Assembly (NCBI GenBank): GCA_001822075.1 | Contig: MHPK01000001.1 | Span: 22,757-86,756, forward strand | DNA from: Candidatus Staskawiczbacteria bacterium RIFOXYB1_FULL_38_37 | GTDB taxonomy: Bacteria > Patescibacteriota > Minisyncoccia > Minisyncoccales > Staskawiczbacteraceae | Length of the DNA stretch: 64,000 nucleotides | Direction: 5' to 3' | Shown: positions 1 through 64,000 of the stretch, piece by piece | How positions within the stretch are numbered: the first letter of the stretch is position 1 | How the letters are laid out: each line of letters opens with the position of its first letter | Notes under the pieces: generated by a model | The model's input: the letters and a program-made list of their open reading frames with translations, nothing else | Database searches by the model: none | What the model was told of the DNA's origin: nothing | Position numbers and translations under genes: made by a program

Positions 1-34
1 ATTAAATACATTTTAAAATAAAATTAAAATTATA

Positions 35-3000
35 TCAAATTATCTGGGTCTTTCTTTTTAAAATAATGACAGACAAAACTATAAGCAAGGCCAGTAAAAG
101 AATGGTTATCAGCCCCAACAACACTCTTTCTATAGTAAACGTCCTCTGCCACCAATTTGCGATTTTGAGCTCAATATTTGTGTGCACGCCCGACCCTTCC
201 TGCACTTCAAAAATATCTCCTTTGTATGGGATATAACCTTCTGCTTTGACCTCTATATAATAAAAACCTTCGGGCACCAAGAATGAGTATTTGCCAGTGT
301 TGTCTGTTGTCTGCGGGTTTTCCTGCTGGAAATCTTTTGCAGGCCATATTTCAAATTGTTTTGTTTCAGGGTTTAGCCAGTAAATTGTGACTTCGGCTCC
401 TTTAATTCGGGCTTCATCGTTGTCTGAAATTTTTCTGTAAACATATCCTTCAGGGTCAACTACCATAATCATATTCAGTTCTGCTGAAGAATAGTCTTGG
501 CTGATGTAATCAATAATTGTTTTAATTTCATACTTGCCAGCCACTGCGGGCGAGGTAATTGTGGCTGTGTAAATGCCATCTTTATCTGAGTCTTGGTATT
601 CAAATTTGTTTAACACCAGTTCTTTGGTGGCTTTAATTTCCTGACCTGGTTGTTGCGGCAAAGTAAAAGCATCTATTAAAGAAGCAGACAAAGCAGGAGA
701 AAGTCCTGCGGCAAACTCTTTTAAGGCAGATTCTGAACTTACAGATTTAAACACAATGTATCCTGTTACTTTTTTAGCTGGTTTGTCTGGTTTTACAATA
801 AGGTATAATGGCTTGTTTTGCAGGGTTGTTATGCTCTTTGTGACGTCGTTGTCTGAGGCTAAAGAAACTTTTGTTTTAAAGTCAATCTTATCTTCTGTAA
901 CTCTGGCAAAGATAAAATTGGTCGGCATTTTAATCTTATCTTTTATGCTGAAGTTTGAAGGGTTAATGCCAGCTGAAACGCGGCCCAAGGTTTCTGCCAG
1001 TCCAGGGAAGCTTAGCTTTGCCACTCTTATCTTTTCTACATCTTCTGGCTTTGTGAATCCTACTTTTTCCAGGGTTTCTTGGAAGCTCGGAAAATCAAGG
1101 GCTAATTGCTTTATCTCGTCTGGCAGAGGAAGTATTGAAATCTCGTTGAATCTTTTTTGCTGGATTAAATTCCACTGATTCTGTAAAGCTGCAGGAGTTT
1201 CTGGAGTTACTGTTTCTTCTATCGGCGGAAAGGATACTTGTTCTGGCTCTTGAAAATTATTGATAATCGTATTTTTGTAGAAATCAGCTGCCTTTTCAGC
1301 TAAGTTGCTTATCTGCTCTGTTGCATTGTTAATTTGATTTGTAATTTGCTGCGCAATTTGGTCTACAGCTTCATCTAAATTATCTAAAATGTTTTCAGCT
1401 TCGGAGCCTTGTTCTTGTCCTGCAAACGGGTTCCAGCTAAATGTTCCCCCTCCGCCTCCGCCGCTGGATAGAGTATAAGAAAGATTTGTATTATTATCTG
1501 CTGTGTTTTCGTTTTCAAGTATGTCCTGGCAAGATATATTGACTGAAAGAGACAGGGCGCTGCTGCCAGAAATACTGCATGTGATAGAAGTTGTTCCTCC
1601 TCCTGAACAATCGTCAGCGCTGGCCATGGCGCTGTATGACAAATCAGAGGCCGAACTTCTGCAATAGCCAGCTTCATTAAGGGTAAAAGAAACAGAAGAA
1701 GGAAGCGAGGACACACCTCCTGCGGCCGGGTTAAAACCAGAGATAGTCGGCGGAGTTGCGTCAATTTCCATTGTGATTTCTTCATTGGTGGCGATTGTGT
1801 CTTTGTTGCCTGCTGTGTCTTGGCAAGCCACATATATGGTTTTACTTGCTGATTCAGCCAGTGTTCCCATTTGGCAGGTAATAGAGGTTGTAGTGTCTCC
1901 AGTACAATTAGTATCGCCTGACATATCGTCGTATGCCTCGTCTGTTTCTGACGCATAACAATCGCCTGCTTCGTCTAATGTAATCAGTATTTCAGGTGAA
2001 GTGTCAGAGATGGAGTAAGGGGCAGAGGTGTCTCCGCCAACACTGGTTACTGTGAGGATGGGAACTGTTGTATCTAATGTGTAAGTTAACGTTTCGTTAG
2101 TATCTGCTGTGTCTTTGTTCGGAGAAACACTGGTGTCGTCTTGGCAGGCGACATACACTGTTTTAGCTCCGTCTGCTCCTAAATCTCCTAACGCGCAGGA
2201 ATGAGAGGTTGATGTTCCCACTGTGCAGTCAGTGTCGTCTGACATCTGGTCGTATGTCTCGTCTCCATCTGTTGAAGCAAAACAATCAGCTGTTTCATCG
2301 GTATCAAATGTAATGGTTGGGGTTGCGTCTGTGATGGTGGATGCAGAGGCTGGGCTGAAGTTGGAAGGAACAGGGGGAGTTGCGTCAATTTCCATTGTGA
2401 TTTCTTCATTGGTGGCGATTGTGTCTTTGTTGCCTGCTGTGTCTTGGCAAGCCACATATATGGTTTTACTTGCTGATTCAGCCAGTGTTCCCATTTGGCA
2501 GGTAATAGAGGTTGTAGTGTCTCCAGTACAATTAGTATCGCCTGACATATCGTCGTATGCCTCGTCTGTTTCTGACGCATAACAATCGCCTGCTTCGTCT
2601 AATGTAATCAGTATTTCAGGTGAAGTGTCAGAGATGGAGTAAGGGGCAGAGGTGTCTCCGCCAACACTGGTTACTGTGGGGACAGCAACAGCGGTGTCTA
2701 AGATAAAGTTTCCCATTTGGGTCCAGGAAGAAGTATCTACGCCGTCATTGTTTTGCGCGCACCAGTAGTAGGTTGCGTCGTTGCCAATGGATGAGCCGTT
2801 TGTCCATGTTGTGTCTTCATTTTCGTCTGCTGTTTCAGAAGAAGTTCCAGAAGCAACAATGTTTGTGTTGCTGACGCAGTCGGCAAGAGAAGAAGAAGAT
2901 ATGCGGTAGTTGGTTGTGCCAACATCGCCTACGTCGGGGTCTGAATAATTGGCAGATAAAGTCGGGGTTGTATCTGTGGTGTATGAGCCGTTGGCTGGAG

Positions 3001-6000
3001 AAACTAATGTCGGCGCATTGGGAGCGGTGTTTGCGGGAGCTCCCCCGCTGTAAACTCCAATTATACCTGTGCCGTAAGAAGAATTGCCTGTGTCCTGATA
3101 GCCAGCCACAAAATTCGTGGTGTCAAGGGCCGCAACAGAAACATAGGCAGTAGAAGCTGAATTAAACGCAGCCTCATCTTCATAAGTAATGTCTGTTCCA
3201 GATATTGTGCCAGCTAAAGCTGTGCCATAAGAAGAGTTGCCTGTGTCTTGATAACCAGCTATAAAATGGGTGGAGTCAAGAGCTGAAACAGAAACATAGG
3301 CGGTAGCAGCTGAATTAAACGGATAGGCAGCGCCATAGGTTATTGTGGTTCCAGATACAGAGCCGATTGCAGCTGTGCCATATGTGTTTGAATCTGTATA
3401 TCCTACCACAAAGCTGGTGGCGCTGAGCTTGGTAAAAGAAATATAGGCCTGAACATCTAACGCAATCATATCTTTCTCTGTGCCATAGCTTATTGTTGTT
3501 CCATCTACTGTGCCGATTCTACTTCTGCCATAGGTGGCAAAAAACCCAAACACAAAACTGGTAGAGCTAAGAGCCGCGACAGAAACATAGGTAACTACTC
3601 CTGTACTAAATGTGGACTGAGTGCCATAACCAGTTATTGTTGTTCCAGATACAACTCCAACTATAGCATATCCCCTATTAGTTGCTGGAGGAACATTACT
3701 TTTGCACAAAACCACAAAATGTGTTGAGTCAAGGGCCGCGACAGAAATAGAAATAGAATTAGCATTAGTTACGGTGTTGAATACACTCTCTGCGCCATAA
3801 GAAGATATTGTTGTTCCAGATACTTCTCCAACTATAGCTGTGCCTACATCAGAGTTGCCTACATCTGAATAAGCAGCCACAAAATGGGTGGAGTCAAGAG
3901 CCGCGACAGAAATATAAGTAGTAGCAGCTGAGTTAAACGCAACCGGGGTGCCGTAACTTATTGTTGTTCCAGATATAGAGCCAACTACAGCTGTGCCATA
4001 TCCGGTTGAATCCCTGTATGCTATCACAAAACTTGTGGAAGTAAGCATGGCAGTAGAAACATAGGTGGTGGAAGCTGATGCGAATGCATTCTCAGCGCCG
4101 TAAGCTATATTGCTTGGGTCAACTATCCAATCAATATCAATGTCACCGCTTATAATCTTTAAGTCAAAAATGTCTGTGGGTGTTCCGAGATTAGTAAGCA
4201 AAATTCCATACATTCCCTCGTGATCTATGCTTTCAAAAGTTGCAACAAGCCCGCCTTGCGTCTGGTTGCCATCTTGGTCTTCATAAATAGGATACACTTC
4301 TATTGTTGCTGGCTGGCCTGGATTTGTTGGTTTAGCATAAATTGTATTGTCTTTTGTATTGTCTAATATTTGCTCAAAAGTAGCTCTAACATAGTGTCCA
4401 TTTGGAACTGTTGCCCATTGATTGTCTTGCGCCACTGTAAGGTCATAAATGTCAGCTACTATTTGCTGGTTTTCATCCATTTCAAATGCTTTGGAAATAA
4501 ATATGATTTCAAATATCTGTTCTGATAAGTGAGGCACTGTCCACTCCACATAATCTAACTTTCCGTTGTTATTGAGGTCAAATGCGTGGAATTCCATTTC
4601 AGCATAGCCATTATCCCGACAGGCTTCTGCCTGTCGTGGATCCTCGACTGCTTCGCAGTCGGGATTTTGCCACTTAATTTTGATTTTGCTTTCCTGTCCT
4701 ACTTTGTAAATTTCTGGAATTGTTGTGTAGGCTAATACATTTGTGATTGGTGGCTGGTCTGGCTGTTCTTCTGCTGAAATTGTAACCAGCTTTCCTTTGT
4801 CTGTTTCTTGTTCTGTGATTTCTGGCGCTGGGGTCTCGTAATCTACTTCAACATATTCTTCGGTTTCTTCTGATTGCTCTATTTCTACAACTTCCTGGTC
4901 TGTTGGAGTCGTTGTTTCAGTTAGTAATTCTCCTGGAAGCTGGATTATTTCCTGGTTAGAAAGAGACACAGGTTCTATGACTGGTATTTCTGGAAGCTCT
5001 GAAATGGCTTCTTGTTCTGACTCATCAATTTCTTCTTGCCGTTCGGATTCTGATTCTACAAACTCCTCTTCAATTGGCTCCTCGCCCGCCTGATTGTCCG
5101 CAGGACTTTCGGCGGGCTCGCCTAACTCAATATCCCCGCCTGAAGCTGCTGCATCATTGCGGGCAGGTTCAGAACTTTGGGCAGGTTCTTCTTCTGCAAT
5201 TTGTTCTTGGGGTTGCTCAGGTTCCTCGCCCGCCTGATTGTCCGCAGGGCTTTCGGCGGGTTGTTGAACTTCTGGTTCAGGCTCTTCTGCTGGAAGCGCT
5301 TCTGAAACATCAACAAACACAGCTTCATTTGTTTCTATAATTTCAGGCTGGGATTCTGCTATACTTTCTGTAATCTGGGCAACTGCGTTTTCTGCGGCTC
5401 CATGGACATCAGCGAGAAAAAATCTGTACACTTTAGACAAAAAATTCTTTGGCTCTGTTTTTGTAAGCTGTTTGCGCTCTTCTGCGGCAAACTGGAACTG
5501 GGAGGTTTCAGCCGAATAGTTTGCTATTGCCAAAGCTTCCTGCTTTGTAATTGATTTTACCTTGATATTCTGGGCGTTTTTCGGAAGCTGGACTAAGTTT
5601 GCGCCGGCTGTAATATCTGATTTTTTAATCACAGCTGACCATTTTACTGTTTGCCCCACAACAGCTGGCGAGGTTTGCTTTGTTAAAGCTGTTTTAATAA
5701 TCTGGCTTTGGCTTATCCGGGGTTTTGGCGAAACAAACCAGGCTGCGGTGAATAAAATACAAAGAGTTAACACAAAAACAGCTATTCCCTGCGCAACACA
5801 AAACGGCCTGAAAGACATATAAAAATTTTTGCCCCGCAGAATATAGGCCTGTTTTTTGATTTTATCTTTTAGAACAGCCAAGAGAGCAGTTGAGCGCTTT
5901 GAAAAGCGCAATTTAATCAACTTAATTTTTCTTTTTATTCTTCTTTTCCAGTATCTTAGGCAATATTTGAAAATCTTTTTTTGAGGCGCCAAAAATTCCC

Positions 6001-6055
6001 TGCTAATCAAAAAAAATCTTGCTTTTTTATTCTTTTTAAAAACTTTTTTTGCCAC
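35..6055 (-). CDS. Giant (2006 aa) membrane-anchored surface protein (putative adhesin)
   Basis: Single uninterrupted ORF. Basic N-terminus plus a TM helix (GIAVFVLTLCILFTAAWFV) is followed by an acidic E/P/Q-rich spacer and seven propeller-like repeats. Next come four Cys-containing Ig-like modules and a CarboxypepD_reg-like segment (GAEVTIYWLNPETKQFE...GKYSFLVPEGFYYIEVKAEGY). A C-terminal TM helix closes the protein. Confidence 0.8.
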   Translation of the reverse strand: MAKKVFKKNKKARFFLISREFLAPQKKIFKYCLRYWKRRIKRKIKLIKLRFSKRSTALLAVLKDKIKKQAYILRGKNFYMSFRPFCVAQGIAVFVLTLCILFTAAWFVSPKPRISQSQIIKTALTKQTSPAVVGQTVKWSAVIKKSDITAGANLVQLPKNAQNIKVKSITKQEALAIANYSAETSQFQFAAEERKQLTKTEPKNFLSKVYRFFLADVHGAAENAVAQITESIAESQPEIIETNEAVFVDVSEALPAEEPEPEVQQPAESPADNQAGEEPEQPQEQIAEEEPAQSSEPARNDAAASGGDIELGEPAESPADNQAGEEPIEEEFVESESERQEEIDESEQEAISELPEIPVIEPVSLSNQEIIQLPGELLTETTTPTDQEVVEIEQSEETEEYVEVDYETPAPEITEQETDKGKLVTISAEEQPDQPPITNVLAYTTIPEIYKVGQESKIKIKWQNPDCEAVEDPRQAEACRDNGYAEMEFHAFDLNNNGKLDYVEWTVPHLSEQIFEIIFISKAFEMDENQQIVADIYDLTVAQDNQWATVPNGHYVRATFEQILDNTKDNTIYAKPTNPGQPATIEVYPIYEDQDGNQTQGGLVATFESIDHEGMYGILLTNLGTPTDIFDLKIISGDIDIDWIVDPSNIAYGAENAFASASTTYVSTAMLTSTSFVIAYRDSTGYGTAVVGSISGTTISYGTPVAFNSAATTYISVAALDSTHFVAAYSDVGNSDVGTAIVGEVSGTTISSYGAESVFNTVTNANSISISVAALDSTHFVVLCKSNVPPATNRGYAIVGVVSGTTITGYGTQSTFSTGVVTYVSVAALSSTSFVFGFFATYGRSRIGTVDGTTISYGTEKDMIALDVQAYISFTKLSATSFVVGYTDSNTYGTAAIGSVSGTTITYGAAYPFNSAATAYVSVSALDSTHFIAGYQDTGNSSYGTALAGTISGTDITYEDEAAFNSASTAYVSVAALDTTNFVAGYQDTGNSSYGTGIIGVYSGGAPANTAPNAPTLVSPANGSYTTDTTPTLSANYSDPDVGDVGTTNYRISSSSLADCVSNTNIVASGTSSETADENEDTTWTNGSSIGNDATYYWCAQNNDGVDTSSWTQMGNFILDTAVAVPTVTSVGGDTSAPYSISDTSPEILITLDEAGDCYASETDEAYDDMSGDTNCTGDTTTSITCQMGTLAESASKTIYVACQDTAGNKDTIATNEEITMEIDATPPVPSNFSPASASTITDATPTITFDTDETADCFASTDGDETYDQMSDDTDCTVGTSTSHSCALGDLGADGAKTVYVACQDDTSVSPNKDTADTNETLTYTLDTTVPILTVTSVGGDTSAPYSISDTSPEILITLDEAGDCYASETDEAYDDMSGDTNCTGDTTTSITCQMGTLAESASKTIYVACQDTAGNKDTIATNEEITMEIDATPPTISGFNPAAGGVSSLPSSVSFTLNEAGYCRSSASDLSYSAMASADDCSGGGTTSITCSISGSSALSLSVNISCQDILENENTADNNTNLSYTLSSGGGGGGTFSWNPFAGQEQGSEAENILDNLDEAVDQIAQQITNQINNATEQISNLAEKAADFYKNTIINNFQEPEQVSFPPIEETVTPETPAALQNQWNLIQQKRFNEISILPLPDEIKQLALDFPSFQETLEKVGFTKPEDVEKIRVAKLSFPGLAETLGRVSAGINPSNFSIKDKIKMPTNFIFARVTEDKIDFKTKVSLASDNDVTKSITTLQNKPLYLIVKPDKPAKKVTGYIVFKSVSSESALKEFAAGLSPALSASLIDAFTLPQQPGQEIKATKELVLNKFEYQDSDKDGIYTATITSPAVAGKYEIKTIIDYISQDYSSAELNMIMVVDPEGYVYRKISDNDEARIKGAEVTIYWLNPETKQFEIWPAKDFQQENPQTTDNTGKYSFLVPEGFYYIEVKAEGYIPYKGDIFEVQEGSGVHTNIELKIANWWQRTFTIERVLLGLITILLLALLIVLSVIILKRKTQII
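1752..2678 (-). repeat. Two perfect 303-bp direct repeats (1752-2054 and 2376-2678, offset 624 bp) inside the giant gene
   Basis: Hand alignment of the two stretches shows identity breaking at 1751/2375 and 2055/2679. Both encode the identical module TVTSVGGDTSAPYSISDTSPEILITLDEAGDCYASETDEAYDDMSGDTNCTGDTTTSITCQMG...EIDATPP. A diverged third copy lies between them and a fourth lies downstream. Confidence 0.9.
3045..4102 (-). repeat. Seven tandem ~45-55-aa repeats (beta-propeller-like) within the giant gene
   Basis: Recurring pattern YG(A/T)..xF(N)SA.T.Y(V/I)SVAALDSTHFV.(A/G)Y.D....YGTA.(V/I)G..SGTTI(S/T) is seen seven times in the translation. Confidence 0.7.
5077..5260 (-). repeat. Two copies of a ~40-bp GC-rich hairpin-capable element, in frame, 144 bp apart
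   Basis: cctcgcccgcctgattgtccgcagg(a/g)ctttcggcggg occurs starting at 5080 and at 5224. Both copies translate as PAESPADNQAGEEP. Stem cccgcc/ggcggg. Confidence 0.8.
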
Positions 6056-6206
6056 AAAAATCCTTTATTTATATTGGTTCATTTTACCAAATTATAAACA
6101 AAAAAAATACACAATCGCCTGTGGATAACTTTAGGCTATTGGAAATAAAACAAAAAGCCCGTTGATATAATCTCGGGGTTTATAGAAAACTGATTTTTAA
6201 CCAGTT

Positions 6207-6470
6207 CTATTCGGTTTTTTTAGAAGCGGCGGCAACAGCGATGGCAACCTGCTCAGCCGCCTGGCCAACTGTGCGGATTTTTTCTACAACATCATCGGAA
6301 AGGTTAATTCCAAACTCTTCTTCAAGTTCCATTATTATTTCCACAGTATCAAGGGAATCAGCTAAAACATCTTCACTAAATCTGGTTTCAGGGGTAACCT
6401 CTTCTCTTTCTTTGCCAAAATACTCGCAAATTTTAGCAATAACGCGTTCCTGAATTGGCTCATCGCGCAT
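6207..6470 (-). CDS. acpP: Acyl carrier protein-like (87 aa)
   Basis: DSLDTVEIIMELEEEFGI matches the phosphopantetheine-attachment DSLD motif and helix II of ACPs. The start was moved to MRDEP (6470), which has AGGGAG 7 nt upstream. Confidence 0.75.
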   Translation of the reverse strand: MRDEPIQERVIAKICEYFGKEREEVTPETRFSEDVLADSLDTVEIIMELEEEFGINLSDDVVEKIRTVGQAAEQVAIAVAAASKKTE

Positions 6471-6851
6471 TTCTCGCTCCCTTCTTATAAAAAAAGAACA
6501 GCTTATGCCTGCTGCAACTTCAATTGAGGCAGACAATCATTATATTTTAGGTTACTGCTTTATTAAATTTTGTCAAACATTCATGAGATATTCAAACGTC
6601 AAAGGTATTCCAAAAAGCACAATAGCTGAAACAACAATAATAATCAAACCTGTTGACGTTGAAACTTCTTTCTTTAAATTCATATTATTTTTATTTAATT
6701 ATTTTTATTATATTATATTCTTTTATTTTTATCAATTTTTATTTATTCCAATCTTTTACTTACACGTCTACTTACATTATTTTCGCCCTAATTTTATTAT
6801 AAATCAATCAGAACGCGTTGTAAAACATATGTTTTGTGCTAAATTACAAGT

Positions 6852-8285
6852 ATGGATAAGTTCAATTTTTTAGCAAAAAATAAGTTAGACAACCTCCCGA
6901 AAACCAGCGGAGTATATTTGTTTTACGCCAAAAACAATAAAACGCCTATTTATATTGGCAAAGCAATAAGCATTAAAAATAGAGTAAAAAACCATTTTCA
7001 GGGAAAAAATTGGTGGGAGAAAACCCTCCTTCGCCAAGCCTGCCTGCCGGCAAGGCAGGGCTTCGGCGGGCAAGTTGGCTATTTTGAAACAAATTCTGAA
7101 ATTGAAGCATTAATTTTGGAAGCTAATTTAATCAAAAAATACCAGCCCAAATATAATGTAATGTGGCGGGACGATAAAAATTATTTTTATGTTGCCATCG
7201 CAAAAAATGAAAATGAAATTCCCTATGTGTTTATCACCCACCAGAAAAATCAAAAAAAGACTGAATACGTGGGTCCCTTCACAGAAGGCACGGCTCTTAA
7301 AAAAACTTTACGATTTTTAAGGCGAGCATTCCCCTATTATTCGATAAAAAAACATTCAAAATTAAAATGCGCATACTGCCATTTAGATTTATGTCCTGGT
7401 CCTTACGAACAATTGTTTGCGCCTCGCCTTGGCGGGCTCGGCGCGCCAAATGCGTTTGGCGAATACAAAAAAAATATCAAAAAATTAATTTTGATATTAA
7501 AAGGGAAAAGAAAAACTGTTTTAAATTCTCTTAGAAAAGAAATGAAACAGCTGGCAAAAAATAGAGAATTTGAAAAAGCCGGAAAAATCAGGGACGAAAT
7601 TTATGCTTTGCAGCAAGTTATGCAACATACTCATGTAATCAGCGGAAACGAAATCAGCGGAAACGAATATGACGAGTTTTTGCCGTACGGCAAAAACTCG
7701 TATTCACCCGGTTTTAAAACCCTGCAAAAAATTGTAGGAATAAAAAATGATATTAACAGAATAGAATGTTATGATGTTTCAAATATACAAGGAAAACAAG
7801 CCACGGGCTCTATGATTGTTTTTATAAACGGCAAACCGGACAAAAATCAGTACAGAAAATTCAGAATTAAAATGGAAAATGAGCCAAATGACATTGCAAT
7901 GTTAAAAGAAACAATCAGCAGGCGCTTGCAACATTCAGAATGGCCGTATCCTGAAATAATGCTTATTGATGGCGGAAAAGGCCAATTAAATGCCGCTATC
8001 GCGGCAAAATCCGAAATCCTAAATCCGAAATCCGAAACACCTGCCCGCATCGGCTGCGCCGAAGGCGTTGCAGGCGGGAATTCAAAATTCGAAATTCAAA
8101 ACATAAAAGTCGTATCCATTGCAAAAGGCGGGCAGGAGCTGTTTATTGAAGGCAAAAATAAACCCATTCCGCTTAAAAGTTTACCGCAGGAAATTTATAA
8201 TCTGATTTTGCAGTTAGACAGCGAAGCTCATCGGTTTGCAATAAGTTATCATAAAAATTTAAGAAAAAAGAACTTAATGCCTTAA
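6852..8285 (+). CDS. uvrC: Excinuclease ABC subunit C (short form, carrying repeat-derived insertions)
   Basis: N-terminal GIY-YIG motifs (SGVYLFY...PIYIGKA...RVKNHF) and a UVR motif (REFEKAGKIRDEIYALQ). C-terminal nuclease-half motif IECYDVSNIQG. No terminal (HhH)2 is evident. Confidence 0.85.
   Translation: MDKFNFLAKNKLDNLPKTSGVYLFYAKNNKTPIYIGKAISIKNRVKNHFQGKNWWEKTLLRQACLPARQGFGGQVGYFETNSEIEALILEANLIKKYQPKYNVMWRDDKNYFYVAIAKNENEIPYVFITHQKNQKKTEYVGPFTEGTALKKTLRFLRRAFPYYSIKKHSKLKCAYCHLDLCPGPYEQLFAPRLGGLGAPNAFGEYKKNIKKLILILKGKRKTVLNSLRKEMKQLAKNREFEKAGKIRDEIYALQQVMQHTHVISGNEISGNEYDEFLPYGKNSYSPGFKTLQKIVGIKNDINRIECYDVSNIQGKQATGSMIVFINGKPDKNQYRKFRIKMENEPNDIAMLKETISRRLQHSEWPYPEIMLIDGGKGQLNAAIAAKSEILNPKSETPARIGCAEGVAGGNSKFEIQNIKVVSIAKGGQELFIEGKNKPIPLKSLPQEIYNLILQLDSEAHRFAISYHKNLRKKNLMP
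7039..7074 (+). repeat. GC-rich composite element in frame in uvrC (palindrome cctgcctgccggcaaggcagg + ggcttcggcgggcaag)
   Basis: Translates as CLPARQGFGGQV within otherwise AT-rich uvrC. The palindrome recurs at 39662-39681 and the 16-mer recurs (reverse complement) at 45882-45897. Confidence 0.8.
8006..8102 (+). repeat. Composite insertion in uvrC: (aaatccga)x4, a GC-rich core, then (gaaattc/aaaattc) array
   Basis: aaaatccgaaatcctaaatccgaaatccgaaacacctgcccgcatcggctgcgccgaaggcgttgcaggcgggaattcaaaattcgaaattcaaaac. It stays in frame (KSEILNPKSETPARIGCAEGVAGGNSKFEIQN). Confidence 0.8.
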
Positions 8286-8722
8286 TGCTGGTATTTTCTG
8301 TAAAATATGCTATTATAATATTAATGGTTAAGAAACTTCTCTCGCAAATTATTGCTGGCGTAGCTGGATTGTGGCTAGCTGTTATGTTTGTGCCTAATGT
8401 TGCTGTAAACATCAATCCAGATTCAAGCTTTTTTGGATTTTCATTAACAGAACAGTGGCAGATGTTTCTGGTTTTAGGCATAATTTTAGGGCTTTTAAAT
8501 TATTTTGTAAGGCCTGTGCTTAAAGCCTTGGCCCTTCCTCTTGAAATTTTAACTTTAGGGCTTTTCAGCATAGTAATAAACATGGCAATGATATGGTTTT
8601 TAGACATTATTTTCCAAGAGCTTTATGCGCCGTGGTTTCTGCCTCTTTTATACACAACCTTAATTGTCTGGGCTTTAAACCTTGTAATTTCAAAGATATT
8701 AGTTGGGTCAAATAAAGATTAA
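8285..8722 (+). CDS. Four-TM membrane protein, DUF360 / phage-holin-4-like family
   Basis: TAATG overlap with the uvrC stop. Hydrophobic profile and the GLLNYFVRPVLKALALPLEILTLGLFSIVIN segment resemble YvlD/DUF360 proteins (recalled from memory, not searched). Confidence 0.55.
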   Translation: MLVFSVKYAIIILMVKKLLSQIIAGVAGLWLAVMFVPNVAVNINPDSSFFGFSLTEQWQMFLVLGIILGLLNYFVRPVLKALALPLEILTLGLFSIVINMAMIWFLDIIFQELYAPWFLPLLYTTLIVWALNLVISKILVGSNKD

Positions 8723-8726
8723 TATT

Positions 8727-8945
8727 ATGAACCAAATTTTATTTTATTCTCAAATAATAATTTCTGTAGCCTTAATAGCGCTTATTGCAATACAGCAAAA
8801 GGGAGCTGCTTTGGGTTCTGCTTTTGGAGGAGGCGGAGAATATTATTCCAGCAAAAGGGGTTTTGAAAAGAAAATCCATTATGCCACCATAGTTGCTGTG
8901 ACTCTTTTTTTGGCTTTGGGCATATTGAATATATTAATTCCCTAA
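8727..8945 (+). CDS. secG: Preprotein translocase subunit SecG
   Basis: 72 aa with two TM helices and the G-rich loop QQKGAALGSAFGGGGEYYSSKRGFEK typical of SecG. The start was moved to MNQILF. Confidence 0.7.
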   Translation: MNQILFYSQIIISVALIALIAIQQKGAALGSAFGGGGEYYSSKRGFEKKIHYATIVAVTLFLALGILNILIP

Positions 8946-8948
8946 ACA

Positions 8949-10952
8949 ATGATGTCTAAAAAGTTACCGAGTTTCTCGCAATGGAAACAAATTTTTAAAA
9001 TACTGAAAAAAACTGAAAAAAGGGTTTTAATTGCCTTTATAATTTTGGCCATTGCCTCTTTTGCATGGCTTGCTGTTAGTTTTTATATTAACGCAACAAA
9101 ATCTGTTCCAACTTACGGCGGAACTTACACAGAAGGAATTGTGGGCCAGCCAAGATTTATAAATCCAATTTACGGAGAGACAAATGATGTAGACCGAACT
9201 CTTATCGGCCTTATTTACTCTGGCATAATGACTTATGACAAAGATGGAAATATCGCGCCAGACCTTGTAGAAGATTATCATATTTCAGAAGATGGAAGGA
9301 CATATACTTTTCAACTAAAAGACAATCTTTTTTGGCAGGACGGGGTTCCCCTCGCCATTGATGACATAATTTTTACAATAAAAACAATCCAGAACTCAGA
9401 TTACAAAAGTCCTTTAAGGGCTAACTGGCTTGATGTGGGCATAGAAAAAGTGTCAGACAAGACTTTTGTGATATTTTTGCAAAGCCCGTATAATTCTTTT
9501 TTGGAAAATTGCGCTTTAAAAATAATTCCAAAGCATATTTGGGAAAACATAGTGCCAGAGAACTTTACTCTTTCTTCATATAATTTACAGCCAATAGGCT
9601 CTGGCCCTTATATGATTTCAGATGTCAAACAGGCAAAAAACGGCTCTGTAAAAAGCATACTGTTAAAAGCCAACCGCAGATATTACAGCAAACTCCCTTA
9701 TATTTCTGAGCTGTCTTTCCAATTTTTTAACACAAAGGAAGAATTGGCGAAGGCGGCTAACCAAAAAACCATAGACGGATTTTCCCTTGCGGCTTTTGAC
9801 AATGACCAAACATTGGCCGAAAAAGAAATTCATCAGGGTTGGTCTGATTCAGAAAAATTTAATTTTTATTCATTTTTGCTGCCAAGGTATTTCGCCGTAT
9901 TTTTCAATCCCCAAAAATTCAAATCTTTTGAAGACCCGAATCTGACAATAGCCCTGAATTATTCTGTGAACAAAGCTGAAATTATAAATAACATAAAATC
10001 TTCTTCAAAAAACAATGTTTTTCTTGTAAATTCCCCCATTTTACCGCAATACTTTGGATATTCAGAGCCAGAAAAAGTTTATGAATACAATTTAGATTTA
10101 GCAAAAGAACTTTTAGACAAAGCCGGATTTAAAGAACAGAACGGAAGTCTAAGGGCAAAAGAAAACAATAAAGAGCCTGCTTTTAAATACAAAAGCTACC
10201 TGAAAATCGGCTCAAAAGGAAACGAAGTCACAGAGCTCCAGGGGTGCCTGTCAAGATTAGACAGTTCCTTTGAAAATATTTTGAAAGGAGAAACCAGCGG
10301 AACTTATGGAAAAGGCACAGAAGAAGCTGTAACAGAGTTTCAAAAAAAATATCTTCCAGACGAAAAACCAACCGGAGAAACAGGCCCCGCAACCCGCAAA
10401 AAACTTAACGAACTCTGCCCTATTCCGCAAGAAAATTTGCAGCTCTTAAAATTTACTATTACCACCATAAACCAGCCTCAAACGGCAAAAGTGGCTGAAC
10501 TCTTAAAAGATTACTGGCAAAAAATAGGGGCTGAAATAGAAATTAAAACTGCAGACCTTTCAGAATTAAAATCAATAATAAAAAACAGGGATTACGACGC
10601 CCTGCTCTACGGACAGGCCTTGGGATTAAAACCCGACCTTTATCCTTTTTGGCATTCATCGCAAACAATTGACCCGGGGCTTAATCTTGCAGGATACAAA
10701 AATAAAGATGCCGACCAGCTTTTAAAAACAGCCAGAGAAACTTTGGATATGTCAGAAAAAGCTCTAAAATATGAACAGCTGCAAAATATAATTATAAAAG
10801 ATGCTCCTGCAGTATTTTTATACAACCCAGGCTACATTTATTGGGCCTCCAAAAAAGTAAAGGGAATTGATACAATAAAAATAGTTGACCCTGCAAAACG
10901 TTTTGTAAATATAGAGAATTGGTATATAAATACTAAAAGAGTATTAAAATAA
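8949..10952 (+). CDS. Membrane-anchored family-5 (peptide/nickel type) solute-binding protein with an inserted peptidoglycan-binding domain
   Basis: N-terminal TM helix and SBP_bac_5-like motifs (GTYTEGIVGQPRFINP, RANWLD, NPGYIYW). An internal PG_binding_1-like segment reads GSKGNEVTELQGCL...GTYGKGTEEAVTEFQKKY...GETGPATRKKLNELC. Confidence 0.65.
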   Translation: MMSKKLPSFSQWKQIFKILKKTEKRVLIAFIILAIASFAWLAVSFYINATKSVPTYGGTYTEGIVGQPRFINPIYGETNDVDRTLIGLIYSGIMTYDKDGNIAPDLVEDYHISEDGRTYTFQLKDNLFWQDGVPLAIDDIIFTIKTIQNSDYKSPLRANWLDVGIEKVSDKTFVIFLQSPYNSFLENCALKIIPKHIWENIVPENFTLSSYNLQPIGSGPYMISDVKQAKNGSVKSILLKANRRYYSKLPYISELSFQFFNTKEELAKAANQKTIDGFSLAAFDNDQTLAEKEIHQGWSDSEKFNFYSFLLPRYFAVFFNPQKFKSFEDPNLTIALNYSVNKAEIINNIKSSSKNNVFLVNSPILPQYFGYSEPEKVYEYNLDLAKELLDKAGFKEQNGSLRAKENNKEPAFKYKSYLKIGSKGNEVTELQGCLSRLDSSFENILKGETSGTYGKGTEEAVTEFQKKYLPDEKPTGETGPATRKKLNELCPIPQENLQLLKFTITTINQPQTAKVAELLKDYWQKIGAEIEIKTADLSELKSIIKNRDYDALLYGQALGLKPDLYPFWHSSQTIDPGLNLAGYKNKDADQLLKTARETLDMSEKALKYEQLQNIIIKDAPAVFLYNPGYIYWASKKVKGIDTIKIVDPAKRFVNIENWYINTKRVLK

Positions 10953-11605
10953 TGGAATTTGATTTAACAAAATTAACTCCTGATGTTCGCAAATTAAGCG
11001 ACATGAAAAATGTTATTTATGACAAAAAATGGCTTAAGACAGCCGATAATGTTGAATTATATTATATGTACCGGGGATTGGAAGAAATGGACGGATTAAG
11101 ATATGATGTTACATTAATTCCGGCAAAAATGCTTGGCTCAGAATTTGTTAAAACAAAGGGCCACTATCATATAGGCGATTGGCAGGAAATTTATACGGTT
11201 ATAAAAGGCCAAGCCATATATTTAATGCAAAAGAAAAACAATAAAGAAAAAATCAAAGACGTTTATTTTGTAAAAGCCAAAAAAGGAGAATCAATAATAA
11301 TTCCTTCGGGCTACGGGCATGTCACAATAAACCCGTCAGAAACCCAAGAATTAAAAATAGGCAACTGGATTTCAGAAGATTGCGAAAGCGACTATTCTGA
11401 TTTTGAAAGACTTCAGGGAGCATGCTATTACTATGCTAAAAAGGGCCCCGCCTCCGCTAAGGCTTCCGCCTCCGATGAATCTTCGGCGGGACAAGTCGGC
11501 GAGGCAAAGTGGATAAAAAATGAAAATTACAAAGATATCCCTCCTCTGCGGGAAGAAAAACCTTTAAAATCTATACCTCAAAATTTAGATTTTTTAAGGC
11601 AATAA
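10952..11605 (+). CDS. Cupin-type (archaeal-type) glucose-6-phosphate isomerase-like protein
   Basis: Cupin metal motif TKGHYH...E(I)Y...G...PSGYGHVTINP resembles cPGI. The C-terminal part carries a GC-rich in-frame insertion. Confidence 0.55.
   Translation: MEFDLTKLTPDVRKLSDMKNVIYDKKWLKTADNVELYYMYRGLEEMDGLRYDVTLIPAKMLGSEFVKTKGHYHIGDWQEIYTVIKGQAIYLMQKKNNKEKIKDVYFVKAKKGESIIIPSGYGHVTINPSETQELKIGNWISEDCESDYSDFERLQGACYYYAKKGPASAKASASDESSAGQVGEAKWIKNENYKDIPPLREEKPLKSIPQNLDFLRQ
11444..11505 (+). repeat. GC-rich element in frame in the PGI-like gene
   Basis: ggccccgcctccgctaaggcttccgcctccgatgaatcttcggcgggacaagtcggcgaggc translates as GPASAKASASDESSAGQVGEA. It is homologous to the ruvA element at 45877-45911 (reverse complement). 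Confidence 0.8.
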
Positions 11606-11611
11606 AATAAA

Positions 11612-11694
11612 GCGGGTATGGCGGAACAGCAGACGCGCTAGCTTCAGGAGCTAGTGGGAGTAATCCTGTGGAGGTGCAAATCCTCCTACCCGCA
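11612..11694 (+). tRNA. tRNA-Leu (anticodon CAG), class II with long variable arm
   Basis: Hand fold gives a 7-bp acceptor GCGGGTA/TACCCGC and an anticodon stem CTAGC/GCTAG with loop TTCAGGA. The T arm is GGAGG/CCTCC and the discriminator is A. No CCA is encoded. Confidence 0.85.
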
Positions 11695-11717
11695 CAACTA
11701 AAAATTCTAATATAATT

Positions 11718-13424
11718 ATGATAAAAACAAACAGCGGTTATCAAAAAGATAATCCAAAAAATAATTTACGGATAATCCCTCTCGGAGGGTGCGAAGAAGT
11801 TGGAAGAAATATGACTGTTTTTGAATATGGAAACGATATTGTAATTTTGGATATGGGCCTGCAATTTCCGGAAGAAGATATGCCCGGAATTGATTATGTA
11901 ATTCCAAACATCGCTTATTTAAAAGGAAAAGAAAAAAATATCCGCGGAGTTATATTTTCCCACGGGCACTTAGACCACATTGGAGCAGCTCCAATACTTT
12001 TACAAAAATTAGGCAACCCCCAAATAATCGGCAGGCCCCTTACTTTGGAAATGGTAAAACACCGCGTAGAAGACACTTACAGGGGATCTGCAAAAAAATT
12101 AAAAACAATTTATATAAAAGATATCCAGCAAAAAATTCAGCTTGGCGCTTTTACTTTAAAATTTTTCCGAATTGACCACACAATTATGGACGCTGTCGGC
12201 ATAATTTTAGAAACTCCTGTAGCAACAGTAATACATCCTGGCGACTGGACAATAGAAAAAAATCCAATTGGAAGAAAAACCATAGATTATACACATTTAT
12301 CTAGACTGCCAAGACCAACAATTTTAATGCTTGAAGCTCTTGGATCGACAAACTCAAAAGAACCCGTTACAGAAGAAGAAATGTTAAAAAATCTTTATTC
12401 GCTTATGGAAAAAGCTCCGGGCCGGACAATTATTGCCACATTTTCCTCGCAGATTGAAAGAATAAAACAAATAATGGAATTTGCCACAAGAACAAACAGA
12501 AAAGTTGCCTTAGACGGTTTTTCAATGAAATTAAATATTGAGCTTGCAACAAAATTAGGTTATATAAAAATTCCTAAAGGAGTGATAATCACAACAGACA
12601 AGGCCCACAATTATCCTGACAATAAAATGATAATTGTCTGCACTGGAGCGCAAGGAGAAGAAATGGCTGCATTGCCAAGAATTGTTGCTGGGAATCACAA
12701 ACACATAAAAATTAAAAAAGAAGATACAGTAATTTTCTCTTCTTCTGTAATTCCCGGAAACGAACGAACTGTCCAAAGATTAAAAGACAATCTTTACCGC
12801 CAATCTGATTATGTTTACCATTCAGATATTATTGATGTGCATATGTCAGGACACGGAAACATTGAAGGCATAAAACAAATGCTTAGAGAAATCAGTCCTG
12901 ATTATTTCACTCCGGTTTATGGCAACCACTATATGCTTAAAGAAGCAGCTAAAATTGCCAGAGAAATTAATTTTAGAAAAGATAGAATTTTTGTGCCAGA
13001 CAACGGCTCTATAATAAGATTCACCAACCAGTCGGCTGAAATATTAAAAGAAAAAGTTCCTTCTAATTATATTTTTGTCGACGGACTTGGAGTTGGCGAT
13101 GTGGGTGAAATTGTTTTAAGAGACCGCCAAATGCTATCTGAAGACGGAATGTTTGTTATAGTAGCCGTGATAGACAGAAAAACCGGCAGAGTAATGGGTT
13201 CTCCCGACATAATTTCGCGCGGATTTGTTTATCTGAGAGAATCAAAAGATTTATTGTCGCAAACTCGAAAAAAAGTAATTGAAATTGTTGATAAATCAGC
13301 GGGCCACAACGGAGCTGTAAACTGGACTTACGTAAAAGACGAAATCCGCAACAAAGTCGGCGATTTCCTTCACACAAAAACCAGCCGCCGCCCCATGATT
13401 CTCCCCGTCGTCATCGAAGTCTAA
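11718..13424 (+). CDS. rnj: Ribonuclease J (beta-CASP metallo-beta-lactamase)
   Basis: HGHLDH motif, the IIPLGGCEEVGRNMTVFEY start typical of RNase J, and a length of 568 aa. Confidence 0.9.
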   Translation: MIKTNSGYQKDNPKNNLRIIPLGGCEEVGRNMTVFEYGNDIVILDMGLQFPEEDMPGIDYVIPNIAYLKGKEKNIRGVIFSHGHLDHIGAAPILLQKLGNPQIIGRPLTLEMVKHRVEDTYRGSAKKLKTIYIKDIQQKIQLGAFTLKFFRIDHTIMDAVGIILETPVATVIHPGDWTIEKNPIGRKTIDYTHLSRLPRPTILMLEALGSTNSKEPVTEEEMLKNLYSLMEKAPGRTIIATFSSQIERIKQIMEFATRTNRKVALDGFSMKLNIELATKLGYIKIPKGVIITTDKAHNYPDNKMIIVCTGAQGEEMAALPRIVAGNHKHIKIKKEDTVIFSSSVIPGNERTVQRLKDNLYRQSDYVYHSDIIDVHMSGHGNIEGIKQMLREISPDYFTPVYGNHYMLKEAAKIAREINFRKDRIFVPDNGSIIRFTNQSAEILKEKVPSNYIFVDGLGVGDVGEIVLRDRQMLSEDGMFVIVAVIDRKTGRVMGSPDIISRGFVYLRESKDLLSQTRKKVIEIVDKSAGHNGAVNWTYVKDEIRNKVGDFLHTKTSRRPMILPVVIEV

Positions 13425-13436
13425 ATTAAAGAAAAG

Positions 13437-13459
13437 CGGAGTCCCGGACTCCGTTTTTT
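13437..13459 (+). terminator. 17-nt perfect palindrome cggagtcCcggactccg + T-run. Serves as the rnj terminator and as copy 1 of the RAYT-flanking palindrome
   Basis: Lies 13 nt after the rnj stop and 19 nt beyond the RAYT stop. The central base is inverted relative to copies 2 and 3. Confidence 0.75.
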
Positions 13460-13471
13460 ACCGTTTTTTAA

Positions 13472-14182
13472 TTACTCTAATAAAATTGCCTGATGCTGAC
13501 TTAACTTTCTTTTATATTCAATCCAATTCTCAATTGCCTCCTTACATCCAACTACTCCATTCAATGTTTCTGATAAAAATTTCCTTTCTGTAACCGATGG
13601 AAAATTATTTTCACCAATATAATCGCTATAACTCGACCATTTATAATCTTCTAAAAAACTTACCGCCTTATCTAAATTATCAATTCCATTTTCTTTCCAT
13701 CCTGGTTCAATTAAAGATATAGGATTTACATGGATATAATTAAAAATTGTTCTTAATTGATTATCGTCTCCGATAGGAACAGAACGGAATCTATTTTGAA
13801 AAACATAACCTTTGCGTTTATATTTTCTGTTAAAATATCCAGCATAACCCGAACCCGATTTATTCATAAACTTAACTATTCCGCCATTTTTTACCTGCTT
13901 TAACAATAAATGAATGTGATTTGGCATAAAACAAAATGCCAATATATCCACTAGTTTTTCCCTTTTATCAACCACGGAGTCCGGGACTCCGCTGGTTTTT
14001 TCACGCTTCCTTTCCTCCCTTCTTTTTCTAATTTCTATGTGCTTGGCATTATTGAACTCGTAGATAGAAAAAATGCCACGATAATAATCGTTTATATCTT
14101 TAAAAATTAAACTGTCATCTAATCCGCGTATAATAATATGATAAATTTCGTCGTTGGTGAATTGTTCTTTTCTTTGTGGCAT
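13472..14182 (-). CDS. IS200/IS605-like Y1 (HUH) transposase, RAYT-like
   Basis: HUH motif in FCFMPNHIHLLL and a catalytic-Tyr region FNYIHVNPI. The N-terminus MPQRKEQFTNDEIYHIIIRG is typical of COG1943 proteins. No second IS gene (tnpB) is present. Confidence 0.8.
   Translation of the reverse strand: MPQRKEQFTNDEIYHIIIRGLDDSLIFKDINDYYRGIFSIYEFNNAKHIEIRKRREERKREKTSGVPDSVVDKREKLVDILAFCFMPNHIHLLLKQVKNGGIVKFMNKSGSGYAGYFNRKYKRKGYVFQNRFRSVPIGDDNQLRTIFNYIHVNPISLIEPGWKENGIDNLDKAVSFLEDYKWSSYSDYIGENNFPSVTERKFLSETLNGVVGCKEAIENWIEYKRKLSQHQAILLE
13975..13991. repeat. Copy 2 of palindrome cggagtccgggactccg, inside the RAYT ORF (in frame, ...TSGVPDSV...)
   Basis: Exact 17-mer. The extended match caaccacggagtccgggactccgctgg compares with caactgcggagtccgggactccgcttg at 14227-14253. 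Confidence 0.85.
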
Positions 14183-14232
14183 ATTTCTATTATAGCAAAA
14201 AATCATAAAAAGTGGCCAACCACGGTCAACTG

Positions 14233-14249
14233 CGGAGTCCGGGACTCCG
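14233..14249. repeat. Copy 3 of palindrome cggagtccgggactccg, 51 nt upstream of the RAYT start
   Basis: Exact 17-mer read from the sequence. Confidence 0.85.
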
Positions 14250-14414
14250 CTTGCTTCTATTTAATTTGTAAAAAAGAAGCCGGCTGAGATTTCTCGTGAG
14301 AGATTTCTCAATCGGCTTTTTGGTAGGCGCAGAGCAGATGCTTCCCCATCTTTACACTCACCCATGTAGGCGTGAGCTTAAACGAAAAAAGGGTGCTTTA
14401 CTTCTGTTGCGCCA

Positions 14415-14750
14415 TCAGCCTTTATCGTGCACTATCGCGACCTTGACGTGTTCAAACCAACCGTCGTGCATCTTGTGCGAACCAAACAAATCCTCGTCTT
14501 GCCAATTTCCACGGACTTCCATTTCGTCTAAGTCATAAAATCCGCAGAGTTCAACGGCACAAGGACTGCCCAAATCGAAGTGTATTTTTCCAACTCCGAC
14601 TACACGGGCATTACGATTACGAGGGATCATCTGACTCAAACCACGCCAAGTATAGTTACCTGCGAGGCAAAAGAAAACGATTGTGGCAGTCATGACATTT
14701 TCTTCAACCACGATGCCCCTTTTCAACAATTTCAACTCATTCAATCGCAT
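14415..14750 (-). CDS. Hypothetical protein (111 aa) in a GC-enriched islet
   Basis: Preferred over the overlapping plus-strand ORFs for three reasons. Its composition is more protein-like. AAAGGTG lies 5 nt before the ATG, with TTGACA-N17-TATTAT further upstream on the minus strand. A hairpin plus T-run lies downstream (14271-14320). No family was recognised. Confidence 0.45.
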   Translation of the reverse strand: MRLNELKLLKRGIVVEENVMTATIVFFCLAGNYTWRGLSQMIPRNRNARVVGVGKIHFDLGSPCAVELCGFYDLDEMEVRGNWQDEDLFGSHKMHDGWFEHVKVAIVHDKG

Positions 14751-14912
14751 ACAACACCTTTCACGGTTAACGCACCGTTTAAGCGTGCCAACTCTAAGGT
14801 TAGCAAGGGGTTAAGGTACTATATTAATAATACACCCATTATATAATATTGTCAAGTCTTTCCCCTTCCCTGCAATGGTGGTAGAATTAAATAATTAAAA
14901 ATGTAAAATATC

Positions 14913-15893
14913 ATGAGAATATTTTCTGGAATAAGGCCAACAGGCAACATTCATATAGGAAATTATTTGGGAGCCGTAAAACAATGGATTGAACTGCAGG
15001 AAAAAAACGAATGCGTTTTTTGCATAGTTGATATGCATGCGGTCACAACTCCTTACGACCCCAAAGAAATGAAAAAAAATATTTTGGAGGCAGCTTCAAT
15101 TTATTTGGCCGCCGGAGTCAACCCCGACAAATCAATAATTTTTGTCCAGTCAGATGTGAGAGAACATGTGGAACTGGCTTGGCTTTTAGGAGCAATTACT
15201 CCAATGGGCGAACTTTCAAGAATGACCCAATTTAAAGAAAAATCAAAACAGCACAAAGATTATATAAATGCCGGATTATTTAATTATCCTGTGTTAATGG
15301 CAGCTGATATAATGCTTTACAAAACACAGGCGGTTCCTGTAGGTAAAGACCAAGAACAGCATGTTGAGCTGACCAGAACAATTGCCAGAAAATTTAACCA
15401 GAAATTCGGACAAACTTTTCCCGAACCGGAAGCAATTTTGCCAAAGGCGGGAGCTAAAATAATGAGCTTGCAAAACCCTAAAAAGAAAATGTCAAAAACA
15501 GACGAATCAAAAAGCTATATCTCGCTTTTTGACACAGAAGAAGAAATAGAAAAGAAAATAATGTCAGCTACAACCGATTCTGGAAAAGGAGTTATTTATA
15601 ATGTTACAAAAAAACCCGGCATTTCAAACCTTTTGACAATTTACAGTTTGCTAGACGGCAGGACAATCCAGGAAATTGAAAAAGAATTTAAGGGCAAAGG
15701 ATACGGCGACTTTAAAAAATCTCTGGCAAAAGTTTTAATTAATTATTTAGAACCGTTCCGCAGAAAACAAAAAGAGCTTCTTACAAGAGAAGTTTATGTG
15801 CAGGAAATTTTGAACAAAGGAAAATCAAGGGCCGAAGTTATTGCAAAAACAACAATGCAGGAAGTAAAAGAAAAAATGGGCCTGACGTCATAA
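14913..15893 (+). CDS. trpS: Tryptophan--tRNA ligase
   Basis: Class I signatures PTGNIHIGNYLGA (HIGH-like) and KMSKT, with a typical 326-aa TrpRS layout. Confidence 0.95.
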   Translation: MRIFSGIRPTGNIHIGNYLGAVKQWIELQEKNECVFCIVDMHAVTTPYDPKEMKKNILEAASIYLAAGVNPDKSIIFVQSDVREHVELAWLLGAITPMGELSRMTQFKEKSKQHKDYINAGLFNYPVLMAADIMLYKTQAVPVGKDQEQHVELTRTIARKFNQKFGQTFPEPEAILPKAGAKIMSLQNPKKKMSKTDESKSYISLFDTEEEIEKKIMSATTDSGKGVIYNVTKKPGISNLLTIYSLLDGRTIQEIEKEFKGKGYGDFKKSLAKVLINYLEPFRRKQKELLTREVYVQEILNKGKSRAEVIAKTTMQEVKEKMGLTS

Positions 15894-15903
15894 AATTTGC
15901 TTG

Positions 15904-18900
15904 TTATTGCGTCCCCATCTGATTAGCCAGCTGTTCTTGCAAAAGCTGGAGAACTTGCTGCAAAAGAGCCTCTATCTGAGCTTTTAATTGATTAATAAGG
16001 TTTTGTCTTTCTTCTTGGGTCATTTGGCCAGCTTGCTGGGTTTGTTCTTGGGTTTGTGTTTGAACAGGCGCTAATTCAGGCGAACCATAAATTTCGTTTA
16101 GTTTTGCAACTGTTCTCGGGCCCACGGTTCCATAACCATTGGTGTTATACGAACCAGAACACAAGGTAAGATATCTGCATTGGAATCTCTGCACGGCAGC
16201 TTCTGTTATTTTGCCAAAAATACCTGAAACCTTTTTCTCGGGAAATATTGTTTCGTCATTTGACAGCATTTTTTGAAGAGTTTCAACCTCCGGAGTTATT
16301 TTGCCGTAGTATAAACTGCCGTTTAGTTCTAAATATAAAGGTTCCTCGGATGCTTGATTACTGGCAGTTTGGTTAGACGTTTCAGCTGATTCATTTGTTT
16401 CTGCAACAGGAGGCGCGTATGCGCAAGATTGAGAAGTTACAGGGCTTCCTCCATTACAGCCAACAGGTAAAGAACTGGTGACTACTCTTGTCTGAGTGTT
16501 GTTTGGCTGGCATTCTGACCAGTCAGAATAAATAAAAGAAGTACAGGCATCAACGTTTATGTTATTGGTGTATACGCAAGATTGAGAAAGCACGGGCGAG
16601 TCTGCTTTACAACCAGCAGGAAAAGATAAAGTAATCACCCTTTTCTGGGTTTTGTCTTGCTGGCATTCCGACCAGTCAGAGTAATAAATAGATGCGCAGA
16701 CATCGTAAGGCGTGGAGAGGGGCGCGAAAATGCATGACTGAGAAAGCGCGGGGCTTCCTCCTGCACAGCCTGCGGGAGATGATGAGGTAATTGTTCTTGT
16801 CTGGGTGTTGTTTGATTGGCAGGCTGACCAGTCAGAATAAGCAAAGGAGCTGCAAGTAGGTAGCTCTGCTCCTCCGCTAGATAGGGTGGCTGTAATTTGT
16901 TTTGATTGACTTAAAGACACCGTTTCAGAATGCGTATCATAACCTAATTTGCTTATAGTTATAGTGTGCGGTGCGAAGTATGTGTAATTAGAAACAGGAT
17001 TAATTCTTAAGCTGTATCCTTCTCTGTAAAATTGAGTTAATTCTAATTTTACTTTGCCCGAGGAATCTGTTAGAGCTTCAACATGTTCAGCTCCTCCACC
17101 GGTTGCATCAGCAGAAACCAAAGCCCCTGTTATTGGATTATTATTTTGATTAACCACATTAACATTTAAATACCATTTCACAGTATAGCTATAATGATCG
17201 CTTTGATTGCTAAAAAGATAAATATCATCCATGCTTGCTCCATTTGTAAACTGATTATCTGTAAAAACATGATTGTCTGCTGGAAACCCGCAACAATACC
17301 CCATATAAAAAGTATGATATTCCAATGGATTTGCGCCCTTGGAAAAAGTGTTGGAAATATATTGCCCATTATTTCCGATACCATAAGGGTTGGTTATCCA
17401 TGCACCCATATTGTTGCTTTCAAAAAAATTATTGCGAAATAGCCCTGTTTGCGGAGCTGCAGCATAAATTCCAATCGCGCGCGCGCTCGCGTCTGTTGTG
17501 CTTAGATTTACAGAATTTTCATAATATTCATTTTGCCCGCCTGTGCTCAAATGAAAACCCACTAAAACAGGTTTACAAAGCGGGTATTGAGAAAACATAC
17601 TTACTGTTCCAGTTACAGTGTTATTATGGATAACGTTGTTCTGGGTCATATTGGCTGCAACAGTAGTATTATAATCGGTAACGCGGATTGCTGGCGTTGT
17701 GAGACCGGTGGGAAATTCTGTGTCGCACGGCATAGCTTTTAAAACAAATGTGTTATTTGAAACATTACAATTTGTGGTTTTGGTACTGAGGGCAACGCCA
17801 GGGCCGGCATAAGGCTCAAAACGGTTATTCTGCACTGTGATATTGTTTGAATTATACATTATTACACCGTAATGATTGGTGACCGAAGCTCTGATTTTTA
17901 TTGTATTGCTGGTAATTGTTATATTGCTGGAATCTGAAGCGCTTATTCCGCCCTGACCTCCTTCAAAAATATTATTAGCAACAGTGCTGTTAGAGCCGGG
18001 CACGACCGGAAATGTAAACAAATCCATACGATCTATAACATCTGGAGCTTGGTTGGTAAAAACATTATCATGAAGATTATTGTTAGCTGTTGTTGAAATA
18101 AAATTTGAGGAGCTTATTCCTGAAACAAATGACCTTACATTAGCCATCTCAGCTGCGCCTACAGCTCCAAATTTATACATTGCCTTAAATCTGGTTCCGT
18201 TGACCCCTTCTGTAATGGTGCCATTTTTTACAACAAAATTTGCACTTTGGGAAAGAGGGTGGGGCGGAGTAATGCCAACCAAATCTGGCGTGCGAAGAGA
18301 ATCAAAATATCCAGCCATAACAATTCCTGCGTCATAAGCAGGGCGGATAAATGCGTCATCAATGTACGAAGAATTCGTGCCAGACGGGTTTTCAAACATA
18401 ATGCGCAATCGATATTTTCCCTGGGCAACAGGCTTAAATTTAACCCCTACTGTCCCTCCAATGGCCACATTGATTGTATCCATGCTTGCCACAATAGTTC
18501 CAGCTTCATTTTCCACTTTTATATAATGCTTGCATCCGTAACAGCTTTTTATTTGAGCTGATGCAAAATATGTTCTATTGGCAGGAAGCACCGCCCAATC
18601 AGAAATTATTTCCTCTGTAGCTGTGGGGTTATTCAATTTTAAGGTCTGGCTGTCTTTCATGGGCATTTCTGATGTGGAAACTATTCTTGCAGACGGAGCT
18701 CCGCTTAAATTCCAGTATGGAATTGTACTGCCGCTTCCCTGCTCAAAATTGCCATTGGGAATATCTGAATATCCCTGAATTGCCCCAAATTTTATTTCAT
18801 AATTATTAATGTCTAAAGTAACATTCTTGCCGTCAACTATAAAAGCAGTGCCTTCAGAAACAATATTTGTTTGCAGAATATAAGTAGTGTCAGATTGGGA

Positions 18901-19068
18901 AAGTATGTATGGGGCCGGGCCGTTAGCATCAAGCCATGCCTGGTCCATATAAACAGTGCCTGCTGCTTTAATTTTTGTTATGCCAGCTATTCCTGCAACA
19001 ACAACCAAACCAAAAAAAATCCAAACAATAGATGATTTTTTATTTAATAAAAAACTTTTTAGTTTCAT
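15904..19068 (-). CDS. Large secreted protein (1054 aa): right-handed beta-helix repeats, three Cys-rich TSP1-like modules, PG-binding domain, Q-rich coiled-coil tail
   Basis: N-terminal signal/anchor (IVWIFFGLVVVAGIAGI). Repeated N-rich beta-helix-like segments (NNIFEGGQGGISASDSSNITITSNTI..., NNRFEP..., NNTVTG...). PG_binding_1-like segment GKITPEVETLQKML...GIFGKITEAAVQRFQ...GTVGPRTVAKLNEIY. Confidence 0.75.
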   Translation of the reverse strand: MKLKSFLLNKKSSIVWIFFGLVVVAGIAGITKIKAAGTVYMDQAWLDANGPAPYILSQSDTTYILQTNIVSEGTAFIVDGKNVTLDINNYEIKFGAIQGYSDIPNGNFEQGSGSTIPYWNLSGAPSARIVSTSEMPMKDSQTLKLNNPTATEEIISDWAVLPANRTYFASAQIKSCYGCKHYIKVENEAGTIVASMDTINVAIGGTVGVKFKPVAQGKYRLRIMFENPSGTNSSYIDDAFIRPAYDAGIVMAGYFDSLRTPDLVGITPPHPLSQSANFVVKNGTITEGVNGTRFKAMYKFGAVGAAEMANVRSFVSGISSSNFISTTANNNLHDNVFTNQAPDVIDRMDLFTFPVVPGSNSTVANNIFEGGQGGISASDSSNITITSNTIKIRASVTNHYGVIMYNSNNITVQNNRFEPYAGPGVALSTKTTNCNVSNNTFVLKAMPCDTEFPTGLTTPAIRVTDYNTTVAANMTQNNVIHNNTVTGTVSMFSQYPLCKPVLVGFHLSTGGQNEYYENSVNLSTTDASARAIGIYAAAPQTGLFRNNFFESNNMGAWITNPYGIGNNGQYISNTFSKGANPLEYHTFYMGYCCGFPADNHVFTDNQFTNGASMDDIYLFSNQSDHYSYTVKWYLNVNVVNQNNNPITGALVSADATGGGAEHVEALTDSSGKVKLELTQFYREGYSLRINPVSNYTYFAPHTITISKLGYDTHSETVSLSQSKQITATLSSGGAELPTCSSFAYSDWSACQSNNTQTRTITSSSPAGCAGGSPALSQSCIFAPLSTPYDVCASIYYSDWSECQQDKTQKRVITLSFPAGCKADSPVLSQSCVYTNNINVDACTSFIYSDWSECQPNNTQTRVVTSSLPVGCNGGSPVTSQSCAYAPPVAETNESAETSNQTASNQASEEPLYLELNGSLYYGKITPEVETLQKMLSNDETIFPEKKVSGIFGKITEAAVQRFQCRYLTLCSGSYNTNGYGTVGPRTVAKLNEIYGSPELAPVQTQTQEQTQQAGQMTQEERQNLINQLKAQIEALLQQVLQLLQEQLANQMGTQ
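16420..16860 (-). repeat. Three tandem ~47-aa four-Cys modules (C..(F/I)YSDWS.CQ...TQ.R..T.S.P.GC.GGSP..SQSC)
   Basis: Read from the translation. The three copies are clearly related at both protein and DNA level. Confidence 0.8.
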
Positions 19069-19141
19069 AAATATTACTTAATTATATCTTTTATAAAGAC
19101 AAACACAAATTTTTTATCCATAGCTTTATTAAAAACTAAAC

Positions 19142-19175
19142 AAAAACAGCCCCGCCAAGGCGGGGTTGTTTTTGA
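19142..19175 (-). terminator. Rho-independent terminator after the phosphohexomutase gene
   Basis: ccccgcc-aa-ggcgggg stem flanked by A-run/T-run (caaaaacagccccgccaaggcggggttgttttt). Confidence 0.7.
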
Positions 19176-19185
19176 ATTATAATTT

Positions 19186-20523
19186 TTATTGCTTTTCAAT
19201 AAAATCTGAAAGTTCTTTTTGTTTTTGAGCTCTTAATTCTTCTGTGTCAGCTTCAACGGTCAGGCGCAATAGCGGCTCTGTGTTTGACGGCCGCGCATTA
19301 AACCACCAATCATCATATTCTACGGTTATTCCATCTAAAAAATCTTGCTTTCCATCTGAATATTTTTCTTTGATTTTTTTCATAACTGCGTCTTTATCCT
19401 CAACTTCAAAATTGATTTCTGGACCTTTTGCATAAATAGACAATTCTTTCATTATTTCTGAAACTTTTCTTCCATCTTTTGAAATTATCTGCAACAATGT
19501 CAAAAGAGCAATCATGCCTGAATCTGAATAAAAATTATCTTTAAAACAATAATGGCCTGATAATTCTCCGCCCATTACCCCGTTATTATCCATCAATCCT
19601 TGCTGAATGTTAATAAATCCGACTTTTGTTCTAATGGGCTCTCCTCCCCACTTTTTAACAAACTCCGAGACTGACTTTGAACAAGTTACATGAAAAGCAA
19701 TTCCGGCTCCCGGATTTTTTTGTAAAAAATATTTTGCCAGAAGCGTCAAAGTAATATCGGCTTTAACAAACTCTCCCTTTTCTGTTATCAAATAGACCCT
19801 GTCTCCATCGCCGTCAAAAATAAATCCAAGGTCAGCTTTTTCCTCTTTTATTTTTTGGCTTATCTGGTCAGCCGAACCATCTAAAAGAGGATTGGGCGCA
19901 TGGTTTGGAAAATTACCGTCTGGTTTAAAATTCAAGTCTATTATTTCAACTGGCAATTTATCTTTTATTTTCAAAACCGCGTTTCCCGCAACCCCGTTTG
20001 AACCGTCTATAACAACTTTCATCGGCATAATCTCGCTTAAATCAACAAAAGACAAAATATGATTTAAATAATCATGCCACATATCTTTCTTTTCGATTTC
20101 TGGCTCAATATCTTTTTTGCTGCCGCCTTCTTCAATGTAGGGTATCAGCTCTTTGCCGCCCACAATCTTGATATTGCTGCCTTCTTTTTTTACTATCTTA
20201 AAGCCATTGTATTCTTTCGGATTATGGCTGGCTGTTATCATAATTCCTGCATCAAAATCATACGTGCCGACTGCAAAATAAAGGCATTCTGTGGGTACTT
20301 GGCCTATGTCATAAACTTCGGCTCCGCCGGCTTGAATGCCAGACGTCAACGCCTTGAAAATAACGGGCGAAGAAACTCTTGCATCTTGACCCACAGCCAC
20401 TTTTTTGGCGCTACACGACTCAACAAAAGACTTGCCTATATTAAAAGCCGCCTCTTCATTTAATTCTTTAGGATAAATGCCCCTTATGTCGTAAGATTTG
20501 AATATGCTTTTATTGATTTCCAT
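19186..20523 (-). CDS. Phosphoglucomutase/phosphomannomutase family (alpha-D-phosphohexomutase)
   Basis: Active-site loop MITASHNPKEYNGFK, metal loop FDGDGDR and sugar-binding GGELSGH. Confidence 0.9.
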   Translation of the reverse strand: MEINKSIFKSYDIRGIYPKELNEEAAFNIGKSFVESCSAKKVAVGQDARVSSPVIFKALTSGIQAGGAEVYDIGQVPTECLYFAVGTYDFDAGIMITASHNPKEYNGFKIVKKEGSNIKIVGGKELIPYIEEGGSKKDIEPEIEKKDMWHDYLNHILSFVDLSEIMPMKVVIDGSNGVAGNAVLKIKDKLPVEIIDLNFKPDGNFPNHAPNPLLDGSADQISQKIKEEKADLGFIFDGDGDRVYLITEKGEFVKADITLTLLAKYFLQKNPGAGIAFHVTCSKSVSEFVKKWGGEPIRTKVGFINIQQGLMDNNGVMGGELSGHYCFKDNFYSDSGMIALLTLLQIISKDGRKVSEIMKELSIYAKGPEINFEVEDKDAVMKKIKEKYSDGKQDFLDGITVEYDDWWFNARPSNTEPLLRLTVEADTEELRAQKQKELSDFIEKQ

Positions 20524-20596
20524 ATATTACTATTATATTCTCTGCCTCTTGAATTTTCAAGCGCAATCTGATATAGTAATCACATAATAAATATTT

Positions 20597-21058
20597 ATGA
20601 AAGCATACGAATTAACATATATAATCTCGCCCGAAATCACAAGCGAAGAGGCAAACACATTGGCAAAAGAAATTGAATCCTTTATCCAAAATAAAGGGGC
20701 TGTTGTTTTAGGCCACAGCCAGCCTGTTGCAAAAACCCTGTCATATCCCATAAAATCTCATGCTTCAGGGTTTATGATATCTTTGGAGTTTCATGCAGAA
20801 TCTGAAATAATAGAAGAAATAAAAGAAAAAATAAATAAAAATGAAAAAATCGTCCGGCACATTATTGCAATAAAAAAACCTTTAAAAATACGTAAAGAAA
20901 GAAGGGCAAAACAGCCCGTATCGCCCATCCTAAAAAAAGAAGATGCGATAGAGCGCAAAGAACTTCAAGAATCGGACACCCATAAAACTTCTATTGAAAA
21001 AGAAAAAATAGAGCTAAAAGATATAGAGCAAAAATTAAACGAAATACTCGGCGAGTAA
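20597..21058 (+). CDS. rpsF: 30S ribosomal protein S6 with charged C-terminal extension
   Basis: MKAYELTYIISPE start and position in the rpsF-ssb-rpsR order. Confidence 0.85.
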   Translation: MKAYELTYIISPEITSEEANTLAKEIESFIQNKGAVVLGHSQPVAKTLSYPIKSHASGFMISLEFHAESEIIEEIKEKINKNEKIVRHIIAIKKPLKIRKERRAKQPVSPILKKEDAIERKELQESDTHKTSIEKEKIELKDIEQKLNEILGE

Positions 21059-21067
21059 TTAGCCATC

Positions 21068-21131
21068 AACGAATAACGAATCAATACGAATATACGAATT
21101 CGTAAATTCGTAAGAAATTCGTAATTCGACG
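21068..21131. repeat. Inverted array of 8-nt tandem units (acgaatNN)x4 :: (NNattcgt)x4 centred on acgaattcgt
   Basis: aacgaataacgaatcaatacgaatatacgaattcgtaaattcgtaagaaattcgtaattcgacg fills the rpsF-ssb spacer. Confidence 0.8.
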
Positions 21132-21138
21132 ATGTTCC

Positions 21139-21687
21139 ATGAATTTAAACAAATCTTTTGTCTTAGGAAATGTAACCCGCGACCCGGAAGTAAGGTCGTT
21201 GCCTTCCGGCCAGCAAGTAACCAGCTTCGGACTGGCCACAAACAGATTTTATACTTCCGGCGCCGGAGAAAAAAAACAGGAAGTTGAATTTCATAATATT
21301 GTCTGTTTTGGAAAATTGGCTGACATAAGCTCAAGATATTTAAATAAGGGTTCTCTGGTTTTAATTGAAGGAAGGATAAAAACAAGAAATTGGGTAAATT
21401 CACAGGGAATCAAACAATACAGGACAGAAATAATAGCAGAAAGCATGCAATTGGGCCCCAAGGGAGCGGGTTCACCGAATGCATCGAGAACATCAAATTA
21501 TGGAAAATCATTTTCCCGCCCCGAGCCGGAACAGCCAAACAATCCGACAGCTGGCGGAGACGAGATACCTGTTATAGAAGAAAATTATCCTCTGCCACAA
21601 GCAGAGCTGACATCAAATAGTCCCAAAGAAACTCCTTTTGAGGGAGACGCCGCAGATGAAATCGACGTTCGCGATATACCATTTTAA
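21139..21687 (+). CDS. ssb: Single-stranded DNA-binding protein
   Basis: OB-fold N-terminus (NKSFVLGNVTRDPEVR...FHNIVCFGKLA), a G/P/N-rich linker and an acidic tail ending DIPF. Confidence 0.9.
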   Translation: MNLNKSFVLGNVTRDPEVRSLPSGQQVTSFGLATNRFYTSGAGEKKQEVEFHNIVCFGKLADISSRYLNKGSLVLIEGRIKTRNWVNSQGIKQYRTEIIAESMQLGPKGAGSPNASRTSNYGKSFSRPEPEQPNNPTAGGDEIPVIEENYPLPQAELTSNSPKETPFEGDAADEIDVRDIPF

Positions 21688-21766
21688 CGAAATCCGAAGC
21701 GCGAAATCCGAAATCCGAAATAAATTCAAAACGTTTCGAATTTCGAAATTCGAATTTCGAATTTCT
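21688..21766. repeat. Inverted array: (cgaaatc)n, spacer, (cgaattt)n, starting immediately after the ssb stop
   Basis: cgaaatccgaagcgcgaaatccgaaatccgaaataaattcaaaacgtttcgaatttcgaaattcgaatttcgaatttc. Confidence 0.8.
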
Positions 21767-21783
21767 TTTACGAAGTAAAAGTT

Positions 21784-21978
21784 ATGTGTTATTTTTGCCA
21801 AAAAAATATTGAAGACATAGATTTTAAAAACACAGAGATGCTTTCGCGCTATGTGTCTGGTTTTTATAAAATAAAACCAAGAAAAAAAACAAATCTTTGT
21901 TCTCATCATCAAAAAAAGATTGCCACAGCAATAAAAAGAGCCCGCCAAATGGGCTTAATGCCGTATACTCCAAAATAA
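21784..21978 (+). CDS. rpsR: 30S ribosomal protein S18
   Basis: CYFC...IDFKNTEMLSRYVS...KI.PRK.T.LC..HQKKIATAIKRARQMGLMPY is canonical S18. Confidence 0.9.
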   Translation: MCYFCQKNIEDIDFKNTEMLSRYVSGFYKIKPRKKTNLCSHHQKKIATAIKRARQMGLMPYTPK

Positions 21979-21992
21979 TTTAGTAACAAAAA

Positions 21993-22026
21993 ACCGTCCG
22001 CGACTGAAGTCGGGACGGTTTTTTGT
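21993..22026. terminator. Bidirectional terminator between rpsR and the convergent 104-aa gene
   Basis: ccgtccgcgac-tgaa-gtcgggacgg stem with A-run before and T-run after. Confidence 0.7.
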
Positions 22027-22034
22027 TTGAAAAA

Positions 22035-22349
22035 TTATTTTATTCCCCATCGTCTTAATTCTTCTTTTGTTCCCTGTTCAAACTTTTTTCTTGCAGTTTC
22101 TGTTTCCTTATGCGCCTGCTCTAATTTTGGAGCCAATTCTTCCCTTTGAATTTTTATTTCTTCTAATTTCTTCTTTCTTAACTCTTGTGACTGATTCATT
22201 AATTCCAACATCTTTTCTATCCAACCTTCAGGTTTAGATTTTCTTAAACTCGATATAACGGTTTCTATTTCTGCAATTTGGTCATCTGTGCTTTTTTCAT
22301 TTTCTATATTGCCGGATTCCTCTTCCGGTTCTCTTGGTATTTCTCCCAT
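22035..22349 (-). CDS. Hypothetical charged coiled-coil protein (104 aa)
   Basis: ORF only. E/K-rich, with no recognisable motif. Confidence 0.45.
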   Translation of the reverse strand: MGEIPREPEEESGNIENEKSTDDQIAEIETVISSLRKSKPEGWIEKMLELMNQSQELRKKKLEEIKIQREELAPKLEQAHKETETARKKFEQGTKEELRRWGIK

Positions 22350-22389
22350 ATCTTTAGAAAATTTAATAATTTAAAAATTAAAAATTTCG

Positions 22390-23397
22390 TTAGGCTTGTT
22401 CAAAAGATAATTTTTTTATTTTTTCCATTGCTTCTTTATGCTCTTTTAAATATGCTTTTGCGGCTTCTGTGCCCTGCCCGATTTTTTCACCCTCAAATGT
22501 AAAAAAGCTCCCTGATTGTTTTATTAATCCTGTGGTTAAACCCGCCCTTAAAGCATCTCCCGACTTTGAAATTCCCTCGTTATAATAAATATCAAATTCA
22601 GCTGTTCTAAATGGAGCGGCTACTTTGTTTTTTACAACTTTTACTTTTACCCTGTTGCCGATAATTTCATCACCCGACTTTATTTGCGCGGTTCTTGTTA
22701 AATTAATTCTTACAGAAGCGTAAAATTTTAAAGCTAAACCTCCCGGCGTTGTTTCCGGATTTCCAAAAACCATTCCTATTTTCATTCTGGTCTGGTTTAA
22801 AAATATAACCATTGTATTTGATTTTGCCATAATTCCTGAAAGTTTTCTGCACGCCTGCGACATTAATCTTGCCTGAAGCCCCATATGCTGGTCGCCAATT
22901 TCTCCCTCAATTTCCCGTTGCGGAGTTAAAGCCGCCACAGAATCAACCACTATAACATCTATATTTCCGCTCTTTACAAGCGTCTCAACAATTTGCAAGG
23001 CCTGCTCTCCTGAATCCGGCTGTGAAATAAGCAGGTTGTCAACATCAACGCCAATTCTTTTTGCATAATCGGGGTCCATTGCATGCTCTGCGTCAATAAA
23101 TGCGCATGTGCCTCCTTTTTTTTGCGCCTCAGCTATAATGTGCAAAGACAAAGTTGTTTTACCAGACGACTCGGTTCCATATATTTCTATTATTCTGCCC
23201 CTTGGCATTCCGCCAACTCCCAAAGCCATATCCATTGCAATTGAACCTGTGGGGACTACGTCAACATTAACTGCGTGTATTTCGCGCATTGTCATAATTG
23301 CTCCCTCGCCAAACCTTTCTTTAATTTCATCAACTGCATTCTGTATCGCCTTATTTTCCTTTTTTATTTCTAATTTATCTTTTTTATCTTTAGCCAT
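22390..23397 (-). CDS. recA: Recombinase RecA
   Basis: Walker [20 protein letters not shown] and the L2 region [20 protein letters not shown]. Confidence 0.97.
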
Positions 23398-23416
23398 AAT
23401 TTTTAAATTAATTTAT

Positions 23417-25660
23417 TTAAACTTTTTGCCAGCCACCGTCGTCAGATGGTTCTTCTGATTCATCTAACCCTCCGCCGGGGATTAAATGCGCTTTAGTTGC
23501 GTCTCCCCGGTCAGTAGAGTCAGCAAAAACTTCTCTGGGCTTTGCTCCGTCTGCCGGGCCAACAATTCCTTTTTCTTCTAACATATCAATTAATCTTGCC
23601 GCCCTTGAATAGCCAATTCTTAAACGTCTTTGCAAAAATGACGCCGAAGCTTTTTGCGTTTCTAAAACTATTTTTTTAACATCGTTAAACAATGGGTCTT
23701 CGTCGCCAAAAAATTCTCCGCCACCGCCATTGCTTTCTTTTGCGTCGTGCTGTTCTAACGCATTTTTTAAGTTTTGCACTAAAACTGATTGCGGCTCTTG
23801 GACATTTTTATCCTGTTCTATTATAAAGTCAGTTACTTTTTTGACTTCTTTTTCTGAAATATAAGGCCCTTGAATTCTGCTTATTTTAGCTGACTTTGCC
23901 GACGAAAATAACATATCTCCTGCTCCCAATAATTTTTCAGCTCCAGCAGTATCTATAACTGTTCTTGAATCAACTTGAGAGGAAACCTGAAAGGTAATTC
24001 TTGTGGGCACATTAGCTTTAATCAAGCCCGTAATAACTTCTACAGACGGCCTCTGCGTTGCCAGCACAAGGTGAATTCCGGTAGCTCTTGCCATTTGAGC
24101 CAATCTTACAACTCCAGCTTCTATTTCTCTGCCTTTTGCCGCCATTAAGTCAGCTAACTCATCAACCACAAAAACAATATACGGAAGCTGGAGCCCGGAG
24201 GCAACCACAGATTTATTTTGGTTGTATGCGGCTAAATTTCTGGCAGGCACTTCAGAAAAAACTTCGAATCTTCTTTCCATTTCGTGCGTTAACCATTGCA
24301 AAGCATTTATTGTTTTTGTGGCGTCATAAATTACAGGGCACAAAAGATGCGGAATATCATTATAATTCTGGAATTCAACTCTTTTTGGGTCAACCATAAT
24401 CATTCTTAAACGGTCGGGCGTGCATTTGTAAAGCAAGCTCATTATTAAAGTATTTAAAAATATGGTTTTACCGGTTCCTGTGGCTCCCGCCACTAAAATG
24501 TGCGGCCCCTCTGTTATATCTGCGTAAACCGGAGCGCCAGAAACATTGCGTCCTAAAGCTACAAGCAAGGGGCTTGTTGAATTTTGCCAATTCGGATGAG
24601 AAAGCAAATTTCTTAAAGTGACTGTTGACCTTACTTTATTCGGCACCTCAATGCCCACGAGAGACTTTCCTGGAATGGGAGCCTCAATTCTTATGGGGTG
24701 AGCGGCCAAGGCCAAAGCTAAATTATTTGATAAAGTTGTAATTTTTGAAAGTTTTACTCCTTCAGCGGGTTTGAAAGCATATTGGGTTACAGTGGGCCCC
24801 ACATTTACTTCTGCCATTTCAACCGGAATGCCAAAATTATCCAACGTGCTTTTTATTATCATTGAATTTTCTTTTATGTTGCCGGAAGTTGGAGCTGATT
24901 CATTTTTTTGCAATAAATCCAATGGAGGTAAAGTATAAAGTTCTTTTGAGTTGCCCGAGTCAGATTTTTTAAGTTCTTTTCTTTCGGGCTGGTCATCCAT
25001 GCCTCCCCTCTTAAACAAAGATATTCTGTTTGTAGCCGGCGCAGGTTTTTCTTTTTTTTCTTCAACAACTCCTTTTATTTTTACATTTTCATTTTCAGGC
25101 CTGTTAAGCACAAACGAAGGCTTGCTCTCTTCTTCTTTTTTTTCTCTTGGAATTTCTTGCCATATAAACTGCAAAAATATAAACAGGCCAATCAACAAAA
25201 TTGCCCCGAATATAATGTTGGCAACCAAAATGCCAAAAAAGCCGACGAACAATTTTGCCAACAAATATCCTGCCCATCCGCCCGATTCAACTGTTAAATT
25301 TTTTGCGGCTAAAATTCCCGAAATTCCAATGATAGAAACAACAATAGCCAAAAGCATTGCAAGATTTTTTCCTTTTTTTCTTGACCTTAAAAATATCAAT
25401 CCTGCAACAAATAAAAGCAAAGGTATTACATAAAATGACTTTCCTATTGAAAACAGAGAAACATTTACAAAAATTTTTCCGGCATATCCTGCTTTGTCAA
25501 AAACAGGAAAAGATAAAACAATAATTATTGCCGCCAAAAACATTAAAATGGCTTTTATCCATCTTTTGGTCCACGAGCTCAAAAGCGAATCTTTTTTCAC
25601 CTCTTTCCCATTTTTTTCCTTTCCGTTTTTATTTTTCCCGTTATTTTTATCTTTCGCCAT
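23417..25660 (-). CDS. ftsK: DNA translocase FtsK/SpoIIIE
   Basis: N-terminal TM helices, Walker A GATGTGKT, the VVDELADLM motif, and a C-terminal gamma (wHTH) domain SASFLQRRLRIGYSRAARLIDMLE. Confidence 0.93.
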   Translation of the reverse strand: MAKDKNNGKNKNGKEKNGKEVKKDSLLSSWTKRWIKAILMFLAAIIIVLSFPVFDKAGYAGKIFVNVSLFSIGKSFYVIPLLLFVAGLIFLRSRKKGKNLAMLLAIVVSIIGISGILAAKNLTVESGGWAGYLLAKLFVGFFGILVANIIFGAILLIGLFIFLQFIWQEIPREKKEEESKPSFVLNRPENENVKIKGVVEEKKEKPAPATNRISLFKRGGMDDQPERKELKKSDSGNSKELYTLPPLDLLQKNESAPTSGNIKENSMIIKSTLDNFGIPVEMAEVNVGPTVTQYAFKPAEGVKLSKITTLSNNLALALAAHPIRIEAPIPGKSLVGIEVPNKVRSTVTLRNLLSHPNWQNSTSPLLVALGRNVSGAPVYADITEGPHILVAGATGTGKTIFLNTLIMSLLYKCTPDRLRMIMVDPKRVEFQNYNDIPHLLCPVIYDATKTINALQWLTHEMERRFEVFSEVPARNLAAYNQNKSVVASGLQLPYIVFVVDELADLMAAKGREIEAGVVRLAQMARATGIHLVLATQRPSVEVITGLIKANVPTRITFQVSSQVDSRTVIDTAGAEKLLGAGDMLFSSAKSAKISRIQGPYISEKEVKKVTDFIIEQDKNVQEPQSVLVQNLKNALEQHDAKESNGGGGEFFGDEDPLFNDVKKIVLETQKASASFLQRRLRIGYSRAARLIDMLEEKGIVGPADGAKPREVFADSTDRGDATKAHLIPGGGLDESEEPSDDGGWQKV

Positions 25661-25668
25661 TTAAATAA

Positions 25669-26283
25669 TTAGTTAGTAAATTTAAAAGTAGGAAGAATTT
25701 GATTATAAGCTGATATACAATCACTTACACGTACAGCAGAAGACGCCGCCCGATAACCAATATAATATTTTTTTCCATCATGTTCTAAAATCGAAAGTTG
25801 ATATGTTTTAGTATCTTTTATTATAGATAAAAAATTATCATCAATGTTCGGGTATACATATAAATCGCACCCATACTTTAGCATAGCAACAAAAATTTCT
25901 TTATATGATGAATCTTTATAAAAATCGCGCTCCTGCATAGAAATATCGTCTTGAGAAAGCATTTCGTTTATTGGAAATTTTATCTCAAAACTATATTTGT
26001 CGCTCGTAAATGTTTTCCATTCGGCGGTTTGGTTTACAATCGGGCAAGCGGTAAATTCGCAGTTGGGGCCTGAACGGCCAACACTAGATCCATCGGGACA
26101 AATTTTTGCATCTGTTGTGCAGGCAGTTTGGTTTTGGTCATTGGGGTTTTGTTGGTCATTGGGGTTTGGGATTTGGGATTTTAAATAATATTCATAAGCA
26201 AACACTCCTCCAAAGGCAAAAGCCGCCACAACAATAAAAATTGTAATGCCTGCTATAGTTGAAATACCTTTTTGTGTTTTCAT
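25669..26283 (-). CDS. Hypothetical membrane-anchored protein (204 aa)
   Basis: N-terminal TM (ISTIAGITIFIVVAAFAFGGVFAY), a PNPNDQ duplication and a Cys-rich knot (CTTDAKICPDGS...CEFTACP). Confidence 0.5.
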   Translation of the reverse strand: MKTQKGISTIAGITIFIVVAAFAFGGVFAYEYYLKSQIPNPNDQQNPNDQNQTACTTDAKICPDGSSVGRSGPNCEFTACPIVNQTAEWKTFTSDKYSFEIKFPINEMLSQDDISMQERDFYKDSSYKEIFVAMLKYGCDLYVYPNIDDNFLSIIKDTKTYQLSILEHDGKKYYIGYRAASSAVRVSDCISAYNQILPTFKFTN

Positions 26284-26336
26284 AATTTTTGGTCTTACAT
26301 TTTTAAAAGCTTTTAAAAATGTAAGATGTTAATAAT

Positions 26337-26894
26337 TTAAGACTTTAATAATTCGTTTAAAACTTTAAAAGTCCCCTGCTTTTCTGCCCATTTTTTTATA
26401 TATTCAAAATCTAATTTTATTTTTGGATTTCTTAAAACGGTTTTTATGTCTTCTTTTTGCTTCCACGAGCCGCTTTCTTTTGACCACATAAGTTTTCCCA
26501 GTATTAAGTCTTCTGGAGAAACAAAATAGGCTTTTGCCCCATAGATATCAAGAAGTATGGCTCTTTTTATCTTTAATTTATTATACGCATTCACAGCCAT
26601 CACAAAAAAATCAACTTTGAGTCCTGTGTCGGGGTGGATAAAATTAAATTCGCTACGGTGAGTCAGCGCGCTCCTAATCATATCTTCGTCTGCATAAACA
26701 TTTTTGTCTATTTCAAGTAATTTTTTTGCCAAGGGCTTTATGTTTTTTTCAAACAATTCAACAATTATATCAATATCAGCTGTATATCTGGGCTTCCCCC
26801 AAACTGATACAGCAAACCCGCCAGTTACTGCATAAGGAATTTTAAGGTCGCTTAAAATTTCACTTATTCTTTTTAATAACTCTTCTGGCGTCAT
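26337..26894 (-). CDS. Nucleotidyltransferase-fold protein (possible toxin-like NTase)
   Basis: PYAVTGGFAVSVWGKPRYTADIDIIVE resembles the G-[GS]...D.D minimal NTase motif. Overlaps the upstream small ORF by 35 nt. Confidence 0.55.
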   Translation of the reverse strand: MTPEELLKRISEILSDLKIPYAVTGGFAVSVWGKPRYTADIDIIVELFEKNIKPLAKKLLEIDKNVYADEDMIRSALTHRSEFNFIHPDTGLKVDFFVMAVNAYNKLKIKRAILLDIYGAKAYFVSPEDLILGKLMWSKESGSWKQKEDIKTVLRNPKIKLDFEYIKKWAEKQGTFKVLNELLKS

Positions 26895-27048
26895 TTATCG
26901 TTTTTGAACATCTTAATTTTTGGCCCAGCATAAAAAATTGACTAGCAAGTCTTATCTTCTTTTCAGAAGGCATATTATAATAAATTTCATCCTGGATTTC
27001 CTGCGCCCGTTTAGGATTTAAAATTTGTTTATTCATTTTATGATTCAT
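26860..27048 (-). CDS. Small partner ORF (62 aa) upstream of the NTase; possible antitoxin
   Basis: Called from position and overlap only. No motif recognised. Confidence 0.35.
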   Translation of the reverse strand: MNHKMNKQILNPKRAQEIQDEIYYNMPSEKKIRLASQFFMLGQKLRCSKTINDARRVIKKNK

Positions 27049-27236
27049 TTATTATAGCACTTTAACTTTTATATTCAAGTTGAGAAAAACCCCATCACCA
27101 ATTTCAGCCGAGTTCGTAGACATCCGATTTCAAAAGGCGAAGCGCCTACGGCTGTCTATGTTGTAATATAGAGTTAATTAGTAAAATTAGTGAGGGGTTA
27201 TTTTACTTTTTATATATTAAAAAATTGGAAGTAAAA

Positions 27237-27275
27237 TAAAAAAATGGGCGTTCGCGACAAAAAGTCGGAACGCCC
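27237..27275 (-). terminator. Terminator of the PEP-CTERM gene
   Basis: gggcgttc(g)cgac-aaaaa-gtcggaacgccc preceded on the plus strand by an A-run (a T-run on the minus strand). The architecture resembles the rpsR terminator. Confidence 0.7.
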
Positions 27276-27305
27276 CTGACGAACCAAGCTTGAAAGCTTA
27301 GATGT

Positions 27306-28076
27306 CTATTTGCGGCGGAGGTAAGCCGCCAAACTGGTCAAAAGACCGATTGCCATCAACACGAAGGTTGACGGCTCAGGCACGGGCTCGGCGTATTCCG
27401 CGCCCATCGCTCGCGCCTCCTCAATCGTCGGCGCGATGAAACGGCCATACATGGTGTATTGGGCCGTCCAAGTCGGGGTCGAAGTGATGACTGGCGGATT
27501 TTCGTAACCGTCCGGGTACACCCAGTGGTCCTCCGTGCCTTCCATGTACATGAGGTCCGAGCCAAATAAGTCGCTAGGGTTGATGTTAAAATAACCATCC
27601 ACAGACATAGTCTGTGTTTTGGCATCGTCTGAACTGGATGGCCCAGATGCAACACCCAACCCGCCGCCGTAATTCGGATACTCATAACAATTGAAGTTCA
27701 GGCCGGCATTGATATCCAGCCCATCTTCAGAAACCGACTGGTGCCAATTCTGGCTTTGTGGACAATCCTCCGAAACTTCCCGCAAGCCTCGCACATAGCA
27801 TCTCGCGGTCCAGTAACTCGTGTCATACCAGTTGGTATAAAAGCTCCAACTAGCCGATTCGAAGCTATACAGCGCAGGGTCCAGCAAAATGTTGAAAGAC
27901 CCCCGCACACTGCCATCAGCTTCGTAAGAGTAAGAATTCCACTGGGGCATACCCGTACTCAGCGAGAAATAGCCACTTAATTGGTTCCCTCTGTCCTCGC
28001 TGATGGGTCCTCCTGCGCCGAAGGCCGAGCCAACAACGCACAAAACAACACAAATTGCCGAAATCATACCCTTCAT
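27306..28076 (-). CDS. Secreted PEP-CTERM-anchored protein (256 aa) in a GC-rich islet
   Basis: Start moved to MKGMISAICVVLCVVGSAFGAG (signal peptide), with AAGGAG upstream. The C-terminus VPEPSTFVLMAIGLLTSLAAYLRRK has the PEP motif, a TM helix and a basic tail. The many shadow ORFs in other frames reflect high G+C. Confidence 0.75.
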   Translation of the reverse strand: MKGMISAICVVLCVVGSAFGAGGPISEDRGNQLSGYFSLSTGMPQWNSYSYEADGSVRGSFNILLDPALYSFESASWSFYTNWYDTSYWTARCYVRGLREVSEDCPQSQNWHQSVSEDGLDINAGLNFNCYEYPNYGGGLGVASGPSSSDDAKTQTMSVDGYFNINPSDLFGSDLMYMEGTEDHWVYPDGYENPPVITSTPTWTAQYTMYGRFIAPTIEEARAMGAEYAEPVPEPSTFVLMAIGLLTSLAAYLRRK

Positions 28077-28295
28077 CTCAACTCTCCTTGTCTTTTGGAC
28101 CTTTTTGGTCCGGTTCAAGAAAAACAGAACCGTACATTCCTTACGCAAAACGCTTGTTCGAGCTTCAAAATATACCTCCTTTCTTGTATTTGAAGCTCTA
28201 ATTTTCAATGTTCACCTATATCCTTATCATATCATATTTAAGGCACCTTGTCAAGTATTCAAATTGTATGTTAATATGATAGTATAATAAAAGGC

Positions 28296-28745
28296 ATGAA
28301 GATTTATTCAGAAAACAAAAAGGCCTTATTTGATTATAATATCCTTGAAAATTTTGAAGCAGGGCTGGTTTTGTTCGGCCAGGAAGTAAAATCAATAAAA
28401 ACTGGGCATATCAATTTAGCCAGTTCTTATATTATATTAAAAAGCCAAGAGCCGTTTTTGGTGGGAGTAAAAGTGCCTCCATACCAGCCAAATAACGTCG
28501 GGTCTGACTATAATGACGAAAGGCAGAGAAAGCTTCTTTTAAACAAAAAAGAGATAAATTATTTAGTCGGGAAGACAAAAGTAAAGGGTTTTTCGCTCAT
28601 CCCCTTGAAAATTTATGAGAAGAATGGTAGAATAAAACTTGAATTCGGGTTAGCTAAGGGCAAAAAAAAATACGATAAAAAAGAGAAAATAAAGAAACGC
28701 GACGTTGAACGCGAGATAAACAGAGAGTTAAGTTCACGGGGATGA
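28296..28745 (+). CDS. smpB: SsrA-binding protein SmpB
   Basis: KKALFDYNILENFEAGLVLFGQEVKSIK and the GKKKYDKKEKIKKRD tail are typical SmpB features. Confidence 0.93.
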   Translation: MKIYSENKKALFDYNILENFEAGLVLFGQEVKSIKTGHINLASSYIILKSQEPFLVGVKVPPYQPNNVGSDYNDERQRKLLLNKKEINYLVGKTKVKGFSLIPLKIYEKNGRIKLEFGLAKGKKKYDKKEKIKKRDVEREINRELSSRG

Positions 28746-29084
28746 TTGTTTCGATGGATTGTTCTTTAAAATAAGGCAAGTTGAGCTTCCTTGGGGCTCT
28801 TTAATCTTTCAAGGAAAAACATAATTGCTAATTTATTTAATAAGCAACCTGCGTTAGCTTTCGCTTAATGCGGCATCTTCACCATTGACTCCTAATAAAT
28901 GAATGAAGGTGTTATATTATTAGGATAGGAAATTTTATTCCTCGGGGAATTTCCGAGATTTACGAGGATAAGGCATTAAAAATTTTGTTAGTTTTCTATT
29001 TAATGCTCGAACATCAAAACTGACTAAACTTGTAGAATTATTTTAAAAAACTTTCTAGACGAGGATTCACCTCCTCCATCTCCA
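28738..29084 (+). ncRNA. ssrA: tmRNA (ssrA), tag peptide ANLFNKQPALAFA
   Basis: The 5' GGGGATGATTGTTTCGA pairs with the 3' CATCTCC+A. T-arm GAGGA/TCCTC. Resume codon GCT at 28827 and tag ORF 28827-28868 ending TAA. Lies adjacent to smpB. Confidence 0.85.
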
Positions 29085-29106
29085 CAAATAAAATTTAATA
29101 AATTCA

Positions 29107-29613
29107 TTGAATAAAGTTTTAATCAACAATTTTATAAGGGCAAAAGAGGTAAGGGTAATTGACGAAACCGGCAAACAGCTTGGGATAATAAATATATTTG
29201 AGGCAATTGATTTAGCAAAATCAAAAGGCTTAGATTTAATACAGGTTACAGAAAAAGTTGAGCCCCCCATCTGCAAAATTGCAAACTACGGAAAATACCT
29301 TTATGCTCTGCAGAAAAAAGAAAAAAAAATGGCAAAGCCAAAAGGCGGAGAGTTAAAAGAAATAAGATTAACTTTTAATATTTCACCTCACGACATGGAA
29401 GTGCGCGCCAAGCAGGCAGAAAAATTTTTGAAAAGCGGAGATAAAGTAAAAATATCTTTAGTGCTAAGAGGAAGAGAAAAAGCCATGGGAAATTTTGCCA
29501 AAGAAAAAGTATATAAATTTGCAGAAAATATTAACAGCTTAATGCCTATCAAAACTGAACGCGATTTAAAAAGAGAGCCAAGAGGGTTCACAATGATAGT
29601 ATCAAAACAATAA
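29107..29613 (+). CDS. infC: Translation initiation factor IF-3 (non-ATG, TTG start as drawn)
   Basis: INNFIRAKEVRVIDETGKQLGI...AKSKGLDLIQV...PPICKIANYGKY is canonical IF-3. Sits at the head of the infC-rpmI-rplT order. Confidence 0.9.
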   Translation: MNKVLINNFIRAKEVRVIDETGKQLGIINIFEAIDLAKSKGLDLIQVTEKVEPPICKIANYGKYLYALQKKEKKMAKPKGGELKEIRLTFNISPHDMEVRAKQAEKFLKSGDKVKISLVLRGREKAMGNFAKEKVYKFAENINSLMPIKTERDLKREPRGFTMIVSKQ

Positions 29614-29616
29614 ACT

Positions 29617-29808
29617 ATGTCAGCAAAAACCAAAAAAGCTATAATCAAACGTTTTAAAATAACCAAAAACGGAAAAATTTTAAGAAGATTGTCCGGGCAA
29701 AACCACTATAGGTCAAAAAAAAGCGGAGAAAGAAAAAGAAAAGGTCGCAAATGGATTTTGCTTTCAAAAGGCGAAGCAAAAAGATTAAGAAAATACATTT
29801 CAGTATGA
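29617..29808 (+). CDS. rpmI: 50S ribosomal protein L35
   Basis: KTKKAIIKRFKITKNGKILRR and operon position. Confidence 0.9.
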   Translation: MSAKTKKAIIKRFKITKNGKILRRLSGQNHYRSKKSGERKRKGRKWILLSKGEAKRLRKYISV

Positions 29809-30152
29809 GCAGAGTAAAAAGAGCCGTACAAGCGAGAAAGCACAGAAAGCATTTAATGAAACATGCCAAGGGTTTTAAATACGGCAGAAAATCAAAATTC
29901 AAACTGGCAAAAGAAGCATTAAGGCACGCATGGACTTATGCATACAGAGACAGAAAAGCAAAAAAAAGAAATTTTAGAAATTTGTGGAATTTGCAGATAA
30001 ACGCGCTCGCCCGCCAAAATGGAGTTACATACAGCCAGCTAATACACGGATTAAAAACTAAAAAAATAGAACTGGACAGAAAGGTATTATCTGAATTAGC
30101 AAAAGAGTACCCTGAAATTTTTGTAAAAATATTAGAAAAAACTAAAAGTTAA
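29805..30152 (+). CDS. rplT: 50S ribosomal protein L20
   Basis: Start moved to MSRVKRAVQARKHRKHLMKHAKGFKYGRK, giving an ATGA overlap with the rpmI stop. Confidence 0.93.
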   Translation: MSRVKRAVQARKHRKHLMKHAKGFKYGRKSKFKLAKEALRHAWTYAYRDRKAKKRNFRNLWNLQINALARQNGVTYSQLIHGLKTKKIELDRKVLSELAKEYPEIFVKILEKTKS

Positions 30153-30160
30153 ATAATAAC

Positions 30161-30196
30161 AAAAAATCCCCCCGCCAAAGGCGGGGGGATTTTTTA
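30161..30196. terminator. Bidirectional terminator between rplT and the NUDIX gene
   Basis: aaaaaatccccccgcc-aaa-ggcggggggatttttt. Confidence 0.8.
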
Positions 30197-30649
30197 ATTT
30201 CTGATTTTTTCAATAAATTCGTGCGCTTTTTTAAATAAAATTTTTGAGTTTTTATATGTTATTTTTTTAAGGGCATCCGGATACTCAAGCCATACAAAGC
30301 CATCGTGCTCAGCTGAAAGCTTAATTTCTTTTGTTTTTGTTTCTGCAATAAAAAAAGTAACCAGTTTAAAAATCCATGCCGGATTTTTTTGCTTTTGCCT
30401 TGTTTCTCTAAAAAAATATTTAATATGTTCTTTAAACCCAGGAATTATCTTTATATCTTCTAAACCGGTTTCTTCAGCAACTTCTCTTTTAACAGTCTTT
30501 TCATAATCTTCGCCTTCTTCTATGTGGCCTTTAGCAAACTCCCAATGCCCGCCCTTTTTGTTTATTCCAGGGTAATGCAATAGAAGATAATATTTTTTAT
30601 TATCTTCTATTCTAAAAATTATAGCTCCTGCTGATTTTTCTCGTGGCAT
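30194..30649 (-). CDS. NUDIX hydrolase
   Basis: Nudix box GHWEFAKGHIEEGEDYEKTVKREVAEETGL (GX5EX7REUXEEXGU). Confidence 0.85.
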   Translation of the reverse strand: MPREKSAGAIIFRIEDNKKYYLLLHYPGINKKGGHWEFAKGHIEEGEDYEKTVKREVAEETGLEDIKIIPGFKEHIKYFFRETRQKQKNPAWIFKLVTFFIAETKTKEIKLSAEHDGFVWLEYPDALKKITYKNSKILFKKAHEFIEKIRN

Positions 30650-30690
30650 TAAATGAAATTAATTAAATCATTATACCAGTTTTTTAAAAT

Positions 30691-30717
30691 AAAATCCCGC
30701 ATAGGAGGCGGGATTTT
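30691..30717 (-). terminator. Terminator after the 1102-aa gene
   Basis: aaaatcccgc-ataggag-gcgggatttt, followed by a T-rich run on the minus strand. Confidence 0.65.
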
Positions 30718-30735
30718 ATTTTAAATAGACAAGTT

Positions 30736-33700
30736 TTATCTGTTATTTAACATTGCTTTTATTTGCTCAAATATCTTTGCGAGCGCATCAGAAATGGAGG
30801 CCAATGAATTATCATTTGTATTATAGCTGGTTATACATGGACTCGTTGTCTCGCTTAGTTTTTGCTGGCACCATGTTTCATTTGTCTGGTTTGCCGCATA
30901 AAAAGATAAATCGCCAAGCCCGATTTCGCCGTCCTTGTCTACATCTGCTGCCGGATTATACAAAGTCAATCCGCATTTTGTTTTGTAGCTATTTTGTATT
31001 TTAGTATACAACTGATTACAATAGTTTGTTGCGGAAGTTGTAGCACTGGCAGCGCACGGGCTTGTTGTGACGTTTAGTTTTTCTTTGCACCAGTTCTCGT
31101 TTGTTTTGTTATCCGAGTATAAACCTAAATCCAAGAAGCCAACGTTCTTATCTTTATCTATGTCGGCTGACGCATCGTATGCTGAGTCACCGCATTTTTT
31201 TCCATAGCTTGCTGTTATTTTTTCATACAGCTGAAAACAATAGTTCGTTAAAACTGAACTTGTGATGGTAAAATAGTTGTCGCTGTAATCCTGCGCCGCT
31301 GTTCCCCCATAAGAAACTAACATCAAGTTATAGGTCCCTCCAGAAATATCAGAAGGAATTGTCCATTGATAACTGCCACTGTTTGGTATATTTAGCGCGA
31401 TATTTTTGAGATATGCAGCCCCTGTTGCGCCCGGATTAAGTAAATTTATAGAAACACCCATGCTCCCAAAATTGGAAGTTGTCCACGTGATATTATGCGT
31501 TTCGCCGATATTCCATGTTTCTCCGCCGTTGGGTGAGGTCACAGTAATTGAGGGCTGGGTGTTTGTAACCGGAACCCAAACTATTTGACTTACTGATGTG
31601 TTCTGCGCGTTGTTAAAACATTGTATGCCTATTTGTAATGGACTCGTATAACCATAATTTTTATGATCGGCTATTAAAACTCTACTTCCCGAAGCCGGCA
31701 AGTTGTGTAAATCAGTCCAATAACCGCTGCCATCAACCAAAGGAACATAATGTCCATAAGCTGCGCAATTATCTGCGCCGGTTGAAGTCCAAGAAACAGT
31801 AAACTGTGATTTATACAAAATACTTTCTGGCGAGCTTGACCCATTTGCTTTTATATCAACACTAAATGGTGTCGTTGTTGAAACAATTTTGAAATACGAA
31901 TCGCTGGCGTCAAATAAAAGAACATCTCCTATGTAACTTTTAATCTCTAATGTATATGCTCCCTCTGGCACAGAAGACGGTATTGTTATAACTTCTTGCC
32001 CGTCATTCAAAACACCTTCAACTAAATTATATTCCTGTCCATTTGGATATGCTCTTAATCTAATCAAGTTAAATTTTTCAGATGACGACACATTGGCCGT
32101 TTTCCAATTAACGGTAATACTGCCCCCCAATTTATATGTTTCCCCGCCGTTGGGAGAAGTCACAGTAATCGACGGCTGGGTGGAAATGCAGGGGTTTGTG
32201 GTGTCATTCAGCTTTTCTTTGCACCAGGTCTCATTTGTTTTATTTTCTCCATAAAAGCCGTTATCAAGCAGGTCAACTGTTTTGTCTTTGTTTAAATCAG
32301 CTACAGGATCGTAAGCCGTGTCTCCGCACTTCTTTTGCCAGCTATCGCCTATTCTGCCAAGCAATAAGAAACAACTCCCGCTGTTATTTGAACCTGAGCT
32401 AATGGTAAAATAGTTATCACTAAAATCCTGTGAAGAAGGATTAGAGGTTAGCGTTCCATCGGGACTACAATAGCGTTCAGTACCTTTTTCTCCACAAAAA
32501 ACTCTTAATTTGTAAGTATCGGGTTCAATAGTATTAGAAATTGTCCAACTTACGCTACCCGTGTTATCAATTTCGCTAAAAATATAATAGTTGTGCGCAA
32601 CGGTTGTGCCATTTAATTGCATAGTTATCGTACCATTAGAAGGAAAATTCAATCCAGTCCACGTTATCTTATGAGTTTCACCTTGTTTCCATGTTTCTCC
32701 GCCATTGGGCGAGGTTACAGTAATTGATGGCTGATTAGCTTGCGAATCACACTTTACTTCTCCTTCTGCATCAATAATTTGCTGTATAGAGATATTCTTT
32801 AAATTTCCCGATATTGTTGTCCCAGACTGTATGTACTTTGTGTCATAATCAGAAACAATCAATTTAATCGGGCCAACTTCATCTTTAGAGATTAGGCCCA
32901 TTAAATATAAATCTAGATTAGAATACCCATGTTTATAATCTGTAATTGTTTTTGCAGTAAAAGTGCCGTCTCCATTATCTGTCCAAGAAAATCCATTTAA
33001 TAAATCATAACCAGTTTCAAGTTTTTTATCCCAGTGAGCCATATTGTATGGATTTCTTAAAGCACCACTTTTTTGACCATCATCGTCAACAAATTTTACG
33101 TAAGCACCCCATTGGTGAGAAGTTTCGTGCAGTATGGCGTTCACCGCAAGATCTTGGTATTCAACGTTATAATAATTATCTATATTTTTTAGCCAATTAA
33201 CCCCAAGCAAGTTTCCTCCGCTTCCATAATAATTTGTATTATCGAAAATACTAAGTCCTATACCACTTACATCATTTTTTACTAGAATATGATATTGAGT
33301 GCCGGCATCATCATAAGTATTAAATATAGTTAAAAAATGAAAATCGTCAGAATTTTGTTTATAGAATTCTTTTACTATATTTTCTACTGATGAGTCATTA
33401 TTCATTTTTATAACTTTGACGGGGTAAGATACATCCAAAGACGCCAATCCTTTTGTAGCCCAACTGAACGTTTCTGATGCCTCTTGTTTTAAAACATTTA
33501 TTTTGCTTACATCTTCATTTGTAGCTATATTGCCTGAATTTTCAACTAATACAAAAGCCATTTTATATTCTTTTATCCCACAAACTGAAGACGTCACTTG
33601 CTGAGTTGAGCAGCCGTAAAGTTGGTTTAATTTTGCCCTGGTGCTTTTGCCAACATAGCCTGTGCCATGGGTTAAGCCGTAGGGAGCTAAAATTTCCGAG

Positions 33701-34044
33701 GCATATTTCTCCTGAAATTCAACAACTGCGGAAGCAACCATTTCATCGAAAGAATCACCGTCGATAAAAGTTGACGAAAAGAGGCTCTCTAACTTCAAAA
33801 CATATACAAGTTGATTAACGTCCTGTCCAAAGTCGTCAATTTTTAAATTTTTATTAAAAGTGTGGCACCATGTTTGAGTTGTGTCTTGTTGCGATTTGAG
33901 CGCATTTAACTGCGCAATAAGCTGGGTAATTTGCGCTTGAAGCTGGGTAATTAACGTTGAATTATCTACGGCCTTAACAGAGCCAGCAGAACACAAAATC
34001 ACTGTTGCTAAAACGGCTGTAATTAGGAGAGACTTAATTTTCAT
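30736..34044 (-). CDS. Large secreted modular protein (1102 aa): PG-binding domain, HExxH zincin-like region, four Ig-like PSITVTSPNGGET modules, three dockerin/EF-hand-like Cys modules
   Basis: Signal peptide MKIKSLLITAVLATVILCSAGSVKA. PG_binding_1-like segment (GQDVNQLVYVL...AVVEFQEKY...GYVGKSTRAKLNQLY). The ILHETSHQWG motif. Ca-loop-like DLNKDKTVD, DIDKDKNVG and DVDKDGEIG, each in a C...C...C module. Confidence 0.75.
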   Translation of the reverse strand: MKIKSLLITAVLATVILCSAGSVKAVDNSTLITQLQAQITQLIAQLNALKSQQDTTQTWCHTFNKNLKIDDFGQDVNQLVYVLKLESLFSSTFIDGDSFDEMVASAVVEFQEKYASEILAPYGLTHGTGYVGKSTRAKLNQLYGCSTQQVTSSVCGIKEYKMAFVLVENSGNIATNEDVSKINVLKQEASETFSWATKGLASLDVSYPVKVIKMNNDSSVENIVKEFYKQNSDDFHFLTIFNTYDDAGTQYHILVKNDVSGIGLSIFDNTNYYGSGGNLLGVNWLKNIDNYYNVEYQDLAVNAILHETSHQWGAYVKFVDDDGQKSGALRNPYNMAHWDKKLETGYDLLNGFSWTDNGDGTFTAKTITDYKHGYSNLDLYLMGLISKDEVGPIKLIVSDYDTKYIQSGTTISGNLKNISIQQIIDAEGEVKCDSQANQPSITVTSPNGGETWKQGETHKITWTGLNFPSNGTITMQLNGTTVAHNYYIFSEIDNTGSVSWTISNTIEPDTYKLRVFCGEKGTERYCSPDGTLTSNPSSQDFSDNYFTISSGSNNSGSCFLLLGRIGDSWQKKCGDTAYDPVADLNKDKTVDLLDNGFYGENKTNETWCKEKLNDTTNPCISTQPSITVTSPNGGETYKLGGSITVNWKTANVSSSEKFNLIRLRAYPNGQEYNLVEGVLNDGQEVITIPSSVPEGAYTLEIKSYIGDVLLFDASDSYFKIVSTTTPFSVDIKANGSSSPESILYKSQFTVSWTSTGADNCAAYGHYVPLVDGSGYWTDLHNLPASGSRVLIADHKNYGYTSPLQIGIQCFNNAQNTSVSQIVWVPVTNTQPSITVTSPNGGETWNIGETHNITWTTSNFGSMGVSINLLNPGATGAAYLKNIALNIPNSGSYQWTIPSDISGGTYNLMLVSYGGTAAQDYSDNYFTITSSVLTNYCFQLYEKITASYGKKCGDSAYDASADIDKDKNVGFLDLGLYSDNKTNENWCKEKLNVTTSPCAASATTSATNYCNQLYTKIQNSYKTKCGLTLYNPAADVDKDGEIGLGDLSFYAANQTNETWCQQKLSETTSPCITSYNTNDNSLASISDALAKIFEQIKAMLNNR

Positions 34045-34176
34045 ATTAAATTATTAACCGACTATTAAAAATTAAATAATTAAAAATTATTTAAAAATTA
34101 AAAATTGGAAATTAAAAATTTTAACTGATTATTACTTAATAATACCCCCCCCGTAAAAAAACACAACAGCTGTCAA

Positions 34177-35901
34177 CTATTTAAAATATTTTAATAATTC
34201 TTCAACTGGCAGGGTGTTTATAATATCTGATTTTTCTGCCCATCCGCGGCGCGCCATTGAAACCCCGTATTCCATTAAATTTAATTGTTCTTTCTGGTGC
34301 GAGTCAGTATTTATTATCATTTTTATTCCTTGATTTTTAGCGCGCCTTATATATAAATCGCGCAAATCCAATCTGTCGGGAGAGGAATTAATTTCTAAAA
34401 TAGTCCCAGTTTCTTTTGCGACTTCTAAAATCTTATCAAAATCTAATTGATACTCGTCTCTTTTTCCAATGAGCCTGCCTGTCGGATGAGAAATAATATC
34501 TATATTAGGATTTCTCATTGCTTTTATCAGCCTTTGAGTCATTTCCTGCTTTGGCATTTTTAAACTTGAATGCGCGCCGGCAATCACATAATCTAATTTC
34601 TCCAAAACATCGTCTTTAATATCAACGTTTCCGTCGTTCATTATATTTGCCTCGCAGCCGTGCAGTATTCTGAATTTGGAATTTTGAATTTGGAATTTTG
34701 AATTTAATTTTTCTATTTCTTTATGTTGGTCTAATAATTGTTTTTCATTTAATCCATGTTCAATGCGTAAAAATTTTGTATGGTCTGAAATACCGATATA
34801 TTCATAGCCTGCATCTATGGCTGATTTTGCCATTTGCTCAATTGAATTTTCTCCGCCGTCCCAATCTGAATGACAGTGCAAATCTCCCTTAATATCTTTT
34901 AATTCAATAATTTTTGGCAATTCTCCTTTTAAAGCTGCTTCAATTTCTCCTTCATTTTCTCTTAATTCCGGCTCAATATATGGCAAGCCAATAGCCTTAT
35001 AGACATCTTCTTCTGTTTTTCCTGCAATTTGTTTTTTGTCCCTGAATACCCCGTACTCTGAAAGCTTCAACCCCTTATTAATAGCAATACGTCTTGTTGC
35101 CACATTGTGGTCTTTGTTTCCTGTAAAATATTGTAAAGCTGACCCATAGCTTTTTTGAGGCACAATTCTTATATCAATATCAAACCCCTCTTTTATTCTT
35201 ACAGATGATTTTGTCGGTCCTTTTGCCCAAACTTTTTCAACTCCGTCTAATTTAACAAAAAAATCCATAACTTTTTTTGGATTTTCTGAAACGGCCAAAA
35301 TATCAACGTCGCCAATTGTTTCTTTTCTTCTTCTCACAGAGCCCGCCAAACTGATTTTTTCAACTTCTTTTAAGTTTTTTAATTTTTCAACAACATTTCT
35401 TGCCGCCGGCAAAATCTTTCCCAATAGAAACCTTCCCTTGTCCCTTTTCAAAAACTCCAAACCCTGTAAAATATTCTTTTCTGTTTTTTCGCCAAACCCG
35501 AAAAGCGGAGCTATTTTATGGGCTTTGGCTGCTTTTTCTAAATCTTTTAAATTTTTAACTCCTAATTTTTGATAAAGAACTTTAGCCTTTCTGGCTCCCA
35601 TGCCCTCAACTCTTACTAAGCCATCTAAATCAATAGGCAATTTCTTTTTCTGCGCCTCATAATGTTTTATTCTCCCTGTTTTTAAATATTCTTCTATATG
35701 GTCCGCAATCGCCTTGCCTACGCCAGGTATCTCCATTAAAGCTTTTACTCCGCCTTTTTTGTAAATATCTCCCACATACTCTGAAAGCGACTCTAAAGAC
35801 ATGGCAGCTCTTTCATACGCATAAGGCTTAAAGGCCACTCTTTCCATTCTAAGAAATCTTGCCATATCATTAAAAATTTTAGCTATCTCCTGATTCCTCA
35901 T
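34177..35901 (-). CDS. polX: Family X DNA polymerase with C-terminal PHP domain (PolX)
   Basis: HhH motifs (GVGKAIADHI, GMGARKAKVLY), the NT core GSVRRRKETIGDVDIL and the PHP motif DLHCHSDWDGG...HP. Confidence 0.9.
   Translation of the reverse strand: MRNQEIAKIFNDMARFLRMERVAFKPYAYERAAMSLESLSEYVGDIYKKGGVKALMEIPGVGKAIADHIEEYLKTGRIKHYEAQKKKLPIDLDGLVRVEGMGARKAKVLYQKLGVKNLKDLEKAAKAHKIAPLFGFGEKTEKNILQGLEFLKRDKGRFLLGKILPAARNVVEKLKNLKEVEKISLAGSVRRRKETIGDVDILAVSENPKKVMDFFVKLDGVEKVWAKGPTKSSVRIKEGFDIDIRIVPQKSYGSALQYFTGNKDHNVATRRIAINKGLKLSEYGVFRDKKQIAGKTEEDVYKAIGLPYIEPELRENEGEIEAALKGELPKIIELKDIKGDLHCHSDWDGGENSIEQMAKSAIDAGYEYIGISDHTKFLRIEHGLNEKQLLDQHKEIEKLNSKFQIQNSKFRILHGCEANIMNDGNVDIKDDVLEKLDYVIAGAHSSLKMPKQEMTQRLIKAMRNPNIDIISHPTGRLIGKRDEYQLDFDKILEVAKETGTILEINSSPDRLDLRDLYIRRAKNQGIKMIINTDSHQKEQLNLMEYGVSMARRGWAEKSDIINTLPVEELLKYFK
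34669..34705. repeat. AT-rich 7/8-nt tandem array (gaatttg gaattttg)x2.3, in frame in polX
   Basis: tctgaatttggaattttgaatttggaattttgaattt translates on the minus strand as KFQIQNSKFRI within the PHP domain region. Confidence 0.8.
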
Positions 35902-35913
35902 AAAATAATATGA

Positions 35914-36570
35914 TTATGGACCCACAACAGGTTTTTCTATGTGCATAGCGCCGCCTTCTTTGGTTTTTGGATAAATTGAATCTTTAATAAATATAAGCAA
36001 AATTGCAGACAAAACGTTTAATAGGGCTGCAAAAACAAAAACTGCTTTAAAGCCGAATGAGGCAGCTATTAATCCGCCTATCCCTCCCGCTATTCCGGCC
36101 CCGGCTCCAATAGATGTTGCTTCTATGCTCCACTCAAAAGCCTCTTTGCCTTTGTCTATGTGGCGGGTAAAAATAGCCAGCCACGAAGGCAAAGCCATTG
36201 CCATTCCCGCAGCATGGATGACTTGAAAAAAATATATATGCCACGGAACTGAAGAAAAAATATATCCCACAGGAACCAAGGCTGTAATAAACGTGCCTAT
36301 AACCATAAACCAAAAATCGTCTTTTTCGCCATATTTTTTATCCAAATACCAGCCGATAGGTATTTCAAAAATAGATTTTGTTATCCAATAAAATAATGCT
36401 GAAAACCCTGCCACTTCCACGGCTTTTGCCGAATTGCCCGCTGTAATGCTTTCTAAAATGAATATGGCAAAAATTGGAGACAAAAGCCCCCATCCCAGAT
36501 TTAAAAAAAAGTCGCTGGCTATTAAAATTTTAATTATTTTGTTAAATAGTGCTGGCATAAAAAAGCCCAT
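35914..36570 (-). CDS. Polytopic membrane protein (about six TM, MFS-half-like)
   Basis: Called from the hydrophobicity pattern only. No specific family motif. Confidence 0.5.
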   Translation of the reverse strand: MGFFMPALFNKIIKILIASDFFLNLGWGLLSPIFAIFILESITAGNSAKAVEVAGFSALFYWITKSIFEIPIGWYLDKKYGEKDDFWFMVIGTFITALVPVGYIFSSVPWHIYFFQVIHAAGMAMALPSWLAIFTRHIDKGKEAFEWSIEATSIGAGAGIAGGIGGLIAASFGFKAVFVFAALLNVLSAILLIFIKDSIYPKTKEGGAMHIEKPVVGP

Positions 36571-36594
36571 TAAGGGCTTTTAAAAATTATCGGC

Positions 36595-37065
36595 TTATTC
36601 GTATCTAACGTTTTTTATCTTATAAGAAATCTTTTGGGGAGAATTAATTACTATTTCATCTCCTGCCTTGTGCCCTAAAAGCGCTTTGCCAACCGGAGAT
36701 TCATTGCTTATTTTTCCCAATTCTGGATTTGCTTCAAGAGTTCCCACTATTTGAAATTCTTCCTTTTTACCGTTTGCCTCTATTTTTACATTAGCCCCAA
36801 TTCCAATTGTTTTCTGCTCCGAAGAAGAGGGCGGTTTTATTAGCTGATAATGCTCTAAAATGTTTTTTAATTCGTCAATTCTGGCTCTTAAAAAACCTAT
36901 ATCTTCCCGAAAGCTTATAAACTCAGGATTTATGTCTTCGGACTCAAAAATCTTGGGCGCCTCTTCGCTCGCTATTCTTTGCCTTTCAAAATCAATCAGC
37001 TCTTCATATTCTTTTTTTAGCTCATCCAATTTGGCCTTTGTTATGTAGAAAGTTTTTCCGTCCAT
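36595..37065 (-). CDS. greA: Transcription elongation factor GreA
   Basis: N-terminal coiled coil plus C-terminal GKISNESPVGKALLGHKAGDEIVINSP...YKIKNV. Confidence 0.9.
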   Translation of the reverse strand: MDGKTFYITKAKLDELKKEYEELIDFERQRIASEEAPKIFESEDINPEFISFREDIGFLRARIDELKNILEHYQLIKPPSSSEQKTIGIGANVKIEANGKKEEFQIVGTLEANPELGKISNESPVGKALLGHKAGDEIVINSPQKISYKIKNVRYE

Positions 37066-37130
37066 ATTTTAATCTTTCTAAATAGTACTTATGTAATTTT
37101 ATTCTCTATTTTCAAAATGTCAACCCCGCC

Positions 37131-38393
37131 CTAAAATAATGTTTTTTGGCTGAAAGATTTTTTAATGTTTTTAACCAAACCGTCATTTTCAGGAAAAATT
37201 TTAATTTTTCCGTAAACTCCATCATATCCTGGCTCTATGTTCACCCTGCCTTCCCTTACCCGCAAAACGCCTTCTGCAATTTCAGGCAGGCTGTTTTTTT
37301 GTATGTCCTGCCGGTTTTTTTCAAGCAATATATCAAATTCAGAACCCAAATTTTTAATTAGGCCGTTATACAATTCTGCCACCTCTTTTGAGACAACCGA
37401 TTTTTTTATAGAATCTGCAATTACTTCCTGCAAGGGTATCAGGCTTTTAAATGGAATTGCGTTTTCGGGCACAAAACCTTTTGACCTGTCAGCTAACTCT
37501 TCAACCCTGTTTAGCACTCCAATAACAAGGGGCTTTTGGCATCTGGGGCAAATATTATTGTATTTTTTTGACTCTTCTGGCGACAGGCTCAAATTGCACA
37601 ACCTATGGCCGTCATAATGATATTTGCCCTCTTCTGGAAAAAATTCTATTGTGTATAAAAACTTTTTTGGGTCTTTTGATTTTAAGGCATCAAAAATTGC
37701 TTTGTAGCTTATATCTGCATTAAAAACATTTGCCTCCCTGCCGATTTTTGGAGCTGAGTGGCTGTCTGAATTTGAAATTAATGTGATTTTGTCTAATTGA
37801 GACAATCTCCAATTCATTGCGGGATCTGAACTTAAGCCTGTTTCTACCGCATAAATATATTTTGTATAATCTTCAAAACATTCTTCCAAAGAATCAAATC
37901 CTGATTTTGAGCCAAACACAGAAAACCAAGGCGTCCAGATGTGGGCTGGCACAACCATGCAATTTTGGTCAGATGACAAAACAATTTTTGCCAGCTCTTT
38001 TGCATCCAGCCCTAAAATCGGCCTGCCGTCGGCTCTCAAGTTTCCAATTTTTTCTAATTGGGCATTTATTTTTTCTACAGCTTCAAATGAAGGGGCAAAA
38101 ACAATAATATGGATTTTTCTAACTTTGCCCAGCTTGCTGTATATGCAGCTTATCTCTGAAGTTAAAATAAAACGCACGGGAGAATCTGTTTCTTTAAGCT
38201 TAAAAAGGCCTCGCTCAGCGGGGCTCAACTTTTCTTTCAATTCTTTTAACCAGGCAGGGTGAGTGAAGTCTCCTGTGCCTATAATTTTAATTCCTTTTAT
38301 TCTTGCCCAATTATCTAAGCTGTCTACATTCATTAAGGGCGAAGTGGCTCTAGAATATTTTGAGTGTATGTGAAAATCCGCTACAAATTTCAT
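37131..38393 (-). CDS. PHP-domain nuclease, endonuclease Q-like (TIGR00375-type)
   Basis: N-terminus ADFHIHSKYSRATS...IIGTGDFTHPAW, ~420 aa, and an internal Cys/His cluster (HRLCNLS...NNICPRCQKPL). These match my recollection of EndoQ architecture; not searched. Confidence 0.6.
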   Translation of the reverse strand: MKFVADFHIHSKYSRATSPLMNVDSLDNWARIKGIKIIGTGDFTHPAWLKELKEKLSPAERGLFKLKETDSPVRFILTSEISCIYSKLGKVRKIHIIVFAPSFEAVEKINAQLEKIGNLRADGRPILGLDAKELAKIVLSSDQNCMVVPAHIWTPWFSVFGSKSGFDSLEECFEDYTKYIYAVETGLSSDPAMNWRLSQLDKITLISNSDSHSAPKIGREANVFNADISYKAIFDALKSKDPKKFLYTIEFFPEEGKYHYDGHRLCNLSLSPEESKKYNNICPRCQKPLVIGVLNRVEELADRSKGFVPENAIPFKSLIPLQEVIADSIKKSVVSKEVAELYNGLIKNLGSEFDILLEKNRQDIQKNSLPEIAEGVLRVREGRVNIEPGYDGVYGKIKIFPENDGLVKNIKKSFSQKTLF

Positions 38394-38950
38394 CTCTTAG
38401 AGATTATATTAAATAAGTCTCGCGATAAAGCTTTTTTATTAATTAAAAATTTAGAATATTTGTCTTTTTTTTCTGGTTTTAAAAATGATTCAAACTTTAA
38501 AATATCTTTATTTCCGCTTTTATCAGCTATTTTCATAAAATTATCCAAAGTCATAAAGCACAAAAAATCTTCTATATCTTGTTTTACAACATCAAAAAAA
38601 ACAAAAATTAAATAAATATCTTTTTTAGAGCCAAATTTTGATGTATCAATATCTTTTTTAAAAATGCTGTTTTCGCTCTGTTTTATCTGTCCGTTTACTG
38701 AAATAAAAACCTCTTTTGCCTGCTGTTTTGAAAAACTGCCAAAAATTTGGATTTTTGCTATTATGCTTTTTTTCTTTCCTTTTTTTTCGCCTGATTCATA
38801 CAATCCTTTTTTAGCCACCACTAAATCTGTCCCTTCCGAATTATTTTGCGGCTTAAAAACAACCAGCCTGTCTCCAGCTTCCTCTGTTATATGGTCAATA
38901 ATTTTATTTTCTATTTCTTCTTGCAAATTTTCCATAATCAAAAACAGCAA
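38390..38950 (-). CDS. Hypothetical protein (186 aa), translationally coupled to the EndoQ-like gene
   Basis: The 4-nt overlap of its stop with the downstream start suggests one operon. A possible nuclease-like acidic/K pattern (EGTDLVVAKK) is weak. Confidence 0.45.
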   Translation of the reverse strand: MLFLIMENLQEEIENKIIDHITEEAGDRLVVFKPQNNSEGTDLVVAKKGLYESGEKKGKKKSIIAKIQIFGSFSKQQAKEVFISVNGQIKQSENSIFKKDIDTSKFGSKKDIYLIFVFFDVVKQDIEDFLCFMTLDNFMKIADKSGNKDILKFESFLKPEKKDKYSKFLINKKALSRDLFNIISKR

Positions 38951-38979
38951 ATTGATTTTTGAATATCAAGATTAAAATT

Positions 38980-39246
38980 TTAAACTTTATAAACCTTATA
39001 TCCCTCCCTCACCTTTTCCTTAACTTTTATCCCAATAGAATCTCCCTTCTTAGCTGACTTTATCTTTTCGTGCTCAATCTGCATGGAATCAATTGTTTGG
39101 GTAAAATCTGTATCCTCGCCCCCAGCTATACGTATGGTATCTTTCTCTTTTAAGCCAGATAATAAATCAATAACTGCCACCCCTATATTAGAAAAATAAT
39201 GGGTGATTTTACCTATTAATTCCCCTTCCTCTTTATTTTTTGCCAT
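38980..39246 (-). CDS. Small EF-Tu-domain-2-like beta-barrel protein ('translation elongation factor-like')
   Basis: Start moved to MAKNKEEGELIGKITHYFSNIGVAVIDL...KGDSIGIKVKEKVREGYKVYKV. The pattern resembles small EF-Tu D2-like proteins annotated in CPR and archaea (from memory). Confidence 0.5.
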   Translation of the reverse strand: MAKNKEEGELIGKITHYFSNIGVAVIDLLSGLKEKDTIRIAGGEDTDFTQTIDSMQIEHEKIKSAKKGDSIGIKVKEKVREGYKVYKV

Positions 39247-39313
39247 AAATTTAAAACTTTTAATACGACCTTTGTTTATTGATTTTATCAAAAATGCGAG
39301 CCTATATCAACAC

Positions 39314-39484
39314 TAAAAACAGCCCCGCATTAGCGGAGCCGTTTTTAGTGAGGAGGAGCATAATTTTCAACGACGTCTGCATATTTCCCGGGCCCAAACT
39401 CGGACAATGAATTTAGGTATATACTTGGCGCTTGTTTCGCTAAAAACTATTCTGTCCTTGAGAATAAATCTCTCACCTCCTCAT
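39314..39484 (-). ncRNA. Candidate structured RNA or 5' leader (~170 nt) bounded by a promoter and an intrinsic terminator
   Basis: Promoter TTGACA-N16-TAAAAT at 39491-39518. An 8-bp long-range helix pairs UGAGGAGG (5' end) with CCUCCUCA (3' part). The terminator cggcuccgc-uaau-gcggggcug + U-run lies at 39314-39341. The region is more G+C-rich than other spacers and holds no convincing ORF. Confidence 0.35.
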
Positions 39485-39490
39485 AATTGC

Positions 39491-39518
39491 ATTTTAAATA
39501 ATAGGCCGTCCGTGTCAA
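39491..39518 (-). promoter_or_regulatory. Sigma70-like promoter (TTGACA-N16-TAAAAT)
   Basis: Read on the minus strand: cttgacacggacggcctattatttaaaatgc. Confidence 0.45.
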
Positions 39519-39604
39519 GCCCCGCATCTTTAATCCACACATACAGCACCTCTTTTCCACAGCTTATTCTCAAAAGTGTCTCAGCTTTTAAAAAGCGCGG
39601 GTTA

Positions 39605-40585
39605 TTATTTATTTATTCTTGAAACTCTTGTAAATCCAGAGCACGTTACAATTTCAATTCCCCTGCCTGCCGGCAGGCAGGTTGCCTTTTCAAGTTCGTC
39701 CATCAATAAATTTACGCCCAAAGAATCAGACGAAATGTGGCCTGCAATTACAATATTTATGTGCGAGGCCTCTGCCTCTTTTTTATGCTCTTCTGAAATG
39801 TGCATGCCAACTACTGTTCCGATGCCTGCCTGCGCCATTTTTTCATAAAGCTTTGGCGATCCTTCAGTTCCTCCTGTAATTTCAGCCATTGATATTTTAC
39901 CACAGCGGTTGTCAGCAGAGCCCACAAAAATTTTAGGGCCGACTCCGATTTTCATTGCCTCTTTATATTCTGGAATTTCTTTTAATATGCTTATTAAGTC
40001 AGAAACTCTTTCAACTTCTTTGCCTTCAATTAAATCTTTTAAAAATTTAGCAGCTAAATTGTCGCAGGGAGTGTGCGAGTTCATTAAGTTAACTTTCATT
40101 AATCTGGCGGCGTCAACTGTTCTGTTGTGGTTTGAACTGTTTACCCCTCGAGCAACTTCTGAAATTCTTTCTCTCATCAATCCCTCTGAAATGTTGATTG
40201 GCACTCCGTAATAAGCTAAAACATCGCACTGCAAATCCATAACATCAGCCAATTGCGCCAAACCCTTGCCCACAGGATGATGGGCAATTACCAAATCAAT
40301 ATCTCCTAATTGCTTTGCCATTAAAATTTCTTCGGGGCCTATGTCAATGCCAACCAAAACTTTTTTAATATCTTTATCGTCTGAAATATTATAAACTCCT
40401 GAATCCAAATACGGATTTTCTAAAGCATCTTTATCAAAGTCTTCTTTTTCTATTTCTGAAAGCTTTTCAAATTTATCTTTTTTCCTATCTAAAAATTTTC
40501 GCACTCCGTCTGCGCCCCTGAAATCAGCTTCCGTGCCCATTTTTATCATTAAATTGTAAATATCTTGTATTCGCATAATTTTCAA
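39605..40585 (-). CDS. NIF3/YbgI-family (DUF34) dinuclear-metal protein, long form
   Basis: The DLVIAHHPVG and IAGHISSDSLG motifs resemble NIF3 metal-binding His clusters. A C-terminal GC-rich palindrome is inserted in frame. Confidence 0.55.
   Translation of the reverse strand: MKIMRIQDIYNLMIKMGTEADFRGADGVRKFLDRKKDKFEKLSEIEKEDFDKDALENPYLDSGVYNISDDKDIKKVLVGIDIGPEEILMAKQLGDIDLVIAHHPVGKGLAQLADVMDLQCDVLAYYGVPINISEGLMRERISEVARGVNSSNHNRTVDAARLMKVNLMNSHTPCDNLAAKFLKDLIEGKEVERVSDLISILKEIPEYKEAMKIGVGPKIFVGSADNRCGKISMAEITGGTEGSPKLYEKMAQAGIGTVVGMHISEEHKKEAEASHINIVIAGHISSDSLGVNLLMDELEKATCLPAGRGIEIVTCSGFTRVSRINK
39662..39681. repeat. Perfect 20-nt palindrome cctgcctgccggcaggcagg, in frame in the NIF3-like gene
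   Basis: Translates (minus strand) as ...CLPAGRG.... Same family as 7039-7059 in uvrC. Confidence 0.85.
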
Positions 40586-40587
40586 TT

Positions 40588-40743
40588 TTAAATTTTCAAT
40601 TTTAAATGTTTGTTATTTAAAATTTTATCGTATAGCTGGCCAATCATTTCTTTTTGCTTTTTTGAATCCAAAAACTGCCGCCTTATGCGGGCTTTTTCTG
40701 TGCGTATAAATTTTCTGGTTGATTTTGGCATTTTTTTGTTCAT
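40588..40743 (-). CDS. Possible small basic protein (51 aa), below the ORF-track cutoff
   Basis: ATG at 40743. Sequence MNKKMPKSTRKFIRTEKARIRRQFLDSKKQKEMIGQLYDKILNNKHLKLKI, ending 3 nt before the NIF3 start. No motif. Confidence 0.3.
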   Translation of the reverse strand: MNKKMPKSTRKFIRTEKARIRRQFLDSKKQKEMIGQLYDKILNNKHLKLKI

Positions 40744-40799
40744 ATCAATAAAAAAATCACATTTCTATGATTTTTAAGTATAGCACGACTTTTTTAATT

Positions 40800-42011
40800 T
40801 TACAACGCTTCTCTGGCGATTTTACGGTCGTCCCAGGGGATTTTTTTCCCATCAGCTATGCACATCCATGGTTCAGACCCTTTTCCAGTGATTACAACTG
40901 TATCATATGGCGTTGCCAATTTTAAAGCTGTTTTAATCGCTTCCCTCCTGTCTAATATTTTTTGAGCTCTTCCATCAGCGCCTTTGGCCACATCCTCAAT
41001 TATTTTTATTGGGTCTTCATCATAGGGGTCTTCATTCGTAACTATTATTTCTTTACAATAATTTTTTGCTATTTTGCCCAACACCGGCCTTTTCCATTTA
41101 TCTCTCCCGCCTCCGCAAGAGCCAAGCACGCAAATTAAGGGCTTATCTTGCAAACTTTTATAAACAAATTCAAGCTGGTCTGGAGTATGGGCATAATCAA
41201 CAATTACTTTTGGATTTTCAGAAACAACTTCCATTCTGCCAGGCATTGCTTTTACTTTAGCTAAAGCATTAGCGCAGGTTTCTAAACTAATGCCGTATGC
41301 TTTGGCTGCAGAAATTGCAGCTAACGCATTATAAATATTAAATTTCCCCAATAATGGAATACTGAAGTCAGTATTTTGAATTTGGAATAAAATTCCATCG
41401 TCCGTTGTTTGAATATTTTTTACGTCTTTGATGCTAAATGCAATTTTATTTTTTGCGGGAATGTCTAAAAAGTATTTTGCATTTGCATCGTCTGCGTTAA
41501 TTATATGTATATTTTTTGCTGTTTTAAATAATTTTATTTTTTCATTTCTGTAATTTTCAAAACTACCGTGCGACTCAATGTGCTCTTTTGACAAGTTTGT
41601 AAAAACAGCCGTGTCAAAATTTATAAACTTATGGCGAAATTGCCTTATACCTTCTGAAGTGATTTCTAAAATCGCAAACTGGCATTTTTCATTTACTGCC
41701 TGCCTTAAAAATTTTTGTATAACAAAACGGCCTGGCATTGTCATTTTGTATTTATTTTCCCATTCTTTTTCTCCAACCTTAAATCTTATTGAAGAAATTG
41801 AGGCAACTTTGTTTCCTGTCTCTTCTAAAATTCTGGTTATAAAATCAACTGTTGTTGATTTTCCGCTGGTTCCTGTAATGCCGATTATTTTTATGCTTTT
41901 ATTTTTGACGGGAAACCCAAACAAAAAAGCGCCCAGCAAAGCCAGCTTATAATGATAGATATTCAGCGCAAATTTCGGTATAAACCTCTTTATATTCTCC
42001 TTAAAATTCAT
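40800..42011 (-). CDS. murE: Mur ligase, MurE-like (lacks the usual N-terminal domain; hydrophobic N-terminus)
   Basis: P-loop GITGTSGKSTT, the DYAHTPD signature and a NEDPYDEDP segment corresponding to MurE DNPRxEDP. Confidence 0.75.
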   Translation of the reverse strand: MNFKENIKRFIPKFALNIYHYKLALLGAFLFGFPVKNKSIKIIGITGTSGKSTTVDFITRILEETGNKVASISSIRFKVGEKEWENKYKMTMPGRFVIQKFLRQAVNEKCQFAILEITSEGIRQFRHKFINFDTAVFTNLSKEHIESHGSFENYRNEKIKLFKTAKNIHIINADDANAKYFLDIPAKNKIAFSIKDVKNIQTTDDGILFQIQNTDFSIPLLGKFNIYNALAAISAAKAYGISLETCANALAKVKAMPGRMEVVSENPKVIVDYAHTPDQLEFVYKSLQDKPLICVLGSCGGGRDKWKRPVLGKIAKNYCKEIIVTNEDPYDEDPIKIIEDVAKGADGRAQKILDRREAIKTALKLATPYDTVVITGKGSEPWMCIADGKKIPWDDRKIAREAL

Positions 42012-42038
42012 TAATCTAATCTACCATAAAATCTGTGC

Positions 42039-42063
42039 AAAAAAAAGCCGACCTTTGGCCGGC
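42039..42063 (-). terminator. Terminator after the 72-aa ORF
   Basis: Minus strand reads gccggcc-aaa-ggtcggc followed by tttttttt. Confidence 0.7.
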
Positions 42064-42073
42064 AGGGGTTTGG

Positions 42074-42292
42074 CTAAACCCATTTTTTCGCATCTCTATC
42101 CCACTTAAAAGTGTATGTTTTCTCTTTTACCCAAACAATAATTCCGCCTTTTACATTGTTTTTTGCAACTTTACAGGTCTCGTTATCTGTAATTTGGATA
42201 AAATAGGGGCCTCGAGACAAAAAACGTTTAGGGTCTTTATTTAAGGCGCTCAAAACAACTTTTCTCTGGCTCTCAGTTTGAACCGCAGACAT
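42074..42292 (-). CDS. Hypothetical protein (72 aa)
   Basis: GAAGGGAG lies 7 nt before the ATG. It has its own terminator downstream, and another intrinsic terminator (cctcttctcgaaaagagg + T-run, ~42337-42360) directly upstream. Confidence 0.45.
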   Translation of the reverse strand: MSAVQTESQRKVVLSALNKDPKRFLSRGPYFIQITDNETCKVAKNNVKGGIIVWVKEKTYTFKWDRDAKKWV

Positions 42293-42422
42293 GGTAAACT
42301 CCCTTCAATCCGTTAAGGTTGTGAAAGAACAAACAAAAACCTCTTTTCGAGAAGAGGCGCTTTGACTAATTTTTAATTTTTCAATTTTGTAATTTTTAAA
42401 ACGCGCCTTCTCTAAGAGAGGT

Positions 42423-42486
42423 TTACCCGATTAAATAAAATCTTTAGATTTTAATTTTGTGAAACAAAATTATTTAACCGGGTTAA
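42423..42486. repeat. MITE-like element, copy 1: 16-nt terminal inverted repeats ttacccgattaaataa ... ttatttaaccgggttaa
   Basis: Hand alignment. A related copy lies at 58599-58675. Confidence 0.55.
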
Positions 42487-42568
42487 TAATGCTTATAATA
42501 ATTATGTTTTTAGAAATTCGGCAATCCATGATTATTTAATATTACTCTTGGTAAACTCGTATGTCAAA

Positions 42569-42742
42569 TTATTTTTGCCAGTCTTTTATAATAATCTCTT
42601 TTCCGCGCAGTTTTACCACAACTTTTTGATGCTCCTTCCACCCCAGCTTCTGTATAATCTCAATAGGCAAGGTTAAACCCATGCTAAACCCAGACCCCAT
42701 TTTTGTAAGTTTTCTTATATTTTTTTCTTTTAATTTTCTCAT
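42569..42742 (-). CDS. AbrB/SpoVT/MazE-type swapped-hairpin DNA-binding protein (57 aa; below the ORF-track cutoff)
   Basis: MRKLKEKNIRKLTKMGSGFSMGLTLPIEIIQKLGWKEHQKVVVKLRGKEIIIKDWQK. The G-x-S...(L/I)P.E..+.LG...G..V pattern is typical of the SpoVT-AbrB fold. Confidence 0.6.
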   Translation of the reverse strand: MRKLKEKNIRKLTKMGSGFSMGLTLPIEIIQKLGWKEHQKVVVKLRGKEIIIKDWQK

Positions 42743-42750
42743 ATTTTTTC

Positions 42751-42795
42751 CCTACTTACACTCCTACTCACACGCCTACTCACGCGTGTAAGTAG
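42751..42795 (-). promoter_or_regulatory. Iteron-like site: three 11-12-bp direct repeats plus one inverted copy, 9 nt upstream of the AbrB-like ATG
   Basis: cctacttacac tcctactcacac gcctactcacgc gtgtaagtag. Confidence 0.55.
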
Positions 42796-42808
42796 CAACA
42801 CTTATCAG

Positions 42809-42826
42809 GTTAACACTCATTAACCT
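42809..42826. promoter_or_regulatory. Operator-like box GTTAACACTCATTAACCT (GGTTAA-N6-TTAACC), copy 1
   Basis: Exact 18-mer shared with 43049-43066. Lies 67-84 nt upstream of the AbrB-like gene. Confidence 0.6.
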
Positions 42827-42849
42827 AACAAAACAATTAATATTTGATT

Positions 42850-43038
42850 TTAATGTTTTATTATTGATGACAGCTTTTTTAAGTTTATATCTTTTTTGAA
42901 AATAATAAAATTATACCCCATTTTTTGGCCTTTAATGGAACCTTGCCTTACGCGCTTAAAAACAGACACCCTGCTAATTCCCAACAATTTTGCCAACTCG
43001 GTTATGGTATAAAAATCTTTTTTTATTAGGCTGTTCAT
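42850..43038 (-). CDS. Excisionase/MerR-type HTH (HTH_17-like) DNA-binding protein (62 aa)
   Basis: YTITELAKLLGISRVSVFKRVRQGSIKGQKMG.NFII matches the helix-turn-helix/wing pattern of the excisionase-family DNA-binding domain. Confidence 0.65.
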   Translation of the reverse strand: MNSLIKKDFYTITELAKLLGISRVSVFKRVRQGSIKGQKMGYNFIIFKKDINLKKLSSIIKH

Positions 43039-43048
43039 TTTATTTCAA

Positions 43049-43066
43049 GTTAACACTCATTAACCT
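43049..43066. promoter_or_regulatory. Operator-like box GTTAACACTCATTAACCT, copy 2
   Basis: Exact 18-mer. Lies between the ART stop (43088) and the HTH gene start (43038). Confidence 0.6.
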
Positions 43067-43087
43067 GATTTTATTTTTTAAAAAATT

Positions 43088-44671
43088 TTATCTACCGAAA
43101 AGGCGGGATAGCCAGCTTTTTTTGGGTTCTTTCTGCTGTTCGTTTTTTTCTTGCTCCCTATCAAAAGGTTTATCTTCAACATTTTCATTTTCAAGCCTTA
43201 GTTTTATAACGAGTCTTTTTTCCTTAAACTGGGGCGGGCTTTGCCTCTCTTCACTATAATTGTGCACATCTTCGGCATTTCTGCTTCTTCTATTAATAAA
43301 CCACTGCTCTTCAACGTCGGTTGCAAAAAATCGGCTGTTCCTCGGAAGCAAAAATTCACTCTCCCTAGACGCTGCCTCTTTAAAGTTTATGATTGAAGGT
43401 ATCCAAACTCCTCTTTCTCCTCTCGGAACAGTTATTTCATATAAAATTTGATTTTCGCTTCTCTGAAGAAAATCATTTATAACCAAGTTCCTACTTGTGG
43501 AAGTGCTCATGTATCCTTTATCTAGCGAAATATTTTTACCAATTAACGCCCGGGCTTCCTCAATAGGCATATTTCCGGAAATTGCCCTGTAGGCAGTAAA
43601 CTCAACCGGTGTTTTGGGACAATTCGCCATGGTTTTATCCAAGGTTTCTATAATTGAGCCAATATTTGCCCTGTCTTCCTCTGTCGCCCTTTCCGGCAGT
43701 TCTTTTCCTCTCAAAAAATGATTCACCGGCTTACTCCATTCCTGATATTTTTTTATGTTTTTTAAATCATTTAAATCAATAGACTTACCCCATTCATAAT
43801 AATATCTGCTTAATACATTCCACACCTTTCCTGTTTCATATGTTTGCTCTAATTCAAATTTTAAGCCTGCTATTTCTTCAGTTTTTCTTTCCTCGCTCTC
43901 ACCTGCATTTAATGTATTATCAGTTTTAGAAACTGATTCTAGGCCAGAATAATCGGGCTTATCGGTAAAAAATCTTTTTCGCACTTCTTTATCTGGCATA
44001 GAATATAATTTTTGCCAATCGCTTATTCTGTCCAAATCAACTTTCGAGGCATATTCGTAGCCCCTAAAATGGTGTGTATCGCGTTCTCTGGCTTTTACCA
44101 GTGGCCTTCTTTTTTCACTAACTTCTTGAATGCCTAATTCGCCCTCTGTAAATTTATCTGTAATTTTCCTTATTTCTTTTTTTGTTGTTTTTGTCCTTTC
44201 AATAACTTGGCTTTTTACAGATCGATCAATTTTAGGCTCTCCCTTTGGAAAAAAAATAGAAGTGCCGTCTTCTTTTTGAGTTGCTTCAAATAATAAACGG
44301 CGGCCTAGCCACCCAAAAAATTCATCTGTGTTTCTTTCTGAATGATCAGACCTAAAATGAGAACGATAAAAATGGCTCATTTCTTCTCCAAGAGTCGAAC
44401 CTTCTGCTATTTGATTGACGTCTTTAATTTTAATAACGTCTACTTCTTCACCTAGAAGATTCTCGTTCTTTTCTCCAAAAGTAGGGTCTAACCCAGAACC
44501 CTTTACTACCCTCGGCAATTCATCTGACTGAACCGAAAGTCCATATTTTTTATCAAAAACTTTATTTGCATATTTAACAAAACCTTGAACTTTTTCAAAA
44601 TCCTCTCGTTCCTTAACCGCCCCTGTTTTTTCTTGCAGTTCTTTATCTGATAAATCTTCTGGATTAAACAT
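43088..44671 (-). CDS. 527-aa protein with C-terminal R-S-E mono-ADP-ribosyltransferase domain
   Basis: NAD-fold landmarks occur in canonical order. These are VNHFLRG (the IN..LR-like helix), FTAYR(~362)AIS, GYMS(389)TS(391)TS, and the E(437)SE(439)FLLP ExE motif. The N-terminal ~330 aa are unassigned and there is no signal peptide. Confidence 0.75.
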   Translation of the reverse strand: MFNPEDLSDKELQEKTGAVKEREDFEKVQGFVKYANKVFDKKYGLSVQSDELPRVVKGSGLDPTFGEKNENLLGEEVDVIKIKDVNQIAEGSTLGEEMSHFYRSHFRSDHSERNTDEFFGWLGRRLLFEATQKEDGTSIFFPKGEPKIDRSVKSQVIERTKTTKKEIRKITDKFTEGELGIQEVSEKRRPLVKARERDTHHFRGYEYASKVDLDRISDWQKLYSMPDKEVRKRFFTDKPDYSGLESVSKTDNTLNAGESEERKTEEIAGLKFELEQTYETGKVWNVLSRYYYEWGKSIDLNDLKNIKKYQEWSKPVNHFLRGKELPERATEEDRANIGSIIETLDKTMANCPKTPVEFTAYRAISGNMPIEEARALIGKNISLDKGYMSTSTSRNLVINDFLQRSENQILYEITVPRGERGVWIPSIINFKEAASRESEFLLPRNSRFFATDVEEQWFINRRSRNAEDVHNYSEERQSPPQFKEKRLVIKLRLENENVEDKPFDREQEKNEQQKEPKKSWLSRLFGR

Positions 44672-44731
44672 AATTTATCTGCCTAGATTTTTTAAAGCAA
44701 GTTTTATGCGCTATTCTGGTCTTTGTGATTA

Positions 44732-45034
44732 TTAACAAAAATTAACTTCCAGCTGGCAATTCAATGCTTCGGCAATTTTTTCTAAAGTATCTATTGAAAA
44801 ATTTTGCTGGCCAGACTCTATCCTGGCAATATTACTTTGTTTAGTTCCAATTTTTTTAGCCAATTGCGCTTGCGATAATTTTTTCTTTTTTCTCAATTTC
44901 AAAATCTGATAAGCAATTTCAAGTTGCCTGCCATACTCGTCATAATATTTTTTGAATTCAGGATTTCTCAATTCCTTTTTTAGTATTTCTTGAAAATCAG
45001 TTGCTTTTTTTATTTTTTGTGTTTTTTTATTCAT
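44732..45034 (-). CDS. XRE-family HTH protein (HigA-like antitoxin/regulator)
   Basis: KKLSQAQLAKKIGTKQSNIARIESGQQNFSIDTLEKIAEAL is a canonical HTH_3. Overlaps the upstream toxin-like ORF by 8 nt. Confidence 0.8.
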   Translation of the reverse strand: MNKKTQKIKKATDFQEILKKELRNPEFKKYYDEYGRQLEIAYQILKLRKKKKLSQAQLAKKIGTKQSNIARIESGQQNFSIDTLEKIAEALNCQLEVNFC

Positions 45035-45401
45035 ATAATTTTGGATTATTTATAACATCAATATAATTTTCTTCAGCAATTTTTATTTCTTTCACGGGAG
45101 TTTTTTGTGTTTTCTTTAAAAATGCATGGAGTAAAACTATATTTTTATTTATAAAAGTGAAATAAAATATTCTATATCTTTTGCTTGAAAAAACAATTCT
45201 TAATTCTCTAATTTTATCTTTTATGTGTCTTGAATATGGTTCATCTAAAACACCTCTGTTTGTTCTTAAAACTTCAATGTATTTATAAACCTTTGTTCTT
45301 TCTTTAATATTTAAATTATCGATATATTTTTCAATGAGGCTTCCATTATTTTTTGAATTTCTATAAAATTTTACTTTGTATTCTTTATTATTATATATCA
45401 T
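45027..45401 (-). CDS. Gp49/HigB-type RelE-superfamily toxin-like protein
   Basis: The ...IRELRIVFSSKRYRIFYFTFINKNIVLLHAFLKKTQKTP pattern is typical of phage Gp49-like/DUF891 HigB toxins. The toxin-first gene order matches higBA. Confidence 0.7.
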   Translation of the reverse strand: MIYNNKEYKVKFYRNSKNNGSLIEKYIDNLNIKERTKVYKYIEVLRTNRGVLDEPYSRHIKDKIRELRIVFSSKRYRIFYFTFINKNIVLLHAFLKKTQKTPVKEIKIAEENYIDVINNPKLYE

Positions 45402-45437
45402 ATACGATATGCCCTTGTCAATAGCTTTAAATAATTT

Positions 45438-46025
45438 TTATTTCCCCAGATTTTTTAACGCAAGTTTTATACGTTCCTCTGTATTTTTAATATTAGAAGC
45501 AATGTGGCTTAAAGCTTCTTTTGCCTGCTGTTTTGAAAATCCAAGCTGGACTAATGCATTTTCCGCCTCGTCCGCCGACGATGATTTTTGCCCTAGTTGT
45601 TTTATTTTTCCTGTAAGCTCTAAAATTATTGTCATTGCTCTTTTAGATCCAATGCCGGGAATGCCCGCAAAAACATTTTCGTCTTGTTTCAAAATTTTGT
45701 CTTTTATTTTTTCCAAAGGTCCGACAACGGAAATTTCTAAAGCGGCTTTTGGCCCTATGCCCCTTATATCATTTAATATCTCAAAAAATTCCAGCTCCTC
45801 ATAAGTTAAAAACCCGTACAGGTCTGACTTGTCTTCTCTTATATCATGGTATATAAAGAATTTTACAGGAGCAATTTGGGGCTTGCCCGCCGAAGCCTCG
45901 GCGGAGGCGGGTAATTTTAATAAGGTTTGGCGGGATAAAAAAACTTTGTAGCCAATTCCGGCCACTTCTATAATAACAAACTTATCTTTTTTTAATATAA
46001 CTTTACCTTCTAAAAATGATATCAT
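45438..46025 (-). CDS. ruvA: Holliday junction helicase subunit RuvA
   Basis: MISFLEGKV...VIIEVAGIGYKVFLS OB domain and HhH motifs (IRGIGPKAALEI, IPGIGSKRAMTIILEL). Confidence 0.9.
   Translation of the reverse strand: MISFLEGKVILKKDKFVIIEVAGIGYKVFLSRQTLLKLPASAEASAGKPQIAPVKFFIYHDIREDKSDLYGFLTYEELEFFEILNDIRGIGPKAALEISVVGPLEKIKDKILKQDENVFAGIPGIGSKRAMTIILELTGKIKQLGQKSSSADEAENALVQLGFSKQQAKEALSHIASNIKNTEERIKLALKNLGK
45877..45911. repeat. GC-rich hairpin element in frame in ruvA
   Basis: ggggcttgcccgccgaagcctcggcggaggcggg reads on the minus strand as PASAEASAGKPQ. It contains the hairpin ccgccga-ggct-tcggcgg. Confidence 0.85.
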
Positions 46026-46037
46026 TAGATTATTATA

Positions 46038-47996
46038 ATGAAATTTGAGTTAAAATCAAAATTTCGTCCTACAGGCGACCAGCCAGAGGCCATAAAACAG
46101 CTGTCTGAAAATTTAAAGAAAGGTGTTAAAGACCAGGTGCTTTTGGGCGTTACAGGGAGCGGAAAAACTTTTACCTTGGCAAATGTCATTCAAAAAATTC
46201 AAAAACCCACTTTAATTATTTCTCCCAATAAAACTTTGGCAGCCCAATTGTACCAGGAATTCAAAGAATTCTTCCCAAACAATGCAGTGCACTATTTTGT
46301 GTCTTACTATGATTACTATCAACCCGAGGCCTACATACCGCGCTCTGACACTTATATAGAAAAGGACGCTAAAATAAATGAAGAAATAGACAGATTAAGG
46401 CATTCGGCTGTGCAAGATGTAACTTTAAGAAAAGACGTTATTGTAGTGGCTTCTGTCTCATGTATTTATAACATTGGCTCTCCTCAAAACTATGAAAATA
46501 TTTCTTTGGAAATTAAGTTAAAACAAGGCATTAAAAGAAAAAATTTTCTATCTCTTTTGGCAAACTTGCAATACCAAAGAAACGATATTGATTTTAAGCC
46601 GGGCTGTTTTCGCGTCAGAGGAGAAATTATTGAAATTTATATTGTCACGGGAGAAAAGATATTAAGAATAGAATTTTTAGGAGATAAAATTGAAAAAATT
46701 TCTGAAGCAAAGCCGGGTTTAGCGCAAAAATATAAATCTTTGGGACCGAAAACAAAAATTTTTCCCGCGCATTTTTGGGTGACTCCGCAGGATAAACTGG
46801 AAATTGCAATTGGGAATATAAAATTAGAACTGGAAGAAAGAAAAAAACAATTTAAAAAACAAAAAAAATTACTGGAAGCAGAGAGAATAGGTCAGAGAAC
46901 AAATTATGATTTAGAAATGTTAAAAGAAACTGGCTGGTGCCACGGGATTGAAAACTATTCAAGCCATATGGAATTTAGAAAACCCGGGCAAGCGCCGTTT
47001 TCTTTGGTTGATTATTTTAATTATTTTAATCCTGAGGGTTTTTTAATGTTTATTGATGAATCGCATATTTCAATTCCCCAAATAAGAGCGATGGCAGTGC
47101 AAGACAGAATAAGAAAAGAAACTTTAATTGATTTTGGATTTAGGCTTCCTTCGGCAGTAGACAACAGGCCTTTGAAATTTCAGGAATTTGAAAAAAGGCA
47201 GAAACAAACAATTTATGTTTCAGCCACTCCAGCTGATTTTGAAAAAGATAAATCAAAAAATAATATTATAGAACAGTTAATAAGGCCTACAGGGCTTTTA
47301 GAGCCCAAAATTGAAATTAAAAAAACAGAGAACCAGATTAAAGATTTAATGCAAGAAATTAAAAAAGAAACCGCCAAAGGACAAAGGGTTTTGGTGGTGA
47401 CTATAACAAAAAGGCTGGCTGAAGAAATTTCAGATTATTTGATAGAACACGGAATCAAAACTCAATACCTTCATTCTGAAGTAAAAACAATGGAAAGGCC
47501 TGAAATTTTAAAAAATTTGCGCGAGGGAAAGTATGATGTTTTGGTTGGAATTAACCTTTTAAGAGAAGGCATTGATTTGCCAGAAGTTTCGCTTGTTGCA
47601 ATTTTAGATGCAGACAAAGAAGGTTTTTTAAGAAATAAAACTACTTTAATACAAACTATGGGCAGGGCAGCCCGCCACCCTAATGGCAGAATAATTTTAT
47701 ATGCAGACAAAAAAACCCAATCTATGATGGCGGCCATAAAAGAAATAAACAGAAGAAGAAAAATTCAAGAAGCTTATAATAAAAAACATAAAATAAACCC
47801 CACAGCCATTATAAAAGACATAAGGGACTGGGGATTTTCAAAAAAAGAGGACGTTGATTTAGAATTTTGGCAGGTAAATGACAAAAAACTTTTAGAAAAA
47901 GAAATGAAAATAGCCGCAAAAAATCTGGATTTTGAAAGGGCAGCTGAAATAAGAGACCTGATCAAAAAACAAGATTCTGGCGAAAACAAAAAATAG
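46038..47996 (+). CDS. uvrB: Excinuclease ABC subunit B
   Basis: FRPTGDQPEAI, Walker A GVTGSGKT, the DESH box, and a C-terminal UVR motif (DFERAAEIRDLI). Confidence 0.97.
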   Translation: MKFELKSKFRPTGDQPEAIKQLSENLKKGVKDQVLLGVTGSGKTFTLANVIQKIQKPTLIISPNKTLAAQLYQEFKEFFPNNAVHYFVSYYDYYQPEAYIPRSDTYIEKDAKINEEIDRLRHSAVQDVTLRKDVIVVASVSCIYNIGSPQNYENISLEIKLKQGIKRKNFLSLLANLQYQRNDIDFKPGCFRVRGEIIEIYIVTGEKILRIEFLGDKIEKISEAKPGLAQKYKSLGPKTKIFPAHFWVTPQDKLEIAIGNIKLELEERKKQFKKQKKLLEAERIGQRTNYDLEMLKETGWCHGIENYSSHMEFRKPGQAPFSLVDYFNYFNPEGFLMFIDESHISIPQIRAMAVQDRIRKETLIDFGFRLPSAVDNRPLKFQEFEKRQKQTIYVSATPADFEKDKSKNNIIEQLIRPTGLLEPKIEIKKTENQIKDLMQEIKKETAKGQRVLVVTITKRLAEEISDYLIEHGIKTQYLHSEVKTMERPEILKNLREGKYDVLVGINLLREGIDLPEVSLVAILDADKEGFLRNKTTLIQTMGRAARHPNGRIILYADKKTQSMMAAIKEINRRRKIQEAYNKKHKINPTAIIKDIRDWGFSKKEDVDLEFWQVNDKKLLEKEMKIAAKNLDFERAAEIRDLIKKQDSGENKK

Positions 47997-48072
47997 TCCT
48001 AAAAATTTTCTGCCATTAAAAATCTTATTTTAGAGAACCTCGCTTTGGATGGGAGAGGGATTCTTGTTGGTC

Positions 48073-48101
48073 TTGACAGGTATAGAATAATATGATAAAA
48101 T
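48073..48101 (+). promoter_or_regulatory. Sigma70-like promoter TTGACA-N17-TAAAAT
   Basis: cttgacaggtatagaataatatgataaaat lies upstream of the 133-aa membrane-protein gene. Confidence 0.5.
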
Positions 48102-48161
48102 AAAATATTGATTGTGGTATGGGACTACAATCAAAAATCACCTATTAGAAAGGGTAGAAAA

Positions 48162-48563
48162 ATGGAAATCGTTGGATTGTTCACGGCCGTGATGATGATT
48201 CTGATGGCTTTAGCGCTAACCCTTCTGGCCGCTACCACCAAGGGAGGGCGCAAAACCATTCCAGGAGCCGGCGCGCTAATTCTTATTGCAGGCGCCGTAG
48301 TATTGGGGATTATGACGGTCAAATCGTCTTGCCCCGCTCCTGCTCCCAATGCTGTGGTGGAAAAAGATTTTTACCAAGTAATATGGGAGGAAAAAACCAC
48401 CAGTGGGAAGACGCTGGTCGTCGTCAAAGACAGCACGGGGGAGTTCTACTTCTCTGAATTTGACGAGCCATTGGCAGTAAAAAAGGTTCTGGTGGTAGAG
48501 AAGGACAGATTTAAGCCTTTTCTAACAGCAGAAAAACCTGCTCCAATTCCTCAAAAGCAATAA
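48162..48563 (+). CDS. Hypothetical two-TM membrane protein (133 aa) in a GC-enriched islet
   Basis: Start moved to MEIVGLFTAVMMILMALALTLLAA. A second TM is GAGALILIAGAVVLGIM. A hairpin plus T-run follows at ~48590-48630. Confidence 0.5.
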   Translation: MEIVGLFTAVMMILMALALTLLAATTKGGRKTIPGAGALILIAGAVVLGIMTVKSSCPAPAPNAVVEKDFYQVIWEEKTTSGKTLVVVKDSTGEFYFSEFDEPLAVKKVLVVEKDRFKPFLTAEKPAPIPQKQ

Positions 48564-48653
48564 TCGGAGACAAAATTGGGGCAAAAGCAAAAGGGTGTGG
48601 TCGGCAAAGCTGACTGCACCCCTCTTTTTTTATTTTTTTTAGCTAAATTTATT

Positions 48654-50453
48654 TTATTTTCCTCGAGATTTTGCTCTTGAAGAAGATTTTTTTGCTTTTA
48701 AAGCCTTTCCTTCCTGCAACGAAGCCGCAATTTCTAAAGCAAGTCCAACAAACCCGTGTTTTTCATATTCTCTCAGGGAATCTTCATATACTTGTTTAAC
48801 GCCCCTTAGGCTTACTTTTTGACCGTGCTCGCGCAAATATTGCCAGACTGTTCTTGTGTCTTTTTTTGCATCCCCAGTGATTTCAGGTTCTGGCTCCCTT
48901 TCTGCCATCGCTTCTTTATTCATATTTTGTTGTTCTTTCTGTTCTGACCGAATCTCTCCCTGTTCTTCTTTTTTATATTTTTCAACTGTTTCTCCAATTA
49001 TTTCTCTTGCAAATTTATATTTTTTTTCACGCCACATCCGCTGGCCGTTTTCAACAATTTTTTGCATCGTCGCTTCCGCTCTTTTTTTGATGGGGGCTAA
49101 AAACTCTTTTTGCAATTCTTCTGCCGCTTTAACAAAAGCATCTTTAGAAACATATTTAACTTCAGACTTTTCAGATTTTTTACCAGGGAAAAAAGATTTT
49201 TGCGATAAAGCTATTTCACCACCGTTCCAAAACTTTCTCCAACCCTTAAGAATCTGAATATTTTCTGGCATAATACCTTTTTCCATCATTGCATAAACAG
49301 CGCTATGAGACAGAGAAATTCCATTTTCACCTAATTCTTTTATTTTTGCCTCTATTGCCTCTACTGCTTTTTTATTAAAATCATTTTGGTCTGTATATTG
49401 GGCCCGCTCTTTCTCTGAAAGATGCTCCCATCGGCTATTTAAAATATTTAACCTCTCTGTTTGTTCTGCCTGCATTTCTAGTTTACCTACATTTCTTTTT
49501 TCATATTCAGCGCGAGATATTACCACAAGGTTCTCTTTTTTTGCTTCTTGTTTTGCTCTTGTGGATGCTTCTTCCATCAATGCTCTGCCCTCGGCAACTT
49601 CAAACGACCCTTCGGCTTCTTTCAAAAAAGAATGCTCTCTTGCCCTGTCTCTTTTTTCTCTTGCTTCATTTATAACTTCAAATTGAGCTTTTAGTTCTGT
49701 TTTTGCATATTCAATCTGCTTTTGGCGCATTTCTTCGGCGCTTTTTGCTTTTTCTTCTGATGCGCGCTCATCTTTAGTTTCAACGCCTTTTTTTATTTCT
49801 TCAGTTTCAGCCGAAATTTCCGGCGCAATTCTTTCTACATTTTCTGTATCAATCTGCATTGACTCCAACTCTTTTATCCCGGGTTTTTCTAAATCAACTT
49901 CATCCTTTTGCTTAATTTCTTTCCTTGCAATATCTCTGCGATTTTCTATTCCTTTTATAAAAGCAAAATCGCTGGTAGAAAGAGTTTCTCCCCGCTTTTG
50001 TTTTTCTTTAATATCTTTTTCTTTTTGCCATTCCTCTTGCATTCTTTTATTCTCATCCAATTCTTCTTCTGATTTTCTCCTTCCAACATTTTCTTCTATT
50101 TTTAATTTACGTTCGGGGGCCGGCGCGGGTTTGTTTTCTTCCAACAAATCTTTTCTTTCTTTTATATCTTCTGGAATCCAAATTTTTTTAAGCGTTTCTT
50201 TTGCTTCAGCTAAACTTTTGTCGTCTTCCGGACTTTTTTCCGCTTCAAAATTTTTAACAGGAAAAGGAGCGGGCTCTTTTAGGGGCGGGGTTATCTCCGA
50301 CGTTTGCGGCTCTGCTTCAGGAATATTTACACCCGCAATTACCTCTTTGCTTTCAAGCGGGTTTTCTATTTTGTTGTCTTGTGTTTGACGAGGTATTTCT
50401 GACATATTTTTTAAAAAATTTATTATATTGAATAATTTACTTAATTTTAACAT
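48654..50453 (-). CDS. Highly charged E/K-rich coiled-coil protein (599 aa), function unknown
   Basis: Long uninterrupted ORF with no TM and no recognisable catalytic motif. Confidence 0.55.
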   Translation of the reverse strand: MLKLSKLFNIINFLKNMSEIPRQTQDNKIENPLESKEVIAGVNIPEAEPQTSEITPPLKEPAPFPVKNFEAEKSPEDDKSLAEAKETLKKIWIPEDIKERKDLLEENKPAPAPERKLKIEENVGRRKSEEELDENKRMQEEWQKEKDIKEKQKRGETLSTSDFAFIKGIENRRDIARKEIKQKDEVDLEKPGIKELESMQIDTENVERIAPEISAETEEIKKGVETKDERASEEKAKSAEEMRQKQIEYAKTELKAQFEVINEAREKRDRAREHSFLKEAEGSFEVAEGRALMEEASTRAKQEAKKENLVVISRAEYEKRNVGKLEMQAEQTERLNILNSRWEHLSEKERAQYTDQNDFNKKAVEAIEAKIKELGENGISLSHSAVYAMMEKGIMPENIQILKGWRKFWNGGEIALSQKSFFPGKKSEKSEVKYVSKDAFVKAAEELQKEFLAPIKKRAEATMQKIVENGQRMWREKKYKFAREIIGETVEKYKKEEQGEIRSEQKEQQNMNKEAMAEREPEPEITGDAKKDTRTVWQYLREHGQKVSLRGVKQVYEDSLREYEKHGFVGLALEIAASLQEGKALKAKKSSSRAKSRGK

Positions 50454-50532
50454 TTACAAAAAAAGCGGTCAAATTGATGCAAACCCCTTCTGGAAAAACA
50501 CCCTATCTTCTCACTCTTATAGATTGCAATAC

Positions 50533-50591
50533 CAGAGCACAGACGCTTTCACGTCTGTGCTCGGCCGAGCACTCGTTTAGCGAGTGCTCTG
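50533..50591 (-). promoter_or_regulatory. Twin GC-rich hairpins with four alternating GAGCAC/GTGCTC arms (alternative-pairing architecture)
   Basis: CAGAGCACagacgctttcacgtctGTGCTCggccGAGCACtcgtttagcgaGTGCTCTG lies between the SEDS gene stop and the 599-aa gene start. Confidence 0.5.
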
Positions 50592-50605
50592 ATGCCAAGT
50601 AAAAC

Positions 50606-51700
50606 CTATTTTCTGATTTTTATACTTTGCAAAATACCTAAACCTACAAAAGTGAATATAAGACCAGAACCGCCATAACTTATTAAAGGAAGATAAATTC
50701 CAACCACAGGCAGCATAGAAATGTTCATTCCTATGTTTATAAAAAATTGGGCTATTAAAATAATGGCAATTCCCGAGGCAAAAAGCCGCGGAAAATTATA
50801 CCGAGAATCAATGGCTATCTTCAGCGCTCTCCAAACCAAAAACCCATATATTACAAAAAGCGCCAAAACCCCTGCCATGCCCCATTCTTCAGCTATTGCA
50901 GAAAAAATAAAATCTGTGTGGGGCTCTGGCAAAAATCCATATTGGACTTGCGAGCCTTTTGCAAGCCCTTCGCCCAAAATTCTGCCAGACCCAATGGCTA
51001 TTTCAGCCTGTTCCTGGCTCCAAGATCCCCCCAGGGGGTCTTGCGGAAAAATAAAAGAGAGCACCCTGTCTCTTTGGTAATCTTGCAATAAAAAATTCCA
51101 TGAAAGAAAGCCCGCTAAAATAAAGCACAGCAATAAAATTAAAAAATGGTTAATTTTAATGCCAGAAACAAAAAGTATCCCAAGCCATATTAAAACTAAA
51201 ATCATTGTTCCGCCCAAATCCGGCTTTATAAAAACCAAAAATGCCGGCAAAAAAACATACAGCCCAGAAAAAATAATGTGCCTGAACTTATACATTTCAA
51301 CATGCCTCATTGAAAAATATTTTGCCAGAAGGATAATCAAAACAACTTTTGCAGGCTCAATGGGGTCCAAACTCAAAAGCCCGATTTTATACCATCCGCG
51401 CGTGCCTCTTATTACAGGCGCAAAAAACTGGAGGCCCAAGAGCATAAAAAGGCATATAGCATATAAAATTAAAATCAAATAAGAATTGTTCCTCAATATC
51501 CTGTAATCAAAAAAACTCAAAATTATCATAAGCAAAAATCCAACTGCAAAAAAAACAATCTGCTTTTCCAGATTTAAAAAATCATTTTTGGCAACAGCTG
51601 CGCTGAAAATGCCAGCTAACCCGAAGCATGAAAGCAGAACAGAAGAAACTATAATGCCCCAGTCTAACTTTTTAATATGGCTTAAAAAAATCCCGCTCAT
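50606..51700 (-). CDS. SEDS-family peptidoglycan glycosyltransferase (RodA/FtsW)
   Basis: About ten TM segments. Motifs LQPSE-like (DPIEPAKV), GSWSQEQAEIAIGSGRILGEG, PEPHTDFIFSAIAEEWG and LPLISYGGS. Confidence 0.9.
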   Translation of the reverse strand: MSGIFLSHIKKLDWGIIVSSVLLSCFGLAGIFSAAVAKNDFLNLEKQIVFFAVGFLLMIILSFFDYRILRNNSYLILILYAICLFMLLGLQFFAPVIRGTRGWYKIGLLSLDPIEPAKVVLIILLAKYFSMRHVEMYKFRHIIFSGLYVFLPAFLVFIKPDLGGTMILVLIWLGILFVSGIKINHFLILLLCFILAGFLSWNFLLQDYQRDRVLSFIFPQDPLGGSWSQEQAEIAIGSGRILGEGLAKGSQVQYGFLPEPHTDFIFSAIAEEWGMAGVLALFVIYGFLVWRALKIAIDSRYNFPRLFASGIAIILIAQFFINIGMNISMLPVVGIYLPLISYGGSGLIFTFVGLGILQSIKIRK

Positions 51701-51735
51701 TTTTGAAATACGTATTCAAATACGTATTTTAACTA

Positions 51736-52356
51736 TTAATAATTTTTGGAACTCTCTCTTTCTTTTTCTATCTGTTCTTCAAATGATATTATTGGTAAAA
51801 ACCTGAGAGAATTAATCCTTCTCTCTATATTTTCATTGGCGTCCTCCTCAACACAACTTTTTTCTGTTAATAATTGTATTATTTCTTTTAATTTTTCTTT
51901 TACCTTTTCAATATCTTTATCGTGAACGATAATTCCCCTAATTGCGTCTGGTCCGACCCCTTTTATTAAAAACTCTGCATTGTTTGGGTGTTTTGAATTT
52001 GGTCTAAATGTTTTAGAACGTTCTATTGACTTATCGATTATGTAAATAATATTATTTTCTCCGCCAAATTCTTTTAATGAGGCGACATTTTATGTTAAAT
52101 TTCCCTTACCCAAAGAAACTCTATCAGAACGATGAGATTTATGAATAACTCCATCGTTTCTTTCCTTAGAAGATTGTCCTACTTTTTCCCTATCTTTTTC
52201 CGGCCTTAAACCATGAATTAAAGTAAAATCCATCGCTTCTATCGGCTCACCGCGCATAAAAGTTTCATGATTGATTTCAATTAATTTTTCGAATTTTTCT
52301 TGTTCTGATTGTTCGTATCTTATTTCTGACATAATGTTATCATCGCTTAGTACCAC
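51736..52356 (-). pseudogene. Hypothetical gene interrupted by a single in-frame TAA (88 codons + TAA + 117 codons)
   Basis: After the TAA at 52090-52092 the same frame stays open to 51736 (NVASLKEFGGENNIIYIIDKS...EKERESSKNY). That continuation has no ATG/GTG/TTG start near its beginning. Confidence 0.45.
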
Positions 52357-52374
52357 GGACTGGTCCGTGGTACT
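52349..52374. repeat. 26-nt palindrome agtaccacggactggtccgtggtact, 17 nt downstream of the TrpR-like gene
   Basis: 12-bp arms read directly from the sequence. Confidence 0.85.
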
Positions 52375-52391
52375 ACATTTTAAAATTTTAT

Positions 52392-52907
52392 TTATTTTTT
52401 TCGATTAAGACAAGCCGAGGGTGTAAACAACAAAGCTTCTTTTTCCAATTCTTTCTCATTAGTTTCCAGTTTTTCTAATGCAACATCCAATAAATTTTCA
52501 AGCAGAAAGTATCCAGGATATTTTCTTTTTACTGCCTCAAGTGGAGAAATGCTTCTAATATTATCTTTTTTAATCTTTTTTAATCTTTTTTTGCGGTCTT
52601 CAATTAATCTTTTTATAATTATCTTATATCCGCTGTCATCTTGCAATAAATTCTTCTGCACATTTGTAATTTTGGACTTTCCTACGCCCATTAAAACAGC
52701 TATCTCGTCATAAGTAAATTTCGCGGACAATAGTACTGCTATTTCAATTCTTCTCATTAAAGTTGCTATCTCGTCTGCGGACAATAAACTTTTGAAAAAG
52801 AAACGAACTTCATTTCTGTCTTTTAAATAGGCGATTGTATCATAAAATTCGCCAATCATTTGAATCCTTTTATTTTTCGGCATCTCGTTTAAATGAAATA
52901 CTGGCAT
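52392..52907 (-). CDS. TrpR-like / YerC-YecD family HTH protein (171 aa)
   Basis: FFKSLLSADEIATLMRRIEIAVLLSAKFTYDEIAVLMGVGKSKITNVQKNL resembles the Trp-repressor-fold YerC/YecD family. Confidence 0.65.
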   Translation of the reverse strand: MPVFHLNEMPKNKRIQMIGEFYDTIAYLKDRNEVRFFFKSLLSADEIATLMRRIEIAVLLSAKFTYDEIAVLMGVGKSKITNVQKNLLQDDSGYKIIIKRLIEDRKKRLKKIKKDNIRSISPLEAVKRKYPGYFLLENLLDVALEKLETNEKELEKEALLFTPSACLNRKK

Positions 52908-52916
52908 AAATTTTTT

Positions 52917-52942
52917 AGTACCACCGACTGGTCGGTGGTACT
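52917..52942. repeat. 26-nt palindrome agtaccaccgactggtcggtggtact, 10 nt upstream of the TrpR-like gene
   Basis: Differs from the 52349 copy by a compensatory pair (cggac/gtccg versus ccgac/gtcgg). Confidence 0.85.
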
Positions 52943-52990
52943 GCGGTTATTGTATTGTTTTTAATAAAAATTCGCTTTATTTAATGAAAT

Positions 52991-55021
<2,031 letters not shown>

Positions 55022-55855
55022 TTAGAAAATAAGTGTGCAAGCTGGCACCTCCACACAATTGCCAGGGTCATCAGTGGCCATAACGGTCACTGTATATTCT
55101 ATAGCGGGTATATTAAAATTCCATTTATTGCTTCCAAAAATTCCGTCTCCGTCATTATCCACCATTGATATTTCTCTATACGTGCATATAAATCCTGGTG
55201 ATTGCGGAGATTTATATGGATCATCGCATTGATTATAATTTTCAGATCCCTCACCATATATAGCAGCTACGACCGTCAAATCTGATGGATCGCCATCAGG
55301 ATCATTGACAGCAGCTTCTACTGCAAAGCCGTCTGCTCCAGGAGCAGTATATTCACAGGTTTCTCCTGTTATAACAGGGGGCGAACCAATTACTTTCACG
55401 CCAGCATCAAGCCTTATTGCCCTTGAGGCATCTTCATAAAAGCCCTTGGAGATTAAAACTCCTGTAGAACGTCTGCACTGCTGGTTAACTGAAACATCCA
55501 CGTTATAAGAGCCGCCGTTTGCAGTTAGGCTTTCAAATTTAATTTGGCAGTCTGTACAGCTTTGAAAATTACAATCTGATCCCTCTCCCTCATCGGGATC
55601 ACAGTCTTCAATGCTGCAAATATTGCATATGCCTCTTGCAGCTCCATCTGGAATTTGCTGTCTGTCGTAATAAAGCACTTTTTCTATTCCGCTTTCAGCT
55701 GTGTAGTAAGCTGCCAAAGAATTCCCTATATTTCTCAAAACTTTAATTTCAGTGTACAAAAAAGTGCTTATAGACAAAACCACAAACAAAATTATTGTTG
55801 CTATAAAAAAGGTGATAATCAATGATACTCCTTTTTGGTAATTCATATTACTCAA
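55022..55855 (-). CDS. PilX-like pilus-associated protein (277 aa)
   Basis: Hydrophobic N-terminus GVSLIITFFIATIILFVVLSIS and the AAYYTAESGIEKVLY segment resemble PilX_N. Last gene of the minor-pilin row. Confidence 0.5.
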   Translation of the reverse strand: MSNMNYQKGVSLIITFFIATIILFVVLSISTFLYTEIKVLRNIGNSLAAYYTAESGIEKVLYYDRQQIPDGAARGICNICSIEDCDPDEGEGSDCNFQSCTDCQIKFESLTANGGSYNVDVSVNQQCRRSTGVLISKGFYEDASRAIRLDAGVKVIGSPPVITGETCEYTAPGADGFAVEAAVNDPDGDPSDLTVVAAIYGEGSENYNQCDDPYKSPQSPGFICTYREISMVDNDGDGIFGSNKWNFNIPAIEYTVTVMATDDPGNCVEVPACTLIF

Positions 55856-56534
55856 TATTTAAATTTCTGGCAGAAACAGTTGTCTGGACCTTTCTTTCCA
55901 TTTGCTCTGAGCCTCCAAGCGCCTTAAATGTCATTAAAATTGTTACTCTTGGCTGATGGCCAGGGTCTGTGCCGTTGGTTCCAAAAACAAAAACCGAATC
56001 ATTGCTGGCGTTTATTTTAAATCTCGGGTTAGTTATTTTTATCTTTTCTGAAGTAAGCGCAACTGCATGGTCAATATTAATGTCTGCAAAACTACCTGTA
56101 CTTTTTATTTCTTTTAAAATATATCCGTCTGTCGGGTTGCCATCAAACAAAAATTCCTGGCATATTGGGTCGCCGTCGCCATTAACATTTGAGGCGTTTA
56201 AAAATCTTATTCCCGTATAAATACCCGGGTCATTCTCATATCTTGTAAGCACATAAACACCATTAATGTCATCAAATACTTCTGGCCCTTCTGGATTTAT
56301 TACGCACTCGCCTTCTTCGTCTTTTGTTGCCATTCTTAAAGCTTTAGACATATATTCTATAGCATAGCTTGATTGGCTGATAAGCTGCTGTTCTGACAAA
56401 ATTCTTCTCTGCACAGCCACTATAGAAACAAAAAGCCCCACGGCTGTTCCCACAATAAGAAAAAACACAGCCAAAGCAACAATTATTTCTATCATGCTAA
56501 ATCCTTTATTATTTATATTATTAGTACCAGTCAT
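55848..56534 (-). CDS. Minor pilin (prepilin-type N-terminal cleavage/methylation domain)
   Basis: KGFSMIEIIVALAVFFLIVG motif. Overlaps both neighbours. Confidence 0.65.
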   Translation of the reverse strand: MTGTNNINNKGFSMIEIIVALAVFFLIVGTAVGLFVSIVAVQRRILSEQQLISQSSYAIEYMSKALRMATKDEEGECVINPEGPEVFDDINGVYVLTRYENDPGIYTGIRFLNASNVNGDGDPICQEFLFDGNPTDGYILKEIKSTGSFADINIDHAVALTSEKIKITNPRFKINASNDSVFVFGTNGTDPGHQPRVTILMTFKALGGSEQMERKVQTTVSARNLNIE

Positions 56535-57057
56535 ACATATATTCTTCCATTTTAACGCAATTTAATTCTCCGCAAGCGCCCGCAGGCTCTTGATGGCTTA
56601 ATATGGTTGCATTTTTTTGCCAAGTAACTTCTACAGAAACAAGCATGGCGCCCCCGGACTCCTGTGACATATGCTTAATTGTAATTTTTCTTTTAAATTT
56701 TGATTCAGGACCTGTGTCATAACTGTAAAACCCTCTAACATCTATATTTAAATAATTTCCGTCTCCTATCCATGGTTGAATTTCATTTCCAGACCTTGTA
56801 AGATAATCGACTTCAATTCCTTGATCACGATCCACAAAGCCAGCATTCCACTCTTCTTGCCCTAACACCCAGTTGCTGTCTCTTATGTTTCTAACTATCT
56901 CTATGCCTTCTTGGGCAAGGTACGAGGCCATAAACTTATTAGAATTATCAGATGCCAGAATAACCACAACAGCAAAAGCGCTGTAAACGCCTATAACAGC
57001 AATAAGTATAATAAAAATAGATATGGCAACTTCTACAATTGTGAATCCTTTTCTCAT
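56521..57057 (-). CDS. Minor pilin (prepilin-type N-terminus), PilV-like
   Basis: MRKGFTIVEVAISIFIILIAVIG. Confidence 0.65.
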   Translation of the reverse strand: MRKGFTIVEVAISIFIILIAVIGVYSAFAVVVILASDNSNKFMASYLAQEGIEIVRNIRDSNWVLGQEEWNAGFVDRDQGIEVDYLTRSGNEIQPWIGDGNYLNIDVRGFYSYDTGPESKFKRKITIKHMSQESGGAMLVSVEVTWQKNATILSHQEPAGACGELNCVKMEEYMYDWY

Positions 57058-57062
57058 AAAAA

Positions 57063-57668
57063 TTATTTTACCTCTATCAGCCCAGAAGAATTAACTGAAA
57101 TTATTTTTTCTAAGTTATTATCAAAGGTTGAGCCAATAACAATATTAATGCTATTTATTTCACCGCCAGCTGCTGTTATAGTTACTTTTGGGTTTGGCGG
57201 AGTAAAATTAATACTCACAGAACTAAAACTCAACTCAACTTCATTTTTTATATCCTTAATATAAACTCCGCCTTTTTCTTCAAACATTTTAATTGTTTCA
57301 ATAATAGAATCGCAACCATCGCTATCATATTCAAAGTTAGGGGGCCCAGAGCAGTTATCAGCATATATTATATACTGTTTGTCTCCACCGCCCTCAGTGT
57401 TGATATAAAGCCCATATCCTCCAGGTGGCGGAGTCTCCTGGCTTTCAATTTGAATGCCAGACAAGCCCAAATCCTCGGTTCTTCTTATATCCTGCGATAA
57501 TTTATATGCAGACCTTGAAACAGCAAACTGCCTTATAATCCCCGGAAAGTCTGCTATTAAAACCATTGAGAAAAAAACAATAATAACAATGGCAACTGCA
57601 ATTTCAGTTAAAGTTGAGCCTTTTTCTTGAAACTCATCTGGCAGCTGACGGATTGAAATTTGAAACAT
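57063..57668 (-). CDS. Minor pilin/pseudopilin with long leader (GspH/FimT-like)
   Basis: ...EKGSTLTEIAVAIVIIVFFSMVLI is a class III signal-like segment. Its position immediately after pilD supports the call. Confidence 0.55.
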   Translation of the reverse strand: MFQISIRQLPDEFQEKGSTLTEIAVAIVIIVFFSMVLIADFPGIIRQFAVSRSAYKLSQDIRRTEDLGLSGIQIESQETPPPGGYGLYINTEGGGDKQYIIYADNCSGPPNFEYDSDGCDSIIETIKMFEEKGGVYIKDIKNEVELSFSSVSINFTPPNPKVTITAAGGEINSINIVIGSTFDNNLEKIISVNSSGLIEVK

Positions 57669-57671
57669 AAA

Positions 57672-58589
57672 TCAAATAAACATATTAAAATACCAGCTTA
57701 TTATCTGCTGGCCCCAAAACATTGCCATAAATGTGCCTATGATTAAAAATGGGCCGAAAGGTATTTCGCTTTTTAATTTTTTTTCACGCAAGACAATCAG
57801 TATTATGCTTATTATAGCGCCAAAAAAGAATGCTAAAAACAGAGCGGCCAAAACATTGTTAACTCCAAGCAATAAACCCATTAAAACAGCCAGCTTTACA
57901 TCGCCAAACCCCATCCAGCGTCCCTTGGAAATAAGAAAAATTACCAAGAAAAAACCCGAAGCAATGATGGCGGCGAGCAAATAACCGCCAAAAATCCGAA
58001 ATCCGAAATCCGAAATCCGAAACAAATTTAAATTTTCAAAATCCAAAATTCCAAATTCAAAAATGCGATAAACTGCTGTTATACCTATTGCAGGGAACAA
58101 AACTTTGTCGGGAATAATATAATGCTTTAAATCATACACAAAAATTATAATTAAAGAGCTGGCAACATAAAACCAAAAGGCCAAATTTATGAAATTTAAA
58201 ATTTGGATTTCATTTAAAATTTGAAATTTAAAATTTAAAATTAACAAAAATATCGCACCCGTTGCTAATTCAACTGCAGGATACTGCCATGATATTTTTT
58301 TTCTGCAATATCTGCATTTTGCTTTAAAAAACATAAAGCTAAAAACCGGAACCAAATCAGTCCAGCTTAAAGTATGCTTGCAATTAGGGCAAAAGCTTCT
58401 GCCACGCAGTTTCTTTATTAAACTTTGCCTCCCCGACAAAAGCGCTTCGCGCATTTTGACGGGCCCGTCAGAATGTCCCGCATTAGCGGGACTTTCGTCG
58501 GGCAGTCTATAAATAACGCAGTTCAAAAAACTGCCAATACACAGCCCCAAACCAAAAATAAAAATATAAGCTAAAAACCCTAAAATCAT
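57672..58589 (-). CDS. pilD: Prepilin peptidase (A24 family) with three repeat-derived in-frame insertions
   Basis: CPNC...CRYC zinc cluster and a polytopic membrane body. Catalytic-region motifs include GFGDVKLAVLMG and the FGPFLIIG segment. Confidence 0.85.
   Translation of the reverse strand: MILGFLAYIFIFGLGLCIGSFLNCVIYRLPDESPANAGHSDGPVKMREALLSGRQSLIKKLRGRSFCPNCKHTLSWTDLVPVFSFMFFKAKCRYCRKKISWQYPAVELATGAIFLLILNFKFQILNEIQILNFINLAFWFYVASSLIIIFVYDLKHYIIPDKVLFPAIGITAVYRIFEFGILDFENLNLFRISDFGFRIFGGYLLAAIIASGFFLVIFLISKGRWMGFGDVKLAVLMGLLLGVNNVLAALFLAFFFGAIISIILIVLREKKLKSEIPFGPFLIIGTFMAMFWGQQIISWYFNMFI
57990..58065. repeat. (aaatccga)x4 followed by aaattt/aaaatcc/aaattcc/aaattca array, in frame in pilD
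   Basis: aaaaatccgaaatccgaaatccgaaatccgaaacaaatttaaattttcaaaatccaaaattccaaattcaaaaatg reads on the minus strand as IFEFGILDFENLNLFRISDFGFRIF. Confidence 0.85.
58183..58245. repeat. AT-rich 7-8-nt array (aaatttN) in frame in pilD
   Basis: aaatttatgaaatttaaaatttggatttcatttaaaatttgaaatttaaaatttaaaattaac reads on the minus strand as LILNFKFQILNEIQILNFINL. Confidence 0.8.
58428..58505. repeat. GC-rich multi-hairpin insertion in frame in pilD
   Basis: Contains gcgc-ttc-gcgc, gacgggcccgtc and gtcccgc-atta-gcgggac. Translates as DESPANAGHSDGPVKMREALLSGRQS, immediately before the CPNC motif. Confidence 0.8.
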
Positions 58590-58603
58590 TAAATAATCTT
58601 ACC
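58541..58603. repeat. Direct repeat DR1 (the pilD 5' end plus 14 nt upstream)
   Basis: 63 bp matching 59785-59847 (offset 1244) with 5 mismatches by hand alignment. Confidence 0.8.
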
Positions 58604-58675
58604 CGGTTAAATAATCTATTTAATTATTATAAAACAATTAAATAGATTAAGCCAATGCTTATTTAACAGGGTGAA
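58599..58675. repeat. MITE-like element, copy 2: ttacccggttaaataa ... ttatttaacagggtgaa
   Basis: Terminal inverted repeats related to 42423-42486. Begins exactly where DR1 identity ends. Confidence 0.55.
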
Positions 58676-58720
58676 TCATTTTTTCTAAACAAAAAACAGA
58701 GCCTTTTACAGCCTGTTTTG

Positions 58721-59344
58721 TTAAGACAGACTAAACTCTATAAGTTTTAATTTTATCATTTCATCGCTGGTTTCAAAGCCCGGTTTCCAAATAATTTCTT
58801 CGCGGTAATCCATGTCTCCAAAATACGCAAGTTGATTTCTAAACATCCGTTCATTAAATTCATTGCCAAATATATTCTTGGCTTTTTTAATAATTTCTGC
58901 CAGCTTATGCTTCTTGTCCATTATAAAATACAAATCAACATAATCTTTCCATTTTGGCCTGCGCCCTAAAGCATATGCTTTCATTGCGGCAAGAGTCAAA
59001 AGGTCTGGCATTGCTATTATATTCTCAAAATTCATATTAAATTTTATTTCAAAAGGATAGTGAAAAAAAGTCAATTTCACTGGACCTATATCCATGGTGT
59101 ACTGTCCTGTTTCGTCTCTTAAAACTCTGGGAATTCTTTTTCCTCTTATTATTTTTGCCCTGATTTTATGATTTTCAAATTCTGATAATGAAAATAAGTC
59201 AAAATCTATGGATTCCCTGTGGCCGATATGCAAGGCAATGGCTGTCCCCCCCACCAAGCCAAAATCTTTTTTAAATAATTTTATCAACGGCAAAAGTTCT
59301 TTCTGTTCTTTAGTTAAAATTTCCTTATGCAACTTACTTGGCAT
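58721..59344 (-). CDS. AbiEii-type nucleotidyltransferase (type IV TA toxin family)
   Basis: Start moved to MPSKLHKE. FGLVGGTAIALHIGHRESIDFDLFS matches the AbiEii GGTAL...HR.S.D.D motif. Confidence 0.7.
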   Translation of the reverse strand: MPSKLHKEILTKEQKELLPLIKLFKKDFGLVGGTAIALHIGHRESIDFDLFSLSEFENHKIRAKIIRGKRIPRVLRDETGQYTMDIGPVKLTFFHYPFEIKFNMNFENIIAMPDLLTLAAMKAYALGRRPKWKDYVDLYFIMDKKHKLAEIIKKAKNIFGNEFNERMFRNQLAYFGDMDYREEIIWKPGFETSDEMIKLKLIEFSLS

Positions 59345-59609
59345 ATTTATTAAAATATAAAGAAAAATAATTTCGCGCCTTTTTATCATAGTTCGTTCTT
59401 GGGCCGCTGGTTTGCCTCCTAAAAATCTCTGCTATCTTTTTAATGCCTACAATTTTAATAAGCTGGTTAAAATCGTCCCAATTCCCATAATTTAAGGTGT
59501 GTTCAACTATTGCCTCAACCGGAAGATTCTCAGGCTCTTTTGCATACCAAATCAAATACCTTCTCTTTTTCATATATTTTTTAAGCTTGTTTTGAATTGT
59601 TTTTTCCAT
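59334..59609 (-). CDS. 91-aa partner ORF upstream of the AbiEii-like gene (putative antitoxin, non-canonical)
   Basis: 11-nt overlap with the NTase start. Much shorter than AbiEi, with no recognisable HTH. Confidence 0.4.
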   Translation of the reverse strand: MEKTIQNKLKKYMKKRRYLIWYAKEPENLPVEAIVEHTLNYGNWDDFNQLIKIVGIKKIAEIFRRQTSGPRTNYDKKARNYFSLYFNKYAK

Positions 59610-59711
59610 GTATATACTTAATTATAGCACAAAAACCCTGCTTAATCCATACCTGCTATCGCGTTTACTCACCTGTTTGAAGTTTTGCAGATACCCGGCA
59701 CCTTAACAGTT

Positions 59712-59740
59712 AGATAGACGTCGGACGTCTATCTGTTTTT
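59712..59740 (+). terminator. 23-nt palindrome agatagacgtcggacgtctatct + T-run (plus-strand terminator-like)
   Basis: 11-bp arms with the central motif gtcggac shared with the ligA palindromes. No annotated plus-strand gene lies upstream. Confidence 0.4.
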
Positions 59741-59784
59741 AGCTGAAACTTCGAGTTGGTGAGGAGTTGTCTGCCCGCCCGCGC

Positions 59785-59847
59785 ACCGCCCAAAAACAAA
59801 AATAAAAATATAAGCTAAAAATTCTAAAATCATTAAATAATCTTACC
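59785..59847. repeat. Direct repeat DR2: relic copy of the pilD 5' end (ATG at 59833, MILEFLAYIFIFVFG... then diverges)
   Basis: See DR1. The relic ORF runs about 33 codons before a stop. Confidence 0.8.
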
Positions 59848-59863
59848 ATTTTTTCCTACATTT

Positions 59864-59889
59864 AAAAAGCCCCGAAATCGGAGCTTTTT
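59864..59889 (-). terminator. Terminator after the pilin gene
   Basis: Minus strand reads aaaaagctccg-attt-cggggcttttt. Confidence 0.6.
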
Positions 59890-59923
59890 AAATTACACGA
59901 GAATCTTTCTCAAAATAGTTAAT

Positions 59924-60340
59924 TTAGGGACAAGCATCCAAAGCCGCACAAGTGCCAGTTACTTGTATTTTTTTACCAGAGGCGTCTACACAGAAATAAT
60001 CACCAGAATCTGCAACTAATTGGGCGCAAGCAGCCCAGGTATCTACGTCCTCATTAGCTGTTAAAGTACAAATTAGTGTTGAATCCGCATCTGTTATAGC
60101 ACCAGAGACAGGACCTGCGCAGCCCATGCTAGTATCTGCCCCAAAACCTGCATATGTAGCATTTTCATCAACATATACTGCTGAATTTATAAGCAAACTG
60201 CTTAAATTGCCCTTAATGGCGGCGTCCTTACCCCGGTTTATATATTGGGTGACGTTAACTAATACGATAGTGGCCAATACGGCGATAATTGCGATAACCA
60301 CTATCAACTCAATAATCGTAAAACCTTTTGATTTGTTCAT
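59924..60340 (-). CDS. pilA: Type IV pilin (probable major pilin)
   Basis: MNKSKGFTIIELIVVIAIIAVLATIVL class III signal and a C-terminal Cys pair. Confidence 0.8.
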   Translation of the reverse strand: MNKSKGFTIIELIVVIAIIAVLATIVLVNVTQYINRGKDAAIKGNLSSLLINSAVYVDENATYAGFGADTSMGCAGPVSGAITDADSTLICTLTANEDVDTWAACAQLVADSGDYFCVDASGKKIQVTGTCAALDACP

Positions 60341-60481
60341 TTTTTTCTTGATTTTAATTATATTTTATGTTTTTTATATTTTTTAGGTTTTGCCCTGCAA
60401 ATTATGCAGGGAATAAATCGACCTTTAAAAGTATGCTATTACTTATTTTAATACATTTTTGAAATATCAAGTAGTGGATAA

Positions 60482-60931
60482 CTAATCTATAGGCGGACAT
60501 TCAAAATTCGGCATATCTGTCTCTGAATCCTCGGGACAATCTGCTATATCTATTTCTTCTTTAACTCCCCTACTATCAACGCAAAATGCTTTTTCCGGAT
60601 TCTTTGGCGTAAATAACTTTACACAGGCAACCCATTTGTCATAAGAATCACTGACTTTGCAGTAGGGAGTATATGAAGAGGGAAGAGGCATTTGCTCAAA
60701 AGAATTTAAAACCACAGAAGATCCGCAAAAACCATAATAGCTTTTTTCTCCCGGGCCGTCGTAGTAAACTTCGCCAGCTGGTATTAAAATAGACAAATTA
60801 CCCTGAATGTTTGAATCTTTGCTTCTGTTTACAAAATATAATGTGGTAAATAAAATTGTGGTTGACAAGATAACTATGAGAGCCACCACCACAACCATTT
60901 CGGCCAACGTAAACCCATAACTTTTCTGCAT
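60482..60931 (-). CDS. Type IV pilin-like protein
   Basis: MQKSYGFTLAEMVVVVALIVILSTTIL prepilin N-terminus. Confidence 0.75.
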   Translation of the reverse strand: MQKSYGFTLAEMVVVVALIVILSTTILFTTLYFVNRSKDSNIQGNLSILIPAGEVYYDGPGEKSYYGFCGSSVVLNSFEQMPLPSSYTPYCKVSDSYDKWVACVKLFTPKNPEKAFCVDSRGVKEEIDIADCPEDSETDMPNFECPPID

Positions 60932-61010
60932 ATCCTATGTTATTTTAATTATAATTTTTGCGATGAGCGCAAGCAATAGCTTATATGTGGATAAGTTCAC
61001 TGTGGCTCGC

Positions 61011-62219
61011 CTATATGCTACCTAATGTGCCATATAGCGGCTCTAAAACAGAAATAGCTAAAATTGCGACTACCCCGCCCAGAAATATTATTAAAATCGG
61101 CTCTAACATTGCTGTAAAAGTGGCGATAGACCTGTTTATTTCTTTTTGGTAAAAGTTAACAACTTCCATTAAATTTTTGTCTAAGCTTCCCGTGTCCTCT
61201 CCCACCTGAATCATTTGCACCACAAACGGAGGCACATATTTGGGGTACCTTACCAAAACAGAGCTTATTCTTTCGCCTTCAGAAACCCTTTCTTCTATGT
61301 CCGAAATTATATCTTTATAAACAAAACTGCCCACTGTATTTTTTACAATTTTTAAGGCATTGTTTATAGAAAGCCCGGCGCCTATTAATGTTGAAAGGTT
61401 TTCAGAAAAATTCACAAGATATATTTTTTTAAAAAAATCAGATATAAAAGGAATTCTTAAAGAAATCCTGTCTAGCCTTTTTTTGCCTTCTTTGGTCGTA
61501 AAATAATAAATTATAAATACAATTAATGCTAAAAATCCAAGCGCTATAATCCAGCCGTAGTTGCTCAAAAAAGTATAAAAACCTATCATCAACGTGGTAA
61601 AAAACGGCGGCTCATTGGTTGTTTCTTTTAAAAGCCCGATGAGCCTTGGCATTACAAAAAACATTACCATTAAAACCACAGCTATCAGCACAACAATCAC
61701 GAAAGCTGGATAAATCATTGCCCCCTTTATCTGCGAGGTTATGTCATCTTCCCTTTCTAAGTGGTCTGAAAGATAATAAAGGGATTCGGAAATTTTTCCC
61801 GAAGCCTCGCCTGTTTTTATCAAGCTGATATAAAAATCGCTGAAAATATCGGGAAATTTTGAAAAAGCGTCCGACAAAGAATTTCCTTCCTCCACCAGCT
61901 GTGAAATTTTTAAAATCTTTTCTCTAAAAATCTCTTTTTTGGCCTGGGCTGACAAGCTTTTCAAGCTTTGGGTTACAGGCACGCGCGAGCCCATCATTAG
62001 AGCTAACTGCCTTGAAAAAATCGCCAACTCTTTTTTTGTGATTCTTTCAAAAAATTTTATATTTTTATTGGCAAAAATCGACGAAGAATCTTTTTTTAAT
62101 GAAGTTACGAAAATATCATATTTTTGCAAAATAAGAGCCGCCGCTTCTTTGGAAGAAGCATCCACAGTTCCTGTTTCAACTTTTCCTTCTTTTGACCTCG
62201 CTTGATAAATATATTTCAT
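61011..62219 (-). CDS. pilC: Type IV pilus platform protein PilC (GspF family)
   Basis: Two T2SSF repeats (FSRQLALMMGSRVPV...; LIGAGLSINNAL...) and three TM segments, 402 aa. Confidence 0.9.
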   Translation of the reverse strand: MKYIYQARSKEGKVETGTVDASSKEAAALILQKYDIFVTSLKKDSSSIFANKNIKFFERITKKELAIFSRQLALMMGSRVPVTQSLKSLSAQAKKEIFREKILKISQLVEEGNSLSDAFSKFPDIFSDFYISLIKTGEASGKISESLYYLSDHLEREDDITSQIKGAMIYPAFVIVVLIAVVLMVMFFVMPRLIGLLKETTNEPPFFTTLMIGFYTFLSNYGWIIALGFLALIVFIIYYFTTKEGKKRLDRISLRIPFISDFFKKIYLVNFSENLSTLIGAGLSINNALKIVKNTVGSFVYKDIISDIEERVSEGERISSVLVRYPKYVPPFVVQMIQVGEDTGSLDKNLMEVVNFYQKEINRSIATFTAMLEPILIIFLGGVVAILAISVLEPLYGTLGSI

Positions 62220-62234
62220 GATAAACGATTCGCA

Positions 62235-63299
62235 TTAGCGCAATAGATTTTTGACCTCTGACGGGTCTGTCGCATAATCTATGGCGTTTTTTAAAGATAT
62301 TTCTTTTTTTCTCACCAAATCAACCAATGCCCTTGAAAAAGAAATCATGCCGTCTTTGGCAGAAGTTTCTATCACAGCTGGAATTTCATGGGTTTTGTTT
62401 TCCCTTATTAAGGTGGAAATAGCATTATTACAAAGCATAACCTCGCAAACAGGAATAAATCCGCCTTTTATCCTTGGCACCAGCCTTTGGGAAATTATTC
62501 CCAAAAGGGATGAAGCCAGCTGGAATCTTATCTGGTTTTGCTGTTCTGCCGGAAAAACATCAACTGCCCTGTGAATTGTCTGGGCTGAAGAATTTGTGTG
62601 TAATGTGGCAAAAACCAAATGGCCTGTTTCAGCTGCTGTTATCGCGGTTGAAATTGTTTCTAAATCTCTCATCTCTCCCACCATAATAACATCTGGGTTC
62701 TGCCTGAAAGTGGCTCTTAATGCTGATGCAAAACTTAATGTGTCCAACGAAACTTCTCGCTGGTCAACAACAGCCCTGTCAACAGGATATGTGTATTCAA
62801 TGGGGTCCTCAATGGTTATTATATGAACCGGCCTTGTATGGTTGATTTCATCAAGTATAGCGGCCAAAGTGGTAGACTTTCCCTGGCTGGATGCGCCTGT
62901 CACTAAAAGAAGACCCTGCGGCCTGGAAGTAAAGTCGTGCAAAACCGGCGGGAGGTTCAGCTCTTCAATGGTTCTTATTTTTGAAGGTATAAAACGCAAA
63001 GCAAGGCTGACCGTTCCCCTTTGAAAAAAAGCATTCACCCTGAACCTTCCTCTGTCTTCAAAATTATAAGAAAAATCAATTTCTCTTTCTTCTAAAAATT
63101 TCTTTTTCTGGTTTTCTGACATTATGGCAAAGGCCATTCCTTCGGAATCTTTTTCTGTAACTTCTTTCTCGTGGCCCAAAGGCACCAGCTGGCCTGTAAT
63201 ACGTATATGCGGAGCATAATTTACTGAAATATCCAAATCAGACGCTTCCTCTTTAACTGTTATGTCCAATAATTTTTTAAAATAAGATAAATAATCCAT
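62235..63299 (-). CDS. pilT: Twitching-motility/retraction ATPase PilT
   Basis: Walker A-like GASSQGKST, the Asp box, GHLVFATLHTNSSAQTIHR and a PilT-typical ~350-aa size. Confidence 0.9.
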   Translation of the reverse strand: MDYLSYFKKLLDITVKEEASDLDISVNYAPHIRITGQLVPLGHEKEVTEKDSEGMAFAIMSENQKKKFLEEREIDFSYNFEDRGRFRVNAFFQRGTVSLALRFIPSKIRTIEELNLPPVLHDFTSRPQGLLLVTGASSQGKSTTLAAILDEINHTRPVHIITIEDPIEYTYPVDRAVVDQREVSLDTLSFASALRATFRQNPDVIMVGEMRDLETISTAITAAETGHLVFATLHTNSSAQTIHRAVDVFPAEQQNQIRFQLASSLLGIISQRLVPRIKGGFIPVCEVMLCNNAISTLIRENKTHEIPAVIETSAKDGMISFSRALVDLVRKKEISLKNAIDYATDPSEVKNLLR

Positions 63300-63319
63300 A
63301 GCTTTTTACTTCGTTAAGT

Positions 63320-64000
63320 TTATTCTTTTTCGCCCATTACCCTTATTATTTCTTCAACGCTTGTTTCGCCGTCTAAAATTTTTAATATGCCATTTTGCTC
63401 CATTGAAAGCATTCCCTGCTTCTGGGCTGTTTGGAAAAGTTCGTTTTCCGAAGTTCCTTTTAATATCAATCGCGATATTTCTGTTGTAATCGGCAAAACC
63501 TCGTAAAGCCCGACTCTGCCCGCAAACCCTGTGAAATTGCATTTCTCGCACCCTTTAGCTTCATAAACAAAAAGCGTATCCGGCAGTTTTAAATTTTGCT
63601 TTACAAAAGCAGGGAGGCCTTTTATCTTTTTTGACAAATAAGCATGAGCTTCGCCTATAGGCCTTTTTTTAACTTTGCATTTCTTGCACAAAATCCTGAT
63701 AAGCCTCTGTGAAATAACCAGCCTTAAAGCTGAAGGAATAAGAAACTGCCTTACTCCCATATCTGTTAATCTTGGCACCACTCCCACAGAAGAATTTGTG
63801 TGCAAAGTAGACAATACCACGTGCCCTGTAAGCGCCGCGTTCACAACAAGGTCGGCAGTTTCTTCGTCTCGGATTTCTCCTATCATAATAACATTCGGGT
63901 CCTGCCTCAGAATTTGGCGAAGCCCGTTAGCAAAAGTATACCCGATTTCAGGCTTTATCTGGGACTGGTTTACGCCTTCTATTGAATATTCTATAGGGTC
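63320..64000 (-). CDS. pilB: Type IV pilus assembly ATPase PilB/GspE, C-terminal part (5' end beyond the window)
   Basis: The frame is open to base 64000 (DPIEYSIEGVNQSQIKPEIGYTFANGLRQILRQDPNVIMIGEIRDEETA...TGHVVLSTLHTN). Tetracysteine motif CKKC...CEKC. Confidence 0.9.
   Translation of the reverse strand, partial: DPIEYSIEGVNQSQIKPEIGYTFANGLRQILRQDPNVIMIGEIRDEETADLVVNAALTGHVVLSTLHTNSSVGVVPRLTDMGVRQFLIPSALRLVISQRLIRILCKKCKVKKRPIGEAHAYLSKKIKGLPAFVKQNLKLPDTLFVYEAKGCEKCNFTGFAGRVGLYEVLPITTEISRLILKGTSENELFQTAQKQGMLSMEQNGILKILDGETSVEEIIRVMGEKE

What the first reader, a model, noticed from the sequence alone, without database searches (positions are those of the whole stretch)
58541..59847. AbiEii-like TA cassette inserted in the pilus locus, flanked by a 63-bp duplication of the pilD 5' end
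The first 15 codons of pilD plus 14 nt upstream (58541-58603) are repeated 1244 bp away (59785-59847, 5 mismatches by hand). This leaves a relic ATG-MILEFLAYIFIFVFG fragment upstream of the cassette. Between the repeats lie a MITE-like inverted-repeat element, an AbiEii-type nucleotidyltransferase, its 91-aa overlapping partner and a GC-rich palindrome. This looks like a discrete insertion (target duplication or recombination scar) that split the pilA-pilD intergenic region. It places a defence-type module inside the pilus operon.
Basis: seen in the sequence. Interest (0 to 1): 0.6.

Follow-up and report, generated by a model that had tools for sequence, protein, structure and literature searches.

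The report
Toxin cassette inserted with long target duplication
A small two-gene toxin-antitoxin-like module was inserted long ago into the start of the pilus peptidase gene pilD, and the insertion copied the gene's start so that pilD stayed intact; the same insertion signature turns up around this module in many other ultrasmall (Patescibacteria) genomes, so it is a real but already described kind of event.

Summary
A 64-nt direct repeat (59/64 identical; 58540-58603 and 59784-59847) brackets about 1.18 kb. It scores 49 against 9.9±1.3 in shuffles, and the window holds only these two copies.

- **The two copies.** The downstream copy is the true pilD start (-14 to codon 16/17). The upstream copy is a dead 34-codon relic.
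- **What lies between.** A 91-aa helical protein plus a MenT/AbiEii-fold nucleotidyltransferase.
- **It is an insertion.** None of 49 related pilD loci carries the module (for example L086, where pilin is followed directly by pilD).
- **It is old.** It is shared with L002 (about 79% DNA identity), whose relic reaches codon 31. The original duplication was therefore at least about 110 nt.
- **The 'MITE-like' inverted repeat is native.** It is the pilD promoter region, about 97% identical in the empty-site relative. It is not part of the insert.
- **The pattern is family-wide.** In 80 other Patescibacteria species the module sits in unrelated contexts. In 13 of 67 loci it is flanked by 32-99-nt repeats of host sequence, most spanning a neighbouring gene's start or stop (3 of 330 shifted controls; P=1e-8).

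This matches 'insertion with long target duplication', described for restriction-modification systems. The joining mechanism remains inferred.

The parts
59924..60340 (-). Major pilin gene (138 aa) upstream of the insertion site.
   Evidence: The ORF has an N_methyl prepilin motif, E 7e-9.
59860..59893 (-). Pilin terminator hairpin.
   Evidence: Inverted repeat I11, 16-nt arms, 94% complementary, followed by a T run.
59784..59859 (-). Upstream (relic) copy of the duplicated target: 'TAGGAAAAAATG', then 14 nt of pilD leader, the ATG and about 16 codons.
   Evidence: 64 nt, 59/64 identical to 58540-58603. Four of the five differences match the pilD of relative L002 (E4, V13, F14).
59729..59833 (-). 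Relic ORF of 34 codons (MILEFLAYIFIFVFGRC...*). It is a dead pilD N-terminus fused to filler.
   Evidence: Translation.
59640..59783 (-). GC-richer 144-nt filler between the relic and the cassette promoter. It holds a perfect hairpin at 59711-59735. It occurs only in this species and replaces relic codons ~18-31.
   Evidence: Present only in L001, L003 and L175 and absent from L002. It has no Rfam family. Its overall fold is no better than shuffles, z -0.17.
59610..59639 (-). Cassette promoter region with an extended -10 (TGCTATAAT at 59621-59629), 11 nt before the ATG.
   Evidence: A TGnTATAAT lies 5-15 nt before the partner gene's ATG in several cassette loci (L008, L016, L026, L071 and others; L068 has TATAAT without the TG). 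It is shared with L002 and L003.
59334..59609 (-). 91-aa partner gene (presumed antitoxin).
   Evidence: It lies immediately upstream of the nucleotidyltransferase in 78 of 80 loci. It is highly conserved. The model is all-helical with pLDDT 90.5 and has no PDB match.
58721..59344 (-). Nucleotidyltransferase, 207 aa from M16 (the ORF is open to 59389). It belongs to the AbiEii/MenT toxin family.
   Evidence: Pfam PF08843 and PADLOC AbiEii. The model has pLDDT 93 and its best PDB matches are MenT1, JHP933, MenT4 and MenT3. The GG...DxD and K..KD..D columns are invariant.
58677..58717 (-). Terminator-like hairpin plus 'TTTAGAAAAAATG'. It is probably the duplicated pilin-terminator/pilD-leader segment.
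   Evidence: It is homologous to the segment after cassette 2 and after the pilin gene in L002, and to the pilin terminator of L086.
58604..58676 (-). Resident pilD promoter region: TTGGCT-18-TATAAT (58655-58626) with inverted repeat 58612-58628 / 58633-58649.
   Evidence: It is the best promoter-like site in the region, 10 of 12 matches. It is about 97% identical upstream of pilD in the empty-site relatives L086-L088. No other copy was found.
58540..58603 (-). Downstream (functional) copy of the duplicated target: pilD leader, ATG (58589-58587) and the first 16-17 codons.
57672..58589 (-). pilD prepilin peptidase (305 aa), intact.
   Evidence: A24_N_bact E 6e-31 and Peptidase_A24 E 5e-14.

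Best explanation
**What it is.** The 64-nt repeat is what remains of a long target duplication. It formed when a compact, recombinase-free two-gene addiction-type module was inserted into the first ~30 codons of pilD. The module is its own promoter, a 91-aa partner and a MenT/AbiEii-fold nucleotidyltransferase. The event happened in an ancestor of this Staskawiczbacteria lineage.

**How the duplication helped.** The insertion copied the pilD leader and 5' coding end, originally at least ~110 nt. The downstream copy therefore still gives an intact pilD, driven by its own promoter. The upstream copy is a dead relic.

**Later changes (shown by comparison).**
- This species replaced the distal part of the relic with a GC-rich filler.
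- Relatives stacked further cassettes at the same place.
- The cassette and the pilD alleles were reshuffled by recombination.

**Family pattern.** The same signature (variable 32-99-nt repeats of host sequence, usually spanning a flanking gene's start or stop) recurs around this module in unrelated genomic contexts. It is therefore a property of how such modules enter these compact genomes. This is 'insertion with long target duplication', described for restriction-modification systems.

**Inferred, not shown.**
- Incoming linear DNA, probably taken up by natural transformation, is joined by illegitimate recombination at staggered positions.
- Selection keeps only those events whose duplication preserves the neighbouring gene.
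- Toxin-antitoxin addiction disfavours loss by recombination between the repeats.
For: **The repeat is real and unique**.

**No mobility gene or defined ends.**
- No integrase or transposase lies in or beside the insert.
- No terminal inverted repeats were found.
- Insert boundaries vary: 0-200 nt before the partner gene's ATG and 9-150 nt after the stop.

**Empty sites exist.**
- L086/L087 have pilin followed directly by pilD.
- None of 49 pilD loci with at least 1.2 kb of upstream sequence carries the module.

**The event is old.**
- The same arrangement is seen across the species.
- L002 has an orthologous relic of the same MI(L)EF allele, extending to codon 31.

**The module sits elsewhere.** In 80 other species it is in non-pilD contexts, and the gene pair is conserved in 78 of 80.

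**Flanking repeats are a family property.**
- Flanking direct repeats score at least 20 in 13 of 67 loci, against 3 of 330 shifted controls (Fisher P 1.2e-8).
- Each repeat has a different host sequence.
- In 9 of 12 loci with flanking repeats that were examined, the repeats cover the 3' end or the start of a flanking gene.

**An independent pilD case.** L174 has two pilD relics bracketing a HicBA pair and a DUF4143 fragment.

**Literature.**
- Furuta 2010 (PMC2853133) describes repeats longer than 30 bp of variable length, with no other mobile element. They often span start or stop sites and occur mostly in naturally competent species.
- Saccharibacteria are naturally competent and their type IV pilus genes are essential (PMC10633639).
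Against: - No same-species empty site was found. The empty sites are in relatives with 47-69% pilD identity, so the exact pre-insertion sequence is inferred.
- About 80% of cassette loci show no detectable flanking repeat. One example is L176, wedged between murG and gltX with gaps of 38 and 7 nt.
- The joining mechanism is unknown, here as in the literature. No microhomology was evident at the youngest junctions (L016).
- Toxicity, neutralisation and addiction are untested.
- The relic and the live copy may partly reflect allelic exchange rather than one event. L003 and L004 show the same cassette (98.6-99.5% identical) next to a different pilD allele.
- L003 is a short contig and could be chimeric.
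Confidence: 0.75

Rival explanations
1. Recombination scar rather than duplication at insertion. A donor that already carried the cassette directly upstream of its own pilD recombined with a recipient. The crossover was homologous within pilD on one side and illegitimate on the other, inside the recipient's pilD 5' end. The two copies would then be two different alleles, not a copied target.
For: - Four of the five differences in the relic match another functional allele (L002) rather than looking like random decay.
- The same cassette lies next to different pilD alleles, with a breakpoint at ~58767 inside the nucleotidyltransferase gene.
- The short and long pilD leaders occur in all combinations with the coding alleles.
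Against: - It does not explain why the same module is flanked by host-sequence repeats in at least 13 unrelated contexts, where no pre-existing homologous donor arrangement is expected.
- It is really one possible mechanism for the same outcome, not a different outcome.
Confidence: 0.15
2. Site-specific or transposase-mediated integration. The 64-nt repeats would be attL/attR cores, or the target duplication of a non-autonomous element moved in trans. The inverted-repeat element would be its end.
For: - The direct repeats are sharply bounded on one side.
- An inverted repeat lies next to one copy.
- A Y1 transposase occupies the same gap in L089-L093.
Against: - No recombinase lies in or near the insert.
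- The junction position in pilD differs between relatives: about codon 17-20, 21, 25 and 31.
- The repeats are a different host sequence in every locus, and the insert ends are not conserved.
- The inverted-repeat element is present in the empty site of L086 and is single-copy.
Confidence: 0.05
3. The module is not an insertion. It would be a conserved accessory of the pilus operon, or an assembly artefact of a metagenome bin.
For: - The module is fixed in this species and is transcribed in the same direction as the pilus genes.
- The source is a metagenome-assembled genome.
Against: - None of 49 related pilD loci has it.
- None of the 80 loci of the same module in other species has pilD nearby.
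- The arrangement is recovered independently in NCBI, ENA and JGI assemblies.
- The two copies differ at 5 positions, which collapsed or misjoined reads would not produce.
Confidence: 0.03

Closest known systems
Insertion with long target duplication of restriction-modification gene complexes (Nobusato et al. 2000, Gene 259:99; Furuta, Abe and Kobayashi 2010, PMC2853133)
   Same: - A compact addiction-type gene pair with no transposase or integrase.
- Direct repeats longer than 30 bp, of variable length and made of host sequence.
- The repeats often span a flanking gene's start or stop, so that gene survives.
- Empty sites exist in relatives.
- Tandem stacking of units occurs.
- The host group is naturally competent.
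   Different: - The cargo is a nucleotidyltransferase toxin-antitoxin-like pair, not a restriction-modification system. The 'double-strand break by the cargo' idea therefore does not transfer.
- The hosts are Patescibacteria.
- The empty site here is in a different species.
- The duplication is old and eroded (64 of at least ~110 nt remain).
AbiE / MenAT nucleotidyltransferase toxin-antitoxin systems (AbiEii, MenT1/3/4; PDB 8an5, 6y56, 6y5u)
   Same: - The toxin has the same fold and Pfam family.
- The catalytic GG...DxD and K/R-D-x-x-D columns are conserved.
- A small gene lies immediately upstream and overlaps the toxin gene.
   Different: - The partner is a 91-aa all-helical protein. It has no wHTH AbiEi match, no PDB match and only a sub-threshold DUF6922 hit.
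- No NCBIfam model matches either protein.
- Toxicity, the target (tRNA?) and phage defence are untested.
Variable accessory-gene slot next to the pilin gene (known from Pseudomonas aeruginosa pilin alleles; from my own knowledge, not tested here)
   Same: A recombination-prone, strain-variable slot lies beside the major pilin gene. Here it holds AbiEii-type cassettes, HicBA, a DUF4143 fragment or a Y1 transposase in different relatives.
   Different: The cargo here consists of selfish modules, not pilin-modification genes. Insertions land in the pilD 5' end and leave relics of it.

Membership tests
Insertion with long target duplication (criteria of Furuta et al. 2010) | The inserted segment carries the complete addiction-type gene set and is shorter than 20 kb. 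| tested here: met
   The insert is 1180 bp and holds both the 91-aa gene and the nucleotidyltransferase gene.
Insertion with long target duplication (criteria of Furuta et al. 2010) | The direct repeat is longer than 30 bp and made of target (host) sequence. | tested here: met
   The repeat is 64 nt, 59/64 identical, and is the pilD leader plus its first codons.
Insertion with long target duplication (criteria of Furuta et al. 2010) | No other mobile-element gene is present, and the repeat is neither a multi-copy element nor a tRNA/att site. | tested here: met
   No integrase or transposase appears among the neighbours. The repeat has two copies only in 64 kb.
Insertion with long target duplication (criteria of Furuta et al. 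2010) | A related genome has an empty site that holds the repeated sequence once. | tested here: inconclusive
   Pilin is followed directly by a single pilD start in L086/L087 and in the other relatives. These are different species (pilD 47-69% identical). No same-species empty allele was found.
AbiE toxin-antitoxin system (AbiEi + AbiEii) | An AbiEii (DUF1814, PF08843) nucleotidyltransferase with its catalytic motifs. | tested here: met
   Pfam E 6.6e-10, 39.8 bits against a cut-off of 22.5. PADLOC AbiEii. Invariant G32 G33 D47 D49 K122 R128 K133 D134 D137. The fold matches MenT1/3/4.
AbiE toxin-antitoxin system (AbiEi + AbiEii) | An AbiEi antitoxin with an N-terminal winged helix-turn-helix and a C-terminal neutralising domain. 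| tested here: not met
   The partner is 91 aa and all-helical. It has no AbiEi hit in Pfam, PADLOC or NCBIfam and no PDB fold match.
AbiE toxin-antitoxin system (AbiEi + AbiEii) | The toxin arrests growth, the partner neutralises it, and the system causes abortive infection. | not testable with these tools
   This needs expression and phage assays.
MITE (claimed for the inverted-repeat element 58604-58690) | Many dispersed copies with terminal inverted repeats and target duplications. | tested here: not met
   It is a single copy in the window. In 1.16 Mb of loci it occurs only upstream of pilD, in this species and in L086-L088. It is present in the empty-site relative.
Integron cassette or site-specific island | A recombinase gene and a conserved recombination site (attC/att) at the cassette borders. 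| tested here: not met
   No recombinase is present. The borders and repeats differ in every locus.

The most novel reading that the evidence does not exclude
The start of pilD may act as a recombinase-free cassette platform. Each insertion leaves a copy of the pilD 5' end, and these copies then serve as portable homology. Through them, toxin-antitoxin or defence cassettes would be stacked, swapped and spread by transformation, right beside the genes of the DNA-uptake pilus.

More generally, insertion with long target duplication may be the main way small selfish modules enter Patescibacteria genomes. The cassette's own polymerase-beta-type nucleotidyltransferase might even help in the joining.
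Probability: 0.12. Interest if true: 0.75.

Novelty: new member of a known kind. Interest (0 to 1): 0.5.

Why it matters
How toxin-antitoxin modules move without any recombinase of their own is still poorly understood. Here one abundant module (thousands of close homologues in Patescibacteria) carries, in about a fifth of sampled loci, the signature first described for restriction-modification systems. That signature is a long, variable duplication of host sequence that keeps the neighbouring gene intact. The finding extends that little-studied insertion mode in two ways:

- to a second class of addiction module;
- to a major uncultured bacterial radiation with very compact genomes and natural competence.

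It also gives many dated examples (repeat identity from 84% to 100%) on which a mechanism could be worked out. For the pilus locus itself, it shows that pilD keeps its own promoter, and that the pilin-pilD junction is a recurrent landing site.

Tried and rejected
- **Structured RNA in the insert.** An Rfam scan of 58300-60100 found nothing near any gathering score (best was IS128 at 23 bits against 80). The 155-nt GC-rich filler folds no better than shuffles (z -0.17). A structured-RNA reading was dropped.
- **Multi-copy elements.** I looked for further copies of the inverted-repeat element and of the GC-rich filler, as one would expect of MITEs. None was found.
- **Conserved insert termini and microhomology.** Neither was seen at the junctions across 13 loci.
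- **Solved relatives of the nucleotidyltransferase by sequence.** None was found. Only the fold search gave matches.
- **Fold of the 91-aa partner.** No PDB match at E<=0.001.
- **Same-species empty site.** Exact-protein look-ups always returned the filled arrangement.
- **Other contexts for a near-identical nucleotidyltransferase (P0023).** It has one fixed context, between murG and gltX, with no repeats.
- **NCBIfam.** No model matches either cassette protein.
Full report
**1. What is in the window.**
All genes of the region lie on the minus strand. In transcription order they are:

- pilB and pilT-type ATPases and pilC;
- two pilins, at 60482-60931 and 59924-60340;
- a terminator hairpin (59860-59893);
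- the upstream repeat copy (59784-59847);
- a GC-richer 144-nt stretch (59640-59783) with a perfect hairpin at 59711-59735;
- a 91-aa gene (59334-59609);
- a nucleotidyltransferase gene (58721-59389);
- a terminator-like hairpin;
- an inverted-repeat region with the best promoter-like site of the region, TTGGCT-18-TATAAT at 58655-58626;
- the downstream repeat copy (58540-58603), which contains the pilD start;
- pilD (57672-58589), four further short genes of the pilus cluster (presumed minor pilins; no prepilin motif was tested) and ligA.

The source is contig DOZL01000005.1 of GCA_003518025.1. An identical 91-aa protein is named from a Candidatus Staskawiczbacteria genome.

**2.
- The repeat is 64 nt with 59 identities.
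- Its local score is 49. Shuffles give 9.9±1.3 with a maximum of 15. Same-geometry pairs across the window have a 99th percentile of 17.
- A 50-nt core occurs exactly twice in 64 kb.
- The upstream copy opens a 34-codon dead ORF.
- Most homologues of the nucleotidyltransferase are 203-209 aa. Its start is therefore probably M16 at 59344, which overlaps the 91-aa gene by 11 nt.

**3. It is an insertion, and an old one.**
*Relatives without the module.*
- L086/L087 (pilD 69% identical) have three pilins followed directly by pilD.
- Of 49 metagenomic pilD loci with at least 1.2 kb of upstream sequence, none holds the module.
- L089-L093 carry a Y1 transposase gene in the same gap.

*Relatives with the module.*
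- It is next to pilD in this species. The arrangement is the same in NCBI, ENA and JGI assemblies, across 112 index blocks.
- It is also next to pilD in L002, L003 and L004.

*Age.*
- L002 is about 79% identical in DNA.
- It carries a relic of the same MI(L)EF allele that runs to pilD codon 31, although an internal deletion has removed codons ~5-16.
- After the relic come cassette 1 (91% identical to the window's), a second AbiEii-type cassette and an intact pilD.
- The event therefore predates the split of these lineages. The original duplication covered at least the leader plus 31 codons, about 110 nt.
- The window species later lost relic codons ~18-31 to the GC-rich filler, which occurs only in this species.
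- Four of the five differences between the copies match L002's functional pilD. The relic thus preserves an older allele rather than random decay.

**4. The inverted-repeat element is not part of the insert.**
- In the empty-site relative L086, the ~100 nt upstream of pilD are about 97% identical to window 58590-58690. This includes the promoter-like hexamers and the inverted repeat, even though the proteins are only 69% identical.
- A short allele lacking this ~86-nt element occurs in the relic and upstream of pilD in L002 and L004; L003's second pilD 5' copy, itself a relic, also carries the short leader.
- No other copy exists in the window or in 1.16 Mb of fetched loci.
- It is best read as pilD's own promoter/operator region. 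It explains how pilD is expressed behind the cassette's terminator. That last step is an inference.

**5. The cargo.**
*Nucleotidyltransferase.*
- It is a distant but clear AbiEii-family member (Pfam and PADLOC).
- Its catalytic columns are conserved.
- The confident model (pLDDT 93) is closest to MenT1, JHP933, MenT4 and MenT3.

*The 91-aa partner.*
- It lies immediately upstream in 78 of 80 loci.
- It is strongly conserved.
- It is all-helical with pLDDT 90.5.
- It matches nothing solved and is not an AbiEi-type protein.
- The pair therefore works most likely as a MenAT-like toxin-antitoxin module. This is untested.

**6. The flanking duplication is a family property.**
- A scan of one genome per species found the module in 499 stretches. 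The 80 best are spread over many Patescibacteria lineages, and none is near pilD.
- I compared the 300 nt on each side of the module. In 13 of 67 loci there are direct repeats scoring at least 20. The same geometry shifted by 1.5-3.5 kb gave 3 of 330 (Fisher P 1.2e-8).
- The repeats are 32-99 nt long and 84-100% identical. Each locus has a different sequence.
- In 9 of 12 such loci examined, the repeat covers an end of a flanking gene, with the complete copy attached to the gene body:
  - the 3' end of the upstream gene in L008, L014, L068 and L071;
  - the 3' end of a convergent gene in L016;
  - the start of the downstream gene in L026, L041, L052 and L053.
- Insert ends are not conserved. 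The left end lies 0-200 nt before the ATG and the right end 9-150 nt after the stop. There are no terminal inverted repeats.
- L002 shows the same thing one level down. A 37-nt promoter repeat brackets cassette 1.
- L174 is an independent lineage (pilD about 53% identical). It has two pilD relics bracketing a HicB/HicA pair and a DUF4143 fragment.

**7. Comparison with what is known.**
- This is the pattern that Kobayashi's group called insertion with long target duplication. It involves restriction-modification genes and no other mobile element. The repeats are longer than 30 bp and variable, often span start or stop sites and occur mostly in naturally competent species. The units can be amplified through the repeats (PMC2853133).
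- In the library searched, I found the term applied to toxin-antitoxin systems only through citations, not as a finding.
- Saccharibacteria are naturally competent, and their type IV pilus genes are essential (PMC10633639). This fits selection for insertions that spare pilD.

**8. Mechanism: shown and inferred.**
*Shown.*
- A duplicated host segment brackets a recombinase-free module.
- Empty sites exist in relatives.
- Junctions are variable.
- The pattern recurs across contexts.
- The locus was later reworked by recombination: L003 and L004 carry the same cassette at 98.6-99.5% identity next to a different pilD allele, with a breakpoint near 58767.

*Inferred.*
- The joining is illegitimate and acts on incoming linear DNA at staggered positions.
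- Selection filters for gene-preserving duplications in very compact genomes.
- Addiction stabilises the insert against deletion through the repeats.

*Caveats.*
- About 80% of loci show no repeats (for example L176).
- L003 is a short contig.
- No same-species empty site was found.

**9. Verdict.**
The feature is real and correctly spotted. Its core interpretation is right, apart from the 'MITE' reading and the exact target. It is a new member of a known but little-studied kind of event. The added value is the family-wide evidence in Patescibacteria.

Noticed in passing
window 5065-5157, 5205-5288, 7010-7091, 8022-8094, 11431-11517, 39659-39707, 45863-45928, 54458-54556, 58426-58511: The 37%-GC window is dotted with 40-100-nt GC-rich palindromic islands that share CCCGCC/GGCGGG-type arms. 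Two of them sit in frame inside genes. One is in ligA ('[16 protein letters not shown]'). The other is in pilD ('PDESPANAGHSDGPVKMREALLSGRQ') and is absent from the pilD of L002, L004 and L086. They resemble REP/RPE-like elements.
   Followed up: partly
L101:758-858 versus window 58395-58525: A more distant pilD (about 60% identical) carries a related GC-rich in-frame insert at the same position (78% identical over 108 nt). The insert is therefore either old or recurrent at this site.
   Followed up: no
window 58590-58690 versus L086:4904-4986: The pilD leader/promoter region with its inverted repeat is about 97% identical between two organisms whose pilD proteins are only 69% identical. The short and long leader alleles occur in every combination with the coding alleles. 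This points to strong constraint or to recent exchange of just this segment.
   Followed up: partly
L089:4140-4985 (also L090-L093): A 239-aa Y1 (IS200-like) transposase gene sits between the pilin gene and pilD. It is flanked by hairpins of the form GGGAAGTGTTCCC, one of which also lies inside the gene. This resembles a REP-associated transposase unit. No pilD relic is present.
   Followed up: partly
L174:1100-2300: An independent stacked array lies at the pilD start: relic 1, HicB/HicA, relic 2, a DUF4143/Mrr_cat C-terminal fragment, then intact pilD. The two relics share the post-junction sequence GAATTA(G/T)CCACAAG. The second insertion therefore duplicated the first relic together with its junction.
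   Followed up: partly
L090-L094 between the genes downstream of pilD; L086:2978-3214: Other small variable genes interrupt the same pilus cluster in relatives. A 23S_rRNA_IVP/bAvd four-helix-bundle gene is present in some strains and absent in others. A 78-aa GIY-YIG gene lies between pilC and the pilins.
   Followed up: no
L176:2730-3630: In another Staskawiczbacteria species the same module family is wedged between murG and gltX, with gaps of only 38 and 7 nt and no flanking repeat. The context is fixed across at least 24 contigs.
   Followed up: partly
window 57992-58019 and 58170-58250 (inside pilD): pilD contains a 7-nt tandem repeat (AAATCCG x3, read as 'RISDFGFRIF') and AT-rich 'aaatttaaaattt' repeats ('FKFQILNEIQILNF'). 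The latter is shared with L002.
   Followed up: no
window 31054-31557 versus 32188-32733: Diverged direct repeats spaced ~1.15 kb apart (up to 77 nt, score 41) lie at 31-33 kb. They look like internal domain repeats, possibly of one large coding region; the ORFs there were not examined. They were the only other high scorers in the same-geometry control.
   Followed up: no
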